Assembly (NCBI GenBank): GCA_965153285.1
Contig: OZ229111.1
DNA: 64,000 bases
Source: Podarcis tiliguerta
Lineage: Eukaryota
Direction: 5' to 3' (one strand)
Numbering within the stretch: the first letter of the stretch is position 1; the number at the start of each line of letters is the position of its first letter. The translations under genes and the position numbers were made by a program. Below are positions 1-64,000 of this stretch, piece by piece. The notes beneath the pieces are model-generated. The model made no database searches and was not told where the DNA came from. It was given only the letters and a program-made list of their open reading frames with translations.

Positions 1-1633
1 TTTTATTGACTTGTAAATGGTTTATAATGAAGCATTTATTTATGAGTATAAGTGTTTTGGATAAATAAAAATGAGTAAAGCAATTGTTTAAATGTTTCTG
101 TTGGGTATTTTGGATCATTTTGCACATAGACTAAACCTGGTTGCTTAAGAGTCTTTCTCAACCAGGTATGCAAATTACATTTTAAAAAAACAAACACTTA
201 ACTACAATGCCTGGTTGAACAGATAAGGCTTGCTTCCACATAAACAACTGATAGAGCTCACTTCCAGTAATAAAATTGCTCTCCAAATTTGTTTCCTCCT
301 GCCCCATCAGAGTACTGAAGAGCATCTCATTGGTGTCCAGTGGCTTTGTTTTTGAATATGTTTTTTGGGGAATACTGAAATCTGACCACAGTGTGTTCTC
401 TTGAGGTTTCTTTGAACTGCACTTGTTGAGAATGTTGTTCCCCCCTTCTAATAGTGACTGTTTAATCCCTAAATTCTGCTGAGTCTTGGTTGCTGCCTGC
501 TCATGTTTTTTTTGTTTTTAAAGGAGTTTATTGAGCTCCACTTTGTGTGTTTGGCAGTTTACACTAGTCTCTTTCCATTCCTCCCTTTTATGGTGGAATG
601 TGGCACTTGGATTCCTCCCAGGAGCCAACAAGATTGAATGATGCTGTAGTAAATCCATTTTGAATGGGAATTCACAACACATAATATAGCCAAACCACCA
701 CTCTAGCTTATGGATGTGTGTGCATAGAAGACTAAAGTGTAGCAGAATACTCTGCAAACAAACTCAGTGGCATGAGGTCAGCATGCATCTTACAGAAAAG
801 GAAACGACGCTGTGTGTAATTAACATTTGCTTCCTTATTATAAATGGAATGACAGAAAGCTGGCATAGCTTCTGAGTAGACAGGTTAACCTCTGAATCGT
901 AGTGAGCCCTTCCATTTCGGAGAGGGTTTAGTTCTTCTATATGCACAACATAGAAGTGGGTCTTGCTTGCAAAACAAAACCTTTTGGAAGGCTTGGGGAT
1001 TATCTGATTTGGTTTATTAAGTGGATTATGTTGTTCCACTCAAATTAGGCTTGCTGGATAACATCTGGTAGCAACTGAAGAGCTAGTGGGGTTTTTTTTG
1101 TTTTTTGTTTAAATGTGACTTAATTGAATTTATTGAAAGGTGGTACTTAATTTTTTTACACAGTTTCATATGGCCTTCCATGCCATGCAATCACAGGTCC
1201 ACTCTTCGCTCTTAAGGGTTGCTGTTTCCTTTGCTGTTTTCCATATCAATGGAAGGGTCATTTTGAAGTTGCAGCACTGGTCCCATATCTTATTTTATAA
1301 GCATGTGAGTGTAACTCCTGTTCTGATCTTTGGAAATAGAGTGAGTAAAAAGAAAAAGAAACACATCTTAGATAAAAAATTTTTTTTTAAAGATACACAT
1401 TTGTGCTATATTTGTGTGTATAGATGGACATTTGGAAATAATTCCTGTATTGTATTTCTGTTACACCTTACCGTAGTTGGAGAAGACTGGCCTGTGTGCC
1501 TCTCTGCTCAGTCTGCAACCCAGGTGCTAACTGTGGACGGGAATTTCAAGGCCCCTGCTGCCCCTTCTTATGGTTCTTTGTCCCTTGCATAGCCCTTCAA
1601 ACAGTATTAAAAACTCAGATATATATATATTAA

Positions 1634-2001
1634 AAAGGTAAAGGACCCTTGAAAGTTAAGTCCACTCGCAGACGACTCTGGGGTTGTGGCGCTCATCTTG
1701 CTTTACAGGCCGAGAGAGCTGGCGTTTGTCTGCAGACAGTTTTTCCGGGTCATGGCCAGCATGACTAAGCCGCTTCTGGTGCAACAGAACACCGAAACCA
1801 GAGCAGCGCATGGAAACGGCGTTTACCTTCCCCCGGAGTCGTACCTATTTATCTACTTGCACTTTTGGGTGTGCTTTCAAATTGCTAGGTTGGCAGGAGC
1901 TGGGACCGAGCAACGGGAGCTCACCCTGTCGCGGGGATTCGAACCACTGACCTTCTGATTGGCAAGCCCAAGAGGCTCAGACCACAGCGCCACCCACGTC
2001 C
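1634..2001 (-). mobile_element. Sauria SINE, near full length
   Basis: On the - strand: tRNA-like head with B box (GGTTCGAATCCC), Sauria core (TGCAAGTAGATAAATAGGTAC...CAGAAGCGGCTTAGTCATGCTGGCC) and (ACCTTT)n tail. Both flanks are (AT)n. Confidence 0.9.
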
Positions 2002-3556
2002 ATATATATGGGAATTAAACCACCCTGGGAATTGTAGCTCTGCAAGGGGAACTGGGATGTCCTAACAACTCTCAACATCCTTAACAAACCCAGGATTCTT
2101 TGTGGGGTAGCTATGACTGTATGATTACTGTTCTAAATGTATTGTGCAGATGGATGCTGCATCTGCATCCTGAATTCAGCTTTCTGCAATGCACTGAAAG
2201 CCTCTAGGATCTTTGTCCTAAGAAATCAAAGTGTCAGTGTTTTTTGATATCTGGGCTATTAAAGTCTTCACAACCATGGTATATATAAGGAAGGTTGATG
2301 TGTGTGTGGTGAGGGGGGGGGGATAAGGGCAAGCATTTGTGCAGGGAATGAAGGCTGGAGTGATCTGTCTTTTTTCTGAAGGTGTCTGGTGTGTGTTTTG
2401 TGCCTGCCACTAAAGTCTTCCTTTCCCAGAAGCCTTTCTGAGAATGGTGTGACATTTCAATATTGGTATCAAAGGAACATTCCTGTCCTTATCAGACTGG
2501 GGTCACGTAGAACGTGCAAACTATTTTATTTGCATTGTTGAAAATAACACTATAGTGGTATTTTGGGGGGTGGGGAAGAAATGCAGCAAGCAACCTGGAT
2601 GGAAAAGGCAAGGTAGAATAATTATTTTAAGTAATTAAAGGCAATTATGTTTGCCCTGGGTACTCACAATGTTGACCCCTTTTACATTGTTCCCCATGCC
2701 GGTGTTTCTCTTCTTGAGAAGGGCAGTGTTGGGTTATTTCCTATCTCATAACAGCAGAGATTGTAAGCTACAACTGCTGCAGCTGTTGCATCTCTATGGA
2801 AAATGGAAAAGTTTGGAGTTATTACCCAATCTGTTTCAAAGTTTTAGTTTTTAGGTATAAATTATTCTCTTTTAAGACCCTAGTAATATACTTATATTAA
2901 ATCCAGATTTCCTTTAGAATTTTTTTTTTAAATTGATACAGGGACTTCTCATTATTGAAAAATTGAGCTAATATATTTATTTTTTAAATTAAAATGTAAT
3001 TTGATTTTTACTCACCTTGATACAATATTAGTATAGTAATAGGAAAATTAGCATTAGCAACCTGCACTCTCCAGTTTGGAACAAGGAAATTTTGGAATGC
3101 GTGCTAGTGACTTAAGCAGCTGGTGCTTATTTGCCTCTTTAGAACATTTTAAAATCCTGCTCTTGTTCCAATATTTATTTTTGAGCAAGGCTGCTTAGAT
3201 TTAAGCAAGAATTCCATCCTAGTGCATGGTTACATATGTCAAATGGTAGAATATTTTTTTAAAGTCTTGCAGTTCTTGAGTAGTGTGGCAGTGTACATAA
3301 ATCAAGCTTTAGTAGTAAGACAATGCTACATCCCCAATTATACGTGGGGTCTAGTTTGCGGCTTATTTATGTGCCAATACAATTCCCTTCAGAGGTTTTT
3401 TTAAGGTGAGGAGAAGCCCTGTGTGCTTTCAAACTGAGCATAATTGAGCTGAAGGAGATTAATCTAAAACCGTCAGGAAGTTAGATTCTTGTATCCTGCA
3501 TCTTATTACCTAATATGGATGCATAATTTTTTCTCTCTTCTCTTTGTGTGTGTTAG

Positions 3557-3652
3557 ATCTGTCTTCAGCAAAGCGGAAGTTTGCAGATTCTTTGAACGAT
3601 TTCAAATTTCGATGTATAGGAGATGCAGAAACAGATGATGAAATATGCATAG
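3557..3652 (+). CDS. ARHGAP26: ARHGAP26 exon 2 equivalent (96 nt), BAR domain
   Basis: ttag|AT CTG TCT...TGC ATA G|gtaagt; (N)[31 protein letters not shown](A). Confidence 0.96.
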
Positions 3653-6600
3653 GTAAGTGTGGGCAGGCTTCAGAAGCCGCTGGAGCATTTGGTACAAGTT
3701 GGCTAATTCTGCTTTAGCAGGAGGAACCCCCATATGTGTAAAATGCCACACACAGTAGACCAGCAAATAATGAGTCTGTAAATGATTAGTCATCACTTTT
3801 TCAGCTGGTTAACAGAAGTTGTCCAAAAGTGATGAATTAGGTCTGAAAGCACAGGTTCCTTTTAGTTTAGCTTCTTAGGTCCGTGAGGGAATAGACGTTG
3901 AATATTAGTTCCCCATCTGAAAGTGCAGGCTGTAATATTCTGTGGGCAGTTGTACACCTATCAGACAAAACAGAGTAAATAAATGAAGAATGGAATGACG
4001 TTTACCTGCTGCCTAAACCAGAATTAGCTCCCTTAGTTATGATTTCAGGAAGCTGCAGGCAATATTTTTTAGCCTGCTTTATTCCAGAATATTACGGAGT
4101 AGTTACACTAATGAGACGAATGATATGTAATTAAAATAGGTGAATACTGCACATGTGTGCTCAACCGTGTGTGTCAAATGACTTTTTGAATCAAGCATTA
4201 TTGTACTGTTTTTGGAAGATAAAAATAAGGGAGCAACTTGGCAAGACAGCAGGTGAGCCATGTTTGGTTCTCCAACAGTTTTGTTTTTATAAAGAGCAAA
4301 CGTAGTTGCCTAGGGTCCCTGATTCAACACTGGGCAGAAAACCCCTTTCCTTCAACCCCCTTTCTCATTCTATTCCCCATCCTCCAAAGGATCTGGAGGT
4401 ATACAGGTAGTGTGTTGATATTTGGATTGGAAAAAATGACAAGCCGACCTATTCAAGTAGGATTTCTATTATTAATTCTTCCAGGGGCCATTTTGGGATG
4501 GGTTGCTCTTCATTTTTCTGCTGGAAAACATTCAGCCACACAGTGTTACAGTTGTTCCACCAGCACAAGTGTTTCTGCTTGCTGGGTGGAACAGAAACCC
4601 TCCTCGTTTACATTTTAATGTGCATGTGCCTTACAAAAATTGAAATGTGTGGTAGCATATATTGAAAACAGTCCTTCTTGTGACCAAACTTATGTTTTTC
4701 TATCTCTCCCCCCCCCACAGCAAAATCCCTGCAAGAGTTTGCTGCTGTTCTTAGGAATTTAGAAGATGAGCGCATGCGCATGGTATGGACTTTGTGTATG
4801 CAAAATAATGTGAGGAAAATCGATGATGAGCTTTTGGGAGTTATAGCAGTGGAAGCGGGGAAGGAACAATCCTTGGGAAAACTTAGAGTCTGGTCTAGGT
4901 GAAATAGCAGCCATGTAATATTTTGTTTTGAGCAGAGTGTCTCCTTGGCATAAGTGATTTAGGGTCTGTAAGTGCGCTGTGTTTAGAAGCCAAGGTGGTG
5001 CATTTTGCTGAGGAACCTGTGGCCTTCCAGATGCTGTTGGATTCCAGTTCCCATCGGCTCCCACCAGCCTGGTCTGGGATGATGGGAGCTGTACTACAGC
5101 AACATCTGAAGGGCCACAGACTCCTCACCCCCTGGCATACATTGTGCAGTGTCAAGGCTTTGATATATCTGCTGGCCATGGGAAGAAGACTGTGAAGAAT
5201 TTCTGTGCCGCTCTTGCCTGCTTTGGCCAATGGCCATGGTATAGCTCAACAGCCAGAATTGTCAGCTTTTGTTCCTCAAAGAATAGCAATATTCATCCCT
5301 TTGGGAGTAAGTCTTGGCAGCATAACAGGGAGGGCAAGCCACGATGAACTGCCTGCCACTGAATCCAGTTGGTCTGGCACTCAGAGAACAAAGACCCAAT
5401 TATCCAGTACAGCTTGTTTATACATTTTTGCTCTCGCTTGGAGTAAAGTTTCCCTGATAGCATTGAATGTAGAAGTTGTTGTAGAGATGGGCCAAATGTG
5501 CTGAGTGTGTCCACATTTTCCATCCTCACAGATACTTCCAATAACTCAGCAACAGACAGATGCCACCGTCACCCACACACATGTATGCCTGTGGTAGTTG
5601 CACACTTTCTCTTTCTTCGAGAGCTAGATCCCAGTTCTCTTGCTACTGTTTCCAAACACCTGTTGATCAGCTCAGCAGAAACACATGTACGCAGTTAGAA
5701 AAGAAAAGCACAATATAAATTGCGGTAAGGTAGAAGAGCTAAAATTCACACTAGCAGGGGGGAGAATCTCAGCCCAGAAGCTTGGCAAAAAAGAGAGGTG
5801 CTAACAGAACGACTATGGAGGGGGCCAATGACATCTTCACATAAGGAGTTCAGTAAGCTGGGCACTGCAACCAAGAAGGCCCAGCTCTGTGAGTATATTG
5901 GGATAGTAAATGCCCACATGTATGGACACGCGTGGATGTTAAACTGTAAATTTGGATGGAAGGAATCAGATTTAAACTCTCACAGGTATAGACTGCTGAG
6001 ATAAATTTTGAAGGGGAAAACTGAATTCTCAGCAAGATTCATCAGTCATGTTGACAAGCCCAGAGTCATTACCTCAGTTACTGCCGCACTTCGGAAATTT
6101 AGAACTCTCTCTCTCTCTCTCTGTGTGTGTGTATTGTTTCAGGATCTAATATTTACCCTAACTGTTGTGCGACTTCATCACTCCATCTTGTTATTGTTGT
6201 CTGAGTGTTCAAAGTTTATTTGTTGTAAACTGTTTAGAAGCTTCAAGCAAGCGGCATATAATTTTTTTGTTAAACAAATAAATGTTTCAAACTAAGAAAA
6301 AACTGCATCACAGAACAATATACTGAATAGGGTTGAGCTATTCAAACTGTTGAATGCCACAACTTCCTTCTGTTTTATAAGGGCCTAGGTGAACTGGGCT
6401 GTAATCCTATGCCAATTAGCCTGGGTGTTAGTCTTATTGAACTCAGTGGGGCTGCTGAATCAACACATAGGATCACACTCTCAGGCATATTGTACTGCTT
6501 GTGAATTGTTCCTGCTTGATGTATTTACATGTAAATGCCAGTTATTTTTATGTCATCATCCTTAATTATATGCTCTGCAAATTTCTGAGTCATACAAGTT

Positions 6601-9600
6601 TCTCAGGAGGGAAGAATATCCTATATTCAAACAGAATTCTAGTAATTGAGCACAGGAGTTAGGAAGCATTTATCAGAATGAAGGAATCTGAATGTTTTTT
6701 CTTTACTGTCATCAGATTGAGAATGCTGGTGAGGTCTTAATCACACCTCTGGAGAAATTTCGTAAGGAGCAAATTGGTGCTGCTAAGGTAGGTGGATAAG
6801 TGGCGAATGATAATCTTGAAACCCTTTGTCTATGCTGGAGGTTTGAAAGTCACAACATATGTATTATGTTGGGATTTTGAAAAATGTATGAATCCCTCGA
6901 TTATAGTATTTTGCTGCATCCTATAATGTCCAGCATAACCTTTGTCTTGTATAACAGCAGCAAAGCAAAGTCTCTGCCTAAGCCTACGCCTTTTATATAA
7001 GGTATATAAGGTATATGTTATTTATTTACGCTTAAAAATATATATGTGAAGGCTACTGTACAGGGTAGTGCCCACCGAAGACACCTTACCACAATGACAA
7101 TTTACAGAATATCAATAATAAAACCATAAAACTGTCAAATTGCCCCCTCCTCTGAAAAGCAGTCAGTAAAGATACACAGCAAAAGCAAGCCACAACTTCT
7201 GTTGTCTATGTTCTGGTACAACTCTAGGTTAGATTACTGCAACATGTTATATGAAGGGCTGGCCTTGAAGACAGTTTGCAGCTGGTACAGAATGAAGTGG
7301 CCAGGTTGCTCACCAGGGCAAGATGGCCTGACTGCACTGGCTGCCAATTAGTTTCTGGTCCCAATTCAAAGTGCTGTTTTTGACCTATAAAGCCTTAAAT
7401 GACCCAGGACTGGAATACCTCAAGGGCCGCCTCTCCCTATATGAACTGATCCAGACCCTGCAATCTGAGGCCCTTCTTCGTGTGTCGCCTACATGAGAGG
7501 TCAGGAGGTTGGCAGCAGAAGAATAGGCCTTTTCTGTGGTGGCTCCCCGTTTGTGGAATAGTGTCCCCAGAGAGCACCTGCATTATGTATCTTTAGGTGC
7601 CAGGCATTAAGGTTTTTCTATCACTGGGCCTTTGGCTGATTAACATTTTATGGGTTGGGGGGAGGTTATTGGTTTGTTTTTGTTTTATTATGTATTTTGT
7701 GATCTCATTTTGTATTTTTATGTTGTGAACTGCCCTGTGATCTTTGGATGAAGAATGGTATACTACTACTACTACTACTACTACTACTAATAATAATAAT
7801 AATAATAATAAATAATAATAGTGGGTTATGCCCAGGGGCTGGATGTTGTCCATTGCTGCTGAAAATGCACAAGAATACGCACTACTTAGTACCATGATGC
7901 CTTGGCATTCTTCATGGGCTTGTTCATTAGCTGACATTAGTGAGGGAAGAAGAAAGCAGGAGAGCAGCAGCAGGAGGTCTGCTGCTGTATTTTCAGGGGA
8001 GTCTCTCAACCTAAAACCCCATCTTTCATCTCAGAAATTTCTGAGATTAGGCACAGCTCTAATTTTTACTCAGTTTCTGTGAGGCCTTGTACCTTTTGTC
8101 CTCTGTCTTGTCTTGCTTTGTTACTATAACAACTTGTTGCTGCTCTTAAGATATATGGGCTTCTGCCAGTTTCACTTTCCTTCAGCCTTTCTTCTTGTAA
8201 AACAGAGGCTTCTTGTAAACTCTTTATTGAAGAGGCTCTGATTTTGGTGTTTGATTTACAACGTCACCTAGGAGTGACACCAGAGCTGGAATCGAATTGC
8301 ACAAGGCGGTGGAATTAATTTGATGTTAGCAAAGGCCATAACCTAAAACAGGGGTTGTCAATATGGTGTCCTCTAAATTTAGTTGGACTCCAGCTAGCAT
8401 GACTGGGGTGAGGATGATGGGAGTTGTAGTACAGTAAAATTTTATGTTAAATTTTTAGAATTAATAAAAGAACATGTTAGCATTTGGCTCAACCTTCCTT
8501 TGACATGCTGAAGTACTGCGGCAATGCAATTGTTCTTGATATGTATATGGCATATTTTGGCAGGAAGCCAAGAAAAAATACGACAAGGAGACGGAGAAAT
8601 ATTGCGGTGTGTTAGAAAAGCACTTAAACCTGTCTTCCAAGAAGAAGGAATCCCAACTTCAAGAGGTGAGATTGGCTTCTTGTTTTCTTGTCACGCTTCC
8701 CTGTTATAGACCCCATTAATTGCTTATACACTTCAGGGCTCAGGCTGCAATGAGAAAGAAAGGCCTTTTCTGAAGTTTCTGGAACTTGGTTTTAAGAGCC
8801 CAGCCAACACAATATGTTAAAACACATTTTTGCAATTTTAAAAAACAAAAACAACTCTTGAATTTGAGACTACGTGAGCTCTTGTTTTGAGCTTTGTTAG
8901 GGCATGGATTATGAATATGTTAAGTGAAATACATATTGGCTGCTGGAGTCAAGCTGCTGTTGGTGCCAATGGAAGCTTTCCTCCGGATGTAGAAAGCATT
9001 GTTGAAGGGGGATTTTTGCCGGGACTGTGGCAAAGTAGGAAAGAATTAAACTCCTTCTTCCTGTTTGTCTCCTGCAATGATTTCCTTCACATTGAAGTCA
9101 TTATTGTTTTTTAAAATGTGTTGTTTGTTCCTAAAATAAATAGTTTTAAGATTCAGGGGTTCACCTCCAGAATGAAAGGGGGAAGGAGAATTTGCTGTAG
9201 CCAAGAGAATGTGATCCTTCGATTATGTAAAAACAATGATATTGAAGACAGTGGCATGTTAATCGTTTTTTGTGAACTGCAGTCAGTGTAAACAAAGGAT
9301 AGGCAGACTGAGGAACCGTTTGATTTACTTAAAAAACAACAAGTTATTAGAATCCCAGCCGATCTCTATCTAATATTTGGCGAACGCATCCAATAACTGT
9401 TTGATGGTTAGCTGTTGCGCAGTAATTGTGGTGAATATTGGACTAGTGAAACTTGTGGGTAGTGAAATTTCTGAGGTAATGGAATGTTTGGGAACATCCT
9501 GGCTACTCAAGCGGGCAAGGCTGTTGGCAACAAAAACCTCTATTTTGTGAAAGAGAGGAACAGTAGCTAGTTTGCTGAGATTAAAAAAAAATTGTTGTGA

Positions 9601-12600
9601 GGAGGAGCTCTGAAGGGCAGACAAGGGCTTGGATAGAAAGTCAGAGAACTCTAATGAAACCTAAGGAACAAAGAGTGTACATGCAGTATCGCTGAAGGAA
9701 AGAGGCAGATGGAGCAGTGGACTGAATTAATATACATTAATATGGGGGGGGGCAGAGATGGATGGCAGGGATGACTGAGGAAAAACTGTGGGTTGTGGGA
9801 TAGGGAACTAAAGGGCCTGGTGTAGACCCTGAGAGGCCCCTTGTGCCTTACAGCACACCCACCCATGTGTTCTGCCAGTTATTGTTTCCGCCATTACTCA
9901 GTTTTGACCTGAGAAACCTGAGGAGTTAGTGAGGGCAGTCAGACAGTGGCGTGCTGAATTTTGTCTATCAATTAGAACTAACTAGCTAATTGTTTGCTTC
10001 CTTTCAGATACAATTCTTGTATGTAACCACTGAATAATGGCACCACCTTGTGGACATCTTTCACATCCATCTTTAGTTCTGGGTACTTTTGGAAAAGAAG
10101 TTACATTAAACATTTTATTTTTGCCAGAAGGAGCTCTGAGCTTTCCATTTTAAACATGCCTCTGTATTTGGTGCTTAGAATGCCTGATAGCCATTGAGCC
10201 CTCACTAATTTTACCTTTACAAGCTCTTTGTACGCTCAAGCTATCTTGACTGAGTGACATCTTCGCCTGAGTGATATTTTGGTTTAGGCGCCTTAGATTT
10301 TGAATGAGGTGTCCAAATGTTTTCAGCTTCCATATGGAAGCAGGGGTGCCTCGGCCTTGAAATGTCTGAGGATTTAGCTATTGAGCTAGGATTTCAGAAG
10401 GGGAAGCATGCCAGAAGAATGACAAATGTGTGTGGAGAAGATCGTTGTTTGTGGTAATTTTAGAAGAGTGGGTGCTGTGCTTCATTAATAACATACAGCT
10501 GCTTCGCGGGTGTGTCTGGCTCAGCCAAAGACAATAGTTCATGTGTTGAGAGCTCTGAGTTTCTTCTGTTGGCCAAACATCTGGGAGGTTGGAATTCATT
10601 TAGTTGCTTAGCAAGCCTGCTAATATGGCACCACGTCTTACTGACTTCACTTAAGAGTATCCCACTCCTTGTACACTGGACCCTTGTGAACATTAGTATT
10701 TACTTTATATTTTTGTATTTCATATGCTACTCAATTTAACCATATCCCTTGGGTGTTTTCACAAATCTAAATCAGTAAGATACAAATACCGTCAGCTGTC
10801 ATAGATTTAAAACAACCTGCTCAAAAGTTCATAAAAAGCAGGCATGAGCCCAAACAATAAGCAGCATCAAATCAGCAATATTTGTAAATGTATAAATAGT
10901 TATAAATGTATTCAAATGCTTAGGAGAATTAGGAGGTCTTCATTTGGTGCCTGAAAGATCCTAAGGTGGGTAACCGGGGGAACATCCCATAATCGAGGCA
11001 TGACCACTAAGGAGGCCTTCAAGCTGCCTTTGAGTTACATAAACTTGAGAGACCCTGGTTCAATGCCCCCTCTCAGCCATGAAGTATACTAGGTGACTTT
11101 GGTCCAGTGACCTACATTTTGTAGGATTGTTGTAAAGTTAAAAGGGAGAAGAAGCATGCACTGTATGCCTTCCTGACCTTAGAGGAAGATAGATTTACGA
11201 ATTATGAATACGCAAATTAATATAACACTACCAACAACCAACCTAGCAGTTCGAAAGCACGTCAAAGTGCAAGTAGTGCAAATGCAAGTAGATAAATAGG
11301 TACCGCTCCGGCGGGAAGGTAAACGGCATTTCCGTGCGCTGCTCTGGTTCACCAGAAGCGGCTTAGTCATGCTGGCCGCATGACCTGGGCACCGGCTCCA
11401 TCGGCCAGTAAAGCGAGATGAGCGCCGCAACCCCAGAGTCGGGAACGACTGAACCTAATGGTCAGGGGTCTCTTTACCTTTACCAACAACCAACAACTCC
11501 TAACAGCTTGTGAGAAATCTAAGCAGTAGCTGTTTGGTGCCAATTTAGATCTCATGCTGTTTCTTTGTGAATAATTCAAATAAAAGGAATTATTTCCTTT
11601 TTTTTTTAAAGGAGATTCACTCTGGGAAACCCTGAAATTCCTTCAGAGCCTAGGGTTCCTCAATGAGATGGAGAGTAATTCTTCTTGTGGACTTGGTATA
11701 ATGTTTGGATGTCCTATCTACTTTTTTCTGGAACTCAACTTTCTTTTGTGAAGATTACTGTTCAAGCAGCACTTGCATAATATTGGTGGCAAATGTTAAC
11801 ATTTAATAGCTGCTTTGTATCTTTTTAATCCACATGGTGATTTGACAGGCAGACAGCCAGGTTGACCTGGTTCGACAGCACTTCTATGAAGTCTCCCTTG
11901 AGTATGTCTTCAAAGTACAAGAAGTTCAAGAGAGGAAGATGTTTGAGTTTGTGGAACCAGTAAGTAAACAGTCGTGGCTTTTCATTGTTACCCTGTGAAC
12001 TGTTTTATGGTATAGTAGATATTGGAGATGGTTCTAACTGCTTGCTTGCAGTTCAGATGGGAAAACTGACAAACAGCTGCTGTGAAGTCTCCTACACTTT
12101 AAAAAGAATCAATTTTGTCACGGTGATTGAGTTTCCAAAAAGGCATTAATTATAGAGTAACAATGTTGGAGTGCCTTCTGTTTTCTCATAAATTGTGAGA
12201 CAATCGTCTGAATTTGAATAGGATCACTAACGTGGCCTTCATCAGTCTCACACCTAAGCAGGATGGGACCTGTTGCCTTTTGTGGTGTGGTCTCAAATCA
12301 CCTGGAAGAGTGTGGTGTGAATATCACAGTACCTCCCAGTTTTCCTCCCTCTTGCAATGGTTGGTTGAAACAGAGCTGACTTTATTAACCTCTTCTGTAC
12401 TTGATATGATTGCCTCACAGGATTTCAGCTAAACCCCATAGACACTAATTGACAAGCACAATCTGTAGAGTCCTGTAATTTTTTAGGTCCATGGAATTGT
12501 AAAAGTAAATTAAAGGAAACGAGAAGGCAGTGGGTTATAATACAGTCCAGAACAGGCTGACACTCTATTACTGGATCTGCCAGCTTCTGACTAAGAGCAA

Positions 12601-15600
12601 TATTAAGCTTTACCTTAGTTTAACAACATTCAGCCTATAACTGATTTCAGTCCGTGGTTCAGAACCTCCAAGAGGTTGTGTTCCAAAGCCTCTCTTTGTA
12701 AATACTGAATAAAAAGCGGATGATCAGAATTTTTTTCCTTGCTGGGCAACTGGCTGTGGGAGTTTCTTGCAGCCACCTGCCAGCCGGGGAGCCACTGCCG
12801 AAAAGGCTTCTTCTCATGTTGCCGCACTCTGGACCTCTCATAGAGGAGGCGCACAAAGAAGGGCATCAGATGATGACCACAAGGTTTGGGTCCCTTCATA
12901 TGGGAAGAGGCGGTCCTTGAGATATTGCATTCCTGAACTATTTCTGTAACCATCAACATAACCAGAGCCACTTTCAGTGCTGAAAGCAGGTCAGGACTGA
13001 AATGGGTCAAGGTACAAGAGAGATAATTTATTACGGTCAAAGACCAGCTCGCATAACACAATAAAAACAGCGTTCATAAAGATAAAATATACAATCAGAG
13101 CCGATTGCAGCAATAGCTCATGAGTTAAAATTGAGGTCAAGGTAATTAATCCCACAAATTCCTGAAGCTGGACCACCACCACGTGCTCAAGCACCTTACC
13201 CAAGTAGGGAATGGATGACACCATCCAGGAAATATCCTGAGAGGGCTTGTGTAGAGAACTGAAGCTGAGACATTAGTGCGTTCATGGCTGAGGTAACATT
13301 TAATAAGTTGTCTGATCCACACCTCATGTTTTCCTAGGCAGTACTTTCAGTCAATTCTCTTCTGAAGCAGTATTTTTGTTAGGCAGAAATTTCATCATTG
13401 GTATGCAAGGTTTTTACGTTCCGAAAGCGTATGTTAGTAGCTTCTGAATAGAGAGGTTTGCCTATTACTCCCTCCAAATGATAAAAAAAAATAGACCTGT
13501 TCATTTCATGTATTCCTCAAAATAGCTTTTGTGATTTTATGGTCCTGGAACACTACTGACTTCATCTGAGCCGTGTTTCCATTATTGTAAAATGAAGATT
13601 GGGTGGGTATCCTTTCCTTCCATCCTGGAGCTTTGAAGGAATAAAGTCCACAGTACTCTTACCAGTACAGTGGTACCTCTGGATGCGAACAGGCTCCGTT
13701 CCGGAGCCCCATTCACATCCTGAAGCGAACGCAACTTGCGCATGCGCAGGTTGTGTTTCGCCACTTCCGCGCATGCGCGTGATGTCGTTTTGAGCGTCTG
13801 CGCGAGCGGCAAAACCCGGAAGTAACACGCTCCGTTACTTCCGGGTCACCGTGGAGCGCAACCTGAAAATGCTTAACCTGAAGCTACTTCAACCCGAGGT
13901 ATGACTGTATAGATAAAATGACAAAATTCTTGCGTAACTTCTGTATCTGACCTACAGATGGCACTAGGCATTGCTGATGCGTTGCTTAAATTGTTTTGTG
14001 GAATGTTTCTCAACCACATTCTGTGTGTATGGTGTGTCTGTGTGCACACAAACACAGGGAAAGTACAGAATGACTATTTATTTAAAATGGGGCAAAGAGT
14101 GGCAAGCAGGAGAAGGGGTGTGAATTAAAGAAGCTCTTTAAAATGTGGCATGTTTTACATATGTGTTATGTTCCTGAGTTGAATGCACTAATCCCAGATG
14201 CAGTATAATGTAGTCCTCTTGAGACTGAGCAGGACATCACTTACCTGAGAGAGTGAGGCATGGCTACATATATGCTTGAGCCTTTTGCTCACTGAAGGTC
14301 TTACCAGGCCTTTCAAGTTAAATTTAAAGACTTAAGTGGACGAAAATGCTTTAAAGAAGCTGTCTGCTACTGTCAGTACTGTGATCTGTATCAGAAGCTC
14401 CAGAGGTTGCAGTGTCATACAATAATGCTAGTAAAAGAGTGATTAAAAAAGCAAACCTGTTGCGTACATTTAGGCTAGGGATGCTTTAGTTCAGAGGTTG
14501 CAGATTGTTTTGGCATAGAAACTGTTGTGGGTATCACACATGTGCAACAACTCTCCCCAGATGTAATCGCCGCCCCCCCCCCCATTAGATGTGTGTGTGT
14601 GGAAAGAAAGCCTTCGGTTGCTTAAAGAAGGCCTCTTTTAAGCCTGATTTTAGTGCAGGAATGGAACTCTGTGGGCATCAGGGAAGGCCTCTGGTGGCAG
14701 ATCTGTGCCCATGGGTACTTTGCCGGTGACCCATGTTTTAGTTAGAAGTAGGTCCCATTGAGTTCAGTGGTACTTACTCCAATATAGGTGTGCAGTCATG
14801 TTGTGGATGTAACTCCTATTTTGGTCAATAGGACTAATTCCCAGGTATGTGTGCACAGAATAACTGTAGTTTCTTTTCTTTTTTCCTTTGGGGGTGCACT
14901 GTGATGTTGAATGGGAAGAAAGGGCAGTAGCAATAACTCTCTCCTTGAGTAAACACAGTCGTACCTCGGAAGTCGAACAGAATCCATTCCGGAAGTCCAT
15001 TCGACTTCTGAAGCATTAGACTTCCAAAGCGCAGCTTCTGATTGGCTGCAAGAAGCTCCTGCAGCCAATCAAAAGCCACAGAAGCCCCATCAGACGTTCA
15101 GCTTCCAAAAGAAGGTTCGAAAACCAGAACACACAGTCCTGGTTTTTGATCTTTCAGGAGCCGGAACGTTCAACTCCCAAGGTGTTCGGGAGCTGAGGTA
15201 CGACAGTAGAATCCAGTGAGAGCATGCCTGTCTATCTCTCTCTCTCTTACCTCAGCCACTTGGTGTGTTTTTTTTTTTATTTTCCTTCTCTCTTGCAGCT
15301 GCTGGCATTTCTGCAAGGACTATTCACATTCTACCACCATGGCTATGAACTTGCAAAGGATTTCAGTGATTTCAAGACGGAGCTGACAATTAGCATACAA
15401 AATGTAAGCACAGAGTGGAATCACTTATCAGAGACAATGCAACTTTACCAACTTTTCACAAAGGATGTTATTGAGAGGTTAAAACTGTACACAAGCAATC
15501 CCCACTCCCCCAGTGGACAGGGGGTAAGCATGGTGACCTAACACATAGCCTCCATAGCAGCTTGTTTCCTTCTGTTTATGAATGTTGAGAGCCAGCTGTC

Positions 15601-16553
15601 TATCCATGTCCATGCCTAAGTGCAATAATTTCAGTAAGTATTTAAAACCATTGTTTGCTTCTTCAAGAATGTGACATCATTTGTGAGTGTTACTGCCAGA
15701 AGCTGGTGTTGGCAACTTTCAGCCTCCCCTTCTCATGTAGGATGAATTGCTTCATAATTGGAAAATTGCCTTGTGGTTTTATGTGGAAGGATTTGCATTT
15801 GGGAGGTTCTTAGGTGTATATAGTTATGTTATTGCATACCTGTGTTTCTCAAAATACTGAGGAGGAAATACTGAGGAAAAGAGGAATACTACCTCTTCAT
15901 CAGTCTTTGAGAAACTCTGGTGTATTTGTGGAATGCTCATACTTTGAACTGGAACTATATGCATACACTAACAGATAAGCGTATCCTTATTCAGATAGCC
16001 ATAAAAATGGTACTTTTTATTTATATATAAAAATTGCACATGAGAGTTCATAAATGTGCTGTTAGTTCACACCTCTCTGTGAGCCCAAGCATGTGTGAGT
16101 TTAAGGGTTTACATGAAGCTGTTGGTTCCTTTGTTGCACCCAGAGCAGTAGCAGCTTCTTTTTCTGGATCCTGTGTGTTTTAAGGCTGGTAAAGGCTACC
16201 TAACACCACTTTTTTGCCGTCTACTTTAAATGCAGACAAGAAATCGCTTTGAAGGCACAAGATCAGAGGTTGAGTCCTTGATGAGGAAGATGAAGGAGAA
16301 TCCCCACGAGCACAAAAACATCAGCCCTTTTACAATGGAAGGATATCTCTATGTCCAGGAAAAGCGTATGTGTTGCTTCCCCTGGGATCATGTAGCTGCT
16401 ATGCAATGGACTTTTGAGTTGACCGGTGATAGTTCTTATTTTAGTTAGGAAAACAGGATGAGCCTCTCTTGTCTGTATGAACAAGGCTGACCTAAGCTCC
16501 TGTTGCCTGAGGTAGAATCCCCTCCCCAATGTCAAGGTGTGTAGTTCCCCTGA

Positions 16554-16594
<41 letters not shown>

Positions 16595-18930
16595 CACCAA
16601 TACCCCACTCTGGGTGGCTGACAACATATCTAAAAACATAATAAAAACATCAGCCCTTTAAACACTTCCCTAAACAGGGCTGCCTTTATCGTGGTGTAGT
16701 AGTTAAGAGCAGTGGACTCTGGTGAACCGGGTTCGATTCTCTTCTCCTCCACGTGCAGCTGCTGGGTGACTTGGGCTAGTCACACTTCTCTGAAGTCTCT
16801 CAGCCTCACTCACCTCACAGAGTATTTGTTATGGGGGAGGAAGGGAAAGGAGAATGTTAGCCGCTTTGAGACTCCTACAGGTAGTGATAAAGCGGGATAT
16901 CAAATCCAAACTCCTCTTCTTCTTCTAAAGCTCAGATTGTTGTTTATTTCCTTGACATCTGAAGGGAGGGTGTTCCACTGGGAGGGCACCACTACCGAGA
17001 ACATGCACAACATTGGTTTTTAAAAGATTTCATTCAACAGTTCTTACTGGCCCCAGTTATCTCTAGCTTAGAAACTTTTATTGAAAGCTTTAAATAGATC
17101 CTGCCTTACTTTAGGCATATTGAAAAGGATGCTAGTTGAGCCATTTCTTTTTATACAAAAATGCTACATCATGCTACCCTTTTCAGAGTACAGTTGTGGT
17201 GATTATGAATTGATGTTCTGCAACAGCAGTTCTCAGACCTTTCCCCGTGCAGATTAGTGGAAAATTGCTAGAGGTCTTAGTGGACCACTTCATTATTTTT
17301 TCTTTTGCAAATCAAAACATATAGATAACTGTTTAATTTTTTAAAAAAAATATTCAGTGCTGACGCCATCATCATCAAAACCCGCATGGCATTAATGTAA
17401 ATAGTGAGACTTTAGTCAGGTTTCTAAGAAGGGTTCTTGGCAAATGTTTAGGGTAAAATTAGTAAACTGCATCAGTGCTGTATTATGAAAATCATGGGCT
17501 TTAGGCTAGGGCCTTGTTAGACTGGCTCTGGTTGAAACAGCCTTGATTTCCATAATGAGAAAAAAAATCAGGAGTGGGGCCAATTATTTTAATTTATTTA
17601 ACAAAAGTTATATAGCACTTGATTGCAATAAAAACTCTAATCAGTTTACAAGAAATATTAAAATTATCAACATTACAAAGAAGCAATTTAAAAATTAAAA
17701 GCTAATTAAAATTATTCATTAGCTAAACAGAGATTTTAAAAATCATCACCTATGTTTCTGATAGGATTTCCCAAACAAAAATGTTTTAAGCAGATGCCAA
17801 AAAGAGTATGTTGAGGGCACCTGTCTGATGTCAATAGGGAATTCCAAAGTGTAGGTACTGCTACACCCAAGACTGTTGTGTTTTGTTTTTTACAAGTGTG
17901 CAATGAGTAGTGTGTGGCGTATGTAACAATGCCAGTTCCACAGATCAAAATCATTGAGTGGCACATATGTAATAAGCCAATCCCACATGTAAACTGGTCC
18001 CAAGATGCTAAGGGCTTTATATACCAATAGTAACACTTGAACTTGGCCTGGTAACAAATAGACAACCAGTGCAGATCTCTGAGCAAAGGTGTTATATGCT
18101 CACATGGTCTCACACATGTTGACAACAGTGCTGCAACATTTTGCACTAACTGCAGTTTCCAGACCAAGCATAAGGGAAGTGCATTGGAGTAATCCAATCT
18201 TGAAATTACCAATGCTTGAACTACTGTGGTCAAGCTCTCTGGGTCTAGGAACAGTCATAGCTGTTGTATCAATCAAAACTGGTAAAAGGTGCTTTTAGCC
18301 ACTGAGGCTATGTGGACCTCAAGTGGCAAAGCTGGATGGATCTAGAAGCACCCCCAGACTGTGTACCTGCTCCTTCAAGGGGAGTGCAACAACATCCAGG
18401 GTAGGCGATGGACCAATTTCTTAAACATAGCCAGCACTCATCCATAGTGCCTCCATCTTGCTAGGATTCAAGCTCAGATGTTATGGAGAAATAGAGCCAT
18501 AAGAATGTATTGCTTAGGTGTAAGAAATATTTAGAGTTGCCACCAGACATGGAGTGAGTGTTACCTGTAGAAAAGGAGCCTCAGGTCTGCCACCTGAGCA
18601 ATTGGACTTGCCCTGTGTAAAGACAACTGGATGGAGCTTGAAGAGCTTGGCTTTTAAGGTACAACTACTACATCATTGGTCATTTTTATCTCTGTCTCTA
18701 ACATCAACCCATTTCAATTATTTTAGGTCATTTTGGAACAACATCCTGGGTGAAGCATTATTGCACATATCACAGTGAATCTAAACGAATAACTATGGTG
18801 CCTTTTGACCAGAAGTCTGGCGGAAAGGGGGTGAGTGAAAATGCAAGTATCTAGCTATGTGGACAGTTCTAGGTGTATTTGCTGCTGCTGTTGCTGCTGC
18901 TACTACTACCACTATTACTACATTAATAGA

Positions 18931-18982
<52 letters not shown>

Positions 18983-19134
18983 TAAAAATACATTTGGGGA
19001 TTGTGGAAAATCTGTTCAGTCGAGGTCATATTGTCCTTTTTAACAACTTAGTCCTGAGTGTTGAAATGTCTCACTAGTAATAAATTAACTGCATAGTTAA
19101 GACATACCCTAATTCCCGATTTTTACTCTTTTCA

Positions 19135-19168
<34 letters not shown>

Positions 19169-22100
19169 TTGGGTCCTACCCTTGACATCAGGAGAAAACA
19201 ATCCTGCTCCCTCTTCCATGTGGCAGCCCTTCAGATATTTGAAGATGGCTTTCATATCATATCTCCTCTCAGTCTCCTCTTTTCCAGGCTAAACATATCT
19301 AACTCCCTCAATCTTTCTTCATCAGACCCTTGGTAATCTTGGTCACAATATTCTTAATGAATTGATTATATGTGCATTTTTATAAACAAAAAATTCAATT
19401 ATTATTATTATTTTAATTGTAACATTGATGGAACATACTTGGTATTTCTCCCTGTGGTGAGATCAGTGTTGCATGCATCAATCTATTTACATTTGTGTCT
19501 CACCTTTATCCCATCATGGAACCCAGTCAGTGCATATGTTGTCTCCAGGCAGTCAACCACCCAGGTACTGACCAGTCCCAGACTTGTTTAGCTTCGGCAA
19601 GTTGGTGGTCTTATCGTGCCTGCAGACCAAATCCTGGGACTAGATCAAGTGCCTTTAATATTTGTATCAGCACCTGTAGTCCCCCCACCAGCAGCTGTTG
19701 TTAAGGGGTAGATTGCTGTTGCACATGAAGGTTCTCTAAGTAGAAAAGCTTGGCTTGTTGGTTACATGTTTGCTAGTGGATGAGGGTCAGTAAATTCGGG
19801 CCAACTTTTGACTGGGTTAGGAATATGCAATCATTTTGTTTGAATCAATTAATTACACCCACCCCTCATTTTGAAGCAGAGAGAAAGGGGGTGCAAAATG
19901 GACAGGCCACAGACCACTTGTGCGTGCATGCAGATGCATGTATGTGCATGATGTTAAAATTCAGCATGAGAATTGGGGAGGGGAGCAGTTTTTGTGAGCT
20001 TAGGAACTGAAACTGGAGTTGGCTAGATTTCTTTGAGGCTTACCCTGAAAGTATATGCATAGGCCTTGAAGAGAATTTGCCCTGAGATAACTTGAGAAAC
20101 ATTTATTCCAGAATAAGGTTGTTTCATGTGAAAACCTTGGAAACATTTCAAATCTTCAATGAAGTAGGCCCTTCTATAGTTGGACAGGCCTGTGGCACTT
20201 ATTTTCATGTAGCACAAGGAGGTGCCTCTAGGCAGCAGGTGCTGATGGGGTGCATTTGTTAAGGGAATGGGGTGAATCATTACATTCACTTTGGCTTGTC
20301 CTGCAGCATTTTATTTACTTGCAGTTGAATTTGCAGTCCTGGGATTCTCCTTAACATAATCATAAAAGAACATTAATATTCCCCTCACTAGGTCAGGTTG
20401 TTCTGTGAAGTCACTGCTTGGCACCCACCTGGCTCTGCTTCCCCAATAGAGTAGGCCAGTCTCTTCCTGTTGATTTTTTTATTATTATTATTTGCAGGAT
20501 GATTCATGGTCTGGGAATGGCTGTTACCAGCAGTGGTATTTCTCTGCCAGAGTAGCCTTTTGTAGTCTTCTCTCCCCATCCCCACCTGATATTTCTAAGA
20601 ATCACTAAATTGAATCAAATCAAATCCAACAATAGAGGAGTGGCTCTGTCTGATAAGGTGATGGGCATATCTAGTTTTCTTCAAGAAAGGAAATTGGATT
20701 ACAGTCAATAGTAGTCAAGTGTACAGGACTTCCAGTCATCTGAAAGAAATAGATTACTGGTAAGACTTGTATACTAAGGTTTCTATCCCTGGAAAGACAA
20801 CATTCTGGTGCCTTAATAGGGCCAAGGGGCAACTTGACCTTGGTGGTGAAAGAATGGAACTCAGAGGAAACTTATTAATCTCAGTTAAATTATCCCTCTG
20901 CCATCACTGTGATTGAACAATGAAGATCTCTCACTCCGCTGCATGAGGGACTTATTGATCCTATGAGATAGCTAGAACCTGCTGTAGCTTCTCTTTGAGG
21001 TGGGTGGAGTAACTGTGGTTGGGGTGTAGAACAGGATCTTACTTTGCTGCCTCAAATCCTTGTGGCTTATAGCGCCTTTAAATGGTTGTAGACTGCAGCT
21101 GTATGTCGTTGTTCACCCTGCACGCATCCTTTTCTTAATGACCTATAGCATATTCTCAAGACTCTTTGCCCCTAAGTAAATGCCATGCAGATTAAACAAT
21201 TCATGGAGGCATGAGCTTCCATAAGCAAGTGCCTACTCCACGGGTTGTGATGTTGACCACCACATTAGATGGTTTTTAAAAAGGGGGCTAGATGGATTCA
21301 TGGAAGTGAGATCTATCAACAGATACTGGCACTGATAGCTAAATAGGATCTCCAGGGTCACAGAGAGTGCATCACTGAAGACCAGCTGCTGGAGAGCAAT
21401 AGTTGGATAAGGCTATTACCTTCCTTTCAAGCCTCGCTTGTGGGCTTTCTGCACCATTGATGATAAGCAGGATGCTGGACTAGAAGGACCTTTGATCACA
21501 CCCAGTGGGGCTACCTGTCTTAATATTTTTTAAATCAGTTCTGTGGTTCATGTATTTTTACAGGGTTTTCTGTTTGTGATTCTGTGGGGGATAGATTACA
21601 AGTTGTATTGCAACACTGACCTTTCTGTACTGCCTAGTTTTAATCAGTAATCCACATTGGGCCATATGCTACTTACAAAATTAAGACAAGTGACATTCAG
21701 AACAAGGCTATTACCAGTATGTTATTTTAAAATATATCTGTAAATTGGTCTAATCTTTGGTCTTCATCTTATGCCAGGGAGATGATGAAGCCATTATTCT
21801 CAAATCCTGCACACGTCGAAAAACTGATTCCATAGAGAAAAGATTTTGCTTTGATGTAGAAGCAGTGGATCGGTGAGTTGCATATGTATTTTGCCTTTCT
21901 GTCAGTAGGCCCAGCGTGTGCCAGTTCCTGTTTGTATGTTACCAACATAAACACTGATAGTCAAGGCAATGAAAAATTGAGATAGAGGCGATCCTAAATT
22001 TCTCTAATTCTCTAGATTCATAGAATATTCTTATAAGAATTGTCTGCATTGTTAATTTTTTTTTTTTTTTACCCATATCAAGCCAGATTGGAGCATTGGC

Positions 22101-25100
22101 TGACACTATATTCTTTAGTCTAATAAAGACACAATTAGTGATGTGTCTTTGAGAAACTTATGTCTTCCTTAGTAGCTGTCTGCATTTTGGGCCCTGGGAG
22201 CAGACCTCATGCTTGTTTGTTTCCTTTTGGGTCTAATTCACTATGGGTGGAAGTGAACAACTGAACTGGAAAGTTCTAAATTATTTCAGCGTGAGATCTC
22301 TCTAAGCCTGTGCAAATGTGGACCTATCAGTAGTGACCTATGTGGTGGAGTGGAGCCTCCCATCACCAACATTGCTACAGCTTACATGTATGGGAAAGTG
22401 TGGTCAGGGCTATGCAGATGCATTGGCAGAGCCAATCTGTCACTTTCACTGGTGCAGCCCCAACCTACTTGTGGAGGTGGCTGTCTGGACATCTTTGAAC
22501 AGTGGAAACGTCTGAACACTGGAAGGCTTCTGAAATGTGTGGGGCCCCCCTTAGACTTCCAGCTTCAGACAGTCACCCTCTGCAAGTTGAAGGGTGATGG
22601 TAATGATGATAGAAGAAGGCAGAGCTAGTACTCTTGTTCTCATCTGTTATCTCTAAAAGTGCATACCTGAAATAGGTTACATATTTTTTAAGGTAATATG
22701 AAATAAAAGTTCTTTTTCTGAAACATTATTTAGAAAGGTGCAGAAATATTGATAAGGAAATGGTAGATGTTCAAGAACTTACCTTGTTCAAGCTAAGTTC
22801 TTTAACAACGGAAGTCATATGTGTAGTCACACGGAAGAGAGTGAAAAACAGGTCCTTGATAATGATTTTTTATTTTTTTTTACTGTAGCAGCCCAGTTGG
22901 AAACAGAATATAGGGAATTTATTTTGGCATTCTGCCCCAGTCATCTCTCACGCCTACTGACGTTCAACTGAATATCTGTTACAATTACAAAATAAACTAG
23001 GGGAACAGATAAAATGGATTGGCATTGGGCTGTAGCAGGAATGAGTGAATTGGGAATGGATGGAGTCATACCAGGAAACACAGGCAATCTGTTTCAGTTT
23101 TCCTGTTTTGCATTTCGTGCCACTAAGCAATGGTGCTCCAGAGGCATTAGACAGATGGCATTAGTGATTCCTTGCTGCTTCCAAGCATTAATACCATAAA
23201 ATCCTCTCATTCATGTGGCTTCAAAATATTGCCACTAACGAGCAACATGGTAAAACAGTGTTGCGCTCATAAATGGCCTTTGCTTTGAGTCAGGCAGCTT
23301 GCATTAAATCTCTGATCTGTTCCTCTTAAAGGTAAGAGAGCTATGATGTTTGGAATTGTGCTTTCTCTTATCCTAAAGTAACCATGAACATCACAAATTA
23401 AATTCTTAATACGTTTAAGTTTTGTTTTTGCCATACCTAGTGTTTAGTGCAAAACAATAATAGTAATGCCTGGAAGGCAGGCTTTGGTTTTCCATTCCCT
23501 TTGATGTTGACAATATGGAGCAAGCATGTAAAAATCCGTATTATATTCATTGTGAAATGAGTGCAAGATAAGGACTGTGAATTGTTGTTGTTGTTCAGAC
23601 TTTATTAAGCAAAAATTGACCCCAAGAACTTTAACATTTCCCCAGAAATTCCCCAGCCACTTAATTATTTTACTTGATGTATTGCTGTAATTGATGACTT
23701 TGGCTTACAAGTAAATAAACAACATTTACCACAGTGTTAAGACAGCGAGTCCAGTTTAATTTCTTTTAAAAAATTGTCACAATAATACACTGAAACCTAA
23801 ATAACATCAAGAGCCTATAACTATGTCCAATCAATTGAAGACTGACTCCCCATAGCTTAAAAAAAGTTGATATGCTGATTGAAGCTTTATTTGTGTGAAT
23901 TTCTTTTGCTAGAGCAATTTGATAGGACAGAAATGATGTAGTGGGATGATGTCTTCAATTCAGAGAATCTTATCACAGCCAGCCATATAGCCAAACCGCT
24001 TTCCACTTCCGTGCCCACGTTATTATTCATCGATAAAGAGGGGGCCATACCTTTTTTGTTGGGGAATGGTATGAGGGGAGAGGAAGCAGCGTATGCAAGG
24101 GAAGATAAAATGCACTATCAACAACGTTGACTTTATACGGAATGCTGGACTGCAGCATATGCACAAGTTTTACTATGCAGCCTTAAGCTGGGGCTGTAGA
24201 AGAATGCAAACAGCTTGCCGATGATGTCATTCCCATCAATAAGTGGGTTAATGCTTTTCCCTGATTTGTGTCTCTGTAACTTGTTGAACACGACATTTTA
24301 TCGCCTGAAAGCTTTTCTGCAAACACAGCATCTTCTCTAGATGGTTGCTTCAGTAATTCTTAAAGCATTGCTGAGGAAACATTAGCATGGCTGTTTCTGA
24401 CCCAGCTGGGGCACACAGCCTGAAATTGTTCATACGCACAGTAAGAACTGAACCATTTAAAGGTTTGCTGCATAGCCTGTAGGTGGCAGTCGTGCGTGAT
24501 TTATTAGAGGACACAACATTTAATTAAGCTATAAATTAAACATTGCCCAAAGGTGTTGTGCATAAGGAGACTTCCATTGCAGTTGTGGAGTTCGGTTGTT
24601 CACATCGCTTAGGACAAGGTTTTTGTGATACTGTTTTAAATTTCTGCTTATTTAAATCAGTGTGAAAATTTGTAATTTTTATCATCAAGCAACGTCATCA
24701 TGTCTGGGGGTGGTGATTAGCCTTTGGCTCCCAAGTCTTTGCTGGACTACAATTCTTATCACCCCTTGACCATTGGCCATGTTGAGTTCAGTCTAATGAT
24801 ATCTAATGATATCTGGAGGGTCATATGCTACCCACCCCTCATTTAGTCTATGTAGTAATTCTGCTTTCAGTCATAACCTCCTTATTTAGTAGCAATCTAC
24901 TGCTGCATTAAGCTGCCATAACTTGAAGTGTCACTAGTAAGAGGCTTGGAATATATCAGGACTATGGGGAGAATTCAGTGTTGTTCTCTGCTAATTGTTC
25001 CATCAGCCCAAGCATTTTAGCTTGCTCGACGGAACAATCTCCGCTCTTTTCCCCCTGCATGCTGAACTGGGGTTTTCCCAACAGCCTTCTGAAGCCAATT

Positions 25101-28100
25101 TCAGGAGGCATGTGAGTGGAGTGGAGGGGGGAACCCTGTTGTGCTAGCAGATATCTTTACTTGGGCTTCTGCTAGTGGCACTAGTTAGTTGCATATGGCC
25201 CAGCAGGTGTAAGTCACATAAATTTATTAATACTCTCAAGAAGTACATTTTTAGCATGTGTATATTTAAAAGAAAAGTTAGGCACAGAGGCTCAGCTTCC
25301 TAATAAAACTTAAATCACATTTGGTAAGCCGTTGGCTAATTAAACAATCTATGGCCTTTTAAACTGTTGGGGGTGTTATTGTTTTTGCTTACTATTTGCA
25401 TTTTGTGTTTTTACATTGTAAACTGCCCTGTGATCCTTGGATGAAGGACAGTATACAAATTTAATTAAAAAAACAAAATAATAAATAAATAGAAATTTGA
25501 ATCATTATTTCTAGTCTGCTATTTGCTGTCTTTATCATGATCCATAGTTGTCACTACTTTGACACATAGGGCAGGTGCAAACATAATGATTAACCAAGAT
25601 GAGCAACAGCCCACAGGATCACTCTCCCTCCCTTCTCATGTGTGAACGTGCCCCTCCTTCCCACCTGTCCTTAAGTGTTGATTATGCATATTCTCATATT
25701 AACTGTTGTTAATCCTAACACAAGTGCAGTCCTGTGTGATCATGATCTGGTAAAAGAGCTCTACATCCCCATCACATTTGTAACTTATAACTATAGTGTG
25801 GACTGCCCACTTTTTAAACCTCCTGTTATAGTAACATGTGCAATGTGACTGCTTTTAGTGGCTGGGCCAACTTTGACATACTGATATAACTAGTGGTATA
25901 GGTTCTATCCCACAGAGCTGCAGTATTAGGCACGGGAGAGACTTTTGGAGATGGGGGGAGTTAACTGACCTGGTCAAAATGTGTAATTTGGGTGATGGTG
26001 GTTTGGAACAGTTTCTTAACTAAACCCCTGAACTAGCCATGCAGATCGATGCTGTTTACAAAGCAGACTCACAGTTTAGCTTCCTGTCCTACCAGCAGCA
26101 CTTCAGCTTTGTTATATATTCATTTTTCCTCTCTTGGATGAGTTCTGTGCTGGTCAAGTGCAATACAACCTGTACTTGTTCTTTTGCTGTGTCACATTAC
26201 TAGTGACCTTTGTAGATGAATGAAATCTTGAAATTATCATGTTATGCCTAATGCCATGTAAACTTAAGCTGCATTCTGTCTCTCTCCTCCACCCACCCAT
26301 TTGTGTACTGTTTTCTAGAGATGTACAAGTGGTGATTCCCAAATGAATGGTTGTTCCCTGTGAGTGAGCTGGCAAGAGTTTTGTATGTGAGCTGCCAGCA
26401 CAGCAATGGATCGTAAATATAATCCAGAATGTAGGGTTCCTAGATGGTAGGGAAGGGATGTACTGTGTCTTGTGTTTGAAAAAAACATATCTCTGTAATA
26501 TCTTGATAGCTACTTAAGAAGCCATGGGTTTAAAGTCTACTTTTCACCATAGGATAGGGACCAGGTTTTGATCTTTAGGAACTTCCTCCATTCATTTCTA
26601 CTATTGGAGTTGAATACACTTTTTCCAGCATTCAGACCTTACGACCAGTGTTAAAAGACTGGCTCACATTTGTTCTTCTGTCATTTTTTCACCCTTTTAA
26701 TGTAAGTAGGTAGGAAATGGAATGGAAACTAATTCACAGTCAGTTTTCATACAAAAGTTGACGTGAAACAAAAGTTTAGGTCTTAATGATTCTTCTTTTG
26801 AGGAACTTCTAGTCCCGAACACGTGAACCGCAAATAGCAGTACAAAAATGGAGAAGCAGAGCTTTCAAGGACATAAACCAATGACATTTATTTTAAAGAC
26901 ATGACAAGATAACTTGGGAAGGTTAAACTTCTCGTGAATGATTCTTCCTTATATCCAGGCACTGCACATACATTCAAAGGGGACTTAAACTGGGGAGTGG
27001 GAGGATGTGTTTGCTGATCATTCTGCATTGAAAAGGAAGGTCCAAAGGGGGCTGCGTTTTCAGGGTTTCAGTGGTGCATACAAACTCTTTTCTGAAGAGG
27101 GCAGGCCCAGAAACTGTGGGTACATGGGGGACAAGGTCAGGGTCAATGTGAGTGCATTTGATGCACTCATGCATGAGTTAGGGATTCAGTGATTCTTTAA
27201 AGTTTTTCTGCTGAATATTTAAACACTGCTACATTTTTTAAAAGCTTGCCTTGTATAATAATAATAATAATTTTATATCCCACCATTTCCCCTCAACTTT
27301 ATCACCTAGTTGGAAGAAGTACAGGCATAATAGAAATGCTCTTCAAACAGATGGTTGATTACTCTCTTTAGAGGCTTTGTGAGGTTTTCTGAGAACATAA
27401 TCACAGACTTGGATAAAATCACAATGGTTGACAGGCTATACAGATGTTCTGTCTTTTTACTTTGTATTGATTTATCTTACAAATACTGAAGTGTGTGAAA
27501 TTAGTACTAGTTATTTTGCTTGGCAAAGCCTGTGTTTACTATATTCTCATGGCATTTTTTATTTTTTTAATGCCATACCTGTGTGAGTATGGAACAATTG
27601 AAAAGAATATATGGATGGAAAGATAGACAGGATCACTTATTAAAAAAAGTCAGGTTCTTGTGATTGTGATATTCAGCAAAGGTTTGCTTTACTTTAAGAA
27701 CGTAAGAAAAGCCCTATTAGATCAAACCAATGTCCTGCATAGTCCAGCATCCTGACTTTAACAACAACAGCAACAAATATGATTATTTATTCATCTTCTA
27801 TACCACCCTTCATCTGAGGATCACAGGGCACTTACAATCTAAACAAATTAAAATACATACCATAGTAACAAACAATAATCCCCCCTCACACACAGTTTAA
27901 AAGGCCATGGTTTGTTTAATTAGCCAAAGGCCTGGGAGAAGAGGAATGTGTTTCCCTGGTTCCTAAAGATATGTAATGAAAAGTGGATCAACCAGATGTC
28001 TTCTTGGAGCCCACAAGCAGCACATGAGGACAGCAATTTTCTGTCACTGTTGTCCCCTTGTAACTGGTATTCAGAGACCTCCTGCCTCCGACCCTGGAGG

Positions 28101-31100
28101 CAGTATTTAACCATAATGACTACTAGCCATTGATTTATCCTCCATGAATTTGCATAATCCAGTTTGTAAGCTGTCTAAATTTCTGTTGGCAAAGAGCATA
28201 TAGCGTGAATTTACCAATTTAATGTTACATTGGTATTTCTAGAGATGTATTTTTACACTAGGAAAAAACCCCATGGAATTGTTTAATTTTCAGTACAACA
28301 TTTCAAATTGGATGAAAAGTAATTTTCCTTTAGGTATATTTTTCTAGAATACTAAGCCTATAAGCATCAACTGATTCTCTGCACAAAGAGATTAGCAAAA
28401 ATGACACACAATATGCCTAGATTATTATCTAAATGTACTACAAGACAGAACAGATTGTGTCCTTTACTGGGTAAATTGTGTGAGCTGTTTTGTGTATATA
28501 ATTATTATTCCCTTGCCATCTGATTTCCCTTTTCTAATATCACAGGATTAGAATATGGAATTCTTAAACTCTTTCTCTATTGCCTAGGGCAGAGGCCAAA
28601 TTCCATTTTTTTTGATATATGTAAATTTTCTACTAATAACTAGAGGCTTCACACACAGCAACAGTCTTTGGAGCTGGCTTCGTTGCAACTTTCACTTCTT
28701 ATAGGTGATTCTTCAGGCATTTTTGCTTAAAGTATTACTGATGAAATAGGCTTTTGCATTCTTTGGCATTATCAGGTGTTTGTTAGAATCTAGACATATT
28801 TATTTGTGTCTCTTTGAATGCATACCTAGAAATAACACAGTTTATCTACATGCTCTGTGCCACCTGGTTCTCCTGAAGCGTACAGGAAAACATTTTGCAT
28901 GAAGCAGCCCTAAGTACTTGCCTAGTCAGACTGTGACAGTACCCTAAAATCCCTGGATTTCAAGGAGTGAGAGTAGTTGGCTGGTTGTCTGTGAAGTTTA
29001 GTTAGCACATTTGGGTGCAATGGATTGCCAGCCCACCTTCAGTTTTATTTGGATGCACAACCATGCAAATTTGTGATTGCCTGGCGTGCTCTGGTCCATG
29101 GGGTCACGAAGAGTCGGACACGACTAAACGACTAAACAACAACAACAAACCTTTACTATTGAGGAAAAGTTCTGCTATTAGTGACATCCTAGTCTTGGTC
29201 CCCTATTTTTTCACTGAAGTGGGTGTCTCCTCCAGTTGTTCCTAAGCTTGCATTTGGACATGGAAAGATGCATTATAACAGCTTTTGCTGAATGTCACCC
29301 AGTTGGCATATAACACTAACCATGACTTAGTGTGAACAAGCAAATGTGCAGGTTCCTAGATCGTGTGAAGTGGGCCTTATCCTGTTCTTACCAACCCCCC
29401 ACCCCACCCCTAGTCACTTTGGAGTTTAATCTTCTTAGACCTGTTATTCACAGTGTCATTGCATCAATCTCTGCAGGCCTGGAGTGATCACAATGCAGGC
29501 GCTTTCTGAAGAAGATCGAAGGCTCTGGATGGAGGCCATGGATGGCCGGGAACCGGTAAGAAAGAGTGCTTGAATAATAAAGGGCTTTGGTTTTTCTTGT
29601 ACATAACCCCTTTTGAGACTTTGATTAAATACTTGATGTAGTACTTCATCTCCTGTGCTACTAGGATAGTGAGAAAGCTCTTGCTGTCAATGTTCCTGAG
29701 AAATTGCAGAATGTAGCCCAGAATAGTTCAAACATTGTCTTAATGCTGCTGTAGAGAAGGAGGAGGGGAGGAACAAAAATCACAACACAGTATGCCATTT
29801 TTGAAACTTTCTGAAATCTGCCAAGTCAGCAGCTGCTGAAGACTGATAGGTCCACATTAAATTTCAGAACCTAATGTCTCCTAATGGATATGTATTACAA
29901 CCCAGTCTGCCATACACACGTACAGCACTCGCATATGCTCACAGGTGAAAACACGGTTTACTGTGAATATCCCTATTCCCCATGTAGTAATTAGACTTGT
30001 AGGGAGAAACCCTTCTGTTGGAGCCTGCATAGGTGAGGAAGAGGGGCTGCAGACTGCATAGGGAAACCTCATGGCTCACATCCAACCCATGAGCCATAGC
30101 TTTCCCACCCCCAATGAAAGGGCTCAGGTCAATTGTGGCCTCACCCATTTACTGGATTTTTGTATCTTCAATGTATTTCCCCCTTCTATAAATGTGTTCA
30201 TTTGTTTTAATGCAGAAAGGCTGTTTATTAAGAAAAAAATGGAAGCACATTGTTGTGCCATTGCGTCATATCTCTCTGTCTCCTTTCAAAATCCACAAAA
30301 CCTTTTAATGGCCAGGGGAGGAATTGTTGCATTTAAGCTTTCTATTTGACCCCTGAGCTTTGAATATTCGGGGAAAACGTGCTTGAATCCCCCCCCCCTG
30401 CCCCCGATCATCTTTACAAAAATAAACATGAAATTGTTGGAATGACATACTCTCTGCTTGATACCAGATTCTTCACTTGTATGATAGACTTTCAGAATGC
30501 ATACAACCCTCATAGCAAACAATTTAAGTTGCCCCACTATTATAGTACAGGAAGCTGTGAAGATATGAATGACTTCAGGGGGACATTGTATAGCATATGT
30601 AGTTCTTTGAGAGCCACCCACACAAGCAGCTGGCACCTTGCTTGCAGTAACATTCAGCAGAATTGCAGGCAGATAGCATTAGTGTCGAACAAAGGAGTTC
30701 TCACTTTAAAAATTAAAATGCTAGATGGCTATACAAAGCAGAAGCAAACCTCTCTGCAGGATGTCGGCCGCTGTGCTGACTTCACAAAAAGCACAATTGG
30801 ATGAATGTCATAATTTTTTTAAGCTGTAAAGAGTGAAGAGGGAAATTTCTGAGCATAGGTTCTCTCATATGCAAAGTAAACTAAGCAGGAAAAGGAAATG
30901 CATTGAAATCAGCCAGTTGTTCTGAAGCAATCCAAGTAATGTCTCTTCAGTATTAGAAATCAGCCAACTTGTGCACTCATTGAAACTGGTCTTGTGAGTG
31001 AGTTCTGAGCAGGGCATGGCTTCTGAGATTGTCCTATTAGGGACTTAAGTATAGTACAGTGGCTGAAATATACAGACTAGAAACACCTGGCTGATCTCTG

Positions 31101-31260
31101 CAAATGTATTGGGAGTCCTGATCAATTTACCTGGATATCTCCTTAACTTTAACTATGTAATATATCACTTAGTGAGCATATGGTGTTCTAAGTAATATTT
31201 TTCTTGTGGGCAGGGGAAGTACAGAAGAAGGGAAACAATGTCTGTTCTCAGCCAACCAAA

Positions 31261-31294
<34 letters not shown>

Positions 31295-31872
31295 GCTTTC
31301 GTAGATTTTCACGGGTACAGGAATGCAGGTTTTGGTGTCCTCGGGTGTCTTCCCGTGTAAAAGTTGGGGTGTCTAGGCGACGTTTCGACGAGGTCTCACT
31401 CGTCATCTTCAGGCTGGTGCTTTCGGCTTCTTGTTACTGGAACAGAGCAGGATCTCAGTGTTTGAGTTCCTATAAATACTGTTGAGGAGGTGTGGTGTAT
31501 AGCCTCCAATGTTCTGGGCAGAGAGGAGGTTCCCAGGCTAGTGTGCCTTTTCTTCTTTTGTTCCTTAATTACTTGAGGGATATCTTGAGTGATTTCTTGA
31601 GTGATTTCCTGAATCCCACTTAGGTGGGTCATTAGGTGTGGATTAGTTGCTAAAGCCTTCGTGTCTTGAACTCTTGAACTTTGTGAAGAGTTTTTCTGAG
31701 AAGATGGCTGTACTGCACTTGGTTGTGCTCTGGCTTGGCTTCGTGTATAGGGGCGAGCTGTAACAAGAAGCCGAAAGCACCAGCCTGAAGATGACGAGTG
31801 AGACCTCGTCGAAACGTCGCCTAGACACCCCAACTTTTACACGGGAAGACACCCGAGGACACCAAAACCTGC

Positions 31873-31903
<31 letters not shown>

Positions 31904-34900
31904 CACGTTATTTTTATTTTGATCCATACTTAGATATTTTCTTTTAAAACATAAATACAATTCAGAGGGGGAAGGGGTATTCTCTTTGAGCTCTGGGATT
32001 CACAGCTGACTCTCTCATCTGTCCTCAGGAGGGTAGGAGTATCAAGGCGGCTGGTGCTGGTCTCACTGGCAACTTAATAGAAGCTTTTATATAAACAACA
32101 GCAACATATTCCAGAATATTCTGTGTAAAAGAATAAGTAGTACCGGATGTTTGGTCAAAATGTAGCAAAGCAATTTCCCCTGCTCTGAGATTCTCACTGC
32201 CTGTCTCCGAATGTGCTCAGAGCATTGTGTCCTTTAGCTGCTGACCATCGTAGCTACACGTCTCTGCATGCTGATGGTGAGCTGCTGAGTCCTGATTCAC
32301 CAGGCTCTGTAAAGTTCAAATTAGTCACCTAAACCAAAAGCCTTTATTGATTCCGAAAGCAATGCTAATTGCAACATAAACAATGGATAACCTTATGAAA
32401 TAAAGGAAATGAAGAAAAGTTACAAAACAGCTATGATTTCTGTGGCAATGTGTAACTGTCTGCCGAAAAGTATGAAAATCCCTAGCGCACATACAGCAAA
32501 CCATGAGCTGTTTTATCTTTTTAATTTAATTTATAATTTTTTGCACCTTGTTTCTCCCAGCAAATACACCAAACCATTCAGACATACTGTTAACGTGGAT
32601 ATATCTACACTAGAGCCAGCAGAAGCTAGGACAGGAACCAAACATACAGATTAATATTCTAATAGCACAGGATACCAAGAGCCTCAATTTCCCAGAACTT
32701 CCTCGTGGGAAACCTGAGGTCAGCAGTTATCGGTAGATCAGCAGATAATACAGTTTGCCATAGCTGCAAAATGAACTACCTGTTTAAAGCTTACTCTCAG
32801 GAAGTGCTTGTTTGTGCAAACTACAGCAGGACCACATAAGTTTTTCATTCCCTAAGGAGACCCATTGTCCACCACCAATATCACGCATGATTATTGTGAA
32901 TGAGATCAATGGTGCTGGGCATCCTTGATTCTTTTTGATGGCAACAAACTACACTTTATCATATTACTATTTTAGTCCATTCATAGCTTAGCGGTAGACC
33001 ATTTGCCTTAACATGCAGAAGGTCCCAGATTCAATCCTTGTTATCTCCAGGTAGAGTGGGAAGGTAGCTTGTATGGAATCCTGGAGAGCTTTTGCCAGTT
33101 CAAGTTGACAGTACTGAGCTGAGTGGCCTGACTCTATATACAGCAACTTTCTGTGTTCCTTTGTATTTTCTTTGATGGGTTATGCTTCTTCACTGGTTTT
33201 AGAAGATATAAGGCATGGGAAAGGGAATTATTTGAAAATAGCATACTTTCTATAGATGAGGTGAATCTATGTAGCATAGTCAGCTACACAACTGGTGTGT
33301 GTTCAATTAACATGGGAATTATTATTTTTTTAATTCTTAAGTGAAGGGATGGTGTAGTAATTTAATTAATTAAAATACTTTCATCCTGCCTTTTGCTCAA
33401 AAGGCCCCCATGGCTCCAGAGCCAGCATCAGAAGCAAACAGCAGAGACAAAAACCCAACCTCTCCACATGAGAGGACATGGAGTAGTGTGCAAAATCTCA
33501 GCAGGCATCAGAGAAAATCAAAGGTTCTTTGAAAAGGAGCTGTCTTTGCCAGCCACCTGAGCGTTGATAGAGAAATAGCAAGCTGAGCCTCATTTGGCAG
33601 GGAGATCCAAAGATTCAGTGCTGATGTTGAATGCCCTGTTCCAAGTAGTCCCTCACTGGATTATTCCTGGCTGAGGGGCTCTGAAAAAGACTTTGAATCA
33701 TATAGGCGAAGGCAACCCTGACCAACTGTGGTGTTTGTTTCTCTAAGCGAGGTTGAATCAAGAGATTCAGCTAGCCTTCGGCTCTTAACTGCTTTGATTA
33801 AACTAGGAATATCAAAGCAGTAACACCAAATCTTGTTACAGAAATCTGAGGGTGTCAAGGAGAGCTCAGTTCCAACATGTACCCAAGTTTTTATGTGATG
33901 CATTTATATTTAAGTGTGCTTTTTATCTAAGGTTTTACATATAATCGCTTTCTGTCCAGAGCCTCTGGATGAGGATGGGATATTTCACTCAGAGTTGCTT
34001 CATATATTATGTCGGAAAAACAGGTGCTAAATGCATGTATCATGCGAAGCCACAACCTTAAGAGTTCCCTACAACATTTGCCTGCGGTGCATATGTGTTT
34101 GGAAATACAAATATGATGTTATTTACCACATCCAGTCCTCGTACATGCAGAAAAAGTATGAAGCGCCCCATGTTGACTGGTCCAGTGGAATAAAATCTTC
34201 CTACTTATTCAGCTGCCAGCACTCTGGCCTGTTGATCTTTTCAGGGCCGGGAAAGAAGCTCGATCCAAACAGCTGTAGAATGTAGATTGATGAAATGAGG
34301 CTTGTGGGTTAAGCACAAAATGGAGGCAGCAGAGTAGTGTTCACAGTGACTGCTGTGTAGGCTTTTGTCCACTAGATGGTGAAGTGAGACTTTCTGGTTG
34401 CTTACGTTGATGTCTTGTCCTGAACCACGTGAGAGCTCTGGTGTTGGGCAGAATTCAGTAGCTTTAATATCTGTATTTTATAAGGTCTCTTTCTCCCACA
34501 GTTTTAGTATCTTATAGCTTTAAAAGCAGGTTAAAGCAAAACACTGGGGTCAGATTGGGTCCACCTGATTTGTGTTTAAACCCTTGATGTGATTGAGGAA
34601 AACGAATGTGTAGAAAAGTGCCACGTATTGATGAATCCCATTCCTTCCAGCCTCCTTCGTCACAATGTCAGCACCAAATGGGTATTGCTAATGCCTCCTA
34701 CGGGAGATGGAGGAGCCCTCCTGCCTTCTCCAGCCCCAGGAATCTCCACTGAGTATTCTGTATAAATGCTCCACTTGCAAAGCCCCCCCCCCCCCGCCAG
34801 TTTTGCCTCTTGAGTAATGATCAAACAGTGACAGATGAGAACAGACTACTTGTGTGCACAGCTGCCAGCCCATCCCTGTGTAGCGTGTTTTCTCTGCAAG

Positions 34901-37900
34901 CCAGAGCTCTTCAACTTTTTTTTTAATAAAACCCTTCTGTCGCTATTGGAAGTTAAATTTTCTACTCTTGCTCTTACTGCCCTGGTTTTACTCTCTGTAA
35001 CAGAACCACTTCATTTGCCTAGCATCTGCAGCACAGACAAAATACACAACAAAACCAAAATATTTGGTGAAACCACAAACTCCTGCAGAAGCGGGGGGAC
35101 GATCTTCACCCTTCTTTAAAGTGCCTAATTATTTTCAGTCCCTTTGCGATTGTCAAAACTTCCTAGATTGGGATTTTTTCTTCCCTGTGCTTATTTTCCT
35201 ATGATAGATGGCCCCCCCACCCCCTTCGCCTTCTCAGTTCTTTTGCGCATGTCCCCTCCTCTTCCCCAGCCCCTCCTGCCAACCATGTTCCTACCCATTC
35301 CCTTATTCAACCTAGCTTTGTTTTTGTCGGAATAAGTTGAAGTGTTGGCAGTATAAAGTTTGCTTGGTATAAGAAGCTGATGCTGATTTCTTTTTTCCAT
35401 GGAACCTCACCCCTCACTGGTTTCAAGAAGCAGCAATGAGAACTGGGCTCTGTGGATGCAGTCGCTGTTAGGCTTGTATGTTTCCATGGTGATCTGTTGT
35501 CGCCATACTAATGACTTTCAACTCTTCTCCGGTGTTTTTGTAGCTTCCCAGGTTGCTAAACGATCTCTTTTTATTTTCCTTTCACTGAGCATAACAAATG
35601 CGATTCTTTTAACATGACCCAAACATGACGTGCGTGTTTTGATTAGGGTCATACTTCAAATTTCTTTAAATAAATCTGGGCTGACATTTGGTTGATTTGT
35701 ACAGGGCAGTAATTCATAATTCCCAGGCCCCCATGGCGTAAGCATGGTGTGGCGTGTGAGATTTATCTCACAAAGTGGATTAGAAATCCAGAGGCTAAAA
35801 ATGGGTGTAGAACAGTAGGCAATATGCTAGCTTTGGGGACAATCTACAGTGACACTGAGGGTTTCAGGAGTAGATTTCTGAATGTAAGCAGTTGTTTGAA
35901 GATAGCCTTTCTCTTTAAGGGGATCTGTGCATTCATCTATTTATTCAGCATTGTTTATACCCCCGTAACAAAAATCTGCTGTACCAGTGAGACCTGATGC
36001 ATCCATAATTGGTAACGTCCTGCAAGCTTCTGTGCTGCTGTCTCATCCTCCTTCATTTTCAAATGTGTGCACTCATTTCTTCTTCCTCCTTTCTATTACA
36101 TGCAAATCCTCACCCTCTTTTCATTTTCAGTGCTAAACATGGGTAATGTTCTATCTGTATAGGTGATTTCTGTAACGGTAGTTAGCACAAAACACGGTTT
36201 GCCAACTCATGTTTTAATCAGCATTGCAAACTGGTTTGAAACGTAAGTGTTAATGAAAAGAGCAGTGTGGTTACTTCAATAATGGGAGGTGGGGACAGGT
36301 GACAAAGAAGAGGTAGGTGTGAACCTGCAAGGTGCTCTTGGTCTCGTAACTATGCTTAGTCAATGAGAAAGTATTATGTCAATACTGGACCTAGCTGGAA
36401 TACATTCCAAAAACCACGTTTGTGTGTGTGGGGGGGGGAGGAGATAGCCTTAATTATGTTTTATTTTCAAGCTGGATATAATATTGACAGAATGGAAAAC
36501 TATTTTTTCCTGTCATAAATAAACATTAACATTATGACTGTGGCTGCTGCTACAGCTGATTGATTTTAGTTCCACAGTATTCCCAGTTCTTACCCAGACA
36601 TATTGGATTGGACCAAAGGAAGCAAGAATGATGATATGAGCTCAAAATACAACACAGTATGGCAGATCAAAAGTTTACCTCAGCCAGGGTATTAGTTTGG
36701 CTGTTACTCAGAGTAATTTTCACTTGAAACAAAGAGCTGATCCCACACATCCAGTGTGAAGTTCACATCCATCAAGACAACATGTTTCCCAATAGTCTGA
36801 AGTTCCCAGATCTCAGCCTGGCTTTTCCTTTCTTTATGGGCTGACTTGGAGCATTCCTTCGGGTTTCAAGAGAGAACAAAAATGGCTAGAGGGGGACATG
36901 ATAGCACTTTATAAAACTATGCACACTGTGGAGAAAGAGGATCAATATATTTTTGTCTCTCTCATAGTATTACTTATTTTATTTATATCCTTCCCTAATG
37001 TTACTTCCAATACTGGCCCTTATGGTTACTCAATGACATTAATTGACTGGAGATTCAGGTCAGACAAGAGAGAGGAGTTCAAAACTGCACGCAATTAATT
37101 TCTGGAAGTTGCTGCCCCAAGATGTAGTGATGGCTACCAGTGCATATAGCTTTAAAGGGGGATTAGGTAAATTCGTGGAGGATAAGGCTATCAATGGCTT
37201 TTAGTCATTATGGCTATATTTAATCTCCAGGATCAGAGGCAGTATGTCAGTGAATACCTGTTGCTGGTGTCCTCTTGAACTGCTTGTCGGCTTCTTTCTC
37301 ATGGCAAATGTGGACAACAGGGTGCTAAGAATGGAGCTTTTGATTAGATCCTACTCAAGCAGAAACCATTTGGATGTGACTGTAGTGTATTTGTGTGTGT
37401 GGAATTTGATATTTGAAAATCCTGATCTACATCTCCCTAACGCCTTCATTATCCAATAGCTTTTGAACTTCCTGAATGGTCCAGTGCATCTCTCAGTTGA
37501 AAACGTATTTAAAGATGTGTTATGCCGAACAAAAATATGCTCAAAAACGTGTAATTTGAGGAAACACAGCAGAACGGACTGCATTGGAAATACACTGATT
37601 CATTTATCCATCCTTAATAAAACACATAGAAAGTTCGTAAGGCTCTGTACATTCCAAGTTTAACTTGGATATGCTAAAAAAAGCAAAAAAACAGCAACCC
37701 ACCAACATATTTTCATGTATGTGGTGTGTGCATTTCACGATAGCTAGAAGTGTTACTTATAGCACAGGATAAATAATCTCTTGTTTTCTGATCTTTAATT
37801 AGTGATTTATCCCCGTTGCCCCATGTGTTTGGCATGCATACTTTGTACAAAGGCCCATATAATTGCCTGTTGTTTGTGGTGTAGAATTGGTGAGCTGACT

Positions 37901-39924
37901 TTCTGGGAGCTCATGAAAAATAATCACATGGAGTCCGAAACATGGAATTGGTTGTAGAAAGTTGAGCAACACCCAAATGAAGCAAACCGGGCTGGGCCTA
38001 CCATAGGGTAGAATGGGGTGCCTGTATTAGGTAGAAGATATTGTGTGTAGAGTTACACACCACCTGCCCTGCACCTCCTAAGCTGGTTTGCTGCCCTCAA
38101 GTGCAGTGGAGAATGTTGCCCCATCACCAGAGTTGAAATATTCAACTGCCAATCTAGCCAGAGGAATGAAGGGCACACCATTTAATCCATTACACCAGGA
38201 ACCAAAATGTATTGGGTCCACTCTGAAGCCTTGCAGGATACGTTCTAATGTGTTCTAAGTTGTTCTTGTTGAACTCAAACAGAACCTTGATCCCCAGCCT
38301 GAGTATTGTATGAAAGCTTGATGCCGAATTGACTAGGACAGTTGAGAAAGTCATGGACGCTCTATTTTCCTATCCGTCTCATGGCATTTCTGCAGCATGT
38401 CCCCCTACCTAAGATGCTCTCTGCACTTGTGTGTGGGATCAACATCATCTTAGATTGCTACTCCGATATCAAAACATGCCAGAGATGTGATGACCATTTC
38501 TTTCTCGTAGTGTGCTTCCTACTCTCTCTTGCTGTGCTGGGGGCGAGCTCTATCCAGCCTAGTCAACCCCACCTGCTCCAATAGCCTCCAACAAGGTACT
38601 GAAATAGGGATGAGATTAACAGGTATTCTAGATGCCTGAAAAATGTCTCCTCAACTGTTCGGAAACACAGGCAAGGAAGGACAAAGATTGTTGGACCTGG
38701 TTGCATATTGCTAAACCAGCACCCTTGTCACAGTTCCTGATTGGCCAGGAGAAACCAAAGAAGGTTTCCAATAAAAAATCACTGCAGAGTGAAATTCCAA
38801 ATTGACCTTTTCAGTATACACACTCAGTGTGAAAATGCTCTAAAAATAACTTATGTATAAGCTTGTGCTTGCACATATGCAGACACAGTATTTTTTCAGA
38901 TTTATTTCAGGGGATAACAAAAGATCCACAACAATTTGCACAATAATATTTCATCTATATAAATCATCTTGCAAACAGTGATTATTTATTGCTATTATTT
39001 ATGTCAGCTGAGCATCACAGGGCGGTTTACAATATAGAAACACAGAAATATGTAACATAGTAACAAACAGAAGCAATACTTCCCCACGCAGTGACAATAA
39101 TGTAATAGAGCAAGAAAAATAAATTAAAATTTGACAAATATGACGTATATGACATATAATATTCTGATTATCCAAACAGCAAGAGCTTAATTATGTCACT
39201 TCTAGCAGTATGATATTAATGCTAAATATTTTAATTCAAATTATTTCCCAATAGTATGCCATCACTCAGATGCATCTGGAATAGAAAAGGGTTGCATTGC
39301 ATTGCGTTTTCAATCATCTAAGCAGTGGGTTTTTTAATTTTTACTTTTAAAAGGTCCCATTTCCCAAAGAATAATTTGGTTTGCTGCCCCACTTCTCTAA
39401 CACGTCATATTTGTGAGTTTAAGTGAATAACTCAGGCACAGTAATTTTTAATAAGTAGCCAAGGTGCAAAGGATCGTGAAGCAGCATCTGAACGTTTCCA
39501 AGCCGTAAGCGTGCATAAACCTTTTAAATCTTGGTCTTCCCTTCTGACATTCTCCTTTTGGAACTTGCTAGCTTTGCATGGGTTGCTTTTGGCAAAGTCT
39601 CTAGTGAACGGTTTTTGTGTCTGGGCAAGTGAGACAGCGCTCACAGCCTTCACCGTCATTATTAATTGCTGTCCTTCTGTGATTTGTCATTGTTCGTTCC
39701 TCTCTATTCTCTTCCAAACACTTTGGCTTTGGAGTTTGTTTTTGTAAGAGGTAAAGGAAGAAGCTTTTGTAGATTTACATCATCTTGTATGAAGTTGGTG
39801 AGTTTTTTCCTGTTGGAACTAATCTGCCTTTTTTTGAATTAGTTGCTCCCTCCCTTCCTCCCTCCAACTGGAATTTCTGTTCCTTTTCATGGTATTTTCT
39901 CTCACCCACTTTAAAACACACACA

Positions 39925-39980
<56 letters not shown>

Positions 39981-42900
39981 ATAGTCATTCCAGTTCAGTG
40001 CTCCAAATCCCTGTTTCCCCTCCTCTCTATTGTTGTGGTTTTTCTTCCCTTTCTGTTTGTTTAATTTAGCTTGTCTGGCCCAAACAACCCACTGAACTTT
40101 GCTTGAACTTCAGATTCAGCCTGCACAGGTGCTTCTGCTTGCTTATAGGCTGATTAGATCTGGAATACCTTATTTGCTGACAGGGCAAATATAAACAGCA
40201 TTGTGTGTTGGGTTTGCATTTTGACAGCTCTGCTGGAAAAGGAGGTCACAATGATGGGTACCTCATTCTGTGCATGGTAAATTAGTAAACAACATCTGGC
40301 TCTGCCATCTGATTCCTCCCCTTCCCTGTATTTCATTTGCCTCTCATAATCAGGCTGCACTGAAATTGTAGGAAAAGAGAAGATGTGGTAATTGGCACCA
40401 ACTTTGGATGGCTTTAAAAGGAGCTTAGACAAATTCTTGGAGAATCAGGCTATCGATGGATATTGGCCACGATGGCTGTGCTCTACCTCCATATCGGCAG
40501 TGGTATGCCTCCCTATGCCAGTTTCTAGGAATCACACGTGGGAAGAGTGTTGCTGCCCTCAGGTCCTCCTTGTGGGCTTCCCACAGGCACCTGGTTAGCA
40601 GCTTTGAGAACAGGATGTTGCACTAAATGGGCCGTTGGCTTTATCCGGTGGGGCTCTTATGTTAATTGCCTTGAAACACACACACACGGTGTTTCATTCA
40701 TTCATTAATTTTTTTTCTTTCGTATAAATTTAAGCCTTATGTCATCTAATATTTCCCACTTGAACCTGCTGTAGAGAAACAAATACATGCTTTCCTCATT
40801 CAATGCTTTAGAATATACAGATGTTCACTGCTCATCCCCACCCTACCCCACAGTCTGACGCAATTTCAGGTAATGTGCAAGGAGAAATGCATTAAGACAA
40901 ATTTAGTTCATTTATTCATATCTGCTGGTAGCTTTGGAATTTCTGTGCTGCCTCAGGGTTCAATCCCTTGGCACAGCTTGCAAGATAACATAAAGCACTA
41001 CAATAAATATAATATCTAACGGTTAGAAAAGAAATCCTCAACCCTTAAAACATAAAAGCAGACAGCTTCACATTAAAACAAGCATTTTCCTCTAAGCACC
41101 AAAGTCATGGTAAACTTCCAAAACATTTTTTTGTTTTTTTTAAGCTGACCTACTGAACTTCTATGCGAAACGACTTTATTTAACTGTAAGGTTTCCATGC
41201 CCTAAAAATGCTTGCAGCCAGCCAGTTCTGGCTGTGGAAACACCAAGTACAGTGATACAGTGGCACAGAATTCTTGGAAGTATTCACACATGCATCAAGA
41301 AATTCACTGGGTGGCAGATACACCTTCATACTTTCTGTCTAGGGTTCCCTAGTCATGATAGTTTGCATTGGCCATGCACATGTTTTCCAGCAGATCTACT
41401 TACCAATGTGCCCTGGGTTCTTCTTATCTCCCCATTTGGAGTGGCACATAACTCAGACCTGTGCACAGAGGAAAAACTGCACCTGCGTTTCCCCCAGTGG
41501 TGCAGGTGCTGAAAGATGAAGCTAATGCAGCGTACTGAAATTCTTTGCATTTGTTATCTGTTTCAGATGCTGCTCCATGTGATCTTTTTACTGGAATAAC
41601 TGCTTTCATTTTGTAGCCAAGGTCAATTTATCTTAAGATGCTTTCTTGAATACTGGTGGGGGTGCTTTTGCAGCTAATGGCATGTGGCTTTTGGTCCCTA
41701 ACTTAGTAATACCGTCTCATTTTTTTAAAGGGAAGGGTGGAGTCAGACTTGGAAGGAAACCTTAGCACAACTCTGAAGTTCTTGTGGGATGACGAATAAG
41801 CAGAAGAGAGCACTGTCTGTATTATCTGGGGAGTCAACAATGCACCCTGTGTCTTATTTCTGGCCTGTCTCCAGATACTAAGTTGATGACTGAATAAGAA
41901 TAAAGAGAACTATTTTCCTTTATTATGCTACCCTTGCCATGCATTCGAACAGGCACCAACTTCCCAAAAAAGATATTTAAATGGTTCTGCCTTATATATT
42001 TTGTTTAAAAATAACCATTGAGATTTCTGATGAAAATATAGCACTGTACACTTGAATTAGGGAAAGGGGGGGGGGGCATGCTCAACGTTATTTCCTGGCC
42101 TCTCCTCCTTCATGTGTTCATTTCATTTGGCTGTTTAATGCACATAGGCTCTCTCCACTTCAGACGTGGCGTCTGAGTTTAGAGGTCCTTTGCAATGCCC
42201 TGAACCTGGTTCCAGCCTGGTCCCCAACCTGATGCTGTTGTGCGTTGCCACCATCATACATCACCACTGCCACCCATCATTCACCTGCCTCTGGACCGGA
42301 TGTGTTTCCTAGGTCAGTGGTGGTATCTGCTGCCGCCACCACTTTTGAATCAGATTTTCTGGTGCTTGGCTTTGATCCATGGTGGCTGCTTGCCATTTTA
42401 GATTACCTCAAATGCAACACCCAAGCTTGACATCTGGTTGAGGATGTTTGCATTATGGGTAACCAGACAATGTGGGTTATACTGAAGCCAAAGTGAAACA
42501 TAGGAATAAAATCTAGATGTGCTAAACTTCTTTCTTATTTGGATTTCTGCAGGTGATTACAGGACTGAGCAGATATTTCTCGGACAATCCCACATTAAAA
42601 TCAGTTTGCTTTCCAAGCTCCCTACGTTAGAATTGGTGCCGTGTTTTATTTTTCCCTTTGGTGTGGGTGTGGCTGATATTAGGGTGGGAGTTGTGACTGG
42701 ACTTCTCTGGAAATAGGAGGCTTTCTTCCTGGTAATAGATGCTTCTGGCTCAGAAAACTCTTTTGTTGGGGCTACAAAATTAAGCTGCCAAATAGCAGAG
42801 GCTGGCCTTGGTGGTGGTGGTGGGAGGCGGAGAGAGTGGCCTGGAACATATAAACTTGGCCCTCAGACAAGACAAAAACAGAGCTGATAAGATGAAGCCA

Positions 42901-45900
42901 GCAGTTTAGGAATGATTTCACCAAGGTTGCCAGGTGTCTTGTATTCAGAAAAGGAGAGTTGCTATTTTGGACTTGCACCTTCACTGCTCTGTGTTGTGCC
43001 AGCATCCTTCTGCTGGGCTGCCATCCAAGGTTGGCTGCCTTTTTCTGACAGAATGCCAAGTCTGTCTGGGTGTCAGATATAAAAATCAACCCTCTGATAG
43101 TGAGGATTTGCTCATGGGCTGACTTCAGTGTTATTTATTTATTTATTTGTGCTGCCAAAGGCAAAGCACTCTTCCATCTCCATGTAAACAAAACATTTCC
43201 AATGATTATCTCCACAGAGTTTCCATTCCTTAAAATAATGCCACAATATGCCAGCAATGGAACTTGTAATGTAAGTCTGTGGCCAAACATTGAGCAACTA
43301 CCTGATTTATATCCTGATAAATATACCATTGCCTTCATAGTCTAGAAAACTATTTGGCCTATAAAGATCAGATCACTTGCCGCCGCACTGGTGTAAAATG
43401 TACTTGTTTCCAGTGTATAAACTTGTTAAAGGAATTCCTGCTTTGTGCTATTTAACAATGCCATCTATCTATTTATGCATGCCTTGCTCATCCTAACCTG
43501 GTTGAGGATTTATTTGAAAGAAGAAAAGGGAAGAGTAGTAAAATTAGTAATGGTCTCAGTTTTAGACCTGTTAGATGATTGATACACCCCCCCCAAAAAA
43601 GATGCCTGTTTCTCAGCTCAGTCAGTTAAACATGCTAGAAAAGCAACATTCCTATAAAAACGCTTTGGGTAGGAGCCAAGTTGGTCTTCTGTCATCATCA
43701 TCAGAGAGAGAAAGCACTAAATAATTCATTGTAGTATGTTACTCTCTTAAAACCCTTTTTGTCTTCCAAGTTTTTTTAGATGCTGTTCTAAATGCAACTT
43801 CTATCCATCTTGCTCTATTCCTTAGAGAGATACCAGAGAACACTTTCAGGGCTAGCTGTACTGGCAGTGGAGTGGAGTGGAGTGGGGAAATGCTCCGTGC
43901 AAAGTCTCCTGAAAGATTTGCATTTCTCACCTTCTATGTGAGAGACAAAACTTTGCAGACAGACCCTGTTCTTACTACTTCTCCCATCCCCTATCTGGTA
44001 CCGTCCAAATGTTTTAGACTACAACTCCCATGAGCTCCAGCCAGCATGGCAGCAAAGCTGTATGGGAAAACAGGATCAAGCTTTTCAGGGAAGAACTCCA
44101 CAGAGCCTCTTCAGATTTTGTGGGAAATGCCTAAAATTTCTTTTTAATAGCCTCTTGTGTTTTGGATAAATATTCAATCACTTCCCTGGGTTTGCCCCCC
44201 CCAAAAAAGTGGGTTTTGCCATGGGGGGGCGGGGGCGGCTGCGAATCCCCAGAACAGCACATGGGGGAAGGAAAGGGGAGATTATTCTATCTGGCTAGCT
44301 GAAATGCTTGCTTTGACATAAATATTGCTGTGCCTCCCTAAATATTACCCTGATGCCACCTTCAACACTGCCATTATAGCCAGTCTTAAATGTATCTTAT
44401 ATAGATACATTATACAGAGATCTTGGTCAGGTGGAGTAGCTGTGTGTAAGAACACTGGTATGTGTGGAGGGCACCTTCTCATGGTCACTGATTGTGTGGC
44501 TGGGGGAAGGAGGGAACGGCTGGTGAATGCACTGGTGGCAGAAAGCTGGGGGTATCCCTGCCCACACCCACATGTAACTTTAATATGTAAAAGACATTGT
44601 GTCCTGTCCCTTCCCTTCTTGTGTCACAGTCTTCATTCTGCCCACTTCCTTCCAGCACACATCTAATATTGGCAAAGCAGCATACCAGTGGCAAGATCCA
44701 AATGGCCCACTGCAACACATGTAGAAAGGATGCGTGTGCAGAATAGCCCTGCCCTACGGACACTTACTAATGTATGCATTTGGGTTCCTCTTCATGAGAG
44801 GGGAGCCAGATTAGACCTGTCCAATTTGTGAACCCCACTCTTCATAGGCAATGGCAGGATGTATACATGGATGGCATCAACCAGCATGGGTCCACGATGC
44901 TCCTTACACATTCTTTCATCATGTTCAGAGGATGGGGGGCGGGCGTTGCGTGACCTCTCTTTTATTCCCTCACTTTCATAGACAGCTATCCTTTGCTTTT
45001 TTGAACAGAAGTCATAGTGTGACTGTGGGCTGTCTTCCCCTGTCTGTTGCTGGTGGTGCAGCCTGTAAGCAAGGGTCCTGTAAACCCATGAAAAATAGAG
45101 GATCAATCCATTGGTCCTTAAGAACATCAGTCAGCCCCTTCAGGGTGACACGTAGGCTAAAGCTGCCTGTTTTCTATCGATTGGGAAGAGGACATTCTAT
45201 ATATAGACCAACCATCTTCTCTTTCAGGCACATGCAATTGTGGCAAACATCAACATAGGGTCAGCTTGCAAGTTCACAAGGCTTTTGCAGTTCATAGCCG
45301 GAAATAGAAGTATCGTCTCACTTTCTGTTTTCTGCTTCATTAGCTTGGATACATTAATTGGAGCGGAAGTGTGTCTCTTGTATAGCAGATTGGAGCTGTT
45401 GGTAGATTTGTGAACTAAAGGACAATTGATGTTAAACTCTGGTATTTCGTAAATAATGATTGTTTCTTCCAGGAACACTTCATTTCTTCCTATTAGCTCT
45501 TGTTTTCCACTTTGCTTTTCAATTTTGAGTCCTACTCACCACCACCACAGCTCCCTTAGAGAGTATGTGAGGGTTCTAGAAATTAGTTCATACAAAGTAG
45601 AAAAGCTAGATGATGTTTTGCGTCACTTCATTTTATCTGAAATGAAATGAAATGAACAAAGCTAGGATTCCCTGCTTCCTCTGGAAGCATCTGTAAAACA
45701 AAGCTGAGATGTTGACCTGATTGGTGCCTCAGTGGCAGACCATTGTAGGCCCTGAACTTCCAATCAATCAATAATTCTGTTTAATTCTTTGCTAGTTTTG
45801 ACAGGGTTCATATAATAGATGTTTAAATGACCAAACTATGTAAAGTTTGCTAATAGTCAGGTGTGAATGATGAATAGGAGCTAACTGATTGGACGCTGTG

Positions 45901-48900
45901 CCTCTGCATTTTGAAGGTGGCACCCTTGAGCTAGTCAGGGGCACAGGAATTAAAATGGGGAAAGAGATCTGGGAGCTTTTTGAAGTGGAGCTCAGCTGGA
46001 CTGTGGAGCAGCTTGTGGCGGAATGAGAGGAAGGAGTGATGGTTCAAGCAGTTGCTGTCTTTTGGAATCTGAGGCAGGACCAGCTTCTGCTATGTTCTGC
46101 TGGTATGTTTGTAAATAAAACAAATATTACAGAGACTCACTAAGTCTCCAGTGTGCTCTCTTCCAAAGAAAACTAAACTCTGTAGTGCTATTCTTGGACT
46201 TCTCACCGCTTGGGTTGATGGAGAATGCTTAACAATATAAATGTTATGCCTTGGAAGAAAATGCTTTTGCTGACAGCAGCCTTTTCTATTTCCTACTGTG
46301 TCCTTCCACCAGCTTTCCAAAGCTGAACAAGTAATTTCTTTCTGCCTTCTTTGAAAAGGAATCTGTAGTCTTTTTTTGTATTGCATTATGATTATTCAAA
46401 GCTAAATATTTTGCTTGTGTTCTGAGATTGGGCTTCAAAGGCAGAATGGATATCTTTTGTCTGAGTATATTTCTCATTTCGAAAAGGTTAGTTGACAGTA
46501 GAAATAGTCCCATATCTAGATATTAAAGTTAAATTTTACCACATATTCCAACTGTATATAATTTCAAACTTCATGAAGTACTAAAAGCTAAAAATCTGGA
46601 AATGCAAATCTTACATTCTTTTTAACACACATGCATACACAGATATTAAATGGTGATATTGAAAATACTTAACCTTTTTGGTTTTGCTCATATGTACAAT
46701 AAAAAGGAAAATGTAACTAAAAAGAACAGAACAGTATGAACTCTGCTCTTCCCAAGTGCAACAAATAGCTAATATTATTTTTGTGAGAACTTGTGTTAAG
46801 CTGAATGATGGACATCTGCCCACAGGCTATGCTAGCTGGGGGGAATGGGAATTGGAGTTCTTCTACATCCTTGGCATAAATGTTCTTGATGTGTAATAGC
46901 TGACTTGTAAAAGCACAACCTGATTTAATAAGTCGTTTGAGCAAGTTTGTAGAAGTTAGAAAATAGGACTCCAGAATAACCATTGTCCAGACCAATGGTC
47001 CATCAAGCTTAGTATTGTCTATGCTACTCTGACTGGCAATGATCAGTGTCAGCCCTGCCATGAGGCAGCTGCCTCAGGTGGCAAATTTAGAGGGGTGGAA
47101 AGTGTCTGGAAAGGTATGCCCTGTGGTCTGCCCTGCAACCCCTAGCTAGCTTGCTGCCCTAGCATGGCTGGCACACCAATGAGGTGAGCAGAAAGCATCG
47201 GTGGCACATCTTGCCTCAAGCTTCAAAAGGTCTTGAGCCAGCCCTGGCAATGGCTATCCTAGCCCTCCCTGGAGATGCCAAGGATTGAAGTGGGGTCCTC
47301 TTGCATGTAAATAATGTACTCCCAACACTGAGCTATGACTCTTCCTGTTTGCGGGGAGGAAATTAACCTATACTACACTCATTGTCTGCAAACATTATTT
47401 CCCTAGCCTTGTCTCTTATCTCTGAGTCAATTGGGAGACTGCTTTAGGCATGCCTGTGTTTGGACAGGTCAGTTTTCTTTTGAACCTTTTAGATGGTGAG
47501 GGATGGTAAAAGTAAACAATGAGCAAATAAGAAGTACAAAAAAAATCTAAAGGCACTGTCCTCAAGGCAGGGAGGTGCAGATTTTCCCTCTCTTAGTTTT
47601 GCCATGGGTTCTGAGGAAAACATGTGAGGGAGACAGATCTTTGGTGTGTGTGCTGTGAATTCATGTTTTCACGTCTGTAGAACTGTGAGTGTGAATGATT
47701 GTCTATATTCGTGATGGTAGAGTTGAGGGCTGATAATCTTGTTAGGGCTTTGGATAGTCCTGGCCACATATTGAATGTATCCATACTTGTAGTTTCTTTA
47801 TTCTCTGCAGTAATCTGGCAGTTTTGCTTTAGACTTATTAACACCATGCTACAATTTTATAGGGCAGAATACCGAGCTAGGTTCCTATAACCAACGAGAG
47901 CAATTAACCAGCAAAAATAGCTTAACCATTGGCAAAGTTAACAACTGTGGTGGCATTCTTGCTCTGCAAAAGTGCATTTGTGATGGAGAAATGTTGTAAC
48001 TTGAAAAACACTGCTGTTCACTCTGAGAGGCAGCTGAACTTTTATGGGTCTTGTGGTTTCTTTAGTGCTCTGAGCCATAAAATGTGATTGTGGTCGAAAT
48101 AGCCACATCAAACTGTTCAGATGGGAAAGATGGCTTTCAGGGTGCTGCATGTGGTCTAGTGGCGCTTGCCATGTGCTCCTAGTTTCATTAGGAATGATGC
48201 TTCCCAAGGGACCTACTTTATTCATGTTTTTTGGAAACTTGCGGCACCTGAAAATATAACTGCAACTGCATGCTTAGAATTCTTAGAACAAAAGCAATTA
48301 GCCTTACATTTATTTTTCACCAAAGGCTAGTTCCTGTGATTACTTCCTGGGCTTAGATTTTGTCTTGGGTGATTCAGTTTTTTTCCTCTCATCCATATTT
48401 AGCGAGGGCTGTTGAAGTCTCTGGAGTGTCCCAACTCATGCCCATGTACTAGTTTAACAAGCCACTGCAAACACTTTGAAACAGTATTTTTCCTACTGGT
48501 TTGCTGTGTCCAGCATCTTCATAGGCAACTGCTGTGGCTCAAAAAAGGGACAGTCCTTATTCACTTAATGAGCCAGATGCTAAATAATTTTTTCTAGTAT
48601 CCAACTGTTCATTTCATTATGTAGTTATGGTAAGTAAGCCCTAAATCAGCAGTCTCTTTGAGGAGCCCCTGTTAAAGATTTTTCCCCTCATCAATGTGGA
48701 AAAAGTGCATTGTTCACAATCTCATCCTATACCATACTGCATCCACCAAACCACTTTTCACCACTTTTATGTAAACAATGTGGATTGTTTATGTTAATTC
48801 ATCACCACGGTTGCCATTTAATGTTGTTTTGTTGTAAAGTGGTATAAGAGACACCCCCCCCCATTTTAATCTCTCTATATTTCTTGTCTAAATGGGAGAT

Positions 48901-51900
48901 AACAATCCATGCTTCTGGTTGCAAGACTTTTCTAGGCATGCTGCATAGGCGATTTTATGATGAGTGGTATTATATTAGGGTATATCTAGGGTACAAATAT
49001 TGCAAAAATGTAAATGCTTTCTTCTTTACTTTCTAGGTCTATAACTCGAACAAAGACAGCCAAAGTGAAGGCAGTAAGTAGCTTATTTTTCATCCAAGAC
49101 TGTGTGTTTGAGGAAGTGGTTTGTAGAACTGCATCCCTGTCTCTTATAACCCAGTAGGTGGCTCTCCAAGTAGTAAAAGCAACAAGTGATTATATTGCTT
49201 TAGTCATCAGACAGATTTTGGCCATCACATATGTTGAAACTTTAAAAGTTCTGATCATTTAGCAGTTTTTTTAAAGCAATACAAAAACGGTAAAAGGTGA
49301 CAATTATTGTGCGGCCCAGAGCATAGTGAAATGCTTAAATATCAAACCAAAGAGCAATATGGTTTAAGATGTTGTGAGGCACTGTGAGTACTGGATGGAG
49401 CCCAAGAGCTGCAGAGTCATTCTGGAGCTGGCTCTGTGGCAAATTCTTTGTTTCCTTTGGCAAGTTACTTAACGGCCTTTTGTCTCGGTGTACACAAACC
49501 CAGGCGCAGAAGTTTTGCAGAAGGGAAGCAAGAAGGAGAACTAAAAAAATTTCCGAATCTCAGTTCCTTGTTTTACCTTCCTTAAACGATAATTAATAGA
49601 AATTCAGTATTTTGTGCTTAAAAGGAGTTGGTCAAAACCTCCAGCCAGCCCCAGGATTTTAGTCAAGCAGATGAACTGTTGGGATGAAAGACTCTTTTGT
49701 ACACTGAAGTAGCGCTATTTAAATATTTTCATCCTTTGACTCCAAGTGGTTGGACAAAGCAAAGTGCCTGGAGCACTTTTGCTGGCTGTCCCAAGCCTCT
49801 TCCCACTGCTGTCCAAAATCCAGCATGTTTCTAAGCAGCCCAACCTGCTTGCAAATGTCTGCTTGGCTCAGTCTCTCTCTCTCTGCCTTCCCCCACCCTG
49901 CATTACTATGTGCAATGATGCTGCAGCAAAGCTCTTGTTTATCCTACAAGTGAATTACAAAGTTGTTTTGGGTTTTGATTCCTATATATGTATGTGTTCA
50001 GCTTCGGGATATTTGATGAGTGATGGTCCTCTTTTTAAATATGAAGTTCAGGAATATTTGGAAAGACCAACAAGAGGGGGAGTCCTCTTGTCTTTTTTTT
50101 TTTTTTTAGAGGCAGGCAGCATCCAGTCAAAAGCCTTGTGAGATCATCTTTCCTTTTCTTCCTAAGGGATCCCGACTGGTGGTGTGTCTATTTATAAATA
50201 GAATGTTGCCCCCAGTAAATTTGAGAGGCAGCATAACTCCTTCAGCTGTTAGGTCACTCTGGCTGGCGGAATACTATACAGTAGCTCAGCTTCCCTTCTT
50301 ATCTGCTATTGATAAATGGCACGTAATTTTAAATCCACACTTTCCTCCCCTAGATTTCTTCACTCCTCCTCAGCACAAGATTTACATACCTGTCATCTCT
50401 TTAATAGAACCAGCGAGTGATACAAGATGCTGCAATTAGAGGGAATTACACCTTTGTAGGCTGTGAGATTCTGTCAACTTAGTCTTCCCGTCCCCTCCTC
50501 CCTCCAAGTGATCTATTCACTGCCGCTTGTATTGACTAAGAATGCTGAATTATATATAATAGAGGGATTTGGTATGAAACATATTACCAACTGGTTTTCT
50601 TAAAAAAATAAGAAGAATGTAGCAGCATTGTGATTTCTTTCGCTACGTAGAGATCTGCTGCTGTCATAAGTATATAAACACATAGAAAGTGCCATGCTTG
50701 GCATTTATTTCACATAACCCCCCCCCCCCCACTCAAAAAGGCTCACAGAGTAACTTAAAAAACAAGGTGGTCCTTGTTTTCAGCCTTACAATCTAAAAGA
50801 CATGCTACACAAGGAAAAGGACTGGCAAGGAAGGAGGAAAAGCAAACTCAGGCACCAGGTTCTAAAGTTACAGGGGTTTTTTTAAAATAAGGACCAGCTA
50901 AGATGAACAAGTCAGCTAGCCTGATGTAATGGCTGCCTCTAGGCGACAGTTTAAGGAGGCCCAAAGGCTGAGGAAATGGAATAGTCTTGCTTAATCTCTG
51001 TTATACAGTAGTATATTTTTTGATAAGGCTGTTTAGGGACTAGCTTCCCCATAATGTCTGTCTAGTCACCATGTCACACAATTTAAGATTTATCCTGAAT
51101 CTGAAAGGACTTTTTATCTAAGGTCTGGGCTTGGAATATCCTGAGGCAGACCAGCTAAGTGTCATAACACACCTCTGAAGGCTAAGCATTGTGGAGTTCT
51201 CCACAACTCAAATATTTATTTAAATAATGTGTTTTTGCCCTTGGTGAGAAGAGGATGGACTTCTCAGGAAATGCAAAATTTGTTTTAATTAAGATGTGGT
51301 ACTCTTGCCAGTTGGCCCCTATTCATTCATAAGAGATGGATTTATGATGAAATAATAGGTGTTGTCTGCATCAGACAAGAAACTGATTCCAAAATTAATT
51401 AGGGCATTTGCAAACTGTTGCTTGCACTGGCTTGCTCCATAAGGGCATTTCCTGATTTAGCACAATGATGCAGTCATTGCTCAGAGCAAAGTCAAATCAC
51501 AAACACAGTTCTGGAGCATGTGCAGGCTTCCAGTTGTCCTGAGCTACTTGCTAGCAACATGGGTCCCAAAATGCTCAGTTTTTTTGCCAAGTAGCATTCT
51601 TGTATGAGGAAGCCATCCTTAACATCTGATGCTTAGCTAATGTATTTTTTACCCTGTATTCCTGCACCAATAGTGCAAACATATAGAATGGACCACAGTT
51701 GCCTGTGTTAAGTTCTGAAGCCCCAGTGTAATTGGAATGTTCAGAAGCTGCAGCAGAACTGGTTTTTAGCCTTAAACTTGATGTGTGTCTGTATTGCTGC
51801 ATCCACATTCACACACAGGCAATGTATTCTTGTCATCATGGAGGGAATAAAGCATTGGTTATATTTCCTGTTGGCTCAGATATTTTTCTGTGCAGTGGAA

Positions 51901-60697: not shown

Positions 60698-62601
60698 AGT
60701 GGGGGGGGGGGAGAAAAAGATATTCTGAAATATGTACTACGAGGTGGAAAGGCAAGTGGATGACTGAAAATGAACTTTAAATCAAGCTGCTCACAATGAT
60801 ACAACCACTGAAAGCCTGTATGTAATTGGAAATCCACTTCTCTGCATGGACACAAAGAGAGAGAGAGAAGGGGGGGGGCATTAAAGCCTTTTGTTTCTGT
60901 CTTTCACACATGTATTCCAGTATGACTAAAAAGTGCTTTAAATTACCCATGTGAAATTGATCAAAGGGACAATAAGGAAATGTGAGAATATTGGTTAATG
61001 CATGTGAATGTGCACCATTGATCTCCATCATTGCTTCTTATTCAGGTTAACCTCAAAGGGAAACTCAAGCTATTCCATGCTGCAGCTATGCAGACATTTG
61101 TAAGCTATGGCTGTGTTTGTGCCAGTTAGACCAAGCGGCATTTCTGTTTCTCTCCTGCCTGAAGGGAAGTGCTGGAAAGTGGCCATTCACCACAGCACAG
61201 CTAGGAGGGGATCATCAGGGAAAATATGCATGCTCATTTGAAAGACTTAGGTCTCTGTGATTTGGTCAAAGGTTTGGTTCTGCAGTAGTTTGTCCACTCT
61301 TTCCTAACTACTTTAATGGAACCTCTGAATGCCTGTTCTTTCATGGTGGCTGGTTCAAGAACATTTGTACTTGGTCCTCATAAGAGCTTAAAAATAAAAC
61401 TGGGTTGTGGGGGGGGGGGCAATCTGTTGACTGGCTCTTGGCGCTGCCCCACAGGAGATACGGCCTTTAGTTTTGGAAACTTGGTGGAGGGAATCCAATG
61501 ACTGTTTGCTTAACTCAGATGAGTTCCAAGCCCATCTGAGGCTGGAAAAATGACTCCTGTCTCCCAGCATCATTTTTTGTGGATGCAGCCTCAAAATGCA
61601 TGCTCCTGTGCAAATGGATGCAGATAATACTCTAATTTCTTTTGCACAGGGGCTGCTTCTTAGGCTATACTCTGAAAATCACAGCTGGGGAGCAAGAACC
61701 CACCTCCTGTAGAGGACCCTTGGGGTAAAAGGAATACCCTGGGATGGAGCGGATTTTATTGCCCTCCAGCTGTAGTTTTTTCAGTCACAGCCTTTCAAAA
61801 TAGGTAAGCCAGGAAGTCTTCTCCAGGTTGATTTTAATTGCAGATGGAGAAATATGCAAGGGCTATTAAATTTCTTTTCGCCTTTGAGACCAACATAATC
61901 AAGCCTTTGAAGTTCATTTCTGCGCCTGAGCTTACAGAACTTTGGCAACATTGGTGCTTTAACAGTAATGGGTACTTATGGCAATGAAGTCTTTGCCTTC
62001 AATTGGCTGAGCTGCTGTGGCAGTGTAGAAAGTACTGTGCCAAAGTCATATAGATAGTCCCTGTGTCCAGATTTAGCATCTAAATCAGGCAAGAGAGGTG
62101 AGAATTTTTATTTAAGAAAATCAGATAGATAGAAAATAGAGGTTTAGGCATGAGTCCAAAAGAGAAGAACCAAGGGGAAGTGCATGTGCAAGAGAAACTG
62201 AACAGCATTTCAAAAATAAAATAAAAAATAGAATGAATGCACATTTGCGAGGCGGAGAAGAGAAGGGAATTCAATCCGTAGCTTTATAACTGCATGGGGA
62301 GTTTAACCTATGCCTCTCCTACCCAAGCCAATAATCTAACTACTCCCTAAAGATGGTGCATGTGTGGTTACAACTATAACACACAGATAACTCAATTGAG
62401 AGCCACAGCATGGTGCTAAACATTGGCTTGTGAGGCTTATTCAACACCTGAGCTGAGCTAATATGTGGACGCAAGTGACTAGCCCACACATATGTTTGGA
62501 ACACAACATAGATTTGCACCTTACCTCTTCCCTGCTCCCCAGCAAAACACTGGGGCCAAAAGAGAAGATCGGAAGACTTCAGTGTGCTTTCACTGAGAGT
62601 A

Positions 62602-62800
62602 AGGACTATTGCTCGGTGGTAGAGCACATGCTTTGCATGTAGAAGGTACCAGGTTCCATCCCTAGTAACTCCAATTGAGAGTTAGCAGGTGATGCAAAAG
62701 ACCTTCTCTGCCTTTGTCCCTGGAGAGCCACTGCCATCAGAGTAGAACATACTGGGCACAATGGACAAATTGCTGATTTAAGACAGCTTTGGGTTACATG
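62602..62800 (+). mobile_element. tRNA-derived SINE (Squam2-like)
   Basis: TTGCTCGGTGGTAGAGCACATGCTTTGCATGTAGAAGGTACCAGGTTCCATCCC tRNA-like head, then CCTGGAGAGCCACTGCCA. Confidence 0.75.
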
Positions 62801-64000
62801 TATTACTGAGAAGGGCAAGGCAGAAAGGGATAGTAACCCACCCAGGAGGTGTTTGGGTTCAGAACATACAGTGATTGGAGGAGAGGGTGAGTGTAGAAAA
62901 AGGGTAGAGATAAAATAATGCAACGGCTGTGAATTCTAGTATGTAGCTTCAAGGCTCGGGATCTTTTGTAATTCCTTATCTAATAGATAAACTGATACTG
63001 AATCAGAAACTTGCATTCCCATTTTTATATTACATTGCACAAAGTGTGAAATGAATTTCTTGGACCAAGTATATTTCTTGTTGGTTTGAAATCCTGTTTT
63101 AAAACAGGATTCTGTGATTTTTTGTGTGTGCCATTAAACACCACGTAAATAATGCTAGTTTTGGCCTTAATATTTGTTTACCCACTCAAAGCACTGATTT
63201 GTTCCGTAATCAATATATTTGTGTGATGGCATGAGTGTTTGTGTTGGCAATGGAAGCCAGCATGGATAAGGAAATTCTTACTAAGTTTCTATCCACCCAA
63301 TGACTTCAGGTTTTATTTGTTTTCCGAAATGCTTGAGAATGAGAATAGCCAAGTGCTCAGCCTGTTCGGAAGATCTGTTCTGAGGTGTGGTGACTGGCAG
63401 GCTGTGCTGAAAACGAGATTGTTTAGGAGATTCCCTGAGACTGGGAGCGAGAAGAAGAAATCTATTTTAAATGGATAGGTTTAAACACACACAAACAGTT
63501 GTGTTTTCCAGCAGTTTTGAGTAATTTCTCTTTCTCTCCCTCTACTTGTATATGGCTGTTTTGTGAATCTGAAAAGCTGACTTACGGGCAAAATGGCAAG
63601 CCTTTGAGAGCTTCCCCTGTTTTGGCTCCTCTAGTTCACAACACTTCCTTGAAGCTGTCTGGAGCTTATGAAATTAGATTTCTCTGAAATTTTGGCACTT
63701 TTAACTGAGATTTGGCATTGCCCCCAAACTTTTCCACATTCATGGTTGGAAGAGCTAACCTGACTTTGGAGTGGAGAAGAACTTTAAAAATAAAGAAGCC
63801 ACGGACAGGCTCCAAGGATATAAACTGGCAAAAAGAAAGAACACCACACAATTCAAGGGCATCGAAAGGCAAGGAGGAGAAAAATAAAGTTAAATTAGAC
63901 ATCTAGAAGCCAACAGCTGCCCAGCCCATTCCGGCTTTTTAAAGTGTGTTGTGCAATAAGTTGAAACAGGCTAGCTGAATTTATTTAGGTAAGTATTTAG

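Follow-up and report, generated by a model that had tools for sequence, protein, structure and literature searches.

Poseidon_Ac, a Penelope-like element (PLE) of Anolis carolinensis, belongs to the Penelope/Poseidon clade and encodes a reverse transcriptase (RT) and a GIY-YIG endonuclease (EN) (PMC11167929). Its enzyme cleaves AT-rich DNA and extends both strands (Frangieh et al., PMC11167929), and reverse transcription begins at two internal sites of the element's RNA, with the main start located 111-118 nt into the ORF (PMC11167929). The stretch between the two start sites, roughly nt 85-119, corresponds to an optional “tail” at PLE ends, and the template requires the first 172 nt of the ORF (PMC11167929). 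The published record of this element ends in CTGAGG and continues with ATG in tandem copies (PMC11167929). Because the CTGAGG end runs into ATG in these tandem copies, the hammerhead core of Poseidon_Ac can be read as CUGAGG-AUG; a 6-bp stem II and then GAAACGUC come next, and the cut lies near nt 29-30 (PMC11167929).

According to Craig et al. 2021 (PMC8557442), PLEs in general are prone to 5' truncation, and an inverted copy, likewise 5'-truncated, is often found next to the main one. Their tails measure 30-40 bp and are frequently found at one end only, while the bias of PLEs toward (TA)n conceals target duplications (PMC8557442). The minimal hammerhead ribozymes (min-HHRs) of metazoan PLEs are characterized by CUGANGA, a long helix II, GAAA, a palindromic ACGU and a GUC triplet; pairs on opposite strands, 100-700 bp apart, are common, and a variant from the Drosophila virilis Penelope element has a helix I of only 2 bp (PMC4209133). 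Cleavage by PLE min-HHRs is weak and takes place as dimers or with the aid of protein (PMC4209133, PMC11167929).

Here we describe a 580-bp insert whose layout matches this published picture. We consider it about 80% probable that a Poseidon-type PLE gave rise to it in one compound event in a (TA)n microsatellite, and that it is composed of two head-to-head, 5'-truncated copies.

Anatomy of the insert and its (TA)n target

Reading of the sequence and the tandem repeats reported by TRF place the insert (31295-31874) between two (TA)n tracts of the window, by which we mean the whole 64-kb stretch of DNA that was analyzed. A repeat search returned two inverted arms of 115 nt each (31323-31437 and 31760-31874), which are 100% reverse-complementary and separated by 322 nt. 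Repeat search and TRF thereby reproduced all of the insert length, (TA)n flanks, arm coordinates and 322-bp spacer given in a preliminary description of the locus, and the microsatellite target proposed there is borne out by the (TA)n that TRF finds on either side. The parts of the insert, with nt counted from the start of the ORF discussed below, are as follows.

31260-31294, no strand: left (TA)n tract, target microsatellite (TRF: period 2, 18 copies)
31295-31322, minus strand: 28-nt “tail”, assigned to ORF nt +85 to +112 of the minus-strand copy, outside the inverted repeat and in frame with the ORF
31323-31437, minus strand: arm 1, nt -31 to +84 of the minus-strand copy (putative pLTR end, hammerhead motif and ORF start), reverse complement of 31760-31874
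31438-31759, minus strand: spacer, assigned to nt -353 to -32 of the minus-strand copy, probable upstream pLTR/3'-region sequence, A/C-rich and T-poor on the minus strand, with one stop-free frame
31568-31612, no strand: 12-bp tandem repeat in the spacer, 3.8 copies (TRF)
31760-31874, plus strand: arm 2, putative inverted, 5'-truncated second copy, nt -31 to +84, without the tail (repeat search)
31873-31903 (feature listed from 31875), no strand: right (TA)n tract, target microsatellite (TRF: period 2)

The last AT of the element overlaps the right (TA)n tract. At the other end, the 28 nt at 31295-31322 have no counterpart on the right, and the inverted repeat thus ends short of the left end of the insert. 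A BLAST search of the insert against the window returned no further copies of any of its parts in the rest of the 64 kb.

Assignment of the spacer to the minus-strand copy

The arms are A/C-rich and T-poor on their sense strand (A 0.35, C 0.30, G 0.23, T 0.12), and the minus strand of the spacer is biased in the same direction (A 0.36, C 0.29, G 0.17, T 0.19), while the base skews reverse at about 31760. Since the composition bias of the spacer equals that of the arms' sense strand and the skew flips near the inner boundary of arm 2, we assign the spacer to the minus-strand copy. Judged by composition, this copy is the 465 nt running from 31759 to 31295, made up of 353 nt upstream of the ATG and 112 nt of ORF, and the plus-strand copy is the 115-nt arm only.

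The 353 nt upstream of the ATG contain no recognisable EN C-terminus and no Pfam domain. They could represent a long noncoding 3' region, or the source could be a pLTR-only, non-autonomous element.

On the minus strand, a 145-codon stop-free frame (31833-31396) extends across the spacer until it meets a TGA within loop II of the hammerhead; the 12-bp repeat inside it would encode QEIT twice. The frame has no Pfam match, and stop-free frames of such length occur in about 1.3% of composition-matched shuffles. It may have arisen by chance or may be a remnant of the ORF end of a preceding unit, and we do not claim it as coding.

A candidate hammerhead motif on each strand

Each arm contains the 34-nt motif CUGAAGA-U-GACGAG/CUCGUC-GAAAC-GUC, which is present once per strand in the window and for which shuffled sequences give an expectation of 0.

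31379-31412, minus strand: minimal hammerhead motif (motif scan; predicted cut after 31379)
31785-31818, plus strand: minimal hammerhead motif (motif scan; predicted cut after 31818)

We ran a descriptor, purpose-written from the min-HHR features of PMC4209133, on the 64-kb window and on shuffles of it. The descriptor matched these two sites alone in 64 kb, compared to 0.005 matches per shuffled window. The conserved core positions C3-A9, G12-A14, A15.1-U16.1 and H17 are all present (CUGAAGA, GAAA, ACGU and C17), together with a G10.1-C11.1 pair, a 6-bp helix II that is capped by a 6-nt loop in the predicted fold, and a GUC cleavage triplet. There is no helix III loop; the palindromic ACGU stands in its place. 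The motif thus displays every feature listed for the minimal metazoan PLE hammerheads (PMC4209133), but its helix I, at two contiguous pairs (G1.1-C2.1 and C1.2-G2.2), is shorter than the 4-5 bp expected of this type and in that respect resembles the Drosophila virilis variant.

Searches with the Rfam covariance models returned no hammerhead family, either at the gathering score in the whole window or at E<=10 in positions 31250-31920; the only hits were miRNA-like noise driven by (TA)n. This miss is expected, because the motif is devoid of a helix III loop. When two copies of the motif were cofolded, the textbook dimeric helix III was not the minimum-energy structure. The hammerhead assignment therefore stands at the level of the motif. 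Of the two opposed hammerheads reported in the preliminary description, what holds is a candidate motif on each strand, at two sites that the descriptor would hardly find by chance, while the absence of an Rfam match and the 2-bp helix I argue for restraint beyond that.

The ORF start and its probable link to PLEs

In each copy, an ORF begins at an AUG whose three letters are A9, the unpaired U and G10.1, so that the start codon reaches from A9 into the first position of stem II. The predicted hammerhead cut falls after nt 28 of this ORF.

31406 to 31296, minus strand: first 37 codons of a putative PLE ORF (translation; 25/37 identical to residues 1-37 of P0002)
31791-31874, plus strand: first 28 codons of the ORF (translation)

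A phmmer search with the 37-aa ORF start against 1.84 billion representative proteins yielded two matches, P0001 and P0002. We dismissed P0001, a repetitive protein, as a spurious match. The alignment to P0002 runs from start to start, with 68% identity over the 37 codons and a library-wide E-value of 4.2e-4. P0002 itself is a 189-aa protein encoded on a 2,989-bp Logan contig, for which we found no Pfam family, no named cluster member, no usable ESM Atlas neighbour and no PDB relative. We also compared it by eye to the ORF of Poseidon_Ac, for which File S1 of Frangieh et al. 2024 (PMC11167929) supplies the Repbase record: residues 33-142 of P0002 align with residues 34-143 of the Poseidon_Ac ORF, where 48 of the 110 ungapped positions, counted by eye, are identical. 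The probable link between the insert and a PLE ORF accordingly runs through one 189-aa protein and a by-eye alignment to Poseidon_Ac.

Searching metagenome contigs with P0002 gave four loci, all of which we rejected as spurious (one short word, in a small unrelated ORF), and the 34-nt motif had no exact occurrence in the viral contigs scanned.

Neither the insert nor the remainder of the window contains RT or EN domains, and the ORF is reduced to its first 37 and 28 codons in the two copies. This agrees with the earlier report that the insert has no RT or GIY-YIG ORF. The identification as a Penelope-like insertion with an inverted partial copy, also made in the preliminary description, is in turn supported by the homology of the ORF start, by the Poseidon_Ac record and by the published hallmarks of PLEs.

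Comparison with Poseidon_Ac and a possible mechanism of insertion

The insert resembles Poseidon_Ac in several respects. In both, the hammerhead core is CUGANG-AUG and places the start codon at A9-U-G10.1; a 6-bp helix II and then GAAACGUC follow, and the cut lies about 28-29 nt into the ORF. Both have 3' ends at two internal sites with a tail of roughly 30 nt between them, both are associated with an AT-rich target, and their ORFs appear homologous near the N-terminus by way of P0002. The two copies of the insert end at +84 (plus strand) and +112 (minus strand), a difference of 28 nt that corresponds to nt +85 to +112. These ends appear to match the published tail (about nt 85-119) and RT start (111-118), and in short by-eye alignments they fall near nt 90 and 116 of Poseidon_Ac.

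There are differences as well, and the family is a separate one. The first 30 residues of the two ORFs are unrelated in sequence; helix II and its loop differ, with loop II of the insert being shorter by 1 nt; neither the 126-nt 3' UTR of Poseidon_Ac (PAc) nor its EN C-terminus is matched by the 353 nt upstream of the ATG; and RT and EN are absent from the insert copy. The insert looks like a typical 5'-truncated, inverted product of a Poseidon-type PLE family distinct from Poseidon_Ac.

How might such a structure have formed? Judging by the in vitro work on Poseidon_Ac, the GIY-YIG endonuclease of the element would have cleaved the AT-rich target on both strands, and reverse transcription of the element RNA would have been primed by each 3' end at an internal start site. 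A first cDNA would have begun 112 nt into the ORF and run for 465 nt (minus strand, 31759 to 31295), including the 28-nt tail, and a second would have begun 84 nt into the ORF and run for 115 nt (plus strand, 31760-31874), without the tail. Both truncated cDNAs would then have been joined head to head at 31759/31760, and the perfect 115-nt inverted repeat would result from this joining. We infer the priming by both strands from in vitro data on another family, Poseidon_Ac.

Inverted L1 insertions arise by twin priming, in which a second primer anneals internally on the same RNA and the resulting segments do not overlap. The route proposed here resembles twin priming in that both target strands would prime cDNA, giving head-to-head segments. 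It differs in that both copies of the insert begin at 3' start sites and overlap, which makes the insert a true inverted repeat.

If the template rule of Poseidon_Ac applies, the insert could not transpose again, because the RNA past +112, up to about +172, is missing. The copy would thus be immobile and dead on arrival, provided that the 172-nt requirement carries over to this family. The insert had previously been called non-autonomous; this is correct insofar as it has no RT or EN, but it is better termed a 5'-truncated, dead-on-arrival compound copy.

Alternative origins of the insert

Rather than an autonomous PLE, the source could have been a relative that derived from a pLTR and was itself non-autonomous (a SINE-like element or non-LTR retrozyme), mobilised in trans by a PLE enzyme, in which case the mechanism and architecture outlined above would be unchanged. 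Such a source would fit the upstream 353 nt, where neither an EN C-terminus nor any Pfam domain was recognised and which are CpG-poor and include the 12-bp tandem repeat; in addition, animal retrozymes reportedly derive from PLE pLTRs and are present in reptiles (bioRxiv 10.64898/2026.07.22.740005). The insert also shares with non-LTR retrozymes the pLTR-like sequence, the type I hammerhead and the lack of coding capacity. However, those elements consist of head-to-tail tandem units with a same-strand hammerhead each, while the insert is a single inverted pair: it contains no direct repeats and one motif per strand, and its 465-nt copy shows neither a head-to-tail repeat nor a second hammerhead on the same strand. 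Moreover, the ORF start in the arms is clean and shares 68% identity with the N-terminus of a longer, PLE-type protein, and a long 3' region in an autonomous family would account for the same data. We therefore regard a pLTR-derived source as unlikely, although it deserves more weight than the explanations that follow.

Two separate insertions of the same family, in opposite orientation, could also have hit a single (TA)n hotspot, given that PLEs favour (TA)n (PMC8557442) and that the copies differ in their 3' end points (+84 versus +112). This is very improbable, since the 5' ends abut at 31759/31760 with no (TA)n between them, the arms are identical over 115 nt, and adjacent inverted truncated copies are a documented product of single PLE events (PMC8557442).

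It is even harder to believe that the inverted arm is an artefact of the assembly or of a chimeric read. Tandem and inverted arrangements of PLEs are a known source of difficulty in assemblies (PMC8557442), but the asymmetry of the insert is the one expected on biological grounds, with a tail at one end and ends at both known RT start sites, and the 322-nt unique spacer and differing unique flanks are unlike a palindrome produced by a missed adapter.

Finally, a Tc1/mariner-like MITE, which would have long terminal inverted repeats and duplicate a TA target, and which the long perfect inverted repeats with TA repeats alongside might bring to mind, can practically be discarded, because the inverted repeat leaves 28 nt at the left end uncovered, the arms encode a probable PLE ORF start and a hammerhead motif, and the composition of the strands is what two opposed retro-copies would give.

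Age and CpG content

Across 2 x 115 nt the arms show zero differences, and each arm contains 8 CpGs. With an assumed substitution rate near 1e-9 per site per year, raised tenfold at CpG sites, the 95% upper bound on the age of the insertion is about 5 million years, which is a loose bound. The insertion had been proposed to be very young: the absence of differences between the arms does bound its age, but only to an upper limit of a few million years.

The observed/expected ratio of CpG is 1.0 in the arms, 1.4 in the 28-nt tail and 0.2 in the spacer, compared to a background of 0.22 in the window. The CpGs are thus intact, as had been stated, in the arms and tail, but not in the spacer, which is at the level of the background. 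We noted that CpG content is uneven within one and the same insert (spacer 0.2, arms 1.0), and CpG content therefore appears to mirror the make-up of the source element and not the time since insertion. CpG content makes a weak argument for youth, because the arms have their CpGs within the conserved motif and stem, and the spacer is poor in them.

Predicted RNA folds and their possible consequences

Folded as RNA, the whole insert is predicted to form a perfect 115-bp hairpin (-352.5 kcal/mol, z = -23.7). A read-through transcript of either strand would contain one sense motif paired to its own antisense, and not two ribozymes. Because the motif would be locked in the 115-bp duplex of such a transcript, ribozyme action at this locus is unlikely according to the predicted fold.

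If the assignment of the locus to an intron is right, the insert lies in transcribed DNA, and processing of the hairpin is conceivable for that reason. Under the same condition, the hairpin might give rise to small RNAs or undergo ADAR editing and so act as a host-side trap that silences a still-active PLE family, a scenario that we regard as quite doubtful. The hairpin spans the hammerhead, ORF start and RT start region of the family.

In the predicted minus-strand fold of 31295-31388, the tail sequence CCCGUGAAAA pairs with UUUUACACGGG about 40 nt upstream, which places the +84 end in the apical part of a stem-loop. This fold is no better than that of shuffled sequences (z = -0.6).

Significance for PLE integration and further features of the window

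On its own, the insert adds a further truncated copy to a repeat class of which squamate genomes hold many, with an architecture that has already been described. It nonetheless appears to provide a clean natural example in which both published RT start sites are found in a single insertion, one per strand. The presence of one start site per strand fits the idea that a PLE enzyme cleaves an AT-rich target on both strands and extends each of them.

Elsewhere in the window, positions 57747-57880 hold a 71-bp unit in 1.9 copies with 95% identity, and two perfect (AAT)n microsatellites of 13 and 16 units (16554-16593 and 18931-18979) lie about 2.3 kb apart.
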